From Candidatus Woesearchaeota archaeon (GTDB lineage: Archaea > Nanobdellota > Nanobdellia > Pacearchaeales > GW2011-AR1), in assembly GCA_964527365.1 (NCBI GenBank), contig CAZGQV010000001.1, positions 8,828 through 71,364 of the forward strand: a stretch of DNA of 62,537 nt, read 5' to 3'. The notes below the pieces were generated by a model. It did no database searches, was not told where the DNA came from, and worked only from the letters and a program-made list of their open reading frames with translations. Numbering within the stretch: position 1 is the first letter of the stretch; each line of letters begins with the position of its first letter. The translations under genes were made by a program, and so were the position numbers. Below, piece by piece: positions 1 to 62,537 of this stretch.

Positions 1-23
1 ATGGAAAGGAGGAAAAATAAATT

Positions 24-1208
24 ATGAAAAAAATTATATTAAGTTTAATTTTAGGATTTGCAGCAGCTGCGATTTCAGGAATGGCTGTTTCTGTTTCTGA
101 AAAAGAACAGAAAAGTTTTTCTTTTCAAGAAAAAGATTATTCTGTAGAAATTCAACAACAAGACGATGGAACCATGAATTTGGAAATTAATGGTGAAACT
201 TTTGAAGCTGTTGAAGAAGGGGATGTTGTTGTTGTTAACGGTGCTGAAGTAGAAGTTAATAATGTTAAGGCTCCCTGGTTGTTTAGGAATGAATATAAGC
301 TTGATTTGAAAGTGAAGGAATCTGAAAAAGAGCTGGAAGGTGAATTGGATGGAGGAATAGAAAAAAATTCTATTTATCCTATTTCAACTATAAATTATTT
401 AGGAATTTTAGATATGTTTAATAATGCAAAATATTATGGTGGAACTTTAGACGAAGGACAATCTTGTAATGATATCTGTGAAAATCCGTCTCTCTGGGGA
501 CAATCAGGACCTTCTGGCACATGCATTCTATCAGAATTTGGAGTTGCAGATTTTAGTTCTTATGCAAAGAGTTTTGTAAGATGTGGGTTTTCTGAGGCAG
601 GAAGAGATTTGACTTGTGTTTGTGCATCTATCCCAAATGGAGGAGATTTAGAATATTCAGATGTTGGACTAACTTCAACGAACCAAATTAAGGTAAGGGA
701 TATTTATGTGGATAAAATTCATGAGCTTTTTAGTGGACAAAAAATTAATTTTGTTGATAAAGTTAGTTTTGAAGAAGGTTTTGAAGTAAATACGATTAAC
801 AATCCTTTAGTAGAAGAACTTAAGATTAAAGGTAAGATTATAAAATTAATTGCTAATCCTGGACAAAACGATTCAAAAATTACCCTTCAAGCTAATCATA
901 TTTTCCAAAGCTCTCAGGGAAATATGGATCTTCAAGCAGATAATTCATTGCATATTTATTCTGGTGGTGGCGTTAATATTAATACTGCAAACCAAGATGA
1001 TGATGCTACACTTTATTTGGCAGGAGATAATATTAAAATTTATACCCATAGCGAGAATCCCAATAATGGAATATATTTTACTAATCTTGTAGGAACAGGA
1101 AATGCTTATGCTTGTTTAGATTCATCTGGAAAACTTTACAGAAGTGAAAATCCTTGTAATAGTAATGCAATTGAATCGATCGAAACGGTTGAAAACAATC
1201 TTAACTAA
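24..1208 (+). CDS. Secreted/surface hypothetical protein with Cys-rich module
   Basis: Signal peptide MKKIILSLILGFAAAAISG; Cys cluster (SCNDIC...GTC...RC...TCVC); C-terminal GNAYACLDSSGKLYRSENPC. Confidence 0.8.
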   Translation: MKKIILSLILGFAAAAISGMAVSVSEKEQKSFSFQEKDYSVEIQQQDDGTMNLEINGETFEAVEEGDVVVVNGAEVEVNNVKAPWLFRNEYKLDLKVKESEKELEGELDGGIEKNSIYPISTINYLGILDMFNNAKYYGGTLDEGQSCNDICENPSLWGQSGPSGTCILSEFGVADFSSYAKSFVRCGFSEAGRDLTCVCASIPNGGDLEYSDVGLTSTNQIKVRDIYVDKIHELFSGQKINFVDKVSFEEGFEVNTINNPLVEELKIKGKIIKLIANPGQNDSKITLQANHIFQSSQGNMDLQADNSLHIYSGGGVNINTANQDDDATLYLAGDNIKIYTHSENPNNGIYFTNLVGTGNAYACLDSSGKLYRSENPCNSNAIESIETVENNLN

Positions 1209-1231
1209 AAAGAAACTTTATTTTTATTTTT

Positions 1232-1885
1232 TTATTTTCTTTTTAATATTTCTTGAAATTTGTAGGAATTTTTCCCGAGAAAAGGAATCAATTCTTCTTC
1301 GGTGGAATTAAAAATTATCTTCAGATTTCCAAATTGTTTTAATAATTTTTTTGCTGTAACCGGCCCGATATTTGGAAATGATTCTAAAATATATTGAATT
1401 TGTTCTTTGGGAGATAAATTATTTTTAGAAGGATTCAGGGAAATTTCTCTAGTTTGTTTTTTTGCTAGAAGAGAAATATATGTTGCAGTTTCTTCTTCAT
1501 CTTTTGTAAAAATTATCGGAATTTTATTTCTTAGAGTTGTGGAGAGAATGAATCCCCTTATCGCATTTGGATGCATCTTTGTTTCTTTGAATTTACCCTC
1601 GACAATTAAAAGATAATTTGGATATTGCTTTATTTCTTTTAATTGATTAAAGATTCTTTTATTGATAATTGATTGAATAAAGTCTGTTGTTGTTTTTCTT
1701 TCAATTATTGTATCTTTAACAAGATAATCTCCGACTTTCAATTCTTTGAGTTCAATTTGAAAATTTTTATTTATTAATTCTGCTGGAACTAAAGAATTTT
1801 TCTCACGGTAATCAATTATTATTTTTTCTTTTGGAATGGGCTTGGAAATGGTTTTTTTCTTTGATGCAAAAATGTCATTAATCAT
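1232..1885 (-). CDS. ERCC4/XPF-family endonuclease (Hef nuclease plus HhH domains, stand-alone)
   Basis: IIIDYRE, VGDY, IERKTTTDF nuclease motifs; C-terminal HhH PNIGPVTAKKLL. Confidence 0.93.
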   Translation of the reverse strand: MINDIFASKKKTISKPIPKEKIIIDYREKNSLVPAELINKNFQIELKELKVGDYLVKDTIIERKTTTDFIQSIINKRIFNQLKEIKQYPNYLLIVEGKFKETKMHPNAIRGFILSTTLRNKIPIIFTKDEEETATYISLLAKKQTREISLNPSKNNLSPKEQIQYILESFPNIGPVTAKKLLKQFGNLKIIFNSTEEELIPFLGKNSYKFQEILKRK

Positions 1886-1940
1886 AAAAGGGAAAGTTGA
1901 AAAAAGTTTAAGTTTTGTATTGAGAGAAAAGGATAAAAAT

Positions 1941-2483
1941 TCAGATTAAATTTCTTTTTGTCATTTCTTTGAGAATTACTTTTATTACTTGTCTTTTTGA
2001 TTTTTTTGTTGTGTCAACTGCAAAATCATAATTTGATTTTTTTAAAAAATTAATTTCATATGCTTTTTCAAAACCTTTTTTTGCATCAAATAATCTTTTT
2101 TTTGTTTTTTCTTTAGTTTCTTTTAGAGAAAAATATTTTATTTCTTCTGGACGTTGGTTTTTATAAATTCTTTTTGCTCCGATTTTTGATGAAATGTCTA
2201 GGAATATTTTGAAAGAATCTGGAATAAAATTATATGCTAACCAACTTGAAATAATGAAATTCTCATTTTTTTTGCCATATTTAATTATTTCTTTATCAAT
2301 ATCTTTGTGAATTTGTGAGTCAGTTTTTGCTTGTTCCATCAATTTGTTGATTGTAATGTTTCTTTTTTCAGATAGAATTCTTGCAAAACTCCTATTTTCT
2401 AATTTTAAATTTAGTTCTTTTGCAAGAATTTTTGCAATTGTGGTTTTTCCTGCCCCAGGCATTCCACCCAATGTTATTTTCAT
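1941..2483 (-). CDS. cmk: Cytidylate kinase, archaeal type
   Basis: N-terminal P-loop ITLGGMPGAGKTTIAK, IHKDID, KIFLD, YDFAVDTT; 180 aa. Confidence 0.82.
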   Translation of the reverse strand: MKITLGGMPGAGKTTIAKILAKELNLKLENRSFARILSEKRNITINKLMEQAKTDSQIHKDIDKEIIKYGKKNENFIISSWLAYNFIPDSFKIFLDISSKIGAKRIYKNQRPEEIKYFSLKETKEKTKKRLFDAKKGFEKAYEINFLKKSNYDFAVDTTKKSKRQVIKVILKEMTKRNLI

Positions 2484-2581
2484 GATAAAGAAAATTCTGT
2501 TTTGTTATAAAGGAAGCTTGTTCTTGAAACTATATTTTTGACTTTAGAGTTTTATATAAAGAAAAAAGTTGTTTTTTTGTT

Positions 2582-3310
2582 ATGGCTTTGGAATCAAATA
2601 TAAAAATGGTCTTTTTAGACATGGAAGGAACAATTTTTCAAAAAGTAGTTAAATCTACTCATGGGATTGCTCCAAGTTCTTGGACATACATTGCAGATAC
2701 TTTGGGTTCAGACGCTAAGGCTCAAGAGGAGCTAACAAAAGAGATCTGGAACAGGGGAGGATATAAAAGTTATTCCCAGTGGATGGATGCAACAGTTATG
2801 ATTCATAAAATGTTTGGGCTTGAAAAAAAAACTTTTGATGAAGCGATGAATGTAGATTATTGGCCTGGAGTTAAAGAAACTTTTGATTTTTTTAATAAAA
2901 AAGGATATAAAACGGCATTAATTTCTGGTGGTTTTAAGGCTCAAGCAGATAAAGCTCAAAGTGATTTAATGATTGATTATGCTTTGGCTGGGTGTGAATA
3001 TTTTTGGAATGAAGATGGGAAACTTAGACATTGGAATTTAAATAATGCTGATTATGAAGGCAAAGTTAATTTTTTGAAAGAACATTTGAAAAATGAAGGA
3101 ATTTCTGCCAATCAATGTGCTTTCATTGGTGATGGGCCCAATGATGTTTTACTTGCTAGAGAAGTCGGACTTTCTATTTCATTTAATGGTGTTAAAGAAT
3201 TGAATGAAGCAAGCAATTATGTTATAAAACAAAAACCAGGCAAAGAAGATTTTCGTGAAGTAATTAAGGTATTTGATATAAATGCTTATCAAAAATATAT
3301 GGAAAAGTAA
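2582..3310 (+). CDS. HAD-superfamily phosphatase, SerB/ThrH-like
   Basis: Motif I FLDMEGT, motif II ISGGF, K (YEGK), motif IV GDGPND. Confidence 0.85.
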   Translation: MALESNIKMVFLDMEGTIFQKVVKSTHGIAPSSWTYIADTLGSDAKAQEELTKEIWNRGGYKSYSQWMDATVMIHKMFGLEKKTFDEAMNVDYWPGVKETFDFFNKKGYKTALISGGFKAQADKAQSDLMIDYALAGCEYFWNEDGKLRHWNLNNADYEGKVNFLKEHLKNEGISANQCAFIGDGPNDVLLAREVGLSISFNGVKELNEASNYVIKQKPGKEDFREVIKVFDINAYQKYMEK

Positions 3311-3379
3311 TTTTCTTGTTTTTGAAAATATAATTTTTATTTTAGAATGTTATTTAAATAATTTTTTTCTAATTATTTT

Positions 3380-3913
3380 ATGTTTATTAAAGATAAAAAA
3401 TATGTAATTACTGGAGCAATTGGTTCTGGAAAAACAGCCATAATTAATGAATTGAAGAAAAGAGGATTTTTTATTGTTGAAGAAGTTGCTGAATCTTTTA
3501 TTAGGGAACTTCAAGAAAAGGAAAGTAAAAATCTTCCTTGGCTTAATCGAATTGGTTTTCAAAAAATGGTTTTTCCACTTTTGGTTCAAAACCACGAAAA
3601 TTTATCTTCGGATGAAATAGTTTTTTTTGATCGGGGGTTTCCAGATGAAGTGGCCTTTTTTATGCAAGATGATCTTCCCCTTTCGGATAATTATGGTGGG
3701 GCTTGTAAAAAATATGGATATGAAAAAGTGTTTTTGCTTCCCCCTTGGGAAAAAATTTATGAAAAAACTTCTACTCGACCTTGGAGTTTTTTTGAAGTAA
3801 AAAATAATTATAATTTAATTATTAAAGCATATAATTTATTTAATTATAATTTAATTGAAGTTCCAAAAAATTCTATTCAAAAAAGAGTAGATTACATTTT
3901 GTCTAAAATTTAA
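3380..3913 (+). CDS. AAA_28/NadR-like P-loop nucleotide kinase/ATPase
   Basis: YVITGAIGSGKT, FFDRGFPD, VFLLPPWEKIY. Confidence 0.85.
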   Translation: MFIKDKKYVITGAIGSGKTAIINELKKRGFFIVEEVAESFIRELQEKESKNLPWLNRIGFQKMVFPLLVQNHENLSSDEIVFFDRGFPDEVAFFMQDDLPLSDNYGGACKKYGYEKVFLLPPWEKIYEKTSTRPWSFFEVKNNYNLIIKAYNLFNYNLIEVPKNSIQKRVDYILSKI

Positions 3914-5466
3914 AATAACTTCTTCTGAATTTCTTTTTCTTTCAAAGTTCCTTTTAGTTGTAATTCTTCTTTTATTTTTCCAATTTGTGTTGCCATTTTT
4001 CTCTCTCTTGAAATGGAAGCGTAGTAAGAATATTCGTCTTTTGTACCTTTTGTAATTAACATAATAAGTTTTCCTTTAGAAAGTCTTGCTGTTCTTCCTC
4101 TTCTTTGAATTGAACGAATAGCTGAAGAAACTGGCTCATAGAAAATAACTGAACTTACCTCAGGTATATCTAAACCTTCTTCTGCAATGCAAGTAGCACA
4201 TAAAATATTAATTTTTCTTTCTCGAAATTCATCAATTATTTTCTTTTGATCTTTTTGTGAGAGCCCTTCCCCTTCTTTTTTTGCTTGGCCAACAAAAATC
4301 TTTGATTCAATCCCAGCCAATTTATTTAAATTTCTCGAAATAATTGTTGCTGTTTCTCTAAATTGAGTAAAAACAATTATTTTTGTATCGGGATTATTAT
4401 TTTTTTCATCTCGGACAATTCTTATTATTTCTTCCACTTTTGGGTGTTCTTTCCCGTTAATTAATAATTTATTTGATAAAGCAAAGGCCACATTAAATTC
4501 TCTTTTTGAAACTAAGCGAACAACCCCCCGTGATTGTTTTTTTTCTGCTTGATTATATAAATTTTTCATATATTTATGAAAAGATTCAAGAGTTTGTGTT
4601 TCTAATAATTCCATTGCATGCGAAATTTTTATTGCTTGTGCACAAGAAGACATTGCCCTGTAGCTTTGAGGAGTATGATAATTTCTATTTATTTGATCTG
4701 CTATTTTTTTTTGAAGTAAAAGAAGAGTTATTTTGTTATCTGTACCATATAGGAAATTTTTCTCTCTCAATTCGTTCGTGTAGGAAGTATAAATGTTTTT
4801 TAGAATTGAATGAATTTCAATAAATTCACTAGGCAATTCAAGTTCTTTTTTTTCAAATTCAAGTTCTTGTAAATATTCTTTAACATCTTCTGAATCTCGT
4901 GTTCTCAATTCAACTTTTTCTATAGAAAGATTTTGACAAATTTCCCTTATTTTTTGACCGTCACTCCCCGGAGAAGCTGTGAGACCAATTAATCTGGGGT
5001 GTTTTGATTTTTTCATGTATTCTTTGGCAATAAAATTATAATCATAATTTTTCACACAACGGTGAGCTTCGTCTTCTATTAATAAAGATACATTTTCTAA
5101 ATTGTATAATTTTTTTTGTATATCATTTGTAATGCATTGTGGAGTTGAAAATATGATGTTAGCTGTTTCCCATATTTTTTTTCTTTTTTCTGGTTTTACA
5201 GTTCCAGTAAACAATTCAATATCTGCAAAAAGATCTGGGAGATTTTTTTTAAAATATTCGAGATGTTGTTCTGCGAGGGGTTTTGTTGGTGCCAAAATTA
5301 AAATTTTTTCTAAGGGGAATTTTTTTATTCTTTCAATTGCAACTATTAAGGCAATCAAAGTTTTTCCAAGCCCAGTTGGTAGAACCACCAAAGTATTTTT
5401 TTCAAAACAAGTTTTTGATATTTCTTCTTGATATTTTCTTGGACTTATGTTTTGTAGGAATTCCAT
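3910..5466 (-). CDS. hef: Hef/FANCM-like DEAD/DEAH helicase (helicase domain only)
   Basis: PRKYQ, LPTGLGKT, DEAHR, GLTASPG, EEGLDI, QRRGRTAR. Start moved to MEFLQNISP (5466); the upstream extension is low-complexity and overlaps the next gene. Confidence 0.92.
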   Translation of the reverse strand: MEFLQNISPRKYQEEISKTCFEKNTLVVLPTGLGKTLIALIVAIERIKKFPLEKILILAPTKPLAEQHLEYFKKNLPDLFADIELFTGTVKPEKRKKIWETANIIFSTPQCITNDIQKKLYNLENVSLLIEDEAHRCVKNYDYNFIAKEYMKKSKHPRLIGLTASPGSDGQKIREICQNLSIEKVELRTRDSEDVKEYLQELEFEKKELELPSEFIEIHSILKNIYTSYTNELREKNFLYGTDNKITLLLLQKKIADQINRNYHTPQSYRAMSSCAQAIKISHAMELLETQTLESFHKYMKNLYNQAEKKQSRGVVRLVSKREFNVAFALSNKLLINGKEHPKVEEIIRIVRDEKNNNPDTKIIVFTQFRETATIISRNLNKLAGIESKIFVGQAKKEGEGLSQKDQKKIIDEFRERKINILCATCIAEEGLDIPEVSSVIFYEPVSSAIRSIQRRGRTARLSKGKLIMLITKGTKDEYSYYASISRERKMATQIGKIKEELQLKGTLKEKEIQKKLF

Positions 5467-5504
5467 TATTATTTGAATTTTGTATAGATTATAAATTTTT
5501 AGAA

Positions 5505-6131
5505 CTAAATTGCAATTATTGTTGCAATTGTTGCAAGAGTGGTAATGATCGTTATGAAGGCCCAATTAGGAATGTTTCCGAAAAAGATTTTTGCTCCATC
5601 TAAATCTGAGATTGGAATTAGGTTGAAGAATGCGTAAAGAATATTTAATTTAGCAAAAACTGGTGCTCCCAATAAATAGGCCGCAAGAGCGATAATTAAG
5701 TTTGCCCAAATTCCAGTTGAAGCAATCCAGCCCATTTCTTTTTCAGTTACTTCTGAGAATGAATATAACCCATATCTTTTGGCTGCCTTATATGATTTTC
5801 CTTCAACTTCAAAAGTTAAACAAGCCATCCAGTTTACTAAACCAACTGAAACAAATTTAATAAGTAGCGGAATTATTATTCCAAAGGGAATCATTCCCGT
5901 AAATTTGTGGTGGGGCTTGTAACCGAACCTTCGCCATTCCCACATTTTAATTTCAACGTCTGTGTCTAATATGTGTCCTGCTATTTTTTTAGCTAAAACG
6001 TTAATTCCAATCACTCCAAAAATAGCTAAACAAGTCATTCCAAAAATTTCCCAACTTTCAATTAATGAAACTATAATTCCCAAGGTTAATGTGATGCTTA
6101 AGATAATTGTGATTTCTTTTTTGTTTAACAT
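5505..6131 (-). CDS. Site-2 protease (M50)-like membrane protein lacking HExxH
   Basis: Multiple TM helices, IASTGIWAN, FNLIPISDLDG; INVLAKK at the expected HExxH position. Confidence 0.7.
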   Translation of the reverse strand: MLNKKEITIILSITLTLGIIVSLIESWEIFGMTCLAIFGVIGINVLAKKIAGHILDTDVEIKMWEWRRFGYKPHHKFTGMIPFGIIIPLLIKFVSVGLVNWMACLTFEVEGKSYKAAKRYGLYSFSEVTEKEMGWIASTGIWANLIIALAAYLLGAPVFAKLNILYAFFNLIPISDLDGAKIFFGNIPNWAFITIITTLATIATIIAI

Positions 6132-6256
6132 ATTATTTATTGGTTTAATTTTTTTATAAAACTTGTTGGGATGAAGAATAGATTTGGTTTGTTGGATTTT
6201 TGATTTTATTCTTTTAGTATGGAAAACTATTTAAATAAAATAACATATTTTCTTTT

Positions 6257-6538
6257 ATGAAAGTAGTGAAAATAACAGATGTGATCGGAACCAAGGTTTA
6301 TACAGATTTTGGAGATTATTTTGGAGAAATCGAAGAAGCCAATTTATTTGAAAATAAAGTTGATGGTTGGAGAATAAGAATTGGCGGCCATTTAACTGGG
6401 CTTCTTGGAGGAGCGAGGGGAGTTATCATTCCACACCAATTTGTTAAAGCAGTAGGAGATATTTTTATTATAAATAAAGCTGCTTTACCAAGTCAAGAAC
6501 ATCCAGATTTGGAAGAAAGCGCAACTGAATTGATCTAA
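6257..6538 (+). CDS. PRC-barrel domain protein
   Basis: ITDVIGTKVYTDFGDYFGEIEE and IIPHQFVKAVGDIFII match the PRC-barrel pattern. Confidence 0.9.
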   Translation: MKVVKITDVIGTKVYTDFGDYFGEIEEANLFENKVDGWRIRIGGHLTGLLGGARGVIIPHQFVKAVGDIFIINKAALPSQEHPDLEESATELI

Positions 6539-6540
6539 GA

Positions 6541-7086
6541 ATGTCCACAATATTACAATCTTCATTATTAACTGATTTTTTATATCCCTTTTTATTAATT
6601 TTCTTTATTTGTTTTGGTATTTTAGAGAAGACATCTATTTTGGGTTCCGATAAGAAACAATTGAATGCAATGCTATCTTTAGTAATTGGTCTTGTGTTTG
6701 TTGGAGCTGTTTTTCCTAAAATTATTGCGGCTAATTTGGTACAGTTCATGACTGTTGGAATGGTTGTGATTTTTGTTGCTATTCTCCTTTGGAATTTTGT
6801 TTCTCAAGGAAGTGGTTTTGCAAGTGAAGGGGGAACAAAAATTCACAAACTTTTTGTTTGGTTGATTGGGCTTGGTTTGTTTTTTGGTGTTTTGTGGGCA
6901 ACAGGGATTGCTGAAGGATTTGTTAATGGATTACAAAAGGTTTTCTTATTCTTATTTGATTCTTCTTGGAGTGGGGGATTTTGGACAAATACACTCTTTG
7001 TAATTTTCATTGCTCTCGCGATTGCACTTGTGCTTGGTTGGAATCCATTTAAAGGTGGAATGAATTGGTATATGAAATTGAAATAA
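6541..7086 (+). CDS. Multi-pass membrane protein, paralog 1 of 3
   Basis: About 5 TM segments; YPFLLIFFICFGILEK motif shared with the next two genes. Confidence 0.85.
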   Translation: MSTILQSSLLTDFLYPFLLIFFICFGILEKTSILGSDKKQLNAMLSLVIGLVFVGAVFPKIIAANLVQFMTVGMVVIFVAILLWNFVSQGSGFASEGGTKIHKLFVWLIGLGLFFGVLWATGIAEGFVNGLQKVFLFLFDSSWSGGFWTNTLFVIFIALAIALVLGWNPFKGGMNWYMKLK

Positions 7087-7142
7087 ATACCTCCTTATGG
7101 AAATATATTTAAAGTAATTTTGAGATAATAGAATAAGATAAA

Positions 7143-7670
7143 ATGGCAACAATATTACAATCTTCATTATTAACTGATTTTTTATATCCCTTCTTATTAA
7201 TATTTTTTATTTGTTTTGCTATTTTAGAAAAAGCTAATATTTTTGGAGAGGAAAAAAAACAATTGAATGCCTTGGTTTCATTAGTTATTGGACTTATTTT
7301 TGTGGGGGCTGTTTTCCCTAAAATAATTGTTGCTAATATGATCCTTTTTATGACTGTAGGTTTAGTTATAATTTTTGTAGGTTTAATGCTTTGGGGATTT
7401 GTTTCTGGAGGAAATATTACTGTTGGGAAAAAAATGCAGATTTTTTATGCTTGGTTATTAGGGATTGCAATTGTTATCGCAGTAATTTGGGCAACTGGAA
7501 TTGGAGAAGGATTTCTTAATGGTTTAGAAAGTATTTTTAGATTTCTTTTTGATTCTTCTTGGAGTAGTCCTTTTTGGTCTAACTTTTTGTTTGTAGCATT
7601 AATTATTATTGCAGTGGTTATTGTTATTAAAGCAAAGAGTGTCGTTGAAGGCGAGAAAAAGGGACCATAA
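7143..7670 (+). CDS. Multi-pass membrane protein, paralog 2 of 3
   Basis: N-terminus nearly identical to 6541 gene; 44 nt identical (6547-6590 vs 7149-7192). Confidence 0.85.
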   Translation: MATILQSSLLTDFLYPFLLIFFICFAILEKANIFGEEKKQLNALVSLVIGLIFVGAVFPKIIVANMILFMTVGLVIIFVGLMLWGFVSGGNITVGKKMQIFYAWLLGIAIVIAVIWATGIGEGFLNGLESIFRFLFDSSWSSPFWSNFLFVALIIIAVVIVIKAKSVVEGEKKGP

Positions 7671-7715
7671 TTTTTTCAACGAAATCTATTTAAAGAATAT
7701 TTATGTTAATTTGTT

Positions 7716-8321
7716 ATGTTAGAGGGATTTATTAATTTGGCTTCTTATGGTCTTGGAAGTGGGGGAACTTTAGGGAATATACTTTTTAGTTGGGAGCAGG
7801 CAGGTATTTTTAGTTATGCTTTACCTTTTTTACTTATCTTTGCAATGCTTTTTGCTATTTTAGAGAAGACAAATTTATTTGGAAAGAATAAAGCGATAAA
7901 TGTTATTCTTTCTGTTTCAATTGCTTTAATGGCTTTACAATTTCATTTTGTTTCATATTTCTTTGCAGAAATTTTTCCCAGAATGGGTGTTTTGTTATCA
8001 ATAATTTTAGTTGGAATGATTTTGATGGGATTATTTTTCAAGTTTGAAGATGAAAAGGGTAAATCTACCTTAACTGCAAAGATTTTTGGGGGAATAGTAG
8101 TTTTAGGAATAATTATTATTGTTTATCAAAGTTTTAGCGGTCAATTTGGTTTTGGTTGGGGCCTTGGATCTGCTTGGGGACTCACTTTTTGGTTCCAACA
8201 ATTTGGATCAGCAATATTGGGAGCAATTGTAATTGTCGGGTTACTTATTTGGGCAATTGTTGCATCTAAACCAGCAAGATCTACACCTGCACAGAGTTTT
8301 GGTCCAGCAGTTAGAGCTTAA
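7716..8321 (+). CDS. Multi-pass membrane protein, paralog 3 of 3 (more diverged)
   Basis: YALPFLLIFAMLFAILEK...KAINVILSVSIALM aligns with paralogs 1 and 2. Confidence 0.85.
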   Translation: MLEGFINLASYGLGSGGTLGNILFSWEQAGIFSYALPFLLIFAMLFAILEKTNLFGKNKAINVILSVSIALMALQFHFVSYFFAEIFPRMGVLLSIILVGMILMGLFFKFEDEKGKSTLTAKIFGGIVVLGIIIIVYQSFSGQFGFGWGLGSAWGLTFWFQQFGSAILGAIVIVGLLIWAIVASKPARSTPAQSFGPAVRA

Positions 8322-8374
8322 TTTTTTAAAATTTTTAATTAATAGTTACAAGTAATTCAAATTAATTTTTAGAA

Positions 8375-9052
8375 TTAAATTTTTGAATTCATTTTTGAAA
8401 AAGAATTTTCTACCATGTTAATTTCTTTTTTCAAATGATCTATGTTTTTTCCAAATGAACCAACTTTGTCTAAAATAGCGACTTGCATTTTGTCAAATTG
8501 GTGTTCCATTCTTCTAAGCCTCTCATGAATATCATCTATTTTTGAAGTATAAATTGTTTTGAATTCAATTAGGGAATTTATTTTTTTTGACAATTCTTTC
8601 ATTTTTTCAGAAAATACTTGTTCAGCTACTTCAATCATTGTATCTGTTCCAGAATAACTTTCACTATAATTTCCATCTTCTTCTGCATAATTTTCTTCTG
8701 GAGGATAATAATTGGATTCTTCTTGGAATTCTCCATAATTTTCTTGTGGATTGTATTGTTCTTCTTCTGCTTGCATTTGGGGTTTGTATTCTTGAGCAAT
8801 AGTTTCTGGAGCTTGTGCTTGATTCATGTTTTCTTCTTCTGGAATTGGGGCTGGAATCTTTTGTTTATCCATCATGGAGGGTTGCATACCTTCAGTCGGA
8901 CTTTTCTCTTCAATTGCATCTTTTATTTTTCCTTGGTTTAATGCGTCATTAATTTCCATCGGACTTATTCCTTCTGCTTTTAATTTTGTGATGATATCTC
9001 CTTCAGAAGCACCTTCTTTTTTAAGTTTATTAACTCTTTCAAATATTGTCAT
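8375..9052 (-). CDS. Hypothetical protein: helical N-domain, acidic linker, coiled-coil C-terminus
   Basis: ORF 225 aa; E/Q/Y-rich middle; heptad-like C-terminal half. Confidence 0.8.
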   Translation of the reverse strand: MTIFERVNKLKKEGASEGDIITKLKAEGISPMEINDALNQGKIKDAIEEKSPTEGMQPSMMDKQKIPAPIPEEENMNQAQAPETIAQEYKPQMQAEEEQYNPQENYGEFQEESNYYPPEENYAEEDGNYSESYSGTDTMIEVAEQVFSEKMKELSKKINSLIEFKTIYTSKIDDIHERLRRMEHQFDKMQVAILDKVGSFGKNIDHLKKEINMVENSFSKMNSKI

Positions 9053-9066
9053 GTTGTTTATAGGAT

Positions 9067-9405
9067 TTATTTCTTTTTTAACTTTTCGAGCTCACTTCTT
9101 CTAACAAATTCAAGCGGTTGAAACATTTTTGCTTGTTTTGCCAATATTTCAACATCTTCTTTTTTTGCAAATTTAGATAGTTCACCAGAAATTGTTTCTA
9201 AAAAATCTTTAATTTTTTCTAAATCGTTATTCATTGAATGAACTTGTTTTTTCAATTCTAAAACTTCTAAATCATTTTTCTCTCTAAAATCGATTAAATT
9301 TTGCCCGATTAATAAAAGTCTATCTTTCAAGAGTCTTTGTTTTTCTTCCAAATCTCTGAAACCTGAATTATAAGGGTCTGCTTGTGGGACCTTAACTTCT
9401 ACCAT
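9067..9405 (-). CDS. Hypothetical coiled-coil protein
   Basis: 112-aa ORF with heptad pattern; divergent from the secretion ATPase. Confidence 0.8.
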   Translation of the reverse strand: MVEVKVPQADPYNSGFRDLEEKQRLLKDRLLLIGQNLIDFREKNDLEVLELKKQVHSMNNDLEKIKDFLETISGELSKFAKKEDVEILAKQAKMFQPLEFVRRSELEKLKKK

Positions 9406-9485
9406 ATTTATTAAATGTTAAATTGGTTTAAATTTGTTTTGTCCTGGCGCAAAATTAATATAAACTATTATTACTTCTTTTCTTT

Positions 9486-11774
9486 ATGCAATTTGAAAAA
9501 GGGGCTAAATTATATTCTTATTTAGTTGAGCGAGAAGGGGCAGAGGATATTTTGTATTTTAATTATCAAGGAGCACCATATTCTCCTAGTCTGTCTGATC
9601 ATCCAGAAGTTATGGAAAGAACGGTTGATGCATTAATTGAAAATTCTAATGTGAGTAGAATTATTTTTGTTCAAGAAAAAAATTATAATTATGATTTTAA
9701 GGAGACTAGTTATTTATTAGAAATCGCTTCTTTGTATGTCTATTTAATGAAACAAGAAAAAATTTTATCTCATTCAAAAATTGCAGGGCAAAATGATTCT
9801 CTCTTTTCTAAAAGATATAATGATCTTTTTGGTTTTTTATATTTTTTAAAAAAAGATCCTATTTTGGCTTATTTTGAATTAAAAAAAATATTGATTGAAG
9901 CGAAAATTCTTTTGAATAGGTCAAATGATATTTCTAGAATTGATCAAGGGAATTATGTTAGATTGTTGGAAGGTATTTTTAGTTTAGTTGAAAAAACAAA
10001 ATTAATTCAAGCAGCATTGGCAGATCTCGGGAAATATCACCGAGGGGAGAGAGCAATATATCATAAGTTTTTTCGTGTCGATATAATTCCTAATTTTACT
10101 TTTACAAGGTTGGTTCAAGATTATTCTGCTAATTCAGAAATAATTGACCAATACGAAATTTCAATTAATGAATATGATAAAAGTACAGTTACAATTTTAA
10201 AAAATAAAAATGAATCAAAACTTTTTTATCACATTAATCCTCCTGAAAATTCTCTTTCAGAAGAGTATAATTCTTTGTTGAATTTGGCTCGAGGTGTTTT
10301 AATTGAACACCAACCTAAAGCAGAAGAATTTACAGACACAGATAGGACTAGGCAAGTTTTTTTCAATGTCGCTAAAGATTTGCTTAGAGATTTGGCTAAT
10401 AGTAAAAATTTGAAATTAGATTATTCTAATTTGAATCGTCTTGCAACAATTTTAGTTCGCCATACAATTGGATTTGGATTAATAGAAGTTTTACTTCAAG
10501 ATAAAAAGATTCAAGATATTTCTTTGAATGCACCAATTTCCCAAACACCCATTTACATAAAACATCAAGATTATGATGAATGTTCTTCTAATATTCTGCC
10601 TAGCAAGGAAGACAGTGATTCTTGGGCTGCTAAGTTCAGAATGATTTCTGGTCGACCCCTTGATGAAGCAAATCCTATTTTGGATACTCAATTAGAAATT
10701 GGGCGTCTTAGGGCGAGAATTGCAATAATTCAAAATCCTTTAAGTCCAGATGGTCTTGCTTATTCAATTCGAAGACACAGAGAATCTCCTTGGACTTTAC
10801 CCTTATTTATCGAAAATAAAATGATGAATCCTTTAGCTGCTGGCTTATTAAGTTTTTTAGTGGATGGATCAAGAACGCTTCTTGTTGCTGGAACTCGTTC
10901 ATCAGGTAAAACGTCTTTACTTGGGAGTTTAATGTTAGAAATCAATCCCAAATCCAGAATCATTACTGTGGAAGATTCTTTGGAGCTTCCGATTGAAGCT
11001 TTGAGAAGATTGAAATTTAATGTTTTACGAATGAAAGTTCGTTCTGCATTGCTTAAGAGTGGAGCAGAAGTTTCTGCTGAAGATGGAATTAGAACAAGTT
11101 TGCGTTTAGGAGATTCTGCTTTAATTGTGGGTGAAGTACGTTCTAACGAGGCTGTTGCATTGTATGAAGCTATGAGGGTTGGAGCTCTTGCAAATGTTGT
11201 TGCTGGAACAATTCACGGTGCATCTCCTTATGGTGTATTTGACAGAGTTGTAAATGATTTGAAAGTTCCGGCCACTTCTTTTAAGGCAACAGATATTATT
11301 GCCGTTGCTAATCCAATAAAGTCTGCTGATGGACTACATTCTTGGAGAAGGTTACTTGAATTAACTGAAGTTAGAAAACATTGGACTACTGATCCCCTAG
11401 TGGAGGGGGGTTTTAAGGATTTGATGAAATATGATGTGCTTAAAGATGAACTTGAGGCAACTCCCGATTTGATTAATGGTGATAGTGAGGTCATTAAAGA
11501 TATTGCTTCAAAGGTAAAAGGTTGGGCTGGAAATTGGGAAGCTGTTTATGATAATGTTTTACTTCGTGCGAAAATAAAAAAAGAAATTGTTGATGTTTCC
11601 AAAGTTTTGGGAAAACCAGAAATATTGGAAGCAGAATTTAATACTCTTGCAAATCATGAATTTCATAATATTTCTAATGAGGTTATTCGGGAAATTGGAA
11701 TTCCACTAGGAGAGCAAGTATTTCCACGTTGGCAGCGTTGGCTCAATAATGAAATTAAAAAAATAAAGATTTGA
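9486..11774 (+). CDS. Type II/IV secretion (VirB11/TadA/ArlI-family) pilus assembly ATPase with long N-terminal extension
   Basis: Walker A GTRSSGKT, ITVEDSLEL, LRLGDSALIVGEVR, His box GTIHG. Confidence 0.93.
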   Translation: MQFEKGAKLYSYLVEREGAEDILYFNYQGAPYSPSLSDHPEVMERTVDALIENSNVSRIIFVQEKNYNYDFKETSYLLEIASLYVYLMKQEKILSHSKIAGQNDSLFSKRYNDLFGFLYFLKKDPILAYFELKKILIEAKILLNRSNDISRIDQGNYVRLLEGIFSLVEKTKLIQAALADLGKYHRGERAIYHKFFRVDIIPNFTFTRLVQDYSANSEIIDQYEISINEYDKSTVTILKNKNESKLFYHINPPENSLSEEYNSLLNLARGVLIEHQPKAEEFTDTDRTRQVFFNVAKDLLRDLANSKNLKLDYSNLNRLATILVRHTIGFGLIEVLLQDKKIQDISLNAPISQTPIYIKHQDYDECSSNILPSKEDSDSWAAKFRMISGRPLDEANPILDTQLEIGRLRARIAIIQNPLSPDGLAYSIRRHRESPWTLPLFIENKMMNPLAAGLLSFLVDGSRTLLVAGTRSSGKTSLLGSLMLEINPKSRIITVEDSLELPIEALRRLKFNVLRMKVRSALLKSGAEVSAEDGIRTSLRLGDSALIVGEVRSNEAVALYEAMRVGALANVVAGTIHGASPYGVFDRVVNDLKVPATSFKATDIIAVANPIKSADGLHSWRRLLELTEVRKHWTTDPLVEGGFKDLMKYDVLKDELEATPDLINGDSEVIKDIASKVKGWAGNWEAVYDNVLLRAKIKKEIVDVSKVLGKPEILEAEFNTLANHEFHNISNEVIREIGIPLGEQVFPRWQRWLNNEIKKIKI

Positions 11775-11822
11775 TCCAGCATCACCTCGTTTAGTTATTT
11801 GGGAGTAAATTTAATGAGGCAT

Positions 11823-11861
11823 AAATGGTTGAATGAAGAAGTTAAGAAAATAAAGGTTTGA
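11823..11861 (+). repeat. Diverged second copy of the last 12 codons and stop of the ATPase gene
   Basis: Encodes KWLNEEVKKIKV* versus ATPase end RWLNNEIKKIKI*; same frame, 87 nt downstream. Confidence 0.75.
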
Positions 11862-11942
11862 ATTTTCTTTTTATTGGAGTAATTCATTTATTCTAAACAT
11901 TTATTAATTATTTTTCTTTCTTTTTAATGAAGAGTTGATACA

Positions 11943-14111
11943 ATGGAGTCAAGAAAACCAACGGTTGATGAAATTTTGAAAAAATATGGTGCAAAGATAG
12001 AAGGTCAAATCAAATCTTCTTCGAATGCTCCAGCTGAATATAGCCAATCTTATAAAAAATTTAAACAAGAGCTTTCTAAAGAATATACGGGTTATGAAAA
12101 ATGGTGTCATACCCTTGGAAACACTATTAAATTGAAGCCTTCAGAGAAAGATGAAAAAAGGATAAGAAAATCTTTAGAGACTGCACATGTTGATGTTGAA
12201 CCTTGGCAAGCTTTGGGACTTAGTGTTATGTCTTTTGTTAGTGTGTTTTTTTTAGGATTATTTATTTCTGTTGCAATTGCATTAATTAAAGGAGATTTTG
12301 CAGAATTCCCTTTGTTGTTTTTTTTCCTAACCGTAATTTTTTCAATATTTTTATTTTCTTTTATGAATTCATATCCTGAAAGACTTGGAAATAAATGGAG
12401 ATTGAAAGCTTCTAGTCAAATGGTCCCTGCAATTCTGTATATTGTTGTTTATATGAGACATACTCCAAATTTAGAAAAAGCAATAGCTTTTGCATCAAAA
12501 CATTTGCAATATCCTCTTTCTCTTGATTTTAAGAAAGTTTTTTATGATGTTGAAATTGGAAAATATTCCACAATTAAAGAGAGTCTTGATGTATATTTAG
12601 AAAATTGGAGAGGTTATTCAACAGAATTTATAGAAGCATTTCATTTAATTGAAAGTAGTTTATTTGAACCAGAAGAGGGAAGGAGAATTTCTACTTTGGA
12701 GAAAGGACTTCAAGTTGTTTTGGATGGGGTTTATGATAAAATGCTTAAATTTACTCACACAGTTAGAAGCCCAATTACTAATGTTTATATGTTGGGAGTT
12801 GTTTTACCAACCCTGGGGCTTGCATTAATTCCTTTGGCTTCGGCAATGGTTGGTGGAATGCTTAATTTTATGCACATATTTGTAATTTTCAATTTGATTG
12901 TTCCTTTTTTAGTATTTTATTTAACTGATAAAGTTTTAATGTTGCGTCCAGGGGGACACGGGGAATCAACATATTTGGAACAAAATCCATTGTATAAAAA
13001 GTTTAAAGGAAAAGAGGCTTTTAGGAAAGCTTTTGTTTTAGTTTTACCTTTACTTTTGATTGGAATTCTACCTCTTCTTTTTGGATATACTCCTTTACCT
13101 GAAATGGTTGGATTACAATCTGATTATACTTTTCAAGAATTAGGTTTAACTTTTTTAGGAGATGGGAATTTTTTCGGATATCTTGAAACACCTACTGGAG
13201 AAATTAAAGGACCTTTTGGTCTTGGTGCATTGCTTCTTGGAATGTTCTTTCCTTTGGGAATTGCTTTACTTTTTTCTATTTCTTATAAGGAAAGAACAAA
13301 AGAAATGATTATTGAAAGAAATAAAACAAAAGAGCTTGAAAAAGAATTTAATAATTCATTGTTTCAATTAGGGAATCGTTTAGGAAATGGTGTTCCTCCC
13401 GAACTTGTTTTTGGAAAAGTAGCTCAGTCAAGTAAGGGACTTAGGGCAGGAGATTTTTTTGCTCGTGTTAATTATAATATTCAAAGTATGGGGATGAGTG
13501 TAGATAAAGCAATTTTTGATAAAAATCGGGGAGCAATCAAATCTTATCCGAGCGATTTAATTGCAACATCGATGAGAGTTTTAATTGAATCTTCCAAAAA
13601 AGGATTAAAAATTGCAGCAATTTCTTTGATGAGTATTTCAGAATATGTGAAAAACATAAACAAAATTACAATTAGATTGAAAGATATGCTTGCCGAAATT
13701 TCTAGTGATATGAAAAGTAATATGACCTTTTTAGCTCCATTACTTTCTGGAATTGTGATTGGCCTTGCTGCAATGATTACTGCAATTCTTGGAAAATTAC
13801 AATTGTCTAACTTAGGAGATGCCGGGGGAGCTGGGCTTGGAAATATGGGGAGTCTTTTGAATATTTTTGATTATGCGTCGATGATTCCCCCTTATTTTTT
13901 ACAAATTTCTGTTGGAATTTATCTTGTCCAAATAATTTTTATTTTAACTTCGACATTAGTTTCAATTGATTCTGGGAAAGATGATTTAGAACAGACATAT
14001 AAAACTGGACTTAATTTGAAAAAAGGAATTGGGTTATATTTTGTTACTGCTTTAATTGCTGTTTTGGCTTTGTCAATCTTGAGTTCTGTTGTTTTGGGAA
14101 ATTTGGTTTAA
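11943..14111 (+). CDS. Type IV pilus membrane platform protein (TadB/TadC/GspF/ArlJ-like)
   Basis: Follows the ATPase; multi-TM; LFQLGNRLGNGVPPE and alternating cytoplasmic/TM T2SSF-like blocks. Confidence 0.88.
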   Translation: MESRKPTVDEILKKYGAKIEGQIKSSSNAPAEYSQSYKKFKQELSKEYTGYEKWCHTLGNTIKLKPSEKDEKRIRKSLETAHVDVEPWQALGLSVMSFVSVFFLGLFISVAIALIKGDFAEFPLLFFFLTVIFSIFLFSFMNSYPERLGNKWRLKASSQMVPAILYIVVYMRHTPNLEKAIAFASKHLQYPLSLDFKKVFYDVEIGKYSTIKESLDVYLENWRGYSTEFIEAFHLIESSLFEPEEGRRISTLEKGLQVVLDGVYDKMLKFTHTVRSPITNVYMLGVVLPTLGLALIPLASAMVGGMLNFMHIFVIFNLIVPFLVFYLTDKVLMLRPGGHGESTYLEQNPLYKKFKGKEAFRKAFVLVLPLLLIGILPLLFGYTPLPEMVGLQSDYTFQELGLTFLGDGNFFGYLETPTGEIKGPFGLGALLLGMFFPLGIALLFSISYKERTKEMIIERNKTKELEKEFNNSLFQLGNRLGNGVPPELVFGKVAQSSKGLRAGDFFARVNYNIQSMGMSVDKAIFDKNRGAIKSYPSDLIATSMRVLIESSKKGLKIAAISLMSISEYVKNINKITIRLKDMLAEISSDMKSNMTFLAPLLSGIVIGLAAMITAILGKLQLSNLGDAGGAGLGNMGSLLNIFDYASMIPPYFLQISVGIYLVQIIFILTSTLVSIDSGKDDLEQTYKTGLNLKKGIGLYFVTALIAVLALSILSSVVLGNLV

Positions 14112-14150
14112 GATAATAATATTTAAATAAGATCAAATCTAATTAAGATT

Positions 14151-16670
14151 ATGAAGAGGAGAATTGAGTTTGGGATTGTAATTTTTTCTTTAATGCTAGT
14201 TTTATCATTATCTTTTGTTTCTGCAGGATTTTTTTCTAATATTTTGAATAAATTTACAGGTGAAGTTTCATATGGGGAACCCTTTCTTGCAGAAAAAGTA
14301 ATTTCTAGTTGTGTTGAAACAGATAAGGGATTAGATTATGATAAATTGGGAGTGATTGTTGTTGGAGATAAAAAGAGAGAAGATTTCTGTTTAAATGTGG
14401 GACCAATTAAAGAAGTTCAAACACATATTAATGAATATTTTTGTGATAAAAATGGAGAGATTAGTTTTGAAATTTATAAATGTCCTAATGGCTGTGTTGG
14501 AGGTGTTTGTGTGAATGTTGAAGAAGAAATTGGAGTTTTATTGAATCAGGAGAGTTCTGATTTTGTTTATGGGAAAATATCTTTTTGGTATGGAAAAGTA
14601 AATGTTCATACAGAAAATGAAGTTTGGGTTACAGACCCGGATGGAACAGCAGGAGCTGGAACATTTTCCCAATGGGGTGCAGATGGTTGGTTTGATAGAA
14701 AATTAGAATATTGTCAAAGATTTTGGCCGAATACAGTTGAAGTTCAAGAAGCTGAAAAAGAAAATATTTCAGTTTGGAGAAACCAAGGGAATGTTGGAGG
14801 TCCTTTCACTACGACAAAGAGGACTTATAAATGTGTACAAGAAAATTCAATAAATGCTACTAATAATAATACAGCCAGGTGTGTTGATACGGATGGAGGA
14901 ATAAATTATCTTGTCCAAGGAGTGGCTTCTGGAAGAACTCTTAATAATCCTAAGCTGAATGATTTTAAGGATGTTTGTTTATCTAACCTGTCTGTAGGAG
15001 AGTATTTTTGTGAAAATAACTTTGTAAGGAAGAAAGAATATGGTTGTTATTTGGGGGGAGGATACTGTATGGGGGGTGCTTGTAAAGGGATGATAATAGA
15101 TCATACTAATCAAACAAATGAAACTAGAGTAGATTTAGATAAGAATTTAGAAATTGATTCTCTTTGGCAAGATGATGAAATCGGTTGTGTGGGTGATAAA
15201 TGTTTAGATGCAAATTTGGAGGGAGATTCAAAAACTCCTGCTAAGAAAAAGGTGAAAAAGAAGTTCAGAAAAAGAATTGCTGATTTCTTTAGTGGTATTT
15301 TTGGGAAGCCTGAGAAAGTTGGAGAAACTGATTCAACTAGGGAAATGAATGAAACTGTTTGTACTGATAGCGATGGTGGAATTAATTATGTTGTCCAGGG
15401 AGATGTTTTATTTGGTGAAGTTAATAGTTCTATGTCAAATTATACTGATTATTGTACTGAAGAAACTTCAAAATCTTTGAGAGAATATTATTGTGGTGAG
15501 AAATTTGAAGGAGAATTAATTCCTAGAGAAGTTCTTTTTTCGAATGAATCGGATATAATAAGTTTTCCAGATAGCATTGTTATTGAAGGAAATTATGCCT
15601 ATATTTCTTCTAGAGCTGCGTCTTTTGAAACTAGGTCCATAGTCGTTTTAGATATTTCTGAATCTATGCCTTCTTTTGTAGGAACATATTTTATGTCTGA
15701 TTATTTTGAAGGAGATTATATTCCATCAAGTCTTCTTATTGAAGAGGATTTTCTATATGTTTTAGTTAAAGAATTTGGAAGCTCAGAGGGAGGATTTTTA
15801 ATTTTTAATATTTCGGATCCGAGCAATTTAGTAAATGTCACATATGTTCCTTCTTTTGCACCTTCTGCTCCGAGAGACTTATTTTTAGATGAAAACATTC
15901 TCTATATCTTAAATATGGATGCATCTGGGAATAGTTATATAACTATCTTTGATGTTTTTGATCTTGAAAATCCTTCTTTTTTAGGAATGAACAATGAAAG
16001 TTTTGGAGAAGGAGGCTTGACGGACATTTTTGTTAAAGAAAGTTATGCTTATGTTACAGATTATAACGATGATAGAATTATTTTATATGATGTTTCTAAT
16101 CCGAATAATATAAATTTTATTAAATATTATGAAAATTCTCTTATTAGAAGAGATGGAGTTTTTATTTCAGATAATTACCTTTATGTGCCGATTGTAGAAA
16201 GAAGTACAAATAAACCTGGAATTGAAATAATTGATATTTCGGATCCTCTTAATGAAAAATCTATTTCTGTAGCATATAATCCTTCTCAGATATTTGCGTC
16301 TTCATTTGCTTCTCCCAATATTGTTCTTGATGGGACACTTTCTTATGTTTCTTATTATGACTCCACATCTGATTCTCATTCACATGTGAGTTTATATGAT
16401 GTCTCTATGCCAAGTAATGTTTCTTTTATAACACAAATAGTAGATGAAGAAGGAGTTTACTTAAGAACTCCACAAGATATTGAATTGGGAGAAAATTATT
16501 TATATGTTTTGTCAAATTCTATGGAATATAGTGCTGTGCAAGTTTTGGAATTTATTGGAGAAACCTTTTTACAAGCAGAATTTGATTTTTATTCTTGTCC
16601 AATAAATTGTGATGAAGGAAAGTGCGTTGATTATGTGAGTACTGAATCAAATGGTTCCTTGTCTTATTAA
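14151..16670 (+). CDS. Secreted Cys-rich repeat protein with LVIVD-type beta-propeller
   Basis: Signal peptide; three C-x-D/E-T/S-D-x-G-x-N/D-Y modules; repeated IVIEGNYAYIS/IVVLDIS/IEIIDISDP motifs. Confidence 0.82.
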   Translation: MKRRIEFGIVIFSLMLVLSLSFVSAGFFSNILNKFTGEVSYGEPFLAEKVISSCVETDKGLDYDKLGVIVVGDKKREDFCLNVGPIKEVQTHINEYFCDKNGEISFEIYKCPNGCVGGVCVNVEEEIGVLLNQESSDFVYGKISFWYGKVNVHTENEVWVTDPDGTAGAGTFSQWGADGWFDRKLEYCQRFWPNTVEVQEAEKENISVWRNQGNVGGPFTTTKRTYKCVQENSINATNNNTARCVDTDGGINYLVQGVASGRTLNNPKLNDFKDVCLSNLSVGEYFCENNFVRKKEYGCYLGGGYCMGGACKGMIIDHTNQTNETRVDLDKNLEIDSLWQDDEIGCVGDKCLDANLEGDSKTPAKKKVKKKFRKRIADFFSGIFGKPEKVGETDSTREMNETVCTDSDGGINYVVQGDVLFGEVNSSMSNYTDYCTEETSKSLREYYCGEKFEGELIPREVLFSNESDIISFPDSIVIEGNYAYISSRAASFETRSIVVLDISESMPSFVGTYFMSDYFEGDYIPSSLLIEEDFLYVLVKEFGSSEGGFLIFNISDPSNLVNVTYVPSFAPSAPRDLFLDENILYILNMDASGNSYITIFDVFDLENPSFLGMNNESFGEGGLTDIFVKESYAYVTDYNDDRIILYDVSNPNNINFIKYYENSLIRRDGVFISDNYLYVPIVERSTNKPGIEIIDISDPLNEKSISVAYNPSQIFASSFASPNIVLDGTLSYVSYYDSTSDSHSHVSLYDVSMPSNVSFITQIVDEEGVYLRTPQDIELGENYLYVLSNSMEYSAVQVLEFIGETFLQAEFDFYSCPINCDEGKCVDYVSTESNGSLSY

Positions 16671-16715
16671 AACACTTCTCAAAAGATTTATTAAATAGAT
16701 TTCATTATTTTTATC

Positions 16716-16886
16716 ATGAAGGGGTTAAACATATTTTTTGGAAAAAAAGGAATTGTTTCAGAATATCTTCCATGGATTATAATTGCTGTTGCATTGTTGG
16801 TTATATTGATGTTAACAATTTTTGTTTTGAAGGGGAAAGGAATTGCGATAATAGATAATCTAAAAGATTTGTTTAGATGGAGATAA
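16716..16886 (+). CDS. Small pilin-like protein, 56 aa (not in ORF track)
   Basis: Hand translation MKGLNIFFGKKG/IVSEYLPWIIIAVALLVILMLTIFVLKGKGIAIIDNLKDLFRWR*; class III signal peptide. Confidence 0.8.
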   Translation: MKGLNIFFGKKGIVSEYLPWIIIAVALLVILMLTIFVLKGKGIAIIDNLKDLFRWR

Positions 16887-16887
16887 A

Positions 16888-17046
16888 ATGGCTGAATTAA
16901 CAATAAATCAAATAATAAAATTAATCTTGGGTATTTTAGTAGTTGTGGCAGTTATTGGGGGATTGTATTTTGTTTTTAAAAATAAAATTGGTGGTTTTTT
17001 TACAGATTTACCAACAGACATAAACATTATTCGGAGTTTATTATGA
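16888..17046 (+). CDS. Small pilin-like membrane protein, 52 aa (not in ORF track)
   Basis: Hand translation MAELTINQIIKLILGILVVVAVIGGLYFVFKNKIGGFFTDLPTDINIIRSLL*; starts 1 nt after previous stop and overlaps next start (ATGA). Confidence 0.75.
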   Translation: MAELTINQIIKLILGILVVVAVIGGLYFVFKNKIGGFFTDLPTDINIIRSLL

Positions 17047-17528
17047 TGAGAAAAAAGGGAATGCTTCTTGCTAGCGAAACTTTGAAAATGGTTTTAGCCA
17101 TCATTTCTTTAGGTTTTTTGATTTATCTTTTAACTGCAATTTATTTTTCAAATGTAAATGATAAAAAATTAATTGAAGCAGATTCTGTATTAGAAAGAAT
17201 TTCAAATATTATAGAGCATTCTCTTTTGCCAGAATTTACTAACGAGAAAGTTACTGAAATTACTCCTGCAGGTTGGTATATTTTTAGTTTTACCGAAGGA
17301 GTTAAACCTAATTCTTGTGTTGATTTGAGTTGTTTTTGTATTTGTGATTCTGTTTGGGGGATCCCCCTGGTTGGGAATACACAAGCTGAAGAATGTGATA
17401 AGGATGGTGCTTGTGTAATTATTCAAAATTTGATGGAATTTGATGAAATAGAAATAGGTGAAGCTGATAATCCCACAAGTATTGAAATATTTAAGAATGG
17501 AGATTGGTTGGGGGTAAAGAAAGTATGA
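17043..17528 (+). CDS. Type IV pilin-like protein
   Basis: MMRKKG/MLLASE plus hydrophobic helix; Cys-rich C-domain. Confidence 0.82.
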   Translation: MMRKKGMLLASETLKMVLAIISLGFLIYLLTAIYFSNVNDKKLIEADSVLERISNIIEHSLLPEFTNEKVTEITPAGWYIFSFTEGVKPNSCVDLSCFCICDSVWGIPLVGNTQAEECDKDGACVIIQNLMEFDEIEIGEADNPTSIEIFKNGDWLGVKKV

Positions 17529-17626
17529 ATTTAGATAGCATGATTAAATATCTTTTATGGATTGTTTTATTTGCAGCAGCGCTTTTTGGATTGTATAAAT
17601 TATTTTCAGGGTTAGGAGTAATATAG
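17525..17626 (+). CDS. 33-aa single-TM peptide (not in ORF track)
   Basis: MNLDSMIKYLLWIVLFAAALFGLYKLFSGLGVI*; ATGA overlap upstream, stop abuts next ATG. Confidence 0.65.
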   Translation: MNLDSMIKYLLWIVLFAAALFGLYKLFSGLGVI

Positions 17627-18535
17627 ATGATAAACAAATTTAATAAAAAAGGAGAAATGACAACACAACAAATTGTTGTTTTAATTATTTTAATTGTTAG
17701 TTTTGCTATTTTGTTATTTTTTCTTGTACGACTTGGTTTTGGAAATGAAACTCAAAAAGAAGTTTGCCATAATTCAGTTGTAACTCGAGGGAGTGCAATT
17801 GTTCCAACGGAAGTGACTCCTTTAGATTGTCAAAGACAATATGTTTGTATAACTGCAGATAATAATTGTGATGCTCCTTTAACCAATCCTGTAAAGAAAA
17901 AAGTGAAAAGTAAAGAAGAATTTTATAATGTTTTAGCAATGGAGTTAACTGATTGTTGGTGGATGTTTGGAGAAGGTAAAGTAAATTATGTTGGTAAAGA
18001 TTTAACAGAGAATTTGTATTGTTCTCTTTGTAGTCAGATTGCTTTTGATAGTTCAATTCAGGATTTGATGGGCGCGGGAGTAATTCAAAAAGAAGAATTT
18101 TATAGGCATATGACTTTAACAAATATGACTGGAAGTATTCAAACATATGCAAAATATTTGTTTGGAACAAATAATTTAGAAGAAATTTCTGCAGGGGCTT
18201 CTTTTGGTGAAATTAATTTAGAAGGTCCACAATATTATTCTTTTATGGCAATTACAAGTGATGTTAATACTTTTGGATGGGTTGCAGGAGGGGCTGCAGT
18301 GGTGGGGGCTTTAGCTTTAGCTATTCCAACTGGAGGTTCAAGTTTAGTGGCTTTAGCAATTGTAACTGCGGGAACAACAGTTGGGGGAATTGGGGCTGGA
18401 GCTCTTTCTCAAAAATATGTAGCTTCATTAAAAGAAGGTTCTTCGGGAAGCGATTATCTTTTGCCGTCTTTAGTGGAAGCGGGTTCAGAAGAATTTAAAC
18501 AATTAAATTGTGATTATATTGTGACTAAATCTTAG
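17627..18535 (+). CDS. Type IV pilin-like protein (large, Cys-rich, with Gly/Ala hydrophobic hairpin)
   Basis: NKKG/EMTTQQ plus TM; CHNSV, CWWMFGEG, CSLCS; late GGAAVVGALALAIPTGG segment. Confidence 0.8.
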   Translation: MINKFNKKGEMTTQQIVVLIILIVSFAILLFFLVRLGFGNETQKEVCHNSVVTRGSAIVPTEVTPLDCQRQYVCITADNNCDAPLTNPVKKKVKSKEEFYNVLAMELTDCWWMFGEGKVNYVGKDLTENLYCSLCSQIAFDSSIQDLMGAGVIQKEEFYRHMTLTNMTGSIQTYAKYLFGTNNLEEISAGASFGEINLEGPQYYSFMAITSDVNTFGWVAGGAAVVGALALAIPTGGSSLVALAIVTAGTTVGGIGAGALSQKYVASLKEGSSGSDYLLPSLVEAGSEEFKQLNCDYIVTKS

Positions 18536-18543
18536 GTTAAAAA

Positions 18544-18954
18544 ATGTTAAAGAAAAATAAAAGAGGAGAAATTTTAATTGAGAATATTATTTTCATTATT
18601 TTGAATATTGTTTTTTTAACTATTTTAGTTTTGTTTTTAATTAAACAAGGAACTGGTGTTGTTCTTTTAGAAGATGCTTATGCAAAACAAATTGCGTTGC
18701 TCGTCGATTCAGCGAAACCGGGAATGATTATGCAAATTGATATGGAAAAAGGATTGAAAGTAGCTGAGGAAAAAGGAATATCTTTTGATGAAATAATCAC
18801 AAGAAATAAAAATTATTTGACTGTCAAATTAAGTGAAAAAAGTGGAATCGAATATCCATTTTTTAATGATGTTGAGGTGGATTTTTATTCAGATAAAATA
18901 GGTAATGAACATACAGGAAAATATATTATTATCATTTCTAGGAGGAGTGTATGA
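18544..18954 (+). CDS. Type IV pilin-like protein
   Basis: KNKRG/EILIE plus hydrophobic helix. Confidence 0.82.
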   Translation: MLKKNKRGEILIENIIFIILNIVFLTILVLFLIKQGTGVVLLEDAYAKQIALLVDSAKPGMIMQIDMEKGLKVAEEKGISFDEIITRNKNYLTVKLSEKSGIEYPFFNDVEVDFYSDKIGNEHTGKYIIIISRRSV

Positions 18955-19469
18955 ATAAACGAGGCGGAGATAAATTAATTTCTATTTATTGGTTTATTGT
19001 TTTAACTATTATTGCAGGAGGGGTTGTTGCGATGGTTGGAGTCTTTTATAATTCTCCTTATGATGTTAGGAGTGTTGAAGCCGAAATACTTGCGATGAAT
19101 ATTGCTGATTGTGTTTATCCTGGAGGAACTTTGGACACAAGACTTATTGCCAGTGGATCTTTCAAAGAAGAATTCAGAGATAATTTTATGGATAGATGCA
19201 AATTAAATTTTGAATCTAAACAAGAATTCTATTTCGGGCAATATTATTTTGAAATAAATTTTTATGATTCTCAAAATTTAGATAGGTCGATTTTTAATGT
19301 TTCAGAAGGAAATCAAAATTGGATAGAAGATTGTGGTATTGAAAATATTGGAAAGGAAAAATTAGTAAAATGTAATGAAAAGAAATTTTTTGCGAAGGAT
19401 AACAGTGATAAGGTATATTTTGTAAAGATACTTTCAATTGTGAGGAATACAGAAAAAAATGTTAAATAA
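18951..19469 (+). CDS. Type IV pilin-like protein
   Basis: MNKRG/GDKLISIYWF plus hydrophobic helix. Confidence 0.8.
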   Translation: MNKRGGDKLISIYWFIVLTIIAGGVVAMVGVFYNSPYDVRSVEAEILAMNIADCVYPGGTLDTRLIASGSFKEEFRDNFMDRCKLNFESKQEFYFGQYYFEINFYDSQNLDRSIFNVSEGNQNWIEDCGIENIGKEKLVKCNEKKFFAKDNSDKVYFVKILSIVRNTEKNVK

Positions 19470-19797
19470 ATTTAAACAAGGACAAATTGGAGAAACGACG
19501 ACATGGTTAGTTGCTACAGTTTTAATAGTTGTTATTTTATTATTTTTTATTTTTGGTTCTTCTCTTTTAGCGGGAACAAAAAATCTTAAACCATTCAAGG
19601 AAACATTATTTTCTGATTCAAATTTGGGAGAAGAAGATTTGATTTTGAAAAAATCTGTTATGACATATTATTCCACCCAAGCAGAATCTATCCGAAACAA
19701 GATTAATATCGAATTAATGGAATTAGAAAAAAATGGAGAATTTAATTTGGAATTAGAAGAAACAAAGATTAAAATTAGTGCAGGATTAAATCAATGA
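19459..19797 (+). CDS. Type IV pilin-like protein
   Basis: KFKQG/QIGETTTW plus hydrophobic helix. Confidence 0.8.
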   Translation: MLNKFKQGQIGETTTWLVATVLIVVILLFFIFGSSLLAGTKNLKPFKETLFSDSNLGEEDLILKKSVMTYYSTQAESIRNKINIELMELEKNGEFNLELEETKIKISAGLNQ

Positions 19798-20153
19798 ATA
19801 TGAATAAATTAAAGAAAAATAGAAAAGGAGATATTGGAATTACAATTTTGGTAATTGGAGTTTTTGCAGTTTGTAGTCTTGCACTTTTAACTTTTTATAT
19901 ATCTGATTATAAAATTAGTAACTCTTTTGTGGGATTAGATGTAATGCATAAATTAAATGCAGATGTAGATTTGTATAAATTTTATAAATCCGAGGGTATT
20001 TCTGAAGATAAACTTAATTCTTATTTTAATTTGACAACGAAAGGAAATGATAAATATTTTTATCGGGAAATTACTGGAAATAAGTTTAGTTTGTTAAATT
20101 TGAAGTCAGAAAAAATTCTTTTATTTTCTGTAGAGTATAAAATTCCTTCTTAA
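19794..20153 (+). CDS. Type IV pilin-like protein
   Basis: KNRKG/DIGITIL plus hydrophobic helix. Confidence 0.8.
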   Translation: MNMNKLKKNRKGDIGITILVIGVFAVCSLALLTFYISDYKISNSFVGLDVMHKLNADVDLYKFYKSEGISEDKLNSYFNLTTKGNDKYFYREITGNKFSLLNLKSEKILLFSVEYKIPS

Positions 20154-20205
20154 AGTAAGTTTTATAAACTGTTTTAACTATATTTGAGTGTAATTAGAGG
20201 CTAAA

Positions 20206-20643
20206 ATGAATTTTTCAAAAAACACTAAAGGTCAAGGAATGAGTACGAATACAATTGTACTTTTAATTTTAGGATTAGTTCTTTTAGTTGCATTGATTTT
20301 TGGTTTTGCAACAGGTTGGGATGCTTTTAAAAATATTGCTAATCCTACAAACGTTGATTCAATAGTTGATGATTGTCAAACTGCATGTTCATTAAATCAA
20401 CAATATAGTTTTTGTTCTTCTGAAAGAACTTTGAGAATTAATGAAGAAAATATTGAAATAAAAACGAGTTGCTATGTTTTATCTGGAATGGACAAATATA
20501 GTTCATATATAGATGGATGTCCTGCAATTAAATGTGATTTAAGTTGTGAACAAATTAAAATTAATGATAAATTTGGAACAAGTGTCTCTGGAATTTATGA
20601 TGTTAGTGGTTTGGTTGATGGGGCTTGTTGGGTTCAAGACTGA
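20206..20643 (+). CDS. Type IV pilin-like protein with Cys-rich domain
   Basis: KNTKG/QGMSTNTIVLL plus TM; CQTAC, FC, SC, CPAIKC. Confidence 0.82.
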   Translation: MNFSKNTKGQGMSTNTIVLLILGLVLLVALIFGFATGWDAFKNIANPTNVDSIVDDCQTACSLNQQYSFCSSERTLRINEENIEIKTSCYVLSGMDKYSSYIDGCPAIKCDLSCEQIKINDKFGTSVSGIYDVSGLVDGACWVQD

Positions 20644-20689
20644 TTAATTTTTTAGAAATAGTTTTAAAGTTTTTTTTCTTATAATTATT

Positions 20690-20866
20690 ATGTCAGATTA
20701 TGCTTGTGGAGAAAGTAGGAAAAAAAAGAAGGATAAATTAAAAGAAAAGAAGAGGAATCCCTATAAAACAGGGGGAAGATTTCGAGGATCTTTCATTAAT
20801 GATACAGATAATTCTTCAAAAAAAGTTATTAATTTGAAAAAAAGAAAAGCAAAGAAAAAGAAATAA
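20690..20866 (+). CDS. Small, highly basic hypothetical protein, 58 aa (not in ORF track)
   Basis: MSDYACGESRKKKKDKLKEKKRNPYKTGGRFRGSFINDTDNSSKKVINLKKRKAKKKK*; fills the gap between genes. Confidence 0.5.
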   Translation: MSDYACGESRKKKKDKLKEKKRNPYKTGGRFRGSFINDTDNSSKKVINLKKRKAKKKK

Positions 20867-20968
20867 ATTTCTTTTTCATGCGACATATTAATTTGCAATA
20901 CATCGGAACAAAAGTTTAAAAAAAGAATTGATTGTTAGTTTTATAAATTCTCTTTTCTATTTTATTTT

Positions 20969-21820
20969 ATGTTAAGTTTTGAGGTGATTTTTTTATTTGT
21001 TTTGGGATTAGTTTGGATTCTCTTTGCAGTGTTTGAAGATTTGAAAACAAGAGAGATTGCAAATTGGTTAAATTTCAGTTTGATAATTTTTGCTCTGGGA
21101 TTTAGATTTTTTTTCTCTTTATTTGAAGGGGGAGATTTTCAATTTTTTTATCAAGGGATTATTGGATTTGGAATATTTTTTGTATTGAGTAATTTGTTTT
21201 ATTATGGAAAGATGTTTGCAGGAGGAGATTCAAAACTTATGATGGCTCTTGGAGCAATTTTACCTTTTTCTACAAGTTTTCTATTTAATATGAAAATATT
21301 TCTTCTATTCTTATTCCTATTTTTAATTGTGGGGGCAATTTATGGAATTTTGATTAGTTTTTCTTTAGGAATAATTCATTTTTCAAATTTGAAAAGAGAA
21401 TTTAAAATACAGTTAAAGAAAAATAAAAATATCTTATACTTTCTGCTTTCACTTGCAATTATTTTCTTAATTATTGGGTTTTTTACAAAAATTTCTTTTT
21501 ATTTTGGATTGATTTTATTTTTTATTGCTTATTATTATATTTATGTTAAATCTATTGATGAATCTTGTATGGTGAGGAAAGTAAAATCTTCTAAATTGAC
21601 TTTGGGTGATTGGTTATACAAAGATGAACGTGTTGGAAAGAAAATTGTTAAAGCTACTTGGGATGGTCTTGGAGAAAAAGAAATTAAATTATTACAAAAC
21701 AAAAAATTTGTAATGTTAAAGTTTGGGATACAATTTGCTCCAGTGTTTTTGATTAGTTTTATTTTACTCTGGTTGATTTTAGAATTCAATTGGTTTGGTT
21801 TTTTAATTGGGCTGTTTTAA
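20969..21820 (+). CDS. Class III (prepilin) signal peptidase, A24 family
   Basis: FEDLKTREIANW and AGGDSKLMMALG aspartyl motifs; multi-TM. Confidence 0.92.
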   Translation: MLSFEVIFLFVLGLVWILFAVFEDLKTREIANWLNFSLIIFALGFRFFFSLFEGGDFQFFYQGIIGFGIFFVLSNLFYYGKMFAGGDSKLMMALGAILPFSTSFLFNMKIFLLFLFLFLIVGAIYGILISFSLGIIHFSNLKREFKIQLKKNKNILYFLLSLAIIFLIIGFFTKISFYFGLILFFIAYYYIYVKSIDESCMVRKVKSSKLTLGDWLYKDERVGKKIVKATWDGLGEKEIKLLQNKKFVMLKFGIQFAPVFLISFILLWLILEFNWFGFLIGLF

Positions 21821-22446
21821 GGAATTCTCCGAGGTAACCAAGTATTTTCTTCATTAATTTCTTCTTCAGGTTTTTTCCCTTCAGGATTAATTTCTTTTGT
21901 TGTTGTTTCAATTAATTCTCCTTGAATTTTTGCTAATCCTTCTGGAGTTTCTTTTTGTCTAGGAGAATCAATTTTTTCTTCGATGTAAACAGGAAAAACG
22001 TTTAATGCAAAATGTCCCATTATGTTTCCAGGAACTATTTCAATTTTTTTTGGTGTGAATGTTTTGTTTAGTTTTTCTTTTATTTCTTCAGCTAAAGAAT
22101 TTACTTCTTTTGGAAATTCTTCTACAGATTTAATATGATCTTTTGGGATTATTAAAGCATGTCCTTTTGAAATTGGATTTATTTCTAGAATAGCAATTGC
22201 TTTTTCATTTTCTCCTATTTTTGTTGTTGGAATGTCCCCAAAAACCATTGAACAAAAAATACATTGTTCTTGTTGTGCTTCTTTTCCTAACATTCCTTGC
22301 TCTTTTAGGAATGCAATAAATTCTTCATCATTCATAGAATTAATTTTCGTTGTGAATTCATTTGCTTGTGTTTTGTCATATGTTGTTTTGATATGCCCAA
22401 GCAATTTTACTTTAATGTTCTCTAAGTCTTCCTTGGTTTGTTCCAT
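21817..22446 (-). CDS. HIT-family protein with degenerate histidine triad and extra N-terminal helical domain
   Basis: CIFCSMVFGDIP, LEINPISKGHALIIPKDH; triad region reads MGHFALNVFP. Confidence 0.85.
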   Translation of the reverse strand: MEQTKEDLENIKVKLLGHIKTTYDKTQANEFTTKINSMNDEEFIAFLKEQGMLGKEAQQEQCIFCSMVFGDIPTTKIGENEKAIAILEINPISKGHALIIPKDHIKSVEEFPKEVNSLAEEIKEKLNKTFTPKKIEIVPGNIMGHFALNVFPVYIEEKIDSPRQKETPEGLAKIQGELIETTTKEINPEGKKPEEEINEENTWLPRRIP

Positions 22447-22503
22447 TTTTATTTTAAGAAAAAAGTATTAATAAATATTTAGATTTTAATTTTGAAAAAT
22501 TAT

Positions 22504-22776
22504 TTATGCAATTTTTCTCATGTCCATTAATTGAACAGAATTAACATTTTTAATTTCTGAAAATTTTTTTTCTACTTCTTCAACTTCTTTGTCATCTGGA
22601 TAGAAAAAGAATGGAAGTATTGCTTTTAGACCGAATGCAACTGGTTCTTCAGTGTATTCTTTGTTAGTTCCACCAAAATCTTCTACAATTTTTTTTGCAG
22701 CTTCTTTGATTTCTTCTAAATTCACTTCTGGTGAAGTAGGCATAATTTTGTATTTTGCCCCATTTATTCCTGTCAT
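22504..22776 (-). CDS. ef1b: Elongation factor 1-beta
   Basis: KIMPTSPEVNLEEI, EEPVAFGLKAI. Confidence 0.92.
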   Translation of the reverse strand: MTGINGAKYKIMPTSPEVNLEEIKEAAKKIVEDFGGTNKEYTEEPVAFGLKAILPFFFYPDDKEVEEVEKKFSEIKNVNSVQLMDMRKIA

Positions 22777-22946
22777 GTTAAGAAATATCTTTATTAGTTT
22801 ATAAAAGTTATTGTAACATAATTTTTAATTTGTTATTTCTCAAAAAAGTTGCAAAATACTTAAAAAGAAAGAGCAATTATTTCCCATATGGAAGAGAAAA
22901 AACAAGTTTATCTCATGCATTCAAAATTTATTTGGAGGTTATTTTG

Positions 22947-23867
22947 ATGGAAGGAAGTTATGATAAAATTATTGCAAAGTTGGCACAAGTTTCTGATGTT
23001 TCTATAGAAGAAATTGATCGTAGAGTTGAAGCGAAAAGAGCAAAATTATCTGGATTAATTAGTCGTGAAGGAGCATTACAGGTTATTGCTGCAGAATTAG
23101 GAATTTCTTTTGATAATGAAAAATTAAAAATAGATGAATTGCTCCCTGGGATGAGAAAGGTGAATTTTACGGGAAAAATTATTACTCTTTATCCAATTAG
23201 GGAATATACAACAAAGTCTGGTGATACAGGGAAAGTTGCTAATATGGTTGTTGCTGATGATACATCAAATATTAAAGTTGTATTGTGGGATATAAATCAC
23301 ATAGGTTTATTAGAAAAGGAAGAAATTAAGGAAGGAACAGTTATTGAAGTTATTTCTGGAAATATGAGAGATAATGAAGTTCATATGGGTAGTTTTTCAG
23401 AATTAAAAACAAGTTCTGAACTTTTTGAGGAATTGAAAACAGAAAAACCTGTTAAGGATAAATCAATTGAAGAATTTTCTCCAGGAGATCTTATCAAAAC
23501 AAGGGCATTTATTGTACAGGCTTTTGATCCTAGATTTTATGAAGCTAATTTGAGTACTGGAAAGAAGATTACTGAAGAAGAGTTGGCTAATGGTGTTCCC
23601 TCTGAAAAAAAAGCAATTTTGAATGTTGTAATTGATGATGGGACTGAAAATATAAGGGCAGTAATGTTTCATGAAAATGTTCAGAAACTTGGACTTACAG
23701 CTTATGATGATGTGGAAGAACTACTTAAACAAAAACAAAATATTTTAGGAAAAGAATTTATTTTCAATGGAAACATAAAAAGAAATTCTTATTTTAATAA
23801 TTATGAACTTGGAGTTAATTCAGTTGAAGAAATCAATTTAGATGAATTGATTGCTAAATTAGAATAG
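22947..23867 (+). CDS. rpa: Replication protein A-like OB-fold ssDNA-binding protein
   Basis: GLISREGALQVIAAELG N-domain, VANMVVADDTSNIKVVLWD, VIDDGTENIRAVMF; start reset to ATG 22947 after GGAGGT. Confidence 0.85.
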   Translation: MEGSYDKIIAKLAQVSDVSIEEIDRRVEAKRAKLSGLISREGALQVIAAELGISFDNEKLKIDELLPGMRKVNFTGKIITLYPIREYTTKSGDTGKVANMVVADDTSNIKVVLWDINHIGLLEKEEIKEGTVIEVISGNMRDNEVHMGSFSELKTSSELFEELKTEKPVKDKSIEEFSPGDLIKTRAFIVQAFDPRFYEANLSTGKKITEEELANGVPSEKKAILNVVIDDGTENIRAVMFHENVQKLGLTAYDDVEELLKQKQNILGKEFIFNGNIKRNSYFNNYELGVNSVEEINLDELIAKLE

Positions 23868-23916
23868 TGTGGTCTAGAATAACTTTCTTTATAATGAATT
23901 TTTTATTTAAATTTAT

Positions 23917-24282
23917 ATGCCTAAAGAAGATTTAGAATTTTTGGTGTGTTCCAGTTTTGAAGATAAAGATGTTTTTGATAATCCTTATTATCTTCTTGTA
24001 AAAAAATGTTTAGAAATTTATGGGGATGAGGTAACTTTTGATAAACATGGAACTGGAAATAATCATCCTTTGTATTGTTTTGGAAAGGAAAAAGATTTTA
24101 TTTCTTATGTAAAATATGAGGCGGCAGGATTAAAAGTGAATTCACAAATTTATAAAAATGAAAATTTATATAAATTGATGATAAGAGTTAATAGTAATTT
24201 TAGTCACCGTGAATTGAAGACTTTTGTTCATGATTTTAAAAAAATGTTTAATCAAAAGGCCAAAAAAAAGTTTGTTGATTAA
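23917..24282 (+). CDS. Hypothetical protein
   Basis: 121-aa ORF between rpa and radA on the same strand. Confidence 0.65.
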   Translation: MPKEDLEFLVCSSFEDKDVFDNPYYLLVKKCLEIYGDEVTFDKHGTGNNHPLYCFGKEKDFISYVKYEAAGLKVNSQIYKNENLYKLMIRVNSNFSHRELKTFVHDFKKMFNQKAKKKFVD

Positions 24283-24344
24283 TTTTTTTAATTTATATTT
24301 TCTAGAGATATAATCCTTATAAATGAAGTATTGTTTTTTCTTTT

Positions 24345-25382
24345 ATGCCAATCAAAAAAGATGTTGATAAAATTTCTGAAGAAATTATAAAAGAAAAATT
24401 GAATAACAAATCTATTAAAAAAGAAAAAATTGAAAAGGAACCAGAATTAACTGATTTACCTGGAATTGGTCCGGCTGTTTCTGCTAAACTTGAAAGTGCA
24501 GGAGTTTTTGATATGATGAGTTTGGCAGTGATGAGTCCTGCTACTTTAAGTGATGCTGCTGGGGTAAGCAGTGCTGTTGCACGAAAAGCCATTCAGGCAG
24601 CTAGAACTATGTTGGATTTGGGTTTTAGTGATGGAATGGAGTTTGCAAAGAAAAGAGCTAACGTTTCTTATATTACTACAGGAAGTAAAAATTTTGATGA
24701 ACTCTTGGGAGGAAAAGGTGTTGAGTCCAGAGCCATTACAGAAGCATTTGGTGCATTTGGTTCTGGAAAAACTCAATTGGGTTTGTCTTTAGCTGTTCAT
24801 GTGCAGTTACCGGCTGACCAAGGGGGTGCTGGAGGAAAAGCGGTGTATATAGATACTGAGGGAACTTTTAGGCCTAGCAGAATTAAACAAATTGCTGAAG
24901 GAATGGGGGCTAATCCTGAAATGGTTTTAAAAAATATTTTAGTTGCAAGAGCCTTTAATTCTGACCATCAAATGCTGTTGTTGGAAAAAGTTGCAGATTT
25001 AATAAAATCAGGAGAACCAATTAAAGTAGTAATAATTGATTCTTTGACTGCACATTTTAGGGCAGAATATGCTGGAAGAGGGCAACTTGCAGATAGACAA
25101 CAAAAATTGAATAGATATATGCATGATTTAATGAAATTGTCCGAAACCCATAATTTGGCAGTTTTTGTAACAAATCAAGTAATGGCAAATCCTGCGCAAA
25201 TGTTTGGTGATCCCACAACTGCTATTGGTGGAAATATTGTTGGACATGCTTCAACTTTTAGATTATATTTGAGGAGAGCAAAACAAGGAAGCCGTGTAGC
25301 TAAATTAATTGATAGTCCAAATTTACCTGATGGAGAAGCTGTTTATTATGTGACTACGCATGGAATTAAAGATAAGGCTTAG
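24345..25382 (+). CDS. radA: DNA repair and recombination protein RadA
   Basis: HhH N-domain, GAFGSGKTQ, YIDTEGTFRP, VIIDSLTAHF, GGNIVGHAST. Confidence 0.97.
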   Translation: MPIKKDVDKISEEIIKEKLNNKSIKKEKIEKEPELTDLPGIGPAVSAKLESAGVFDMMSLAVMSPATLSDAAGVSSAVARKAIQAARTMLDLGFSDGMEFAKKRANVSYITTGSKNFDELLGGKGVESRAITEAFGAFGSGKTQLGLSLAVHVQLPADQGGAGGKAVYIDTEGTFRPSRIKQIAEGMGANPEMVLKNILVARAFNSDHQMLLLEKVADLIKSGEPIKVVIIDSLTAHFRAEYAGRGQLADRQQKLNRYMHDLMKLSETHNLAVFVTNQVMANPAQMFGDPTTAIGGNIVGHASTFRLYLRRAKQGSRVAKLIDSPNLPDGEAVYYVTTHGIKDKA

Positions 25383-25454
25383 AGTTTTTATGAGTTTTAA
25401 ATTATCTTTAAGGAGTTTTTTTGAATTTAATGATATTTGTATGTTTGAGAAATA

Positions 25455-25946
25455 TTAAATAAATAATTCATTAACTGTTTTGTATTCCCAAAGTTCTGAA
25501 TCACTGAACCAAAGTTTTATTTCATGTTCTGCATCATTTTCATTTGCTGATGCATGAACTAAATTATAAACAGATTTGATGTGGCTTTTAGGATCATCAG
25601 CTCTTTGATAAGTCATATTGGAATAATCTCCCCTAATTGTTCCTGGTTCAGCTGAATAAGGTTCTGTTTTTCCAATCATTTTTCTTATTTGTTTGATAGC
25701 ATTTGGTCCTTCTAAAACAAAAGCAACCACAGGACCCATTCCTAAAAATTCTTTTAGTCCATTAAGTACTTTTTCTCCGTGTCTTTCTTTAACGTCGTGA
25801 TAATGTTTTTCTGCAAACTCTAACGAGGGTCTAACCATTTTCATTCCAATTATTTTCAATCCGACCTTTTCAAATCTAGAAATAATTTCTCCCGATACTT
25901 GTCTTTGAACAGCATCTGGTTTTAATATTACTAGTGACCTTTCCAT
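25455..25946 (-). CDS. ndk: Nucleoside diphosphate kinase
   Basis: ERSLVILKPDAVQR, PGTIRGDY, NLVHAS. Confidence 0.97.
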   Translation of the reverse strand: MERSLVILKPDAVQRQVSGEIISRFEKVGLKIIGMKMVRPSLEFAEKHYHDVKERHGEKVLNGLKEFLGMGPVVAFVLEGPNAIKQIRKMIGKTEPYSAEPGTIRGDYSNMTYQRADDPKSHIKSVYNLVHASANENDAEHEIKLWFSDSELWEYKTVNELFI

Positions 25947-25989
25947 GATTTGTTCAATTTCCTTGGGTTTAAAAATTTATTTGTCAAAA

Positions 25990-26139
25990 TTAGTTTTTTC
26001 TAACAATTTTAGGATCGCTTTTTGGAGCATCTTTTATTTTGATGTATTTGTAATGAGCATCTTTAGAATCAGTTTCACATTTTGGACAATTTTCATTTAA
26101 AGTGTATTCTTTGCATTCTGGACATTTTCTTAATTTCAT
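25990..26139 (-). CDS. nop10: Nop10-like zinc-ribbon protein, 49 aa (not in ORF track)
   Basis: Hand translation MKLRKCPECKEYTLNENCPKCETDSKDAHYKYIKIKDAPKSDPKIVRKN*; downstream of aIF2-alpha as in the usual archaeal operon. Confidence 0.8.
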   Translation of the reverse strand: MKLRKCPECKEYTLNENCPKCETDSKDAHYKYIKIKDAPKSDPKIVRKN

Positions 26140-26150
26140 TTGAGAAATAA

Positions 26151-26543
26151 TTACCCTAAATTTGTTATGTATTCGTGAAGTGTTGAAGGAAGTTTAACTT
26201 GTATTTTTTCTTCAACTTCTGAAGGTTTAACCCAAAGAAGTTCATCTACATTTTCTCCGGGTTTTTCTTCTCCGGATTTCACTTCACATAAAAAGTGTAA
26301 TTTCACTTTATTTTTATTTTGTAACATGTTTTCTGCATAAATTGCACCTAAATTGTGAACTTGATATCCTGTTTTTTCAGTTACTGTTCTTTTTAGACAA
26401 GCATCTAACTCTTCAATTTGTGTCAAGTTTCCTTCCAAAAAAGAATACTTTTGTTCTTCTTTATTTTTTCCAATCAAAACTTTTCTATTTTTTGTATCAA
26501 AAATAATCCCTACGATTTTTATGTAAAATTTATTTTCTTCCAT
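26151..26543 (-). CDS. NUDIX-fold protein with degenerate Nudix box
   Basis: VGIIFD...VLIGK, box reads GNLTQIEELDACLKRTVTEKTG, ELLWV. Confidence 0.8.
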   Translation of the reverse strand: MEENKFYIKIVGIIFDTKNRKVLIGKNKEEQKYSFLEGNLTQIEELDACLKRTVTEKTGYQVHNLGAIYAENMLQNKNKVKLHFLCEVKSGEEKPGENVDELLWVKPSEVEEKIQVKLPSTLHEYITNLG

Positions 26544-26596
26544 ATTCTTTTGTTATTTTTTCTCTTTTTAAGGATTTCTGTTCTTTTTTCAGTGAT

Positions 26597-27298
26597 TTAT
26601 TTTTGAGATAATTCTAATCTTTTGCTCTTTGCTTCTGTTTCAATTTCCAAAATTATTTGTTTCAACTCTGTATCAACGTCTTTTATGTTATCGCCTTGTT
26701 TTTTAAGAGAATATTTTCCAGCAGCAAGATATTTAATTTCAACGCCCTTTATTTTTTCTAAAATTTCTTTAATTAATTTGAGACCATTTGGTTCTTTTGT
26801 TGTTAATTTAATTTCTTTTTTGATAGTGATTTTTTTATTTTTTTGTAATTTGAGGATATCAATTATTTTTTGAGCATTTTCTTTTCCCACTAATTTTTCT
26901 AATTCTTTACTATTTTCTTTTGCTCTTTCTAAAAATATGTATAAACTTTCATTGATTTTTATTTTTTCTATTGTTTGTTGAGTTTTTTCTTTTAGAATTG
27001 TTTTTAGAACACTTTTGTAACTTCTTTCTATTTTGTATTGTCCCAGCACTTCTTTTTGTTCTTTTTGATTTACCCTCCTTAGAGATAGTTCAATGTGATC
27101 ATTTAAGATTCTTAATACTTTACAACAGATAGTTTTTTTTGGAACAACATAATCTCTCAAGTTTCGTATTCTTCCTGGAGCAATTTCGGAGAGGATTATA
27201 GTTCCTTGTTTATCAAAATCTTCTATTTTTACAAATACAGTTGTTCCAGATATTTTTTCTACAGTACATAATACTACGTCTCCTTGTTCTAATTCCAT
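26597..27298 (-). CDS. eif2a: Translation initiation factor 2 alpha subunit
   Basis: S1 domain GDVVLCTV, SEIAPGRIRNLRDYV, IELSLRRV, YLAAGKY. Confidence 0.9.
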   Translation of the reverse strand: MELEQGDVVLCTVEKISGTTVFVKIEDFDKQGTIILSEIAPGRIRNLRDYVVPKKTICCKVLRILNDHIELSLRRVNQKEQKEVLGQYKIERSYKSVLKTILKEKTQQTIEKIKINESLYIFLERAKENSKELEKLVGKENAQKIIDILKLQKNKKITIKKEIKLTTKEPNGLKLIKEILEKIKGVEIKYLAAGKYSLKKQGDNIKDVDTELKQIILEIETEAKSKRLELSQK

Positions 27299-27347
27299 AA
27301 AATATTGAGAAATACGAGGGTTTTAAATGTTGTGGGGTGATTAAAAA

Positions 27348-28688
27348 TTATATTTGGACAATTTCTAATTCAAATTGTTTTTTCAATTCTTCAATAAATT
27401 CTTCTTCTTTTTCTTGTGGAAAAGTACATCCTGCTGCAAATTCGTGTCCCCCAACTTCTCCCTCAAAAGAGTTCATTATTGTCGTTAAAAGTTCTCTAGA
27501 ATTTCTCCCAGTTCTTCTAACATTTCTTGCAGAAATTTTAATTTGATTACTTTCATTGTGACTCATTCCAATAAGAATAGTTCCTGGTTCATGCATTTGT
27601 GAATTTGCTAAAATACTTATAATCGTTCCAATCATACTGTCTTTGATTTTGTCTTTTGCATTAATTATTACGAATCCTTTACCTTCAATTTTTTCTATTT
27701 CTTGGGCTAATTTTAATCCAGCAATTAATTGTTGTTTATATTTAACATGGATTGATTCGGCTCTTTTTTTTCCTTCTATTTTTTCAAGACATAATTGTAT
27801 TGCAACGTCACTTCTTCCACCCTTTGAACAAGCATTAATTTTTGCTGAAATTTCTCTTGCATCTTCTAATTTTCCAAATAGCTTGATTAAAAATAAATCT
27901 CCAATTATTTCCTTATCTTTTTTTTCTGGGTTTCGAAGAATGATTGCTGTTACAAGTCTTTCCATTTCTTCTTCTGTTAAATCGATTAAACTTTTGTATT
28001 TTCCATTTTCTGGCGAAAGTCCAGCTTCTCTTAAGAGTTCTAATACTCCCCCAATGTTTCCAGTCACTCCCGGAATAAAAGGATTTGAAGAAAATTCCAA
28101 GGTTCTATTTAGGGGTCTTGTTGAAGGATAAATTAGCAATCCTCTTTTTCTTTTTATTTCTCCGTCCTCTAAGATGCTATTATTTAACTTATCAATGTCT
28201 TTTTCTAATTGATCTCCAATCATTCCCAAAATTGCTATTTTTGCCAAATCTTTATTTCTTTCTTCAATTTCTTTACAAAATAAGTATGTAAGTCCAGACC
28301 CTGATATTTTTTGTTTTTCCCATAATTGTGGATTGATGATTTCCACGTTCAAAGGAATTTCTTGATCTATTTCATGGTGGTCTATTATGTATGTTTTTTT
28401 TAATCCTACCTCTTTAATATGATTTAAGCTTCCAGAAGCTAAATCTAAAAATAATGTTATTTTGTTTTTATCCAATTCTTCAATTATCTCTTTTGTTAAA
28501 CTTTTTACAATTTTTAATGAGAATTTTTGATCTCTTCTTTTTAATGCTTGTAACATTATTGTGGCAGAAGTAATACCATCTGTATCAAAATGACTTATGA
28601 TTTGAATGTTTTCGTTTTGTATGTCTTTTAGAAAAGATTTTGCAATTGTTTTAATTTTCCATTCAAGTATGTTTTCTTGGTTTTCCAT
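27348..28688 (-). CDS. RecJ-like DHH/DHHA1 phosphoesterase
   Basis: HFDTDGITS, FLDLASG, IDHHE, GMIGDQ, ISAR, GGHEFAAG; directly downstream of rps15. Confidence 0.92.
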   Translation of the reverse strand: MENQENILEWKIKTIAKSFLKDIQNENIQIISHFDTDGITSATIMLQALKRRDQKFSLKIVKSLTKEIIEELDKNKITLFLDLASGSLNHIKEVGLKKTYIIDHHEIDQEIPLNVEIINPQLWEKQKISGSGLTYLFCKEIEERNKDLAKIAILGMIGDQLEKDIDKLNNSILEDGEIKRKRGLLIYPSTRPLNRTLEFSSNPFIPGVTGNIGGVLELLREAGLSPENGKYKSLIDLTEEEMERLVTAIILRNPEKKDKEIIGDLFLIKLFGKLEDAREISAKINACSKGGRSDVAIQLCLEKIEGKKRAESIHVKYKQQLIAGLKLAQEIEKIEGKGFVIINAKDKIKDSMIGTIISILANSQMHEPGTILIGMSHNESNQIKISARNVRRTGRNSRELLTTIMNSFEGEVGGHEFAAGCTFPQEKEEEFIEELKKQFELEIVQI

Positions 28689-28735
28689 TATAATTCCTCT
28701 TTCTTAAAAATTAAATTGGTTCAGAATTTATAGAA

Positions 28736-29083
28736 TTATTTCTTTTTTGGAATAAGTCCCATATATTTTTTCACCTTTCTTAATTGGGCAAATATCCTAT
28801 CTTTTTCTCTTTTTGCTCTCTTGTCTTGTTTATTGTCTATGTAATGTGTCTTTACTTTTTCTAATTTTTTTTCAATATTCTTTAAATCTGGACTAACAAA
28901 ATCTTTTCCCAATATTTTTGAAATTTTACTTGAAAATTCTTTTGGATGAATGTCTTCTCGTTTCAATTTTTCTCCTATTTTTTCTGCTGTTAACCCTTCT
29001 TTTGCTAAAGCTAATATTTTTTGCTCGTATTCCTTTTGAGTTAATTTTACTTTTTCCTTTTTGGGAGTTTCAGTTTTTGTCAT
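28736..29083 (-). CDS. rps15: 30S ribosomal protein S15 (short)
   Basis: LAKEGLTAEKIGEKLK, PDLKNI, HYIDNKQDKRAKR, LRKVKKY. Confidence 0.85.
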   Translation of the reverse strand: MTKTETPKKEKVKLTQKEYEQKILALAKEGLTAEKIGEKLKREDIHPKEFSSKISKILGKDFVSPDLKNIEKKLEKVKTHYIDNKQDKRAKREKDRIFAQLRKVKKYMGLIPKKK

Positions 29084-29258
29084 GATATTTAGTTGTAATT
29101 TTCATTTTTAAAACTTTGTGTTCTAAATTTTGAGTAATTTTGGAATTGTGTTTTTAGCTCCAAAAATATAAAAAATGATCAAAGATATTAGAATTTTTTT
29201 GCTGGTACCCAGTAATAACAATGAGAAATTATATAAATTGTTTTTTATTGTATATTGT

Positions 29259-30050
29259 ATGGGTAAAATTATTGGGGTGTTGAGTTTAAAGGGGGGAGTA
29301 GGTAAAACTTCTAGCGTTGTTTCTCTGGGGTCAGCACTTTCTCATTTTGGAAAGAGAGTTTTACTTGTTGATGCAAATTTTTCTGCTCCTAATTTGGGAA
29401 TTCATTTGGATATTTTAAATCCAAAAAAAACAATTCATCATGCATTATCTGGAGAACATTTGATTAATGATGTTGTTATTGAATTAGAAGATTTTGATAT
29501 TATTCCTGCGAGTGTTTATCCAACAAAAAAAATTAATCCTTTGGAATTAAAAAATAAATTGAGAATTTTGAAACCAAAATATGATTATATTCTAATTGAT
29601 TCTTCTCCTGCTTTAAATGAAGAAACTCTTGCCACAATGAACGCTTCAGATGAATTATTTGTAATTTCTACTCCAGATTTTTCGACGCTTACTATGACAT
29701 TAAAGGCTTCAAAATTAGCGAAGAAACAAGGAGTACCAATTAATGGAATTATTTTGAATAAAGTACATAATAAAAATTTTGAATTATCTTTGAATGAAAT
29801 TGAAAGAACAAGTGAAATGCCTATTTTGGCGGTTGTGCCTCATGATTTAGCTGTATTAAAATCTCAAGCTAATTTTGTTTCTCTTCCAAGATATAAACCT
29901 CGTTCAAAAGGGAGCACAGAATATCTTAAACTTGCGGCTTCAATGGTTGGAGAGAAATATGAACCTTTTAATTTAAGAGAAGTTCTTAGTGGTTTTAATC
30001 CTAAAAGGCAAGAAATAAACCGGGATTTATTTTATCAATCTGTTTTTTGA
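29259..30050 (+). CDS. MinD/ParA-family ATPase
   Basis: Deviant Walker A KGGVGKT, LLVDAN, YILIDSSP; start reset to MGKIIG (29259). Confidence 0.9.
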   Translation: MGKIIGVLSLKGGVGKTSSVVSLGSALSHFGKRVLLVDANFSAPNLGIHLDILNPKKTIHHALSGEHLINDVVIELEDFDIIPASVYPTKKINPLELKNKLRILKPKYDYILIDSSPALNEETLATMNASDELFVISTPDFSTLTMTLKASKLAKKQGVPINGIILNKVHNKNFELSLNEIERTSEMPILAVVPHDLAVLKSQANFVSLPRYKPRSKGSTEYLKLAASMVGEKYEPFNLREVLSGFNPKRQEINRDLFYQSVF

Positions 30051-30189
30051 ACATGAAATGTATTCCGAAATATTTTTTTCAAAAATGTTTATTGGAAGCA
30101 AAAAAGAAAAGGCCTTTTAGTTTAGAAAAAAAATAAATTTTCTAAAAGGCAAATTGTTTTTGAGTTTATTTGAGAGCAGTTTTATTTTT

Positions 30190-30417
30190 TTAGTTTAAGT
30201 GATGAACTTCTACTATTGCAGTATGTTTTTCACCTTCACGTAATATTTCTGGAAGAAGGATTAAAGCTTTTTCACCTTCAACACCCAAAATATTTACTTC
30301 AATTTCCAAGACATTGCTGGCCTGGGGGGAATTTTCTCTTGGTATTACTGGAGTGTAAACCATTCTCCCATCGATAAAAACTACTTCTCTTGGACAAGAG
30401 AGATTTGCTTTTTTCAT
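30190..30417 (-). CDS. Small hypothetical protein
   Basis: 75-aa ORF, beta-rich, no recognised motif. Confidence 0.55.
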   Translation of the reverse strand: MKKANLSCPREVVFIDGRMVYTPVIPRENSPQASNVLEIEVNILGVEGEKALILLPEILREGEKHTAIVEVHHLN

Positions 30418-30643
30418 ATCTTGGTATATACATTTTCTTTTATATTAATTTTCGAGTATTTTTTGGGGACAAGGCACAGTTAGGATTTTTTAGTGAAAGA
30501 TACGTGTTCTTGTTTCTAAGTTAAAGTGTTGATACAATTTTGTTCTTAAAACTTTGAAGAGTATTGGGGTCTAGTGAAAATGACACCTTTTTTATTTTTG
30601 TCAATCAAAAATCTTATAAATCGTTCATAAGTTATTTCCATAT

Positions 30644-30716
30644 AGCCCCGTAGTCTAGTGGTCAAGGATACTGGCCTTTGAAGCCAGTGACCCCGGTTCG
30701 AATCCGGGCGGGGCTA
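30644..30716 (+). tRNA. tRNA-Gln (TTG)
   Basis: Acceptor AGCCCCG/CGGGGCT, anticodon arm CTGGC-CTTTGAA-GCCAG, T-loop GTTCGAATC; no intron or CCA; TTATAAA about 24 nt upstream. Confidence 0.97.
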
Positions 30717-30721
30717 TTGAT

Positions 30722-31336
30722 TTAATGTTTATATCTCCCTCTTTTCTCAATTGCTTTCATTCTACTAAAAACTTTCTCTGCTTCTAAAGGTTCAATTGAT
30801 CTATAACCTATTTCAAATTTATTGAAAAGTATTTTCCAATTTTTAAAATGTTTTGCTTCCAGGGCTTGTTTTAGTAAATGAATGTCGACTCCCTTATCTT
30901 CGTATTTTCCATTCAAATATCCGAGTCCAAAATCTATTATGAAAACCTTCTCTTTTTTCAAAATCATGTTAGAAGTTGTGAGATCTCCATGAATTATTCC
31001 TTCTTTGTGGATTTTTGCAATTGATTGTCCTATTTGAAACATTATTTTTTTTTGTTTTTTTTCATCATATAAATCTAGTGTTAGGGAGAGTTTGTCTCCA
31101 TCAATAAAAGGCATTTCAATTAGATTATGTTTTTCTTGTTCTTTTGGTTTTGGAACACTAATTATTTCTGATGCTTTTTTTAGAATTTTTGTTTCGGCTT
31201 TTGTTCTTCTTTTAATTATTTTTTTATCTAACTCTGGATGCCGATATCCTTTTGATATTCTATTTTTTGTTACTTTTTCTTTTTCTTTGTAGATTATTGC
31301 TTCTGCTCCACGACCAATTATTTTTTGGTTTGTCAT
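30722..31336 (-). CDS. bud32: KEOPS kinase Bud32
   Basis: IGRGAEA, IIHGDLTTSNMI, IDFGLG, RGRY; start reset to MTNQKII because the upstream extension overlaps a small gene. Confidence 0.95.
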   Translation of the reverse strand: MTNQKIIGRGAEAIIYKEKEKVTKNRISKGYRHPELDKKIIKRRTKAETKILKKASEIISVPKPKEQEKHNLIEMPFIDGDKLSLTLDLYDEKKQKKIMFQIGQSIAKIHKEGIIHGDLTTSNMILKKEKVFIIDFGLGYLNGKYEDKGVDIHLLKQALEAKHFKNWKILFNKFEIGYRSIEPLEAEKVFSRMKAIEKRGRYKH

Positions 31337-31337
31337 T

Positions 31338-31508
31338 TTATTTTTTATTTTTGAAATCAATTGATTCATGTATTTTATATGCTCCAAGGAGAATGAATGT
31401 TATTGGGAGAGCATATTTGAATAGGGAATCATTTGTGAATATGAATAGAGCTATTGCAACTATGAATGAGCATATTGCTTCTAAAAGTGATTTGTATTTT
31501 TGTTTCAT
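31338..31508 (-). CDS. Small two-TM membrane protein, 56 aa (not in ORF track)
   Basis: MKQKYKSLLEAICSFIVAIALFIFTNDSLFKYALPITFILLGAYKIHESIDFKNKK*; stop 1 nt before the bud32 ATG. Confidence 0.65.
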   Translation of the reverse strand: MKQKYKSLLEAICSFIVAIALFIFTNDSLFKYALPITFILLGAYKIHESIDFKNKK

Positions 31509-31546
31509 GATTTTAGAAATAAAATGGTTGTTTTAAGTTTTACGAA

Positions 31547-31942
31547 TTATTTATCTTTCACAATCAAGAAAATTGCAAGAGAAAGAAGAATTCCAATATC
31601 TGTTATCATGCAATATTGACAGATTGCTTTTAGGATGAAAAATTGTACGAAAAGAAAATATAGGGCAATTACTGAACCAAGAATTAATCCTGATGCAATT
31701 AGTTGTTTTCTTTTTTTTGTTGGTTTTTTGTCATGTAAGAATGTTATTAGAAACAGGATTGCAAAAGCAACTAATCCTAAATGCGCGTTTTGGAATCCGA
31801 ATGTTGTTTCATAAGGAGATGTTTGAACTGCATAGCATCCAGAATCTTCTAAACCACATGCTTTATCAATTGGAATAAAACTTAAAATTACTGAAGAGAT
31901 TAATGCTAGGGCAATTAATAGTAATATTGATTTATATTTCAT
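31547..31942 (-). CDS. Vitamin K epoxide reductase (VKOR) family disulfide-bond formation protein
   Basis: 4 TM; loop cysteines ACGLEDSGCYAVQTSPY; redox CxxC AICQYCM. Confidence 0.9.
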   Translation of the reverse strand: MKYKSILLLIALALISSVILSFIPIDKACGLEDSGCYAVQTSPYETTFGFQNAHLGLVAFAILFLITFLHDKKPTKKRKQLIASGLILGSVIALYFLFVQFFILKAICQYCMITDIGILLSLAIFLIVKDK

Positions 31943-31988
31943 AGGGAAAATAGGAAAAAAATAGTTAAAAGGGTTTGGGTGAAATTGG

Positions 31989-32720
31989 TTATTTTGTTTT
32001 TTTCCATTTGTCTAAGAAGAATTGTTTGTAAGAATTTGCAATAACTTTACTTTCTATGACTACTGCTATTGGGGAATCTTCCCATTCTGTGATTATGATT
32101 TTATTTTTGTGAATAGCTAATCCTGTTGGGAGAAATTCTTCTACATATTTTACTTGAGTGTTTGGTAGTTTCTCAAATATTCCTTTTGTTTTTTCTTTTG
32201 TTTTTTTCATTGCAAGTCCTTTAACTTTTATTCCTTTTTTTGAACGCTTCAAGTGAAAATTTCTGAAGAAAGTAAAAAAATTACCTTCTTCTAAAATTTC
32301 TTTATGTACTTGAAAGAAATAATATTCTTCCCCTTTTTTCATTGATGTTAATATTTCTCCAAATGCTGTTTGAAGGCCTTTTATTCCTTTGTAAATTTTT
32401 GCTGTTTGTTTGTATTTTGAGAGGATTTGTTTTTCTTTTAATTTTGGAAGTATTTCAAGGAATTCTTTTTTCTTTTTTTCATGTAATTCTAAAAGAATAT
32501 TTGGAGATTCTGCAGAATAGGTTTTTATTTTTCCTTCTGAAATAAAACTAACAATTCCTTTTTCAATTAAAGCACCTAATGCGTGATAGATTGTACTGCT
32601 TTGGAGATTTGTTTTATCTATGAGTGTTCCTGCTTTTGATGAACCGAGTCCTAAAAGAGTCGAATATATTCTTGCTTCTGCGTTTGTCAATCCTAATCCT
32701 TCTAATGCTTTTTTTTCCAT
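31989..32720 (-). CDS. TrmB-family transcriptional regulator
   Basis: LGLTNAEARIYSTLL...STIYHALGALIEKGIV wHTH plus PLD-like effector domain. Confidence 0.88.
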   Translation of the reverse strand: MEKKALEGLGLTNAEARIYSTLLGLGSSKAGTLIDKTNLQSSTIYHALGALIEKGIVSFISEGKIKTYSAESPNILLELHEKKKKEFLEILPKLKEKQILSKYKQTAKIYKGIKGLQTAFGEILTSMKKGEEYYFFQVHKEILEEGNFFTFFRNFHLKRSKKGIKVKGLAMKKTKEKTKGIFEKLPNTQVKYVEEFLPTGLAIHKNKIIITEWEDSPIAVVIESKVIANSYKQFFLDKWKKTK

Positions 32721-32846
32721 ATTTTTATGGAGAAATTTTATTTTAAATAACTTTCCAATATTGGAGAGGAGATTGATATAAGGGAGAGTTGGGGTTGAGG
32801 ATAAAATAAAATGAATAAAATATTTTTAAAAAAATTAAATGAAACT

Positions 32847-32932
32847 TTTACTTATCGACTTAGATTTGTATAACGTTCTTTACTTATCGCTTTAGATTTG
32901 TGAAGTTATTTTGTTTTTCGATTTAGAATTGT
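32847..32932. repeat. Three imperfect 23-bp direct repeats spaced 31-32 bp
   Basis: TTTACTTATCGACTTAGATTTGT (32847), TTTACTTATCGCTTTAGATTTGT (32879), TTTGTTTTTCGATTTAGAATTGT (32910). Confidence 0.8.
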
Positions 32933-33087
32933 GAAATATATTTGTTTACTGTATTAAGTTTGCAAATTTTGAAGAATTTCCGTTTAGGATTTTTTTCTCT
33001 AAGTAAGACGCAAAGGCGTTTTTCTAGTTTTTACTTTGTAAATTATTTTATCAATTAAATAAATTATTAATCTTAAATCTTAATGTT

Positions 33088-33315
33088 ATGAATGTATCTT
33101 TAGAATTTTTACAGTGTTTATGGTCTTCCCTCCAAACTGGAATTGTACTTTCTTTTTTGGTAGCTTCTTTTTTTCCCGGAATGGGGATTGGATTTGAAAT
33201 TCTCGAAGGGATGAATATTAAAGAATTATTTCAATGTTTTTTGTTTTTTATTATTGTATTTGCCATTTATGTTTTTATGTGCTTTATTTTTAGCTTGTTA
33301 TTTTGTCTTTTATGA
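33088..33315 (+). CDS. Possible small membrane protein
   Basis: Hydrophobic 75-aa ORF in T-rich DNA; may be spurious. Confidence 0.35.
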   Translation: MNVSLEFLQCLWSSLQTGIVLSFLVASFFPGMGIGFEILEGMNIKELFQCFLFFIIVFAIYVFMCFIFSLLFCLL

Positions 33316-33354
33316 TTTTAGTTAATCTTAATCTAGAAAAGAAAATTAAATATC

Positions 33355-33377
33355 CTCTCCTGAAAAGGAGGGGTTTT
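33355..33377 (+). terminator. Hairpin plus U-tract, intrinsic-terminator-like
   Basis: CTCTCC-TGAAAA-GGAGGG-TTTTT between convergent ORFs. Confidence 0.4.
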
Positions 33378-33398
33378 TACTTTGTTTTATTTTTTTAC

Positions 33399-34772
33399 CT
33401 AAAGTTTCATACCTTTCATTCCACGACCAAATTTCTTCATCATTTTTTGCATTTGTTTTTCATTCATACCTTCACCAATGTCCATTCCTTGAGTTCCCTT
33501 AACCATTCCTGAGAGCATATCATATTGTTTTATTAGTGAACGAATTTCAGAGTTGTTTACTCCTGCTCCTTTTGCAATTCTTCCAATTCTTGAAGTTTCT
33601 TTTTTAATCAATTCGGGATTTTCTTTTTCTGCTTCAGTCATGGAATTAATAATGTGTTCCCATCTTGTAACTTTTTTTTGTTGTTCTTCTAATTGACTTT
33701 TGTTAATTTTTGCTTTACTAGCCCCTGGAATCATTGACATCATTTTATCCATTCCACCCATTGAATTCATAGATTTAATTTGCTCAACCACGTCAGTTAG
33801 GGTGAATTTCCCTTCCTTTAGTTTTTCTTCGAGTTTTTTTTGTTTCTTGTCATCAGTTACTGATTTTATTTTTTCCATTAATGATTCTAAATCTCCCATT
33901 CCCAAAAGACGAGATAAGAAAGATTCTGGATTGAATTTTTCCAAATCATTAATTTTTTCACCTGTTGCAATAAAGTAAACCTCGGATTTTGTTTCTGCAC
34001 ATGCAGTTAGAGCACCCCCCCCTTTTGCGGTAGAATCCATTCTGGAAATTATTACTCCTGTTATATTTAGTATATCTGCGAATTTTTCTGCTTGATTTTT
34101 TGCAGCTTGACCAATGTCCCCTGGCATTACCAAAATTGTTTCATCTGGTTTGATTAATTTATTTAAATCTTTAATTTCTTTTGTTAATTCTTTGTCTAAA
34201 TCATGCCTTCCCGCAGTATCCACAATTATCAAATCAAATTTGTCTAATTTTGGTTTAATCTTTTTGTAATTTTTTACTGCTGAATCGTTTTCTGGAACGG
34301 TGAACACTGCAAGATTATTTTGTTTTCCTAATTGTTCTAATTGTTCTTTTGCTGCGGGTCTCCAAACGTCTAAACCCACTAATGCCACTTTCTTTCCTCT
34401 TTTTTGGAAGTAATTACCGATTTTTGCGGTTGTTGTAGTTTTACCTGCAGCATAAAGTCCACACATAATTATTTTTGTTTGGCCTTTTTCTTTTAGTGTT
34501 AATTCTTTTTTCTTCCCCAGAATTATAATTAATTCATCGTGTAAGGCTTTGATTAAATGTTCTTTTTTCTCTATTCCTTTAATTTTTTCATCATAAGCTA
34601 TCTTTTTTATTTTTTGAGATAATTCTTTTACAAGTAAAATTGAAACATCTGCTTCAATTAATGCACGTTGCAATTCTCGGACAATTCCATCTACTAAATT
34701 CTTATCCAATAGAATTGCATTTGATATTTTGTCAGTTGCTTTTTTTAATGCATTTCCCAATCTTTCTAACAT
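33399..34772 (-). CDS. srp54: Signal recognition particle protein Srp54
   Basis: ALIEADVS, GLYAAGKTTT, DVWRPAA, DTAGRH, AKGGGAL, M-domain SRIGRIAKGAG. Confidence 0.97.
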   Translation of the reverse strand: MLERLGNALKKATDKISNAILLDKNLVDGIVRELQRALIEADVSILLVKELSQKIKKIAYDEKIKGIEKKEHLIKALHDELIIILGKKKELTLKEKGQTKIIMCGLYAAGKTTTTAKIGNYFQKRGKKVALVGLDVWRPAAKEQLEQLGKQNNLAVFTVPENDSAVKNYKKIKPKLDKFDLIIVDTAGRHDLDKELTKEIKDLNKLIKPDETILVMPGDIGQAAKNQAEKFADILNITGVIISRMDSTAKGGGALTACAETKSEVYFIATGEKINDLEKFNPESFLSRLLGMGDLESLMEKIKSVTDDKKQKKLEEKLKEGKFTLTDVVEQIKSMNSMGGMDKMMSMIPGASKAKINKSQLEEQQKKVTRWEHIINSMTEAEKENPELIKKETSRIGRIAKGAGVNNSEIRSLIKQYDMLSGMVKGTQGMDIGEGMNEKQMQKMMKKFGRGMKGMKL

Positions 34773-34821
34773 AGAAATAAGGGGAATTTAGGATTTATAG
34801 GTTTTTTGGGTTTGAAAAAAA

Positions 34822-35145
34822 TTATTCTTTTAATATTATTCTATATTGGTTATTTTCGTATTGGAATTCTAGTTCAGTTGATTTGCCCCTTTCTATATAT
34901 GTGCTCTCGGAGGGCAAGTTAATTCTTCTATCTGGCTCTGAGGAATCTTTAAGATAATTTATTGTCAACTCTTTTAATTCCCCTCCACTAGATTTTATTA
35001 GATTTGATTTTAACATTATTTTTTCTCCGATTTCAGATTCTATGCTTGGAAAAGTGCTAGGAGGTAATTTTTTCATCAATTCATGAATTTTAAGTGCTTT
35101 TTCTAAAGTTCCTTCAACATGGACCTTATCCTCAAAATTATTCAT
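34822..35145 (-). CDS. Hypothetical protein
   Basis: 107-aa ORF between ftsY and srp54. Confidence 0.6.
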   Translation of the reverse strand: MNNFEDKVHVEGTLEKALKIHELMKKLPPSTFPSIESEIGEKIMLKSNLIKSSGGELKELTINYLKDSSEPDRRINLPSESTYIERGKSTELEFQYENNQYRIILKE

Positions 35146-35206
35146 ATAAATTAAAAGAGCGTTTTATTTATAATTATTTTTGTTGTAAGAGAGTATGTTT
35201 TTGTTT

Positions 35207-36439
35207 TTATAATCCTAATTTCTCAATGAATAATTTTTTATCGAATTTCTCAATGTCTTCGTAGTTTTGTCCAGTTCCAAGATATATTATTGGTTTTTTT
35301 GTCACATAGCCCACAGAGAGAGCAGTTCCACCTTTTTCATCAATATCTGCTTTTGATAAAAATATCCCGTCTATTCCAATATTTTTATTGAATGCTTTTA
35401 CTTGATCAACTGCGTCGTTACCTGTGATTGATTCTCCGACAAAAATAGTTCTATCTGGATTACAAACTCTTTTAATTTTGGCCATTTCTTGAAGTAAATT
35501 TGTTGCAGTGTGGATTCTTCCTGCTGTGTCAATTAATACAACATCTATTTTATTTTTTTCTGCATATTTTATTGCATCAAATCCTACTGCTGCAGGATCG
35601 CTCCCGTAATCATGTGCAATTACTTTTACATCTAAATTTTCTCCATGTTTTTTTAATTGTTCAACTGCTGCAGCCCTAAATGTATCTCCCGCAGCTAGTA
35701 CTGAAGTTAAACCCTTATTTTTTAGCATACTTGCAAATTTTGCAATTTGTGTTGTTTTTCCAACTCCATTAATACCACAAAAGATCATTACATAAGGACT
35801 TTCTTTCTTTTTTATTTCTTCAAGAATATTGAATGGTTCAATTAAAATCTTTTCAATTATTTCTTTTAAGGATTTTGTGGTTAATTCAATTATTTCTTTT
35901 TTATTTAATTCTTTACCAACAATTTTTAATTTTAGCTTACCTATTATTTTTTCTGCAACTTCAAGTGCAACATTATTTTCTAAAAGAATCATTTCTAAAT
36001 CCTCTGAATATTCCATAAATTCATTTTCAGATATTATTTTTGTTTTGGAAGTTAATTTTTGCAAAAAAGATTTCTTCTCTTTTGGTTTTTTCAGTTTATC
36101 TAAATCTGGTTGGTAGGATTGTTGAGCAATATCAAATTTTTTCCTTGGTTCAATATATTCTCCTGTTTTTAATTCTTGTTTTAATTTTTTTTCAATTGTT
36201 TTGTCGATTTCTTTTTTTTTAGTTTTTTTCTTTTTTGAAATTTCTTTTTTCTTTTTTGGTTTTTCAATTATCTCTTCTTTTGGTTTTTCTTCAATTTTTC
36301 TTTCTTTCTTTTTTGAAAATACTTTTTTTAGAAATCCTTTCTCTTCGTTTGTTTCTTCGACAACTTCAGTTATTTCTTCTTTTACTTCTGCGACTTTTTT
36401 TGTCCATTCCTTTAATTTGTTTTTTAATTTTCCGAACAT
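35207..36439 (-). CDS. ftsY: SRP receptor FtsY
   Basis: K/E-rich N-region, GINGVGKTT, GDTFRAAAVEQL, DTAGRI, KGGTALS. Confidence 0.97.
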   Translation of the reverse strand: MFGKLKNKLKEWTKKVAEVKEEITEVVEETNEEKGFLKKVFSKKKERKIEEKPKEEIIEKPKKKKEISKKKKTKKKEIDKTIEKKLKQELKTGEYIEPRKKFDIAQQSYQPDLDKLKKPKEKKSFLQKLTSKTKIISENEFMEYSEDLEMILLENNVALEVAEKIIGKLKLKIVGKELNKKEIIELTTKSLKEIIEKILIEPFNILEEIKKKESPYVMIFCGINGVGKTTQIAKFASMLKNKGLTSVLAAGDTFRAAAVEQLKKHGENLDVKVIAHDYGSDPAAVGFDAIKYAEKNKIDVVLIDTAGRIHTATNLLQEMAKIKRVCNPDRTIFVGESITGNDAVDQVKAFNKNIGIDGIFLSKADIDEKGGTALSVGYVTKKPIIYLGTGQNYEDIEKFDKKLFIEKLGL

Positions 36440-36489
36440 GTTTTTTAAAATCTCTAAACATTTATATACTTTTTTTTATTTTATTTCTT

Positions 36490-37797
36490 ATGGAATTTTG
36501 GGGTTTGGTGATAGCCATTTTCTTAGGAGCATTAATTGGGCTTCAACGAGAGTTTTCTCAACAAAAAGAACACATTCAAAGATTTGCAGGTTTTAGAACA
36601 TTTATTTTAATTACTTTGTTTGGGGGAATGATGGGGTATTTATCCGAGGGAATAACTTCAATTTTTGTAATTGTAGGTTTCATAGGAGTAGTTTTGATAA
36701 TTGCAGTTTCTTACGTTTTGGGGTATATGAAATCCAAAGACATGTCTGCTACAACTGAAATTAGTGGAATTTTGGTTTATATTCTTGGTGTGATGTGTAC
36801 AACAGGTTATATCCAATTGGCAGTTATTTTAGGAATAATTATTACGGCAATTTTAACATTTAAAGAAAGATTTCATCAAATTGCTCAAAAAATGGAAAAG
36901 AAAGAATTATTTGCAGTAATCAAATTTGCAATTGTCTCTTTAGTTGTTTTACCAATTTTACCCAATAAAAATTATTCCCCCTTGGATATTCCGGGATTAG
37001 GTGATCTTTTAATAGGTATTGGTTTGAAAGGAAATTTTCTCTCACAATTAACAGTCTTTAACCCAGCACATATTTGGTTAATGGTAGTTTTTGTCTCAGG
37101 GCTTAGTTTTTTAGGTTATTTTTTAGTTAAAATTATTGGCTCAAAAAAAGGTTATGGGGTTTTAGGTTTTGTGGGGGGGCTCGTTTCTTCAACTGCAGTG
37201 ACTTTATCAATGGCTGGAGAAAGTAAAAATAATAAAGGAAATTATTTTCCATTCGTTCTTGCAGTAATTTTAGCAACAGCTGTAACCTTTATTAGGATTA
37301 TTTTTGAAGTTGCGGTTGTAAATAATTCTCTTTTATCTACTTTATTTGTTCCCATGATATTTATGGCTCTTGCAGGGTTTATTGTAGCTTATTTTTTCTA
37401 CCGACGAAGAGATAAAAAGAAGAAAGCCAAAAAAATTGAATTTAAACAACCTTTTGCATTAAAACCAGCAATAAAGTTTGGATTGTTTTTTGCTTTTATC
37501 TTATTAATTTCAAAAATTGCCCAGTTATTATTTGGTTCAATAGGAATTTATGCTACAAGTATTTTGTCTGGTCTTGCTGATGTTGATGCGATTACATTAT
37601 CTATGGCTTCGTTAAGTAAAAATGGAGTGATTAGTAATTTTGTAGCAACAACTGCGATTATTTTAGCCGCAGCTTCAAACACTTTAGTTAAAGCTGGTTT
37701 GGCATATTTTCTTGGGGGGAAGAAATTTGGAAGAATGATTGTTTGGTCTTTCTTGTTTATTCTGGCTGTTGGGCTTTTGGTTTTATTTTTGTTTTAA
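36490..37797 (+). CDS. MgtC/SapB-family membrane protein with DUF4010-like C-domain
   Basis: LGALIGLQRE, AGFRTFILI, GGLVSSTAVT, GLADVDAI; start reset to MEFWGL (36490). Confidence 0.92.
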   Translation: MEFWGLVIAIFLGALIGLQREFSQQKEHIQRFAGFRTFILITLFGGMMGYLSEGITSIFVIVGFIGVVLIIAVSYVLGYMKSKDMSATTEISGILVYILGVMCTTGYIQLAVILGIIITAILTFKERFHQIAQKMEKKELFAVIKFAIVSLVVLPILPNKNYSPLDIPGLGDLLIGIGLKGNFLSQLTVFNPAHIWLMVVFVSGLSFLGYFLVKIIGSKKGYGVLGFVGGLVSSTAVTLSMAGESKNNKGNYFPFVLAVILATAVTFIRIIFEVAVVNNSLLSTLFVPMIFMALAGFIVAYFFYRRRDKKKKAKKIEFKQPFALKPAIKFGLFFAFILLISKIAQLLFGSIGIYATSILSGLADVDAITLSMASLSKNGVISNFVATTAIILAAASNTLVKAGLAYFLGGKKFGRMIVWSFLFILAVGLLVLFLF

Positions 37798-37800
37798 CCT

Positions 37801-37854
37801 AAATTTTTATAAACAATAACTTCTTTTTTAGAATATGAAAAAAGAGGTCAAAAT
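37801..37854 (+). repeat. Duplicated promoter and start region, copy 1 (copy 2 at 38863-38916)
   Basis: AAATTTTTATAAA at the same distance from ATG, plus a perfect 31-bp TTTTTTAGAATATGAAAAAAGAGGTCAAAAT at 37824 and 38886. Confidence 0.85.
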
Positions 37855-38848
37855 GATGAAGGGGATTTTTGTTATACTATTTTTCATAATCTTTTTTCTC
37901 GGACTTGTTAATGCGCAAGAGTCTTCTTGTTTTAGTGAAGGCAATTGTGTTTTGTATCTTGAAAAACCAGCAAGTGTAATTGTTCCTGCAGTAAGTTTCG
38001 CGCAACCTTTTTCAATGAGTTTAAATTTTATTGATTCTGAAAAAGTTAAATTAAATTTAAATGGAAAAGATCTTTTTGAAGATACACCTTTTCTAAAAGA
38101 ACAAGAATTTTATACAATCGGTAATGGAAATGTTAAATTAAAAATCGAGAAAATAAATTATTATTCAGAAAATTCTGAATTAAATAATGTAGAACTTGGT
38201 TATGAAATTTTGGCTTTAAATAGAGAATCTTTTTGTTCTAAAGAAGGCAGTTGTGAAGTCTATTTTATGGGAGGAATTTCTGCGTGGATTGACCCGGGAG
38301 TTTTTTATGAGATAAGGGCTTGGGGGCTGATGAATTCTTCTCATGTTGAATTAATGGTTGGGGGAACAACCCTTCTAGAAGATTCGGAAACATTTTTGCT
38401 TGTCGAAAATCAACAAATTACTTTGAAAGATGGATCTTTTTTAATAATTAAAGATATTGATTATGATCTTTTAAAAATTCACAATAGTAAAGTATTGTTT
38501 GATATAATTCCAAATATTGATGCTAATTCTTATTGTTATTCCAAAAAGGAAGATACGAGAGTTGATAATTCTACAAAGATTTGTAGGTTTTATCTTGGAG
38601 GAGGAGATGTAGGGCTGAATCTTAACAATAAGATTTATGAGATTTTTTTAGAGGATCTTTCTGAAAATTCGTTTTCTTTAAACATGAATGGAGAGATTGT
38701 TGAAAGGGGGTCTTTTTTTGAAAATATTTTGGTAACTGGTCCGATCAATTCTAATCAAGGACTTCTTTTTGCAGAAGTTACTTTTGAGTCAAATTTTTTG
38801 AAAAGAACTTTTTATTGGTTTAGATGTGTGTTTTCTAAATCTTGTTAA
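37835..38848 (+). CDS. Secreted hypothetical protein with internal repeats
   Basis: Signal peptide ...FFIIFFLGLVNA; three modules SCFSEGNCVLY / FCSKEGSCEVY / YCYSK..CRFY. Confidence 0.75.
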   Translation: MKKEVKMMKGIFVILFFIIFFLGLVNAQESSCFSEGNCVLYLEKPASVIVPAVSFAQPFSMSLNFIDSEKVKLNLNGKDLFEDTPFLKEQEFYTIGNGNVKLKIEKINYYSENSELNNVELGYEILALNRESFCSKEGSCEVYFMGGISAWIDPGVFYEIRAWGLMNSSHVELMVGGTTLLEDSETFLLVENQQITLKDGSFLIIKDIDYDLLKIHNSKVLFDIIPNIDANSYCYSKKEDTRVDNSTKICRFYLGGGDVGLNLNNKIYEIFLEDLSENSFSLNMNGEIVERGSFFENILVTGPINSNQGLLFAEVTFESNFLKRTFYWFRCVFSKSC

Positions 38849-38896
38849 TTTTAATTTAATGTAAATTTTTATAAAGAATCTTTTATTTTTTAGAAT

Positions 38897-40210
38897 ATGA
38901 AAAAAGAGGTCAAAATTAAAATGAAATCGAAGATTTCTAATCATCCAAATTTTAAAGGAATTCAAATGAAAGGTATCTTTGTAATTATGGATGGGGTGGG
39001 AGATTTAGATAATAAGCAACTTGGGGGTAAAACGCCTTTGGAAGCTGCAAATACTCCCAATTTAGATTTTTTGGCAACTCGGGGGGAGATGGGTTATATG
39101 TATCCGATTAAGCCCGGTTATTCTCCAGGTTCAGATGAAGCCATTGTAACCTTTTTTAGGAATGAATTATCCGATTCTACTAGGGGGAGGCTCGAAGCAG
39201 CAGGAGCTGGTTTGAAATTGAATAAGGGTGATTTAGCATTAAGAGTTAATTTTGGAACAATTGGTAGTTTAGAAAAAGGAAACGTTGTAGGTCGCCGAGC
39301 TGGTAGAACTTTAAGCAATAAAGAAGCAAGGAAATTGGCAGAATCAATCAATAAAATAGAATTTTCCTATAAATTTGAATTTGTTCCGACAGTTCAACAT
39401 CGGGCAGTATTAGTTATTCGTGGAAATTTTTCAGATAAAATTGCGGGAGACGATATAACTTATCAAAAAGGGATTTCAAAAAAAATCGAAAAAATTGTTC
39501 CTTGTCAGCCTTTAGTTAAAACAGAAAATGCTAAGCATACTGCAAATGTTTTGAATGAATTTTTAATTTTAGCTTATGATGTTTTAAGAAATCATGCAGT
39601 AAATATTGAAAGAAAAAATAGGGGACTTTTGCCTGCAAATTATTTATTGGTTCGAAATCCTGGGGTGGAAAAACCCAAATTAAAACAATATAAAAATTGG
39701 ATTTCAACTCATTCAATGCCTTTGGAAGTTGGATTTTCAGAATTGAGTGGAATGAATAATTTTTCTTTCACGTATCCTTCTTTGAAAGGGCTTGATGCAT
39801 ACAAAAATTTATGGGATGGATTAAAAAAATCAGTTAGGCATTCAATCAAGGTTCTTAAAAAGAATTTTAATAAATCAGAATATTGTTATATTCATTTTAA
39901 AGAAACGGATCTTCCTGGACATGATAATAAGCCTCTAGAAAAGAAGGCAATGATAGAATATTTGGATAAAACTTTTTTTAAATTTTTAGTTAGGAGTTGT
40001 CCTCAAAGAAAAATTAAAATTTTAATAACGGGAGATCATTCAACTCCTTGCAAACTCAAAAATCATTCTGCTGATCCTGTGCCTGTTTTATTATATAATG
40101 GAAAACTTCCCCAAGAAAGAAAATATTTTAATGAACATGGGGCTCGTAAGGGGAGTCTCAAAAGAATTTTAGGGAAGGATTTATTGAAGAAGGTTGGTTT
40201 TGTTAAATAA
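38897..40210 (+). CDS. apgM: Cofactor-independent phosphoglycerate mutase, archaeal type
   Basis: VIMDGVGD, TPLEAANTPNLD, PGSD, ETDLPGHD, TGDHSTPC, HSADPVP; start may be 38966 (MKGIFVI). Confidence 0.95.
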   Translation: MKKEVKIKMKSKISNHPNFKGIQMKGIFVIMDGVGDLDNKQLGGKTPLEAANTPNLDFLATRGEMGYMYPIKPGYSPGSDEAIVTFFRNELSDSTRGRLEAAGAGLKLNKGDLALRVNFGTIGSLEKGNVVGRRAGRTLSNKEARKLAESINKIEFSYKFEFVPTVQHRAVLVIRGNFSDKIAGDDITYQKGISKKIEKIVPCQPLVKTENAKHTANVLNEFLILAYDVLRNHAVNIERKNRGLLPANYLLVRNPGVEKPKLKQYKNWISTHSMPLEVGFSELSGMNNFSFTYPSLKGLDAYKNLWDGLKKSVRHSIKVLKKNFNKSEYCYIHFKETDLPGHDNKPLEKKAMIEYLDKTFFKFLVRSCPQRKIKILITGDHSTPCKLKNHSADPVPVLLYNGKLPQERKYFNEHGARKGSLKRILGKDLLKKVGFVK

Positions 40211-40269
40211 TTGTTTTTATCTTTTAGTAGGACAATAATAATTAAAAGAGAAGAGATTTTGATTAATGC

Positions 40270-40827
40270 ATGATCACGTACAAAGATATTTATGAAGCAG
40301 CAAAAAAAGAGAGATATTCTGAAAATCTACAGCCAATTCAAAAGAGTTTCGTTAAAGAAGTTGCTATTTATTTGAAAGAAAAAAGAGATGCAGCTTCAAA
40401 AGAAAATGATGTTTTTTCTGATGTTTTATTGAAGACAAAGAAACAATTAGAAAATGCTATTACTTTATTTCAAGAATTACTTCGACGGAGAAGAAAGAAA
40501 ATTTTAAATTTGGTTTTGATTGCAAGTGAGACAGGTATTTCTAAACAAGATTTTGATAATATGCTCTTAATTGAAAAAAGTTTATTTGAAGATTTGATGC
40601 AATGTATTGAGAGGTCTGACAAGAAATTAAATGAAATTTTAACCGGGGAAAAAGATGAAGATTCACAGAAGAATGATTTAATTGTATTTTTAGAAGAAAT
40701 TGAAGAGTTTGTTGCTCCAACAGGCGAAAAATTTGGGCCCTATAATGTTGGCCAATTTGTAAATCTTCCAAAAGAGATTGCCCAGATTCTTGTTGAAGAT
40801 AAAAAAGCAGAAAGTATGGAAAAATAA
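40270..40827 (+). CDS. GINS complex protein (Gins51/Gins15 type)
   Basis: Helical A-domain (RRRRKKIL), then B-domain IVFLEEIEEFVAPTGEKFGPY...LPKEIAQILV. Confidence 0.82.
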   Translation: MITYKDIYEAAKKERYSENLQPIQKSFVKEVAIYLKEKRDAASKENDVFSDVLLKTKKQLENAITLFQELLRRRRKKILNLVLIASETGISKQDFDNMLLIEKSLFEDLMQCIERSDKKLNEILTGEKDEDSQKNDLIVFLEEIEEFVAPTGEKFGPYNVGQFVNLPKEIAQILVEDKKAESMEK

Positions 40828-40884
40828 TTTCAAGTTGTGTTAAATTTATTGTTTATTTTACCGTTCTTGAAAGTCTTTATAAAG

Positions 40885-40905
40885 TACTGCAATTTAAATG
40901 CAGTA
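40885..40905. promoter_or_regulatory. Perfect 7-7-7 inverted repeat just downstream of a TATA box (candidate operator)
   Basis: TACTGCA-ATTTAAA-TGCAGTA after CTTTATAAA, upstream of the thioredoxin-HTH operon. Confidence 0.6.
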
Positions 40906-41013
40906 TAAGGATTTGAAATTACGTATATCTTTTTGATTTACTTCGGTCCCAGGATTGTTTCGCAATCCTTTGCGGAAATATTTTCGCTAACAAAATATTA
41001 AGGAGAATAAAAA

Positions 41014-41346
41014 ATGACAGTAAAACAATTAAATTTGAATAATTTTGAAGAAAATGTTGTAAATTCAAGTTTTCCAGTAATTATTGATTTTTATGCTGAT
41101 TGGTGTGGTCCATGCCAAATGATGAAACCAGTTTTTGAAACTTTGAGTTCAGAATATGAAGGAAAATTAAATTTTCTGAAACTTGATACTCAAGCAGAAG
41201 AAGGATTGGCTATGAAGTTTGGTATTCAGGGAATTCCCGCTCTGGTGGTTATTAAAGACCAAAAAGAGGTTGGAAGAATTATTGGATATGTGGGTGGAGA
41301 TCAGTTGAAAATAAAAATTGATCAAATTTTTAAAAATTTGAATTAA
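41014..41346 (+). CDS. trxA: Thioredoxin
   Basis: IDFYADWCGPC, GIQGIPAL; AAGGAG ribosome-binding site. Confidence 0.96.
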   Translation: MTVKQLNLNNFEENVVNSSFPVIIDFYADWCGPCQMMKPVFETLSSEYEGKLNFLKLDTQAEEGLAMKFGIQGIPALVVIKDQKEVGRIIGYVGGDQLKIKIDQIFKNLN

Positions 41347-41348
41347 AA

Positions 41349-41693
41349 ATGATAGATTTTGCATGCAAAAAATTTGATTTGGAAGAAGTAATCAAATGTA
41401 GTTTGGGCTTGAGCAAATCGGAATTTAATTTATTAAATTTTTTGATTGAAAATGATCGTGAATTTACTACAGAAAATTTATCAAAAAAATTAAAATTAGA
41501 TAAATCAACAATTCAAAGGGCTGTGAAAAAAATGCACGAAAAAGGACTTCTTAGGAGAGGACAAATTAATCAGTCTGTTGGGGGGTATATTTTTTTATAT
41601 CAAATAAAGAATAAGGAAAAAATAAGAAAAATTATTTTAGAAACTGTTGATGGCTGGATTAAAGTATTTCATGAAAAGATTGGTAAATGGTAA
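41349..41693 (+). CDS. Winged-HTH transcriptional regulator (TrmB/MarR-like) with N-terminal cysteines
   Basis: DFACKK...IKCSLGLSKSEF, LKLDKSTIQRAVKKMHEKGLL. Confidence 0.85.
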   Translation: MIDFACKKFDLEEVIKCSLGLSKSEFNLLNFLIENDREFTTENLSKKLKLDKSTIQRAVKKMHEKGLLRRGQINQSVGGYIFLYQIKNKEKIRKIILETVDGWIKVFHEKIGKW

Positions 41694-41706
41694 GGTTTAT
41701 TAATTT

Positions 41707-41928
41707 TTGAGAAGTTTTTTTATTATGAAAAGGAGAATCATTTTTGGATTTTTTGTAGGATTATTTGGTTTTTTGTTAATGGGTATTCCCTTATTTATTG
41801 AAGGAAAAGACACTTTCTTTTCTTGGGCCCATGGTTTACCTATTTTTGTTATTGGTCTTGTAATTATGTTTAACAAAAAAGAAGATCAAATTGAGCAAAT
41901 AAATTTCAAGGAGGTTAAAAATGAATAA
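41707..41928 (+). CDS. Small two-TM membrane protein
   Basis: Two hydrophobic segments; start may be MKRRIIFG. Confidence 0.65.
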   Translation: MRSFFIMKRRIIFGFFVGLFGFLLMGIPLFIEGKDTFFSWAHGLPIFVIGLVIMFNKKEDQIEQINFKEVKNE

Positions 41929-42247
41929 TAAAATTATTGTAACTACTGGATTAGAAATTCCGGGGAAAAAAGTTGTTGAAATTTTGGAGGTTGTTAAGGG
42001 AAATACTGTTAGGGCGAGAAATATTGGTAGAGATATTGGTGCTGGTTTTAAAAGTTTAATTGGTGGGGAAGTAAAAACATATACCGAAATGACGACACAT
42101 TCCAGAGAAGAATCTTATAATAGGATGATTAATGAAGCAATAAAATTGAAAGCAGATGCAATTATTGGAGTTAGATTTATGACTTCGATGATTATGCAAG
42201 GAGCTTCAGAAATGCTTGCATATGGAACTGCAGTTAAATTGAAATAA
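41921..42247 (+). CDS. YbjQ/UPF0145 family protein
   Basis: IVTTGLEIPG, GNTVRARNIGRDI, GGEVKTY, ADAIIGVRF, AYGTAV. Confidence 0.95.
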   Translation: MNNKIIVTTGLEIPGKKVVEILEVVKGNTVRARNIGRDIGAGFKSLIGGEVKTYTEMTTHSREESYNRMINEAIKLKADAIIGVRFMTSMIMQGASEMLAYGTAVKLK

Positions 42248-42252
42248 TTAAA

Positions 42253-42567
42253 TTATTTTTCTTTGTTTTCTTTTTCTTTTTCTAAAGTATATAGATAGAA
42301 TATTTTGGAAGAAGTTTCAATTTTTTGATAATTCAATTTTCCTGAGTGTTTTTTTCTTGAACGGATACTCAAGGGAATTTTGAAATATTTTGTGACCCCT
42401 TTGTTTCCCCGAGTATTTATTTGTGATTCATGGGAACATAATTTTGAACTAAATAAATGAATATTTTTCATGTGGCCTTTTAAATTATATATTTCTTCTT
42501 GATCTAACATGATTTTGTAAAGAACTGTTTTATCTGGAAGTGTTTTTGAATTAATGATTTGTCCCAT
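42253..42567 (-). CDS. Hypothetical protein, paralog of 42699 gene; AbrB-like motif
   Basis: MGQIINSKT..NLKGHMKNIHLFS..TRGNKGVTKYFKIPLSIR. Confidence 0.78.
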   Translation of the reverse strand: MGQIINSKTLPDKTVLYKIMLDQEEIYNLKGHMKNIHLFSSKLCSHESQINTRGNKGVTKYFKIPLSIRSRKKHSGKLNYQKIETSSKIFYLYTLEKEKENKEK

Positions 42568-42698
42568 TGTTTTTTAAATAATGCAAATTTTTCCCCTTTA
42601 TTTATCCCTTAAATCAAATATTATTTATATATTTGTCTATTTTTGTATAAAATATAGAGAAAAGTACATTTTTTAAACTTTGAAATATTAAAAATAAA

Positions 42699-43001
42699 AT
42701 GGGTTCAATAATGGGAATAAAGACTACAAGGGATGACAAGGTTACAATCGAAGTTCAATTAGATTATGAAGAATCTTTAAAATTAAAGGGACATATAAAA
42801 AATATTCATCTTTTTTCAGAAGATTCTGCGGAGATAAAGGCAAATTTATCCCAAAGAGGAACAAATGAAGCAACAAAATATTTTTTAATTCCCAGGGAAC
42901 TTCGAGAAAATTTAACTTTTAATGAAAAAGTTAAATGTCAGAGGATTGATACTGAAAATAGGATAATTTTTATATATATGGTTGATAAAATTAAATTATG
43001 A
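42699..43001 (+). CDS. Hypothetical protein, paralog of 42253 gene; AbrB-like motif
   Basis: MGSIMGIKT..KLKGHIKNIHLFS..QRGTNEATKYFLIPRELR. Confidence 0.78.
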   Translation: MGSIMGIKTTRDDKVTIEVQLDYEESLKLKGHIKNIHLFSEDSAEIKANLSQRGTNEATKYFLIPRELRENLTFNEKVKCQRIDTENRIIFIYMVDKIKL

Positions 43002-43035
43002 ATATGGAATCTTATCTTACTGGGGAAAAATTGAA

Positions 43036-43731
43036 ATGAAAAGAAAAAATATAGGAATATTGGAAATTGACGAAATGATTGAAGGAGGTTTACCTCAAGG
43101 TAGCGTTGTTGGAATTTCTGGTTCTCCAGGGGTTGGAAAATCTATTTTTGCTTTGCATTTTTTACTTGGGGGGGCAAGAAATGGGGAAAAATCAGTATAT
43201 ATTAATTTAGAAGAACCTAGAAGAAATATAGATAATATGATTAAAGGGTTTGATTTTTCTAAAGAATTTTTTGAATATGAAAAAAAAGGATTAATTATAA
43301 TTAAATGTTTTAATTATTCAGAATATGAAAAGATTAGTTTTGATCTTTTGGAAAAAGTAAAAGAAGATGATAAAATAGAAAGATTAGTTATCGATAGTTT
43401 TAATTGTTTTTTTGATTCTTTGGAAAAAAATTGTGGAGAGGGAGATTATTTGGGTGCTCGAAGAATGATAAATTCTTCTTTTTCTTATTTCAGAAAAGAG
43501 AGTTTGAATACATTGTTAATTTTAGAAAAACATGAAAATACTTTGATAAATTTAGATTATAATATCCCTTACTTGGTTGATGGAATCATTAAATTAGATT
43601 ATTTAGATTTGGGAGTTATTGAAAGGAGAATTATTATTCCCAAAATGAGGTGGACAAATCAGCATAAAGAAAGTAAATTTTATGAAATCAATTCAGAAGG
43701 AATAAAAATTTTGAGTGAAAATCAAATTTAA
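43036..43731 (+). CDS. KaiC-like RecA-superfamily ATPase (single domain)
   Basis: GILEIDEMIEGGLP, GSPGVGKS, YINLEE, RLVIDS, LVDGIIKL, IPKMR; start reset to MKRKNIG. Confidence 0.9.
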   Translation: MKRKNIGILEIDEMIEGGLPQGSVVGISGSPGVGKSIFALHFLLGGARNGEKSVYINLEEPRRNIDNMIKGFDFSKEFFEYEKKGLIIIKCFNYSEYEKISFDLLEKVKEDDKIERLVIDSFNCFFDSLEKNCGEGDYLGARRMINSSFSYFRKESLNTLLILEKHENTLINLDYNIPYLVDGIIKLDYLDLGVIERRIIIPKMRWTNQHKESKFYEINSEGIKILSENQI

Positions 43732-43747
43732 ATAGATATTAAATAGT

Positions 43748-44905
43748 TTGGATTCTTTTATTTTGTATCATTTTTTTTGCAAAATGGATAATAAAAATGA
43801 AATCTTTGGAGAAACGGATCAAAGAATTTTATTTAATTGGATTTTTTCTAAAATTCTTATTTTAAATAGGCCTGGTGTTTTAATTAATCAATTTGCAAAT
43901 GATTCAAAAAATCAAACAAAGAAACGTCTTGTTTTTGAATTTGAAGATGTTGTTGTAAAACTTCAAAAAGAAACCATAAAAAAACTAGGTATAGAAAAAT
44001 CATTTAATTTCTGGTATAATCTGGGGAAAGAGTGGGGGTTTTATTATTTTTCTTCTATTGGAAGGAAATCTAAATCTATAAGAAATTTGGAAATTATCTT
44101 TAAACATTGGGGTTCAATGGGGGATAAAAATGGGACTTTGCTATGTAAAAAGGTTTTTTTTGAAAAGGAGAATGGGGATCTTTTTTTAGAGGGAAAAAAT
44201 AAGCTTGTTTGTAAATTTAGTGAAGAAAGGGGACTTTTTGTGGGTATTTTTGCTGGTTTTTTGAGTTTTTTAATGATGAAACCGGTTGAAGGATTTTCTA
44301 ATTGTTCTAAGCACCCACAAAAATGTCGAGCATTTTTTAGGGTTGTTTCTCTCGATGAAAGTTGGAAATTTCTCCCTCTCAAATCCATTAATAATTTTGA
44401 AAAATTAAATTTTCCTAAACCTCACATTCTTAATAAAAAGATTCAAACAACACAAGATTTTATTAAATTTAAAAAAATCTCTTTCGAAAAAAAAATAAAT
44501 ACATTTAAATTGTTAAATAAAACAGTAATCCCTTTTGATGGAAGTTTTATGCGGTTTGTTATTGAACATTTTTTTAGAATTAATCAAAAAAGAATATTAT
44601 CAAAAAATTTGATAAATAATTCAGAAAAAATAGCAAGAAAAATAATTACCGGCAAAAATTTATCAGAAAAGATAAGATGTTTTGATAATCTTTTTTCTGC
44701 AATGGGGCAAGGAATACCTTATGTTAAAAGAGAAGATCAAAAGATTCTTTGTACTTTATTATTTCCTCCAATAGATAAAAATACGGAATTTTATCAAGCT
44801 TTTTTAATAAATGGTTACTTGAATTATATTTTTGAAAAAAAATTAAAACTAGTAGATATAAAAATTTTTAAAAAACCTTTTGCAATTAGATTTTCTTATT
44901 TGTAA
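43748..44905 (+). CDS. Hypothetical protein with V4R-like domain(s)
   Basis: WYNLGKEWG, FKHWGSMG, FVGIFAGFLSFLM..EGFSNCSK..CR pattern, weakly repeated in the C-half; start codon uncertain (TTG). Confidence 0.6.
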   Translation: MDSFILYHFFCKMDNKNEIFGETDQRILFNWIFSKILILNRPGVLINQFANDSKNQTKKRLVFEFEDVVVKLQKETIKKLGIEKSFNFWYNLGKEWGFYYFSSIGRKSKSIRNLEIIFKHWGSMGDKNGTLLCKKVFFEKENGDLFLEGKNKLVCKFSEERGLFVGIFAGFLSFLMMKPVEGFSNCSKHPQKCRAFFRVVSLDESWKFLPLKSINNFEKLNFPKPHILNKKIQTTQDFIKFKKISFEKKINTFKLLNKTVIPFDGSFMRFVIEHFFRINQKRILSKNLINNSEKIARKIITGKNLSEKIRCFDNLFSAMGQGIPYVKREDQKILCTLLFPPIDKNTEFYQAFLINGYLNYIFEKKLKLVDIKIFKKPFAIRFSYL

Positions 44906-45059
44906 AATTTATTTTAATTAATGTTGTGTCATGATGTTATTATACAATTTTGGTTATCTCTATTTTTAATATTTTGGCAAATGATTTGTTTTTTTATGAT
45001 TTAGAAAGAATTAAACTAATAAATTTTTTTTAATTGTTTATGATGTTGGTTACAATCTT

Positions 45060-45281
45060 GTGATTAATAATAAAAATAAAATGGGTGATGAAATCATTAA
45101 CAAAATTGTTTCTTTATTGGAGAGCAGAGTTGAAGGTTTAACTATTACTGAAATTGTTAAATTATCTTCTTTTTCTCGTTCTTCTATTAGAACTGAACTT
45201 GCAAAATTAGAGGGTGCAAAAAAGGTTGAAATTCGTAAGATTGGGATGGCAAAAGTTTACAAGTTGAGGAAAATAAAATGA
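45060..45281 (+). CDS. Small winged-HTH protein
   Basis: GLTITEIVKLSSFSRSSIRTELAKLEGAKKV..IGMAKVY. Confidence 0.85.
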   Translation: MINNKNKMGDEIINKIVSLLESRVEGLTITEIVKLSSFSRSSIRTELAKLEGAKKVEIRKIGMAKVYKLRKIK

Positions 45282-46186
45282 AATTTTGGACGAGTTTTAT
45301 TATTTTTTTGGGAATTCTTTTTCTTTCTATTTTGGGCTTTTATTTTTTTGATTCAAATGAAATTCCCATAACTGGAAATGTTCCTTTGACGGGGATTTTG
45401 GAAAAACAAGGAGATCAATTAAATTTTACTTCCACAGTCATGAATATTTCTTTTGAAATGAATGAAAATGAAATTTATCGACTTTGGGATTTAAATTATG
45501 CATTATTGTTTGAAGTCAATTCTATCCAACCCGTTAAGGTCAAATTAAATTATTTAATTCTTGATGATTTAGGAAATCCAATCTATTTTGGTGAGGAAGA
45601 ATTAATTGTCTCAGAAAGTTTTATTTTTGAAGGCAATTTTGATAAAAAAGCTACTCAGGAAATAAATTTGGATTCAGGTAAATATTTCCTGGTTTTGGGG
45701 GTGTCTTATCTGAATATTGATGATTCTTTCAAAGGAGATTTTGAAATAAAAGAGGCTAGTTCATTGGGATATTTATTAAAACAACTTTTTGATATTAAAT
45801 TAGAATTGGAAGAGGATGTTGTTTATTCTTCTAAGGATTTAGTTGCAAATGTGGTTTTTGAAAATTTTGGAGAAGGAGCAACTCTTGTAAATTTAACATT
45901 TATCATTTTTGATGAAAATGATTTAGAAGTTTATCGTGATAATCTTGAAACTATTGTAGAAACAGAACAATTGGTTAAAGAAAGTTTTCTGGGATTAGAT
46001 ATTCTCCCAGGAAAATATGTTGTTATTTTAAGAACAATTTATGGTGGTGGAGTAGAAGATTATTTTGAACAATCTTTTGAATTGAAGAAAAAACAAGATT
46101 ATTGGTTTTTGGTTATTTTTGGATTTATTTTATTGGGGGGAATTTATTTTCTTTTTCGGGAAAGATTTAAGGGAAAGAAAAAATAA
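45278..46186 (+). CDS. Membrane-anchored extracellular protein with Ig-like beta domains
   Basis: N-terminal TM, two related beta-rich domains, C-terminal TM followed by basic tail. Confidence 0.75.
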   Translation: MKFWTSFIIFLGILFLSILGFYFFDSNEIPITGNVPLTGILEKQGDQLNFTSTVMNISFEMNENEIYRLWDLNYALLFEVNSIQPVKVKLNYLILDDLGNPIYFGEEELIVSESFIFEGNFDKKATQEINLDSGKYFLVLGVSYLNIDDSFKGDFEIKEASSLGYLLKQLFDIKLELEEDVVYSSKDLVANVVFENFGEGATLVNLTFIIFDENDLEVYRDNLETIVETEQLVKESFLGLDILPGKYVVILRTIYGGGVEDYFEQSFELKKKQDYWFLVIFGFILLGGIYFLFRERFKGKKK

Positions 46187-46257
46187 GCCTGTAGAGGGAT
46201 TCAAACCCACGACCTACTGCTTACAAGGCAGCCGCTCTATCACTGAGCTATACAGGC
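46186..46257 (-). tRNA. tRNA-Thr (TGT)
   Basis: Reverse complement GCCTGTATAGCTCAGTGATAGAGCGGCTGCCTTGTAAGCAGTAGGTCGTGGGTTTGAATCCCTCTACAGGCT. Confidence 0.93.
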
Positions 46258-46303
46258 ATAGAATATTATTAGAAACAGGTTTTTTAAAAGTTATTGTTCA
46301 AAA

Positions 46304-46855
46304 CTATTCAGTTTTTTCTTCTTTATCTTTTTCAACTTTCAAAACTCTTATTTCACACAAGGATAAAGGGTAAATTTTTTTCAAGATAATACTCAATTCT
46401 CTTTGAATTTTATTTCTTAGAACGTCAGCATATAAATTTTCTGATGAATTTTCTTTGGCCCATTTAACTAATTCTTCTTTTGCTTTATTTCTTAAAGCTT
46501 TTCTTACGGCTCTTGAAACTTTCCTTCTTGTAACTAAAAAGGGTTTTATTCTAATTATTGCATCTTTACATTCTGTTGAAAATGAATCTTCAACATAATT
46601 TGTTCCACGTCTAACCATTCTTCTTAGATAATAAGGCATTAATCTTAATTCTCTTGGTTGAGTTATTACTTCTTCGCCAATAACTTTTGTTTTGAATGTA
46701 ATTAACATGGATTTTCCTTTGAAAATTCTAGTTAAATCATATTTAATGAATCGATTATCCAAATCTTTTATTTCATATGCTTGAAGTTGAGTTTGTTTTT
46801 TTATTAAAGGCATTTCGATATTGAAAAACCTTTTTTTCTTTTTTGCTATTGCCAT
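46304..46855 (-). CDS. rps3ae: 30S ribosomal protein S3Ae (eS1)
   Basis: RFIKYDLTRI, YLRRMVRRGTNYVEDSF, SIILKKIYPL..EIRVLKV. Confidence 0.92.
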   Translation of the reverse strand: MAIAKKKKRFFNIEMPLIKKQTQLQAYEIKDLDNRFIKYDLTRIFKGKSMLITFKTKVIGEEVITQPRELRLMPYYLRRMVRRGTNYVEDSFSTECKDAIIRIKPFLVTRRKVSRAVRKALRNKAKEELVKWAKENSSENLYADVLRNKIQRELSIILKKIYPLSLCEIRVLKVEKDKEEKTE

Positions 46856-46856
46856 T

Positions 46857-47171
46857 TTATTCTTGTATTACTTTTCCTGCCCTTTGTCCTTTTTTCTGAT
46901 ATTTGGATTTTTTACACTCTTTACAAGTGTACATTATGTTTGTCTTTTTAGTTGTTTTGGATTTTCTTTTATTTTTTGTAATTGCGGGTTTAGAGCCCCA
47001 TTTTCCCAAGTTACCAATTCCTCTTCCAATCCCTCTTAATTTAGCTCTTGCTTTTCCACCACCACGAGTCATGGTTCCTCTTGCAAATCCTGTACCGATA
47101 TTTTTTATTTTTTGTTCCGTTTTTTTCTTACAATAAGGACAAAACCTGTTTGTTGTTTTTGGAATCTTCAT
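46857..47171 (-). CDS. rpl44e: 50S ribosomal protein L44e (eL42)
   Basis: MKIPKTTNRFCPYCKK, KTTKKTNIMYTCKECKK. Confidence 0.93.
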   Translation of the reverse strand: MKIPKTTNRFCPYCKKKTEQKIKNIGTGFARGTMTRGGGKARAKLRGIGRGIGNLGKWGSKPAITKNKRKSKTTKKTNIMYTCKECKKSKYQKKGQRAGKVIQE

Positions 47172-47230
47172 ATTTTTAATGTGAGGAATTAGTTTATAAA
47201 GTTTTTGTTCGTAGTGGTCCCGTAGTTAAA

Positions 47231-47509
47231 ATGAAAAGAATAAAGTTTAAAAAAGGAGAGCAGAGAAAATTTTTAAAAAAAGTTTTGGAAGAACTTAATT
47301 GTCCTTCTTTACGAGCATTAAATCAATTTGGATTTGATATTCCTTATTCGACTTTGAAGAATTATTTTATTGAATTAAGGGTTATGCCAAAGAATTTTTT
47401 TGATGATTTATGTTATTTATCTAAAGTAGATGAGAGAGATTTTGAATTTGAAGTGTTGGATGAAAATTGGGGACAAGTTCTTGGGGGATCAACGAAAAAG
47501 GTTAAATAG
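47231..47509 (+). CDS. Hypothetical protein resembling the N-terminal region of DPANN LAGLIDADG-associated proteins; no nuclease domain
   Basis: RIKFKKGEQRKFL...YSTLKNY...NWGQVLGG (family resemblance from memory). Confidence 0.55.
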   Translation: MKRIKFKKGEQRKFLKKVLEELNCPSLRALNQFGFDIPYSTLKNYFIELRVMPKNFFDDLCYLSKVDERDFEFEVLDENWGQVLGGSTKKVK

Positions 47510-47529
47510 TTTGTTTTTATTATTATTTT

Positions 47530-47745
47530 ATGGCTAAGAAAAGGGGTTTTAGGAATAGGATTTTATTATTTGCAGTTTATGTCATATTTGCCATTTATTT
47601 TATTAATCTCCAAATATCTTTCTTGATTGTTCCAGAATTTGTTTTAAAATTTAATAATTTGATTTTTTTTGTTGGGGGTTTATTGTTGCTTTTTGCTGCA
47701 TTTAAACAATTAATGAAAACTTCTAGACGAGATTCAATCCTTTAG
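47530..47745 (+). CDS. Small two-TM membrane protein
   Basis: Basic N-terminus and two hydrophobic helices. Confidence 0.7.
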   Translation: MAKKRGFRNRILLFAVYVIFAIYFINLQISFLIVPEFVLKFNNLIFFVGGLLLLFAAFKQLMKTSRRDSIL

Positions 47746-47786
47746 AATTCAATAATATTTATATAGACGTTTTTCATTTTTTAGTT

Positions 47787-49625
47787 ATGTTTAAGGGGTG
47801 TGAAAATAAGAGGGGACAAGTGACTATTTTTATAATAATAGCTTTGGTTATTGTTGTTTTAGTTGGAGGTTATTTTGTTTTTAAGGATACGCTTCGAAAA
47901 CAAGTTATTCCAGAAAATATTTCTCCAATTCAATCAAGTTTTTTATCTTGTTTAGAAGAGGCAACATATACGGGAATTTCTTTAGTTGAAAGTACGGGCG
48001 GATATATTGATCTTCCAGATTTTAAACCAGGTTCTCGTTATCAACCATTTTCATCTCAATTAACTTTTGCAGGAATTGAAATTCCTTACTGGTATTATGT
48101 TTCTGGTTCTAATATTCCTAGAGAAAATGTCCCTTCTAAAAAAATGATTGAAGGAGAAATTGCAAAATTTGTTGAGGAAAGAATAATTTCTTGTAATTTG
48201 AATGATTATGTAGATCAAGGTTTTCAAATTTTTAGGGGGGAACCTAAAGCAGAAGTTATTATTAAAGATGAAACAGTAACGGTGAATTTAGAAATGGATT
48301 TATCTATGGAAAGAGATCTTGATACTTTCTTAATTAATGAACATGTAATTGAAGTTAAATCTCAATTGGGTGAACTTTATGGGGCTGCCATGGCTGTTTA
48401 TGAAGAAGAACAAAATAGTTTGTTTTTAGAAAATTATTCTGTTGATGTTTTGCGACTTTATGCTCCAGTTGATGGGGTTGAATTAACCTGTTCTCCATTA
48501 ACCTGGGGAGCAGAACAAGTTTTTCAAGAAATAAGGGAAGCTTTAGAAGTGAATATTTTATCTTTAAAGAATATTGGTGGTAAAAAAGATTATTTTTTAG
48601 TTGAAAATTTACCTACTAATGTTAAAGTTAATTTTGTGACTTCACAAACTTGGCCAAATTATTTGGAAGTGAATCCCACTGAGGGAAGTTTATTGATTTC
48701 TAAACCTGTGGGGAATCAAAATGGGTTGGGTATTTTAGGATTTTGTTATGTCCCCTACCATTATGTTTACAATGTTCGTTATCCCGTTTTAGCTCAAGTC
48801 TCAAAAGGAGATGAAGTATTCCAATTTCCAATGAGTGTGGCAATTGAAGGAAATGTTCCAAGAAAAGCAAAAGAAGGTGTTTCTATTGCTCCCGAAATTA
48901 TTGATTTATGTTCGGATAAAAACACTTTAATTACTGTTAATGTTTTTGATACAAATCTTGAGTCCATTGATGCAGAAATTTCTTATGAATGTTTTGGATC
49001 TACTTGTGAAATTGGAAAGACTGTTAATGGTGAATTGAAAGACCTTTTACCCCAATGTGCTAACGGTGATTTAATTATCAAATCGGAAGGTTATCGTGAT
49101 TTGAGGCTTATGTATTCTAGTGTTAATCCTGGAAGCAGCGTTGCTGTTTTATATCGGGAATACGAAAAAGAAATTTCATTAACTTTGGAAAATCAACCTT
49201 TTTCTAAAAAAGTAATAATTAGTTTTATTGGGGAGGAAGATACTCAAACTCTTATTTATCCGGAAAACAATAAAGTGAAGTTGAGTGAAGGAAATTATGA
49301 GATTCAAATTACAATTTATGGGGAATCAAGTATTAGTTTTGGTGAGACTGTTCAAGAACAATGTGTGACTATTCCAAGCACAGGTGTTGGAAGTTTGATT
49401 GGACTTGAAAAAACAGAATGTTTTGATATTGTATTTCCTGAACAAGATATTAGTGATGTTTTAATTGGGGGAGGAACTATTGATTATTTCTTTTTAGATT
49501 CAGAATTGGATGGGGAGGGAAGGATTTTAATTAATTCCCCTGGACTAAATATTCCAAAAACATTAGAAGAATTACAACAAAACTATTTACTCTTTGAAGT
49601 GAGTGAATTGGAGGTGAATTTATGA
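47787..49625 (+). CDS. Large pilin-like surface protein with class III signal peptide
   Basis: NKRG/QVTIFIIIALVIV; scattered Cys; overlaps next start (ATGA). Confidence 0.82.
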   Translation: MFKGCENKRGQVTIFIIIALVIVVLVGGYFVFKDTLRKQVIPENISPIQSSFLSCLEEATYTGISLVESTGGYIDLPDFKPGSRYQPFSSQLTFAGIEIPYWYYVSGSNIPRENVPSKKMIEGEIAKFVEERIISCNLNDYVDQGFQIFRGEPKAEVIIKDETVTVNLEMDLSMERDLDTFLINEHVIEVKSQLGELYGAAMAVYEEEQNSLFLENYSVDVLRLYAPVDGVELTCSPLTWGAEQVFQEIREALEVNILSLKNIGGKKDYFLVENLPTNVKVNFVTSQTWPNYLEVNPTEGSLLISKPVGNQNGLGILGFCYVPYHYVYNVRYPVLAQVSKGDEVFQFPMSVAIEGNVPRKAKEGVSIAPEIIDLCSDKNTLITVNVFDTNLESIDAEISYECFGSTCEIGKTVNGELKDLLPQCANGDLIIKSEGYRDLRLMYSSVNPGSSVAVLYREYEKEISLTLENQPFSKKVIISFIGEEDTQTLIYPENNKVKLSEGNYEIQITIYGESSISFGETVQEQCVTIPSTGVGSLIGLEKTECFDIVFPEQDISDVLIGGGTIDYFFLDSELDGEGRILINSPGLNIPKTLEELQQNYLLFEVSELEVNL

Positions 49626-52600
49626 GATTAAATAATAAATTTCTTTTTGGAATTTTATTAGTTTTTATTTTATTAATTGGACTTGGTTCAGCGTATATGA
49701 GTTCGGATTCTAAATTTATTGAATCTAGAACCGGGGTTTTTCAAATGGATGAATTAATGTCTTTTAATACAGATATGTGTCAGGAAGGAACAGATTTTGT
49801 TGTTCAAATTCCTCTTTTGGGTTGTACGCCAGCAGTAGTTAGAAGTGATTTACTTGAAGAACAGGATGTGCCAGTATTTTGCGAATTGAGTGCAATTAAA
49901 ATTAATCCTTTGGTAAATATTGAAGCAATAGATTCTATTAATTTTGCTGGAAGCATATATCCTCCCGAAGTTAGAACAATTGGTTTTCATCCTAGTTATT
50001 CTGCACTTGGAGAAAATAGAAAATTGAATAACATGATGTGGGATAATATTGGTTATGCAGTTATTTGGTTAAGGCAACAAAAAAATGAATCCGCTTTAAT
50101 AAATTGTAAGAAGGAAGGATTAAGTGAAATTTGCCGAGTTAATGGAACTTTAAGTGCAAAAATTAGGTACGATTTGGAAGGAGCTTTTGGTTTGAGACGT
50201 CATTCATTTTATCTTCCTGCAATGAGTGATTCTGAATTTAGTTCTCGATATGGACAATATGCTTTTTTTGATAGAAAAGGGTTTTTGAGAGCAGAAAATG
50301 TAGATAACACTGGTGCTTCAATTGTAATATATTCTGGAAGAAATGAAAATCTTGTTGGAATGAGTTCTTCAGGACAAAATGATAAACAAAAAGTTGCTCA
50401 ATTAAATTTGGATGTTGGGGAAACTTCAGGGGATATGTTTTTACCAGGGTTTGATTGTTTAGCAACGGTTAAATTTCGTTTAGATGGAATTGAATCTCCT
50501 GATGCGAGAGCAAAATTACTTATTAATTCTGAATCAATTGAATTAAAGAAAGGAGAAACTTTTTTAGAAAATAAATGTAAAGTTGTTGATCTTGAAAAAA
50601 TTGGTTTGAATCAAGTTGTTAAATTAAATTGTAATGACGATGAAAGAATGGGAACTTTTTCTTTAAGAATTACACCCAGTATTAATTTGAGCGTTAATGG
50701 AGTTTCTAAAAATTATAAAGTTGGAGAGAAAATTTTTAATACAACTGAGGGAAAATATGTCTATTTAGCTTACGTTTCCACCAAAAGTGTGGATGGTTTT
50801 GAAACAGGAAATCCATTGGATCTTGGAGCTTATCTTATTGCTATTCCTAAAAATGTTCCTGTTTTGGGAGATTCTGAATTAAGCCAAGCAGCTAATTTGT
50901 TTGATAGTTTGACTTTAGAAGAAGGAAATTTTGAAGATATTGCGAGTCTTTTTTCTGGAACAATTTCAAATTTTTGGTATTGGATGCAAGCTGGATCAAA
51001 TTTTAAGTATGTTCATTTTAATAAGGGAATAAAATTTGATGATAAGGAAATAGAAATTTTAGGTTTTGGAGAGGCAGGAAATGTCTTTTTAGAAGAGGTG
51101 TCTTCTGAGTATTATACTTCTGCATTGAGTGAGTATGATCTTGTTTCAAATAGTTTTTCTAATGAGAAATATGATGATAAAACTTACCAAGCAGAGATTA
51201 GTTTGGGTGAAAGGTCTTTATATGGGAAAATTAATTTGGCAAATGCATTACATCAAAAAAGTGATGTAAGGATTTTTTGCGAAGAATTTATGGGTTCTTA
51301 TTCTGAGACTAAACTTGATTTATCAATTTGCGAGGATTTAGAAAAGATGGCGAATACAGATATTTCTACAAAAGATGTTTTAATTGATGGGAATTGGAAG
51401 AGGATTTCTTTCGAAAGAATTTATGAACCTTCTTATGAAGATTATGGGATTGAAATTAATGTTCGGAGTAAAGACGGAGCCACAAATGAAGATTATAAAA
51501 TGAAAAAAGATTCTACAATTCTTTTGACAGATTTTATTAAAGAAAATCATGTTTTTATGGTTGAGTCTTCTTTGGAAGTTAATGTATTACATATAAAATA
51601 TTCTAATGGTGGGTGGATTTGGACACCAGATAATCAAAATTGGATGAGTGTATCAAAATTAATTATTTCTGTAGGAGAATCATCTGGTAAGTCGCTTTCG
51701 GCAAAAAATCAGGAATTGTTTACTTCAATAAAAGATACTGATTTTAAAACTGGAAGTAAAATTCTTTTAAGGGCACAAGGGACATTGGATTCAATAAAAT
51801 TAGTTGAAGTTCATGAGGATGAAGCAGTTCTTGAATTTAATTTATATAATAAATCAAAAATTCAAACCACATATGATTTTTTAGGAAGCAAAAAAAATGT
51901 TCTGGAAAAAGGAGTTCAAGTAAGTTTTGGAAGTGATTATATTTTTACTTTAAAGAAAGCTAATATCGAACAATTAGCCAAGGTTTCAGTTATTCCAAAT
52001 ATTAATTATGCTGGGAGTGAAGTTAATTTTTCTTTTAATATTGGTGTTGAAAAAAGAGCTATTCAGTTATCTCCAGAAAAAGCACAAAATAGGGTTGATA
52101 AATTAAATAAAACAATTGAAGATTGGAGAAAGAGGTCAGAGTCTTTAGGTGATGTTGTTCAAACAATGAAAACTGCTTGTTTGGGAGTTGGTGCTGCTTT
52201 AACTGTTAAGAATTTAATTGGGGGAGCTGGGGGAAAAACAATTGCCCGAGAAGATGTGATGTATGGTTCTGGAGGTTGGTATGAAGAATGCGCGGACAAG
52301 AAAATTGGCGATGTAACTTATAGTAGTGAAGAAGATTGTCTTTTCAAAAATGCAGATAAAATTGATGCAGAGGTTAATCAAATAACTGCTGCAATTAATA
52401 AACAAAATAGTGAAATTAAACAAATACAATCTCCTTATACTGAAGAAAAATTGTTAGGCCAAAATGTTGTAGATACTGCAAAATTTATTGGAGATTATTC
52501 TATAAAAGTTAATGAAAGTTTGAATTGGATTAAAGGGGCAGATGTATATGAAGGGGAGAAAGAAATAAAAACTTTAGATAATGTTCAAAAAGTTTTAGAT

Positions 52601-55600
52601 GGGGAGAACTGGGAAAGTGGAATTTATAGTGTAGAACAAGCAAAAAAAATTGAATTATATTCTGAGTTATTAAAGGAAGATCCAGAAAATGAGGCATATA
52701 AACAGAGGTTACTGAAAGCGTTAACAGATGTTGGAGTAAATAGTGAGAAACATTTGGCTTTGCAAAATTTGCAGAATAATGTTGTTAATTCTGGTTTAGA
52801 AAAAAGTATTGTTAGAATTTATTCTGGTGAAGGTGCAAAAACAGAAATTTATGATGGAGATGTGGTTCCAGCAACAGATTTTGGTTTAATGCCCGTGGGT
52901 AAACCGATACAATCAATTTATGTTGATGGTTCACTTCATTATGTTATTTTAAATGTAACAAAAGAGAACAAATATTTTATCTGGAAAGTATATAATGAAA
53001 GTAAGTTGGAGGTTTCAAAAGGTAAATCAGATATAATTAAAAGTAAATATGATTATTTTCAAAAATATGATTCTAAAAGTTATCACAATGCTTATGCAAA
53101 GGATGCAGAACCAAAAGTGAAATATTATGAAAATGATCCTTACAAAGGACTTCCAGCTTTGGTGCCTTTTGACCGAATAAATGGATGGTATGTTTACATT
53201 AAACAAACAATTCCAACTGGAAGTACAATTAGAGCATATGATGATTCTGGAAAAGTAAATAGTTTTTGGTTATGTAATGTTGGACAAAATGGATTAGAAC
53301 AATTTGATAATAATTTGGGAGATGATATTTGTCAAATGATTAATCTTGGAACTGGTCAACCGTATAATCAATTTCCTGGTTTGAAAACTTCTGAGGCTAA
53401 AGAATTGGTTGATGATGCACAAAAAGCAATTTATGAATCATCTAGACTGTATGGCGAGGGAGTTAAGAAAGCAACAATTTTAAATGAACAATTTGAAGTT
53501 GGTAGTCCAGCACTTGATATTCCTGGAATTAAATGTACTGATTATATGTCTCCTAAAGATTGTAAACTTTTATTCAATGTTTGTGATCCTGTTATTTGTC
53601 CAAATAGTCGATGTGATTTTGGTGGAGCATATCCTGTTCCCGACGTGATTCAATCTGGAATTATTGGAAGTATAGCTTTATGTTTACCAAATTTTAATGA
53701 AGGTATTTATGTCCCAGTTTGTTTGACTGGTGTTAAAGCTGGAATTGATGGTTATTTATCTATTGCTCAAGCTTATCAAGATTGTTTGGTTCATAATTTG
53801 GAAACTGGCGAAACTATTGGGGTGTGTGATGAGATTCATAGTATTTATTTATGTGAATTTTTCTGGAGACAAGCTTTTCCTTTGGCTAAACTTGCTATTC
53901 CAAAATTAATGGGGATTTTAACTGGACAAAATAGCCGGGGAGGGGGAGAATATATGGGCATAGAAGCAGCTTGGGAAAATGCTAAAAATTCTATTAGTTA
54001 TTTTACACAATTTTATGCTACAAATTCTTACAAAGCGTTTAAAGCAAGGAGTACTGAAGAGATTGGAAGTGCTGCTTGTGGAAGTTTTGTTTCTGTCGCT
54101 TACCCTAATGGCCAGGGAGTTTTGGATGTTTTAACAGAATCTGATAGCCCCCCACAATTTAATGCAAAATTTGATGCAATTCCCTTTACAACAACGACGG
54201 TTCCTCCAATTAATCAGTATAAGGTCTTTTATCATATTTACGCTGGTAATGACCGTGGAGCTTATTTTAAAGTATATTTGAGGGGGGATCCTGGAGGATC
54301 TTATTTTCAAGGAACTGGTTTTGGAAAAAGTGTTGCTTCAGGTTATATTGCTAAGGGAGAATATGCAAGTGAAACGGTTGATTTTACTGCTCCAGAAGGA
54401 TATAGAGAATTATGTGTTGTTGTGAATGATCAGGAAGAATGTGGTTTTGCCCAAGTAACTAGTAATTTTGCACTTGATTATATTAAGGATCAATATATTA
54501 AGAATCAGGCAACAAATGAGGATATTAAAACTGAAGAAGAATGTATTTCTGGAACTCCAAATGTTTATAGTTTATTGAACCCCAATATCCAAGAGGGGGT
54601 TGATAGTTTAATTGATCCTGCAATTTATGAAAAGGGGATAATTCGAATTTGTGCAACGGATAGTCCTGGAAGTGGGAGTGATGTTTTTGATGGAAAAGAA
54701 GGCAGCCGATGGGAAGAAGTAGGTTATTGTGGAAATGAAAAAATGAGGTGTTGGATTGATACAGAAAGTATTAAGGACGCTGTTGAATTTGAAACAACTT
54801 ATAATCAATCTATTACAGAATTAGAAGGAGATGTTAGTGAGTTTTTGAAAGATAATAATTATATGACTCCTGAAAATTTTTCTTTGTTTTTAGAAAAGTT
54901 AAAAGCGGAAAAGGATGCAACAAAAAATATTGAATCTATTAATGGAATTTTTGAAAAAATATTCATGAATAATCAAAATGGTTATTTGCATTATTTGCTT
55001 GGGGGATTTTATGGGGAACTTGCTAATATTTTACATAGTAAAAAAGTAGTAGATTCTAAAATGTCTCCTTCAAATCTTAGAGAAAAAATTATTGAATATG
55101 CAGAATTAAAAGTTGGAAAAGATTGTGGTGAAGATTGTTATGCTTCTGTTAAGGCAATTTATGATGAATTGGGAATTAATGCCCAATGTGTTTATTCAAT
55201 TTCTTCCTCTACTGAGTTAAGTCAACCTCTTTGTTCAAAATGTGGTTGTGATAAAAATGAGGATGGGAATTGTGTGAATTGTCCCCGTGAACAATATGAA
55301 TTAAAGTCGGCCGATTTAATTCAAGTTTATAATGCTAATGAAGTTTCATCCACGGGCGGACATAATTTTATTTTTGAAAGTTGGAAAGATTCAAAAAATT
55401 ATATCGCAAATATTTTTAGCCAAAATTATGATACTCGACTTCTTGAAAAAAAAGAATATGAAATTTCTCCAATTTATCGTCCTGTAACTGTTATTTGGGA
55501 ACCAGAACTTAAAGGTTATGGGGAAAGTTGTAATGAAGGTGTTGAAGGAACGTGTTTGAGTACTATCTTAGATAAAGATGGATGTACAACTAAATTTGAA

Positions 55601-58600
55601 CCTAAATTTTGTGAAGGTCCAACTCATGTTCAATGTTGTTTGGCTGAGGAAAAAGATGAATTTTCTGATTTTGAAAAATCTTTAGATTTAGTGAATCCAA
55701 TTTTGGAATTAGATAATGTCTGTTACAATTTTTTAGGGGGAGATTGGAAATGGACAAAAGAATGTGATCTTGCTAGAGAAGGATATAAATCAATTGGGTA
55801 TGTGGGGGGAGTTAATATTGTCCAAGCTAAATGGTTAGACACAAATGTTTTTAAAAATCCTTATGGTTCTGATCCTACTGTGAATTCAAAGGAAATTATT
55901 TTATTATTGGAGAGTAAGAAATCTTTTGATGAAGGATTGGATTTATTGATTAATCGTGCAGTGGATTCAAGAAAAGTTTTGAGTACTTCCTTTGTTGAAA
56001 TGAATAGAAATAAAATATTTGAATTGACTGGATTTAAAGATGTTGAAATAGTATATTTTTATTATCAAAATGATGCATGGTATTGGAGTCCAGACAAATT
56101 AGATTCAACAGAGGGTGGTTGGATATTAATTAATGAAGCGGGTGTTCGGGGTGGAAAAATTTCTACAAATATTTTAGGATCAATTGTGAATTTTGCTTCT
56201 TTTGATTTTTTTCCAGACATAGATGTAACAACCTTGCTTTTAGGTGAGGAAGATTTTATTGAATTATTTGAGAAGAAGGATTTTAAGGAAGGTTCAAAAT
56301 TACTTTTTTTTGTAAATATGGATAATTTAGAAGATGTTATTTATGGGTTGGGGAGAAATGTTGTTCCCAAACAAGACGTGGTTGTGGGGGAATTGATTAC
56401 TTTGGAGGAAGCAATGAAGAAAATACTTTTGCTGGAAGGAGATTATTCTGACAATAAAAATAAATTGTTAATTGATAATATGTATAAATCTGGAATTTTG
56501 AGTGAGGAAGAATATTGTGATGTGGCTGGGAAAGATATCAATTCTAAGAGTGCTTGGAGCAATACGTGGAATGTTGAAGAGGATATGGATTATGTTAAGG
56601 AAATTTTAATTCAAAAGAGTTTAGAAAAATATAATCAAAAGTGGATTGTATCTGCCATTTTATTGAAGTTAAATTTAATTGAAAAAGGAAATTATTTTGA
56701 TAACAATGTTTTGATAAATGTTTGGAAAGATCAAGGGCTTTTAGAAGAAGAAGAATATGCTAAGATTAAGGAGAACCCCTCTGATGATAGGATTGTTTAC
56801 AATTTGATAAAATATTTTGAGGGAAGAAAAGATTTGACTTATCCAGCGGTTTCAGGAGAAAGTTGTGTTATTAATCCTTCGAAGAGAAATATTAAAACAA
56901 CAATTAATTATTTAGAATCTCAGGAAGTAGATGTTTCTATTGTTGATAAGGAAGTTGAACAAATTTATCAGAGAGAAATTACTAGAGAAGAAGGATATAA
57001 TCCTCAAGAAAGTACTATTTCAAAAATTGAGAGGTTGGAAGAGGAAAGGGTTGATTTAACATCAATTGAAAATAAAATAGATTCAATTATTGTTGCAGAA
57101 CGTATTTGTATACAAGAGAATGTTTTTGAAGAAGAAACAGTTCCAGAAGAAACAATCTTAGAAGAAATTACTATTTCTGATAAAGTAAAAATTTTACAAA
57201 ATTATTATCAAAATTCTTTGAAATTATCTGGGAAATATTCTGAAGGAGCAATAATGGATTTTGTTGAAGATTTAAAATCCGAGAGAATATTATATCCTGT
57301 TGAATATGATGATATTAGGGGGGTGATTACTAGAAATGAAGATATGAATTATGTTCAAAGGCTTTTGGCAGCTAAATTAGCAAAGATAAAAGCTGTTTCA
57401 ACTTATGGGAAAAGAACTTTATCTATTTCAGAAAGAGATTCAATTTTTGATAATTGGATTCCTTCTCAAGATTATTTAGGATCAGTTCCCCCAGCAAAAT
57501 GTGATATGTGTAAATCTGGAACATTTGATTCATGTAGTCTTGAAGAATGTTATGCCATTTCAGTTTTTGGGGGATTAGATTGTGCTTTTTACGAGGGATA
57601 TTTTTCTAATTCTTGTGAAAAACAAAATTATTTTTTTGGTGATTTAATTGTAATTGAACAGGAAGAAGTTTTGGTAGAAGAGGAAGAAGAAATAATTCAA
57701 GTTGGAATTGCTAAAGTTTATCAAAATGAATTAAATATTTTTCAATCTTTTGTTGATTCAAATGGGTTTAATTTTGAAGAAGAATTTGACAATGTTGTGA
57801 TAAAATCAAATCATTTTGATAAATATACAATTAATAATAAAAATTTTGTTGATTTATCTGGGCTTTCGGAATTAACCTTTTTAGAAGAATTAAATTTACA
57901 AAATAATAAAATTATGAATCTTTCACCCTTAAGAAACTTAAATAATTTAATTTATTTGAATGTTGAGAAAAATTGTTTACAAGATGAAAATGAACTTAAC
58001 TTTTATTCTCAAAAACTTAAAGAGAGTTTTCTTTATGGTCAGAATCCTAGGTCTGATTGTGAGGAGGAAATAGAAGTTTGTGAAATTATTCCCTCCTTAT
58101 ATGAAATAATTGAAGATGATGGTCTTAGTTGGAATGAAAAAGTTGCAGATTCTACAAATTATTTTTTAGGTAAACCCGTTCCTAATGCTAACAAGGATAA
58201 TTGTTTTACTTCTGCAAATGCTATTTATTTTGCAGTAGGTTTTGGAACAACCTGTAAATATTCTGACCTTGTTGGAAAAAATTATCAAATTAGATCTAAC
58301 ACAATAATTACTAAATCGTCTGGAATATTTGTAGTAAATCCTTCTGCATGTTCAAAAGCGGGAGGGAAAATTGATTTAAGTCAAGAAGAAAAATTAAATT
58401 TATTGAAACAAGGAGACATGGTAGATTTAGTATATGGCGGGCATTTACAACACACAGTTATTTTTAATGGTTGGGAAAATAAGGGAAATTATGATGCAAA
58501 TTTGGTTGATTGGAATGGAGGTTCTTCTGGAAACAAAATATATAGGGAATTTAGCGCAAATTTAGCAGATGATGAAACTCCAGTATATCTTATTCGTGGA

Positions 58601-58621
58601 CCTTCTCCTTTGAGTTCCTAA
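49622..58621 (+). CDS. Giant (2999 aa) secreted surface protein; Cys-rich core, two papain-like domains, LRRs
   Basis: Signal peptide; uninterrupted ORF; C..H motifs at codons 1839/1914 and 2861/2944; LRR at about 57850-57980. Confidence 0.85.
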   Translation: MRLNNKFLFGILLVFILLIGLGSAYMSSDSKFIESRTGVFQMDELMSFNTDMCQEGTDFVVQIPLLGCTPAVVRSDLLEEQDVPVFCELSAIKINPLVNIEAIDSINFAGSIYPPEVRTIGFHPSYSALGENRKLNNMMWDNIGYAVIWLRQQKNESALINCKKEGLSEICRVNGTLSAKIRYDLEGAFGLRRHSFYLPAMSDSEFSSRYGQYAFFDRKGFLRAENVDNTGASIVIYSGRNENLVGMSSSGQNDKQKVAQLNLDVGETSGDMFLPGFDCLATVKFRLDGIESPDARAKLLINSESIELKKGETFLENKCKVVDLEKIGLNQVVKLNCNDDERMGTFSLRITPSINLSVNGVSKNYKVGEKIFNTTEGKYVYLAYVSTKSVDGFETGNPLDLGAYLIAIPKNVPVLGDSELSQAANLFDSLTLEEGNFEDIASLFSGTISNFWYWMQAGSNFKYVHFNKGIKFDDKEIEILGFGEAGNVFLEEVSSEYYTSALSEYDLVSNSFSNEKYDDKTYQAEISLGERSLYGKINLANALHQKSDVRIFCEEFMGSYSETKLDLSICEDLEKMANTDISTKDVLIDGNWKRISFERIYEPSYEDYGIEINVRSKDGATNEDYKMKKDSTILLTDFIKENHVFMVESSLEVNVLHIKYSNGGWIWTPDNQNWMSVSKLIISVGESSGKSLSAKNQELFTSIKDTDFKTGSKILLRAQGTLDSIKLVEVHEDEAVLEFNLYNKSKIQTTYDFLGSKKNVLEKGVQVSFGSDYIFTLKKANIEQLAKVSVIPNINYAGSEVNFSFNIGVEKRAIQLSPEKAQNRVDKLNKTIEDWRKRSESLGDVVQTMKTACLGVGAALTVKNLIGGAGGKTIAREDVMYGSGGWYEECADKKIGDVTYSSEEDCLFKNADKIDAEVNQITAAINKQNSEIKQIQSPYTEEKLLGQNVVDTAKFIGDYSIKVNESLNWIKGADVYEGEKEIKTLDNVQKVLDGENWESGIYSVEQAKKIELYSELLKEDPENEAYKQRLLKALTDVGVNSEKHLALQNLQNNVVNSGLEKSIVRIYSGEGAKTEIYDGDVVPATDFGLMPVGKPIQSIYVDGSLHYVILNVTKENKYFIWKVYNESKLEVSKGKSDIIKSKYDYFQKYDSKSYHNAYAKDAEPKVKYYENDPYKGLPALVPFDRINGWYVYIKQTIPTGSTIRAYDDSGKVNSFWLCNVGQNGLEQFDNNLGDDICQMINLGTGQPYNQFPGLKTSEAKELVDDAQKAIYESSRLYGEGVKKATILNEQFEVGSPALDIPGIKCTDYMSPKDCKLLFNVCDPVICPNSRCDFGGAYPVPDVIQSGIIGSIALCLPNFNEGIYVPVCLTGVKAGIDGYLSIAQAYQDCLVHNLETGETIGVCDEIHSIYLCEFFWRQAFPLAKLAIPKLMGILTGQNSRGGGEYMGIEAAWENAKNSISYFTQFYATNSYKAFKARSTEEIGSAACGSFVSVAYPNGQGVLDVLTESDSPPQFNAKFDAIPFTTTTVPPINQYKVFYHIYAGNDRGAYFKVYLRGDPGGSYFQGTGFGKSVASGYIAKGEYASETVDFTAPEGYRELCVVVNDQEECGFAQVTSNFALDYIKDQYIKNQATNEDIKTEEECISGTPNVYSLLNPNIQEGVDSLIDPAIYEKGIIRICATDSPGSGSDVFDGKEGSRWEEVGYCGNEKMRCWIDTESIKDAVEFETTYNQSITELEGDVSEFLKDNNYMTPENFSLFLEKLKAEKDATKNIESINGIFEKIFMNNQNGYLHYLLGGFYGELANILHSKKVVDSKMSPSNLREKIIEYAELKVGKDCGEDCYASVKAIYDELGINAQCVYSISSSTELSQPLCSKCGCDKNEDGNCVNCPREQYELKSADLIQVYNANEVSSTGGHNFIFESWKDSKNYIANIFSQNYDTRLLEKKEYEISPIYRPVTVIWEPELKGYGESCNEGVEGTCLSTILDKDGCTTKFEPKFCEGPTHVQCCLAEEKDEFSDFEKSLDLVNPILELDNVCYNFLGGDWKWTKECDLAREGYKSIGYVGGVNIVQAKWLDTNVFKNPYGSDPTVNSKEIILLLESKKSFDEGLDLLINRAVDSRKVLSTSFVEMNRNKIFELTGFKDVEIVYFYYQNDAWYWSPDKLDSTEGGWILINEAGVRGGKISTNILGSIVNFASFDFFPDIDVTTLLLGEEDFIELFEKKDFKEGSKLLFFVNMDNLEDVIYGLGRNVVPKQDVVVGELITLEEAMKKILLLEGDYSDNKNKLLIDNMYKSGILSEEEYCDVAGKDINSKSAWSNTWNVEEDMDYVKEILIQKSLEKYNQKWIVSAILLKLNLIEKGNYFDNNVLINVWKDQGLLEEEEYAKIKENPSDDRIVYNLIKYFEGRKDLTYPAVSGESCVINPSKRNIKTTINYLESQEVDVSIVDKEVEQIYQREITREEGYNPQESTISKIERLEEERVDLTSIENKIDSIIVAERICIQENVFEEETVPEETILEEITISDKVKILQNYYQNSLKLSGKYSEGAIMDFVEDLKSERILYPVEYDDIRGVITRNEDMNYVQRLLAAKLAKIKAVSTYGKRTLSISERDSIFDNWIPSQDYLGSVPPAKCDMCKSGTFDSCSLEECYAISVFGGLDCAFYEGYFSNSCEKQNYFFGDLIVIEQEEVLVEEEEEIIQVGIAKVYQNELNIFQSFVDSNGFNFEEEFDNVVIKSNHFDKYTINNKNFVDLSGLSELTFLEELNLQNNKIMNLSPLRNLNNLIYLNVEKNCLQDENELNFYSQKLKESFLYGQNPRSDCEEEIEVCEIIPSLYEIIEDDGLSWNEKVADSTNYFLGKPVPNANKDNCFTSANAIYFAVGFGTTCKYSDLVGKNYQIRSNTIITKSSGIFVVNPSACSKAGGKIDLSQEEKLNLLKQGDMVDLVYGGHLQHTVIFNGWENKGNYDANLVDWNGGSSGNKIYREFSANLADDETPVYLIRGPSPLSS

Positions 58622-58748
58622 ATTATTTATTTAAAAATATGTAAAAGAGCAATTTTTACTTCGTGAAATCTTCTTTAAATTTATGTTGTTTGCTTATTTG
58701 AAATTTCAAAAGATGTTTGGAATTTGAACAAATCCTGTTAAAAAAACA

Positions 58749-58832
58749 TGCAAGGGACAGGATTTGAACCTGCGTAAGCATTACACTACTGGAGCCTAAA
58801 TCCAGCCCGTTTGACCACTCCGGCACCCCTGC
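58749..58832 (-). tRNA. tRNA-Leu (TAG)
   Basis: Acceptor GCAGGGG/CCCTTGC, anticodon arm CTGGA-TTTAGGC-TCCAG, long variable arm, GGTTCAAATCC. Confidence 0.96.
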
Positions 58833-58840
58833 ACATATTT

Positions 58841-58931
58841 GTGGTCAAATGGTTTATCGTTAGGTGTGAAGTCAGAGACTTTACGCCTGGCCGAATGCAA
58901 ATGAGAGCCTGACCACTCCGGCACCCCCGCA
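58841..58931 (-). other. Extra copy of the tRNA-Leu 5' end plus structured spacer
   Basis: 58910-58931 matches 58812-58833 at 21/22 nt; spacer has a 12-bp hairpin (58862-58888) and an inverted copy of the D-loop (58841-58852). Confidence 0.75.
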
Positions 58932-59022
58932 TAGGATAATAAATTGAGAAACTAAGGGTATAAAAATGTTTAGAATTTATTTTTCTGAGTTGTTATGAAA
59001 TAATATTTTGTATGAGAAAAAG

Positions 59023-59967
59023 TTATTCTCCTTTAGCAGCCTTTTTCTTCTCTTTATTTTCAGCTTCTTTTTGTTTGATTTTATCTTCTAATTTTAGCCT
59101 ATCAATTAGTTCTTTGTATCTATTTCTAATTGTAACTTCTGTAATTCCCGCAATATCTGCAACTTCTCTTTGAGTTTTCTTTTCATCATTCATTAAAGCA
59201 GCCACATAAAGTGCTGCTGCTGCAATTCCTGCTGGGCCCCTTCCCGAAGTCAATTCAACTTCGTGTGCTTTATCTAAGATATCCAATGCATCATTTTGTG
59301 TTGCTGGAGATAAATTTAATACTGAAGAAAATCTTGAAATATAATCTTTAGGAGAAGATTGTTTAACTTTTATTTTCAATTTTCTAATAATGAATCTATA
59401 AGTTCTTCCAATTTCTTTTCTTTCAACATCAGAAGCTGTTGCCATCTCATCAAGTGTTCTTGGAATGTTGTATGATCTACAAGCGGCGTATAAACAAGCC
59501 GCTATTACTGATTCCATTGAACGTCCTCTAACTAATCCTCTTTGTAAGACATAATTATAAATTCTTGATGCTTCATCTTTTACAACGTTTGGTAAATTCA
59601 AATAAGAAGCAATAACTCTTAATTCTGCCATTGCAAGTCTTAAATTCCTTTCAATAGAAGTTGAAACTCTTTCTTGCCATTTCTTTAATCTTAAAAATTT
59701 TCTTGTTTGTTTTGGTTCTAACCTGTAAATATCTGAAATTTCTCCAACATTTGTTGTTAATCCCTTGTCGAATTTTTGCATAGAAATTGGAGCTCCTCCA
59801 CGTCCTTTTTTCTCTCCTTTATCAAATTTACCAGATAAGTCAATTCCTGTATCAACCATTTTGTCTTCCACTACAAGACCACAGTCGTTACAAATTACTT
59901 CTCCAAGGTTAGAATCAAAAGTTAAATTAATTCCCCCACACTCTGGACACGCACGAATATTTGACAT
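59023..59967 (-). CDS. tfb: Transcription initiation factor IIB
   Basis: Zn ribbon CPECG..CNDCG, ERNLRLA, GLVRGRS, LTSGRGP, EVTIRNRYKEL. Confidence 0.97.
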   Translation of the reverse strand: MSNIRACPECGGINLTFDSNLGEVICNDCGLVVEDKMVDTGIDLSGKFDKGEKKGRGGAPISMQKFDKGLTTNVGEISDIYRLEPKQTRKFLRLKKWQERVSTSIERNLRLAMAELRVIASYLNLPNVVKDEASRIYNYVLQRGLVRGRSMESVIAACLYAACRSYNIPRTLDEMATASDVERKEIGRTYRFIIRKLKIKVKQSSPKDYISRFSSVLNLSPATQNDALDILDKAHEVELTSGRGPAGIAAAALYVAALMNDEKKTQREVADIAGITEVTIRNRYKELIDRLKLEDKIKQKEAENKEKKKAAKGE

Positions 59968-60080
59968 TTTATAGAATCTTCTTGATTATTTATAGTAAAG
60001 TTTATAAATGATTTTCATTTATAAAGCTTTCGTTTATGAAATTTAATTATTTTATAGACGACAAATTGATTTTTTTATAA

Positions 60081-60455
60081 TTATTCAATTAAAGATCCGT
60101 TAATGTTTCCTTCTTGAGTGGGTCTATTATTTACTTTTATTTTTCCTTTTTCAGTTTCAACAATTGTACCTTTAGTAATGATATTTTGTCTAGCAAAGAA
60201 TCTATTTGAAGGTGTTTCAAGGACATTTTTTATTTCAAGTTGTTGTTTTTTCCCTTTTATGTCAACATTTATGGTTTTACCTCTTAAGAGAAATGTTTTT
60301 TTATTTCCGCCTTGAGTTTTAACAGTTTTTCTTTTGTCTTCACCCAATTTAACAATTCTTTTTTGTCCCGTTCTTTCAAACTTTTTCTTTTTTCTTTGTT
60401 TTAGGTATTTCCCACCAGTGAGCTTTCGTCCGAGTTTCATAATGTTTGAATTCAA
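60081..60455 (-). CDS. rps8e: 30S ribosomal protein S8e
   Basis: RKLTGGKY, KTQGGNKK, LETPSNRFFARQNIITKGTIVETEKG..NRPTQEGNING. Confidence 0.95.
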   Translation of the reverse strand: MNSNIMKLGRKLTGGKYLKQRKKKKFERTGQKRIVKLGEDKRKTVKTQGGNKKTFLLRGKTINVDIKGKKQQLEIKNVLETPSNRFFARQNIITKGTIVETEKGKIKVNNRPTQEGNINGSLIE

Positions 60456-60554
60456 TTTTGATTTATAAAGTTTTGTGTTGATTATTTTTATTTTGAAATA
60501 TTTTTATTTTTCATCACAAAAAAACTTATAAACTAATTAATCACAATTAAGGTT

Positions 60555-60800
60555 ATGGTAAACGGAATTGAAAGACCCTTGGATTTGTTGAATACGTCTA
60601 AAGGTAGAGAAGTTTTAGTGCATTTGAAAGGCGACAAAGAGTTTGTAGGAACCCTCTTAGCTTTTGATATCCATATCAATTTGGTATTGGATAATGTGAA
60701 AGAAATGGAAAATGGTACTCAAAAGAAGTCATTAGGTTTGACTTTTTTACGAGGAGATACTATTATTTATATCTCTCCAGCTTCAACTGCACTTAAGTAA
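60555..60800 (+). CDS. Sm-like (Lsm/SmAP) RNA-binding protein
   Basis: RPLDLL, GTLLAFDIHINLVLD, FLRGDTIIYISP. Confidence 0.95.
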   Translation: MVNGIERPLDLLNTSKGREVLVHLKGDKEFVGTLLAFDIHINLVLDNVKEMENGTQKKSLGLTFLRGDTIIYISPASTALK

Positions 60801-60907
60801 ATTTAGCGTTTTGTCTTGTTGTTTTTCGCTGAGACAGAATTCTTTGGAATTAATGATTAGCTTTTGCTCTGAAAAAGTTTTTTAAACGCTTTTACGTACT
60901 TGGTAGT

Positions 60908-61801
60908 ATGGTAAAAGTAATTTTTTTGGGAACGAGTGCACAAATTCCTACTGCAAGGAGAAATCATTCGGCTATTTTGATTAATCATGGTGGAGAAAAC
61001 ATTTTGGTTGATTGTGGAGAAGGAACCCAAAGACAATTTCGTAAAGCCAAATTGAATCCTTGCAAAATAACCAAAATATTAATTACTCACATTCATGGAG
61101 ACCATATTTTTGGTTTGCCTGGTTTGTTATCTACTTTAAATTTCAGTGAGTATGCCAAAGAACTTCATATTTTTGGTCCAAAAGGAATCAAGAAATTTTT
61201 AGAGGGATTTTTGAATATTTCTGGAGTAAAAAGAAATTTTAATTTTAAAGTAGAAGAAATTTCTGGCAAATTTTTTGAGTCAGAAGATTTTTATTTGGAA
61301 TCAGAAAAAATGGAACATGGAATTAATACAAATGCTTATAATTTTGTTATTAAAGATAAATTGAGGATAGATAAGGATAAAATGAACAAATTAAAAATTT
61401 CTTCTGGACCTTTCTTAAAAAAATTAAAAGAAGGTAAAGATGTTTTGATTAAAGGGAAGAAAATTAAATCAAAAAATTTAACTTATTTAGAAAAAGGTAA
61501 AAAAGTTTCAATAGTCTTAGATACATTATATAATAATAAAATTGAGAAATTTGTTAAAGATGCAAATTTGTTGATTTGTGAATCTAGTTTTGGGAGTGAT
61601 TTAAAAGATTTAGCTAAAGAGCATTTACATTTGACTGCAGAACAAACTGGGAAAATTGCAAAGAAAGCTAAAGTTGATAAATTATTATTAACACATATTT
61701 CTCAAAGGTATGAGAATAATAAGAAATTTTTATTAGAAGATGCTAAGAAGAATTTTAAAGATGTTCAAATTGTAAATGATTTAGATATTTTTGAAATTTA
61801 G
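60908..61801 (+). CDS. rnz: Ribonuclease Z
   Basis: FLGTSAQIPT, DCGEGTQ, THIHGDH, CESSF, HLT, LTHISQRY. Confidence 0.96.
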   Translation: MVKVIFLGTSAQIPTARRNHSAILINHGGENILVDCGEGTQRQFRKAKLNPCKITKILITHIHGDHIFGLPGLLSTLNFSEYAKELHIFGPKGIKKFLEGFLNISGVKRNFNFKVEEISGKFFESEDFYLESEKMEHGINTNAYNFVIKDKLRIDKDKMNKLKISSGPFLKKLKEGKDVLIKGKKIKSKNLTYLEKGKKVSIVLDTLYNNKIEKFVKDANLLICESSFGSDLKDLAKEHLHLTAEQTGKIAKKAKVDKLLLTHISQRYENNKKFLLEDAKKNFKDVQIVNDLDIFEI

Positions 61802-61803
61802 AA

Positions 61804-61878
61804 TGCCCCGGACAGGATTCGAACCTGCGACTTTCAGCTTAGAAGGCTGACACTCTATCCAGACTGAGTTACCGGAGC
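61804..61878 (-). tRNA. tRNA-Arg (TCT)
   Basis: Acceptor GCTCCGG/CCGGGGC, anticodon arm TCAGC-CTTCTAA-GCTGA, GGTTCGAATCC. Confidence 0.96.
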
Positions 61879-61904
61879 AGTTATAATTAAATATTATATT
61901 TCAT

Positions 61905-62537
61905 TTAAAAGTGTTTTCTTTTGATTTTATGAAATATCTTTTTATTGGGATTAATGTTTTTTTTAGTCTTTGATTTTTTCTTAGAAGAGTGTTTTTTCTT
62001 TTTTGGATTTTTTTGTTTTATTAAAGCAATAATTGTAATAATAATAATAATACTAATGATACTTATTTTAATTATGTTCATTGTTTTATTTTCTTCAATT
62101 TTAGCTTTTTTTGCGTTTTCATTTATTTGTTCTAATTCGGTTTCATTAATTTCTGTTTGTCCAATTTCATCCATCCCGTCAACGGAAAAACCACTTATTT
62201 TTTCTTTTGGTGTTTCTAAAGAGAGAATGGTGTAAAATAATTCATCAATTATAAATGTTCCCCCAGTTATTTCTACATTTAATAAATATGTTTGGTTAAA
62301 GTAATTTAAATCTTTTATATTACAAGTTTCGGTACATTTTGATTCAAAGTTTATTGTATTTTCTATGATTGTTTCGTTTGTTTCATTAATCACAACTTCT
62401 GTTTCATTTTCTTCTATTGTTTCTTCTACTATTATTTCTTCTTCCTCTTCTGTCACAACTTCTGTTTCGTTTGTTTCATTAATCACAACTTCTGTTTCGT
62501 TTGTTTCATTAATCACAACTTCTGTTTCGTTTGTTTC
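61905..62537 (-). CDS. C-terminal part of a membrane-anchored surface protein (open at window end)
   Basis: Acidic NET-repeat stalk, C-terminal TM (ISIISIIIIITIIALI), very basic tail. Confidence 0.75.
   Translation of the reverse strand, partial: ETNETEVVINETNETEVVINETNETEVVTEEEEEIIVEETIEENETEVVINETNETIIENTINFESKCTETCNIKDLNYFNQTYLLNVEITGGTFIIDELFYTILSLETPKEKISGFSVDGMDEIGQTEINETELEQINENAKKAKIEENKTMNIIKISIISIIIIITIIALIKQKNPKKKKHSSKKKSKTKKNINPNKKIFHKIKRKHF
62453..62537. repeat. 30-bp tandem coding repeat (INETNETEVV)
   Basis: TCACAACTTCTGTTTCGTTTGTTTCATTAA x2.8, plus a further copy near 62371-62406. Confidence 0.92.

Follow-up and report, generated by a model that had tools for sequence, protein, structure and literature searches.

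The tRNA-Leu(UAG) gene described here probably carries the scar of a target-duplicating insertion that is now transcribed as a leader, one member of a recurrent class of small, apparently mobile insertions at tRNA gene ends. Comparison of the locus with its relatives establishes, at the level of sequence, that a short DNA segment was inserted at the 5' end of the gene and is bounded by a direct repeat of 21-22 nt, in which the upstream arm is a dead 5' fragment at the ancestral gene start and the downstream arm is part of the intact tRNA. The same comparisons establish a Pace/Woesearchaeota class of recurrent, ORF-less insertions of 35-240 nt at tRNA 5' and 3' ends, bounded by a repeat of the target's terminal 13-24 nt and carrying, beside the functional tRNA end, an inverted copy of part of that repeat. 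We find the class more interesting than the single locus, which is most likely an old insertion, fixed and harmless, the hairpin of which is retained so that the tRNA folds correctly.

The insertion lies on the minus strand of the window, by which we mean the whole 62,537-nt stretch of DNA analysed, with a G+C content of 29%. Upstream of it stands the gene for transcription factor B (TFB; 59023..59967, minus strand), an ORF with TFIIB and Zn-ribbon Pfam domains, whose relatives come from Pacearchaeota/Woesearchaeota metagenome-assembled genomes with a GTDB placement in Nanoarchaeota. TFB is the conserved upstream neighbour of tRNA-Leu(UAG), and the TFB-to-tRNA-Leu order is found in most of 80 relatives. 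The other neighbours are core genes, encoding the ribosomal proteins S8e and S3Ae, an LSm protein, GINS and phosphoglycerate mutase, together with an RNase Z-like metallo-beta-lactamase. No mobile-element genes (integrase, transposase) occur in the neighbouring 25 kb, and there is no ORF between the repeats.

The structure is real. Contigs from three independent salt-lake DNA runs in Logan span it with 0 differences, and four independent ENA/JGI assemblies with an identical TFB carry it unchanged except for one SNP, at 58875 in the hairpin loop, which is the sole population SNP. An assembly artefact, against which an earlier note on this DNA had advised checking read coverage, is thereby ruled out.

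The extra copy, GCGGGGGTGCCGGAGTGGTCA, comprises tRNA positions 1-21 and forms the upstream arm of the direct repeat (58910..58930, minus strand): positions 58930-58910 repeat the tRNA start at 58832-58812, and the only difference is indeed the single acceptor-stem base that had been noted before, at position 3, where the copy has G and the tRNA has A. With position -1 counted, the repeat is 22 nt long and 95% identical. A search for the 21-mer pattern with up to 3 mismatches gives 2 matches in the window, against 0 in 100 shuffles. Between the extra copy and tRNA +1 lies the inserted spacer of 77 nt (58833..58909, minus strand), and the insertion, that is, the spacer plus the repeat of tRNA positions 1-21, measures 98 nt in the window and 103 nt in the relative L002.

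Conservation in relatives, which had been proposed as a check, gave a divided answer. Homologues of the window spacer were found in L002 and its twin L081 only, at the same site, while the site is empty in L001, L013 and L087, the closest relatives that have no extra copy. In these three, the promoter AATTCTAAACCTTTTTATACC...ATTATC..AT directly adjoins tRNA +1, whereas in the window and L002 the homologous promoter adjoins the extra copy instead. Because the homologous promoter adjoins tRNA +1 in the empty-site relatives, the extra copy marks the ancestral gene start.

The downstream copy, to judge from its fit to the 3' strand, is the one that belongs to the working tRNA. The intact tRNA-Leu(UAG) occupies 58749..58832 on the minus strand; its presence 98 nt after the copy, claimed in the earlier note, is borne out by calls from ARAGORN (58833-58748) and Rfam (55.4 bits over the full model), with the two copies 98 nt apart. 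When introns are allowed, ARAGORN calls the downstream gene only, and the cloverleaf is the minimum-energy fold of 58749-58832 taken alone. The downstream copy forms an A3-U70 pair; the upstream copy joined to the tRNA body would give G3:U70, which is the alanine identity pair. The L002 upstream copy differs from its tRNA at positions 2, 3 and 7 and misfits the 3' strand, and in L037, L039 and L026 the misfit base is likewise in the upstream copy. An Rfam search extended to E values of 10 finds nothing in the extra copy or the spacer, and the elements of relatives are likewise without an Rfam match.

These observations bear on whether the upstream copy could be spliced to a tRNA body. Split tRNA genes are known from Nanoarchaeum equitans, and archaea also have non-canonical bulge-helix-bulge introns. 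The earlier note could not build a clean bulge-helix-bulge, and our exhaustive search, strict and relaxed and covering seven loci, likewise gave no valid tRNA product and no candidate joining equivalent positions of the two copies; the two 3-nt bulges and 4-bp helix with flanking helices that define an archaeal bulge-helix-bulge intron are not present. It is therefore very unlikely that the upstream copy is the true 5' exon, with the spacer and downstream copy forming a D-loop intron removed by the splicing endonuclease. In favour of such cis-splicing, CCGG (positions 10-13) occurs in both copies and could make a 4-bp central helix with cuts after position 15, the family B copy (see below) ends exactly at position 15, and the computed minimum-energy fold takes the upstream copy as acceptor strand. 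However, this CCGG palindrome is the sole possible central helix and has no flanking helices; those needed for a bulge-helix-bulge or its relaxed form are absent in all seven loci. Moreover, the product would have G3:U70 in the window, would misfit the 3' strand at three positions in L002 and would bear U15 in family A. The same enumeration goes against the related suggestion that the locus is a relic of an intron-containing copy.

Trans-splicing, with the upstream copy serving as the 5' part of a split tRNA-Leu isoacceptor and the 3' part encoded elsewhere in the genome, is extremely improbable. The copy does have a proper promoter, and its GCGGGGG would pair perfectly with a CCCCCGC 3' end; the locus thus shares with the split tRNAs of Nanoarchaeum a D-arm disruption in a DPANN archaeon and a 5' piece with its own promoter. 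Unlike them, it has an intact gene in cis, no bulge-helix-bulge and no partner piece in the window: the orphan 3' piece ending CCCCCGC that the earlier note proposed to look for does not occur in the 62-kb window, nor does any sequence complementary to the spacer. No terminator separates the copy from the intact tRNA-Leu, which starts 98 nt downstream of the copy start in the same transcription unit; the copy sits where the whole gene starts in relatives, and the acceptor part of the L002 copy has drifted further. With no valid bulge-helix-bulge and no 3' piece in the window, both the split-tRNA and the intron readings are therefore unsupported. Among the four options of the earlier note, which also included a regulatory leader or antisense RNA, the att scar comes closest to the evidence.

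The promoter appears to have stayed at the old gene start. The TATA-like element reported at 58966-58959 is present there on the minus strand as TTTTTATA, and homology to the promoter of the empty-site relatives identifies it as the TATA box of the ancestral tRNA-Leu promoter. It now lies 28 nt upstream of the extra copy, placing the TATA start at -36, compared with -31 to -33 at the other three tRNA genes of the window; no TATA box is found at the corresponding distance before the real tRNA-Leu. The leader contains no oligo-T (no run of five or more T), and the first oligo-T past the promoter is a T7 run just past the tRNA (58740..58746, minus strand), a likely archaeal terminator. Because there is no promoter before the downstream copy and no terminator in the leader, transcription would proceed from the old promoter through the fragment and the 77-nt spacer, yielding a single unit some 190 nt long. 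Its first ~98 nt, the copy and spacer, thus most likely form a transcribed leader, which RNase P would remove by cutting at tRNA +1. Almost all Archaea are reported to have the RNase P ribonucleoprotein (PMC6380272). The RNA runs searched contain related tRNAs only, and not the leader RNA; one metatranscriptome contig shows a family A-like leader on a related tRNA, at low depth and with DNA carry-over possible.

The spacer has no ORF, no T-run of at least 5 and no Rfam match, and its most conspicuous features are a hairpin and a block antisense to the tRNA. Fold computation places the hairpin at 58862..58888 (minus strand), with a TCT loop. The 12-bp hairpin described earlier can be made out as 12 stacked positions, 10 of them Watson-Crick and 2 C.A on the minus strand, the latter becoming G.U on the plus strand. 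The antisense block CCATTTGACCAC (58841..58852, minus strand) shows the reported complementarity to the tRNA D-arm, 11/12 against positions 15-26, and is joined to tRNA +1 by a single-stranded linker of 8 nt, AAATATGT (58833..58840, minus strand). It has an alternative partner in GTGGTCAG of the upstream copy (58916-58909), and pairing there would close the leader into a stem-loop. The closing arms are GUGGUCAG (leader positions 15-22) and UUGACCAC, forming a helix of 58916-58909 with 58848-58841.

Taken alone, the leader folds into this closed stem-loop at -26.6 kcal/mol, and a modular precursor consisting of the leader stem-loop and the cloverleaf sums to about -55 kcal/mol. The global minimum of the whole precursor, at -61.8 kcal/mol, is not this modular fold: in it, the upstream copy takes the place of the tRNA's own acceptor strand, and the antisense block pairs into the D arm. 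We therefore consider, as a model, that the spacer is a self-contained stem-loop, with the closing helix outside and the 12-position hairpin inside, which would fold before the tRNA is transcribed and so shield tRNA folding from the antisense block and the false 5' end. If the leader closed while transcription was still under way, the global-minimum misfold would be averted, and it is this closure that selection would maintain.

The strand on which the mismatches pair better is not the one this model uses. The observation that the mismatches become G.U pairs only if the plus strand is transcribed was correct, since each C.A mismatch of the tRNA strand corresponds to a G.U pair on the plus strand, and for this reason the plus strand folds better (z -3.8 vs -1.2 on the minus strand). 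The C.A mismatches thus favour the opposite strand, and the leader model gives no account of that. That the functional species is a plus-strand (antisense) RNA or a single-stranded DNA form is nonetheless highly improbable. Besides the z scores, it has in its favour that the three hairpin mismatches of the window and L002 and the block mismatch are all C.A on the tRNA strand and G.U on the opposite one. However, the mismatches number only four (about p=0.06 if both strands are equally likely), family B has its G.U on the sense strand, other families do not share the asymmetry as a rule, and the plus-strand form has no promoter support.

Comparison with L002 indicates which parts of the insertion are held constant. 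Third codon positions of TFB, taken as a neutral proxy, are 0.70-0.72 identical between the window and L002; the promoter reaches 0.82, and the 5' part of the spacer 0.57 (shuffled 0.45). Over the block AAACCATTTGACCACAAA and its flank, 19/19 positions are identical, for which the chance against the neutral proxy is about 0.001, and 14/14 are identical over positions 8-21 of the upstream copy. The L002 hairpin has a different sequence with its pairing kept: 6/12 positions have changed on both sides, and the C.A at the fourth position from the base is common to both. On these alignments, the closing arms and the hairpin are under constraint while the remaining spacer drifts, a pattern that would follow from the insulating role proposed above for the leader stem-loop. 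The divergence of the window and L002 spacers, taken by itself, is fitted equally well by old vertical inheritance with loss as by transfer. A search of metagenome contigs with the junction pattern of this spacer family (family C below) returned L002's twin only, and the nearest TFB relatives provide no further relatives of this spacer, showing instead empty sites, 3' repeats or lost gene order.

The constraint could also reflect a positive function rather than damage limitation, if the leader had been co-opted as a functional structured RNA, acting as a leader in processing or regulation or, once released, as a small RNA that mimics the tRNA 5' end. The earlier suggestion of a regulatory leader or antisense RNA fares partly well in this respect, in that the leader is probably transcribed and some of its segments change less than the neutral rate predicts; its weak side is the absence of the leader from the RNA runs searched. 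Co-option would explain the conserved 19/19 block, copy positions 8-21 and compensated hairpin, and it accords with the recurrence of antisense blocks beside the tRNA ends of relatives and with upstream copies in families A and B that track each host's acceptor stem. However, close relatives manage without the insertion, the spacers of different families are unrelated in sequence, the copy's acceptor part is decaying in both the window and L002, and Rfam offers no match. We regard co-option as unlikely.

The locus is one of many of its kind. Our census covered 177 tRNA genes with sufficient flanks, drawn from the window and 80 species-representative loci, and scored a repeat when a terminal copy of at least 13 nt lay within 250 nt (upstream for 5' repeats, downstream for 3' repeats). 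By this measure, a 5' repeat is present at 14 of the 177 genes and a 3' repeat at 22. Where a repeat is present, the tRNA-adjacent flank is more complementary to the tRNA end (p 1.2e-4 for 5' and 1e-6 for 3' repeats), and in nearly all cases the repeat-complementary segment lies 7-9 nt from the functional tRNA end; most other 5' elements have a linker of 7-9 nt, compared with 8 nt in the window. Most other 5' repeats are 14-15 nt long, vs 21-22 nt in the window.

The 5' spacers at tRNA-Leu fall into several unrelated families: family A of about 45 nt (L039, L053, L065 and L071), family B of 85-122 nt (L011, L026, L035 and L068), family C consisting of the window and L002, and the singletons L007 and L037. 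The same layout is seen at tRNA-Arg and tRNA-Met. Elements at 3' ends open with a run rich in T and a T-loop block that is antisense or palindromic, and end with a copy that spans the T loop to the discriminator base plus one. We found no description of such mini-insertions in DPANN in the literature.

Several lines of evidence point to movement of the class and to target-derived repeats. On the TFB tree, families A and B have a scattered distribution in which close relatives lack them, and between the sister genomes L037 and L049 one tRNA shows two differences, a 48-nt insertion at its 5' end and another insertion at its 3' end. Tandem units are present in L007, L016 and L068. Family A spacers are 65-80% identical, vs about 50% at host synonymous sites. 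In each of the eight hosts of families A and B, the upstream copy begins with seven bases identical to the acceptor strand of that host, and a mismatch to the tRNA, one D-stem base in each case, occurs in L026 and L039 only. Furthermore, a 3' family with the core CAGGAT.AAAACCCGCAGGTGGTTTT occurs at tRNA-Cys (L016) as well as tRNA-Leu (L022, L025 and L042); its core contains a Leu-type T-stem relic, and its repeats match each target. It is because of this patchy distribution, the tandem arrays and the occurrence of one family at two tRNA species that we consider the class to move and its repeats to be target-derived, as far as the genomes compared can indicate.

Small non-autonomous mobile elements may stand behind the class, inserted either with an att duplication of the integrase type or through a long target duplication at a staggered cut. 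A fixed-attP integrase would not easily yield one family at tRNA-Cys and tRNA-Leu with matched repeats; such repeats would be expected if a staggered cut duplicated the target or if the att site were homogenised with host sequence. More specifically, we tentatively put forward the possibility of miniature elements that target the 5' and 3' ends of Pace/Woesearchaeota tRNA genes, with a 13-24-nt target duplication and an adjacent inverted copy. If this were true, such elements would stack in tandem and occasionally carry small gene cassettes, and their RNA hairpins would join the pre-tRNA leader and come under selection there; together they would form an insertion system for tRNA ends. The window spacer has no second copy in the 62-kb window or in the other data searched, and family C is confined to two lineages, so the evidence for movement comes from other families and not from this particular element. 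None of three patterns sought in viral contigs gave a match: the junction pattern of family C, the motif of family B and that of the 3' elements.

A 1.2-kb cassette is present at L036 and L006, inverted between the two loci and nested with a mini-element. No recombinases were found among its proteins.

Alternatively, the structure could be a local repair product, in which template switches at a break or stalled fork in a highly transcribed tRNA gene would leave tRNA segments duplicated in direct and in inverted orientation, with filler DNA added. The motif GTGGTCA does occur in a direct-inverted-direct arrangement, the spacers of other families also hold short sense and antisense tRNA-derived pieces, and mobility genes are absent. 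However, most of the spacer is not templated from nearby sequence, and local repair cannot give conserved spacer families in distant hosts or one family at different tRNA genes. We consider this origin improbable.

Among known systems, the nearest kind is the tRNA gene fragment left by integration, and the window behaves like an att-type or target-duplication insertion to which we assign no named family. Such fragments have been described for PYG1 of Pyrococcus yayanosii (PMC9897764) and in Caldiarchaeum subterraneum, in which a tRNA-Thr 5' fragment lies 1.8 kb upstream of the intact gene with a recombinase-bearing element between them (PMC3293823). Like these, the window combines a partial and a complete tRNA copy with a repeat that reaches exactly to the gene terminus, its complete copy is functional, and relatives have an empty site; the Caldiarchaeum 5' fragment even has the same polarity. 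The differences are equally clear. Integration fragments have 1.8-23 kb between their repeats, compared with 77 nt and no integrase or any gene in the window, and the PYG1 repeat is 44 nt long vs 21 nt here. Unlike integration fragments, the window insert is a conserved stem-loop, and the class has target-derived repeats at several tRNAs. The att scar offered in the earlier note thus holds for the direct terminal repeat and the empty site in relatives, but not for a recombinase-bearing element between the repeats.

Other mobile elements share some of these features. Casposons produce target-site duplications of 14-15 bp at tRNA 3' ends (PMC6977970). They resemble the class in targeting tRNA gene ends, in their long target duplication, which matches the 14-15 nt of most 5' repeats in relatives, and in the possibility of tandem insertion. 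They differ in that their duplication overlaps only the last tRNA bases and extends beyond, while class repeats lie inside the tRNA, and in having terminal inverted repeats, Cas1 and a polymerase; no polymerase is present at the window insertion. A casposon-type insertion was rejected for the window, where the repeat is 21-22 nt, no clear terminal inverted repeats are present and no Cas1 occurs in the scanned region. MITEs and CIMEs, the latter being att-flanked, cis-mobilizable remnants of integrative elements, are small, non-coding, structured, non-autonomous, repeat-flanked and patchy in presence. The present class is likewise small, non-coding, structured, repeat-flanked and patchy; unlike MITEs and CIMEs, it is specific to tRNA termini, and its inverted repeat runs from element to target and not between element ends.

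A partial tRNA copy is usually taken to be the outer end of a large integrated virus or plasmid, whereas here the whole insert is a 77-nt hairpin, and the layout recurs at roughly 1/5 of the sampled tRNA genes in a DPANN clade. If the insertions are mobile, they would represent a new kind of very small element on tRNA gene ends that does not destroy the gene, and would offer a live example of tRNA genes gaining leaders, fragments and perhaps introns. Split and intron-bearing tRNAs of archaea have been proposed to originate through such acquisition (PMC3293823). Moreover, fragments of this type can mislead tRNA annotation and split-tRNA searches in metagenome-assembled genomes.

The 3' side of the window tRNA also carries an antisense sequence. 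The block ACAGGATTTG (58729..58738, minus strand), 10 nt past the tRNA 3' end, is an antisense T-loop/T-stem copy with 10/10 complementarity. It has no 3' direct repeat after it and mirrors the antisense D-loop block on the 5' side, and the same kind of antisense T-arm block begins the 3' elements in relatives.

Copies of tRNA 3' ends recur downstream of tRNA genes in Pacearchaeota/Woesearchaeota relatives of the window (loci numbered L; L001-L080, L086 and L093-L096 were covered for 3' copies). About 22 of 177 tRNA genes, for Leu, Arg and Cys, have their own last 13-24 nt copied 35-240 nt downstream, for example at L002:5431-5530, L004:5388-5485 and L043:5879-5980. The copy starts at the T loop and ends one position past the discriminator base. 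A short non-coding element separates it from the tRNA and opens with a stretch rich in T and a block resembling the T arm (GGATTCGAACC, for instance). One family of these 3' elements, with the core CAGGAT.AAAACCCGCAGGTGGTTTT, is found at tRNA-Cys in one genome (L016:210-321) and at tRNA-Leu in three others (L025:2434-2510; L042:4935-5004; L022:4216-4350). The repeat of each member matches that member's own target, Cys or Leu, and the repeats are therefore target-derived; the same family standing at both tRNA species with target-matched repeats further means that the element moved between tRNA genes.

Two element-plus-repeat units stand in tandem behind one tRNA at L007:5174-5370, L016:190-321 and L068:5218-5400, those of L007 being nearly identical. 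A 1.2-kb cassette of two genes separates tRNA-Leu from its 3' copy at L036:5159-6379 and, in opposite orientation, at L006:3866-5119; it encodes one protein of 272-293 aa, with a weak nucleotidyltransferase signal, and a second of 81-113 aa. L036 additionally has a mini-element of 90 nt and one more repeat, its third, behind the cassette. In one close relative (L090:2750-3541), the usual place of tRNA-Leu behind TFB, its customary upstream neighbour gene, is taken by a gene for a DDE transposase and an ORF of 76 aa.

In the window itself, the minus-strand stretch at 58721-58738 begins 10 nt past the tRNA-Leu 3' end with ACAGGATTTG, which is antisense to the T loop and stem at 10/10 positions. 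Immediately after it stands TTCAAATTCC, similar to the T loop read in sense orientation. The pair looks like the two termini of a 3' element that has no interior and lacks a 3' repeat. Beyond this, a 2999-aa ORF on the plus strand (49622-58621) ends 127 nt from tRNA-Leu, on the opposite strand; a Pfam search with E values up to 0.001 gave no hit for it. Similarly giant ORFs occupy the same place in relatives, and one of them (L087) carries an SLT domain.

Interrupted tRNA genes are frequent in this clade: in these relatives, many genes for tRNA-Leu, -Arg and -Met contain a long intron (40-110 nt) at the canonical site in the anticodon loop (among others L068:5079-5216, L042:5005-5152, L042:8593-8747 and L068:902-1025).

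At all four window tRNA promoters (tRNA starts at 30644, 46257, 61878 and 58930), the TATA box starts 31-36 nt ahead of the mature 5' end, and (C/T)AT or ACT immediately precedes +1 downstream of it. The TATA-to-tRNA distance is the same in most relatives. Such spacing implies that tRNA leaders are naturally very short, and it sets the 98-nt leader of tRNA-Leu apart as exceptional. A metatranscriptome contig (X26) carries a related tRNA-Leu, aligned to 58749-58833, and extends 60 nt upstream into sequence resembling the leader of family A, a family of ~45-nt spacers at tRNA-Leu 5' ends (...GACCATCCGTCACTCAAAAAGA before +1). This contig hints that family A-like leaders are transcribed; its depth is low, and carried-over DNA may be its source. 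A further contig (X2), from a relative that shares the salt-lake sample, is an empty-site allele, without the insertion, that coexists there with the filled one: its TATA box lies ~24 nt from the tRNA start, 58838 is joined to 58957, and 19 different letters stand between TATA box and tRNA start.
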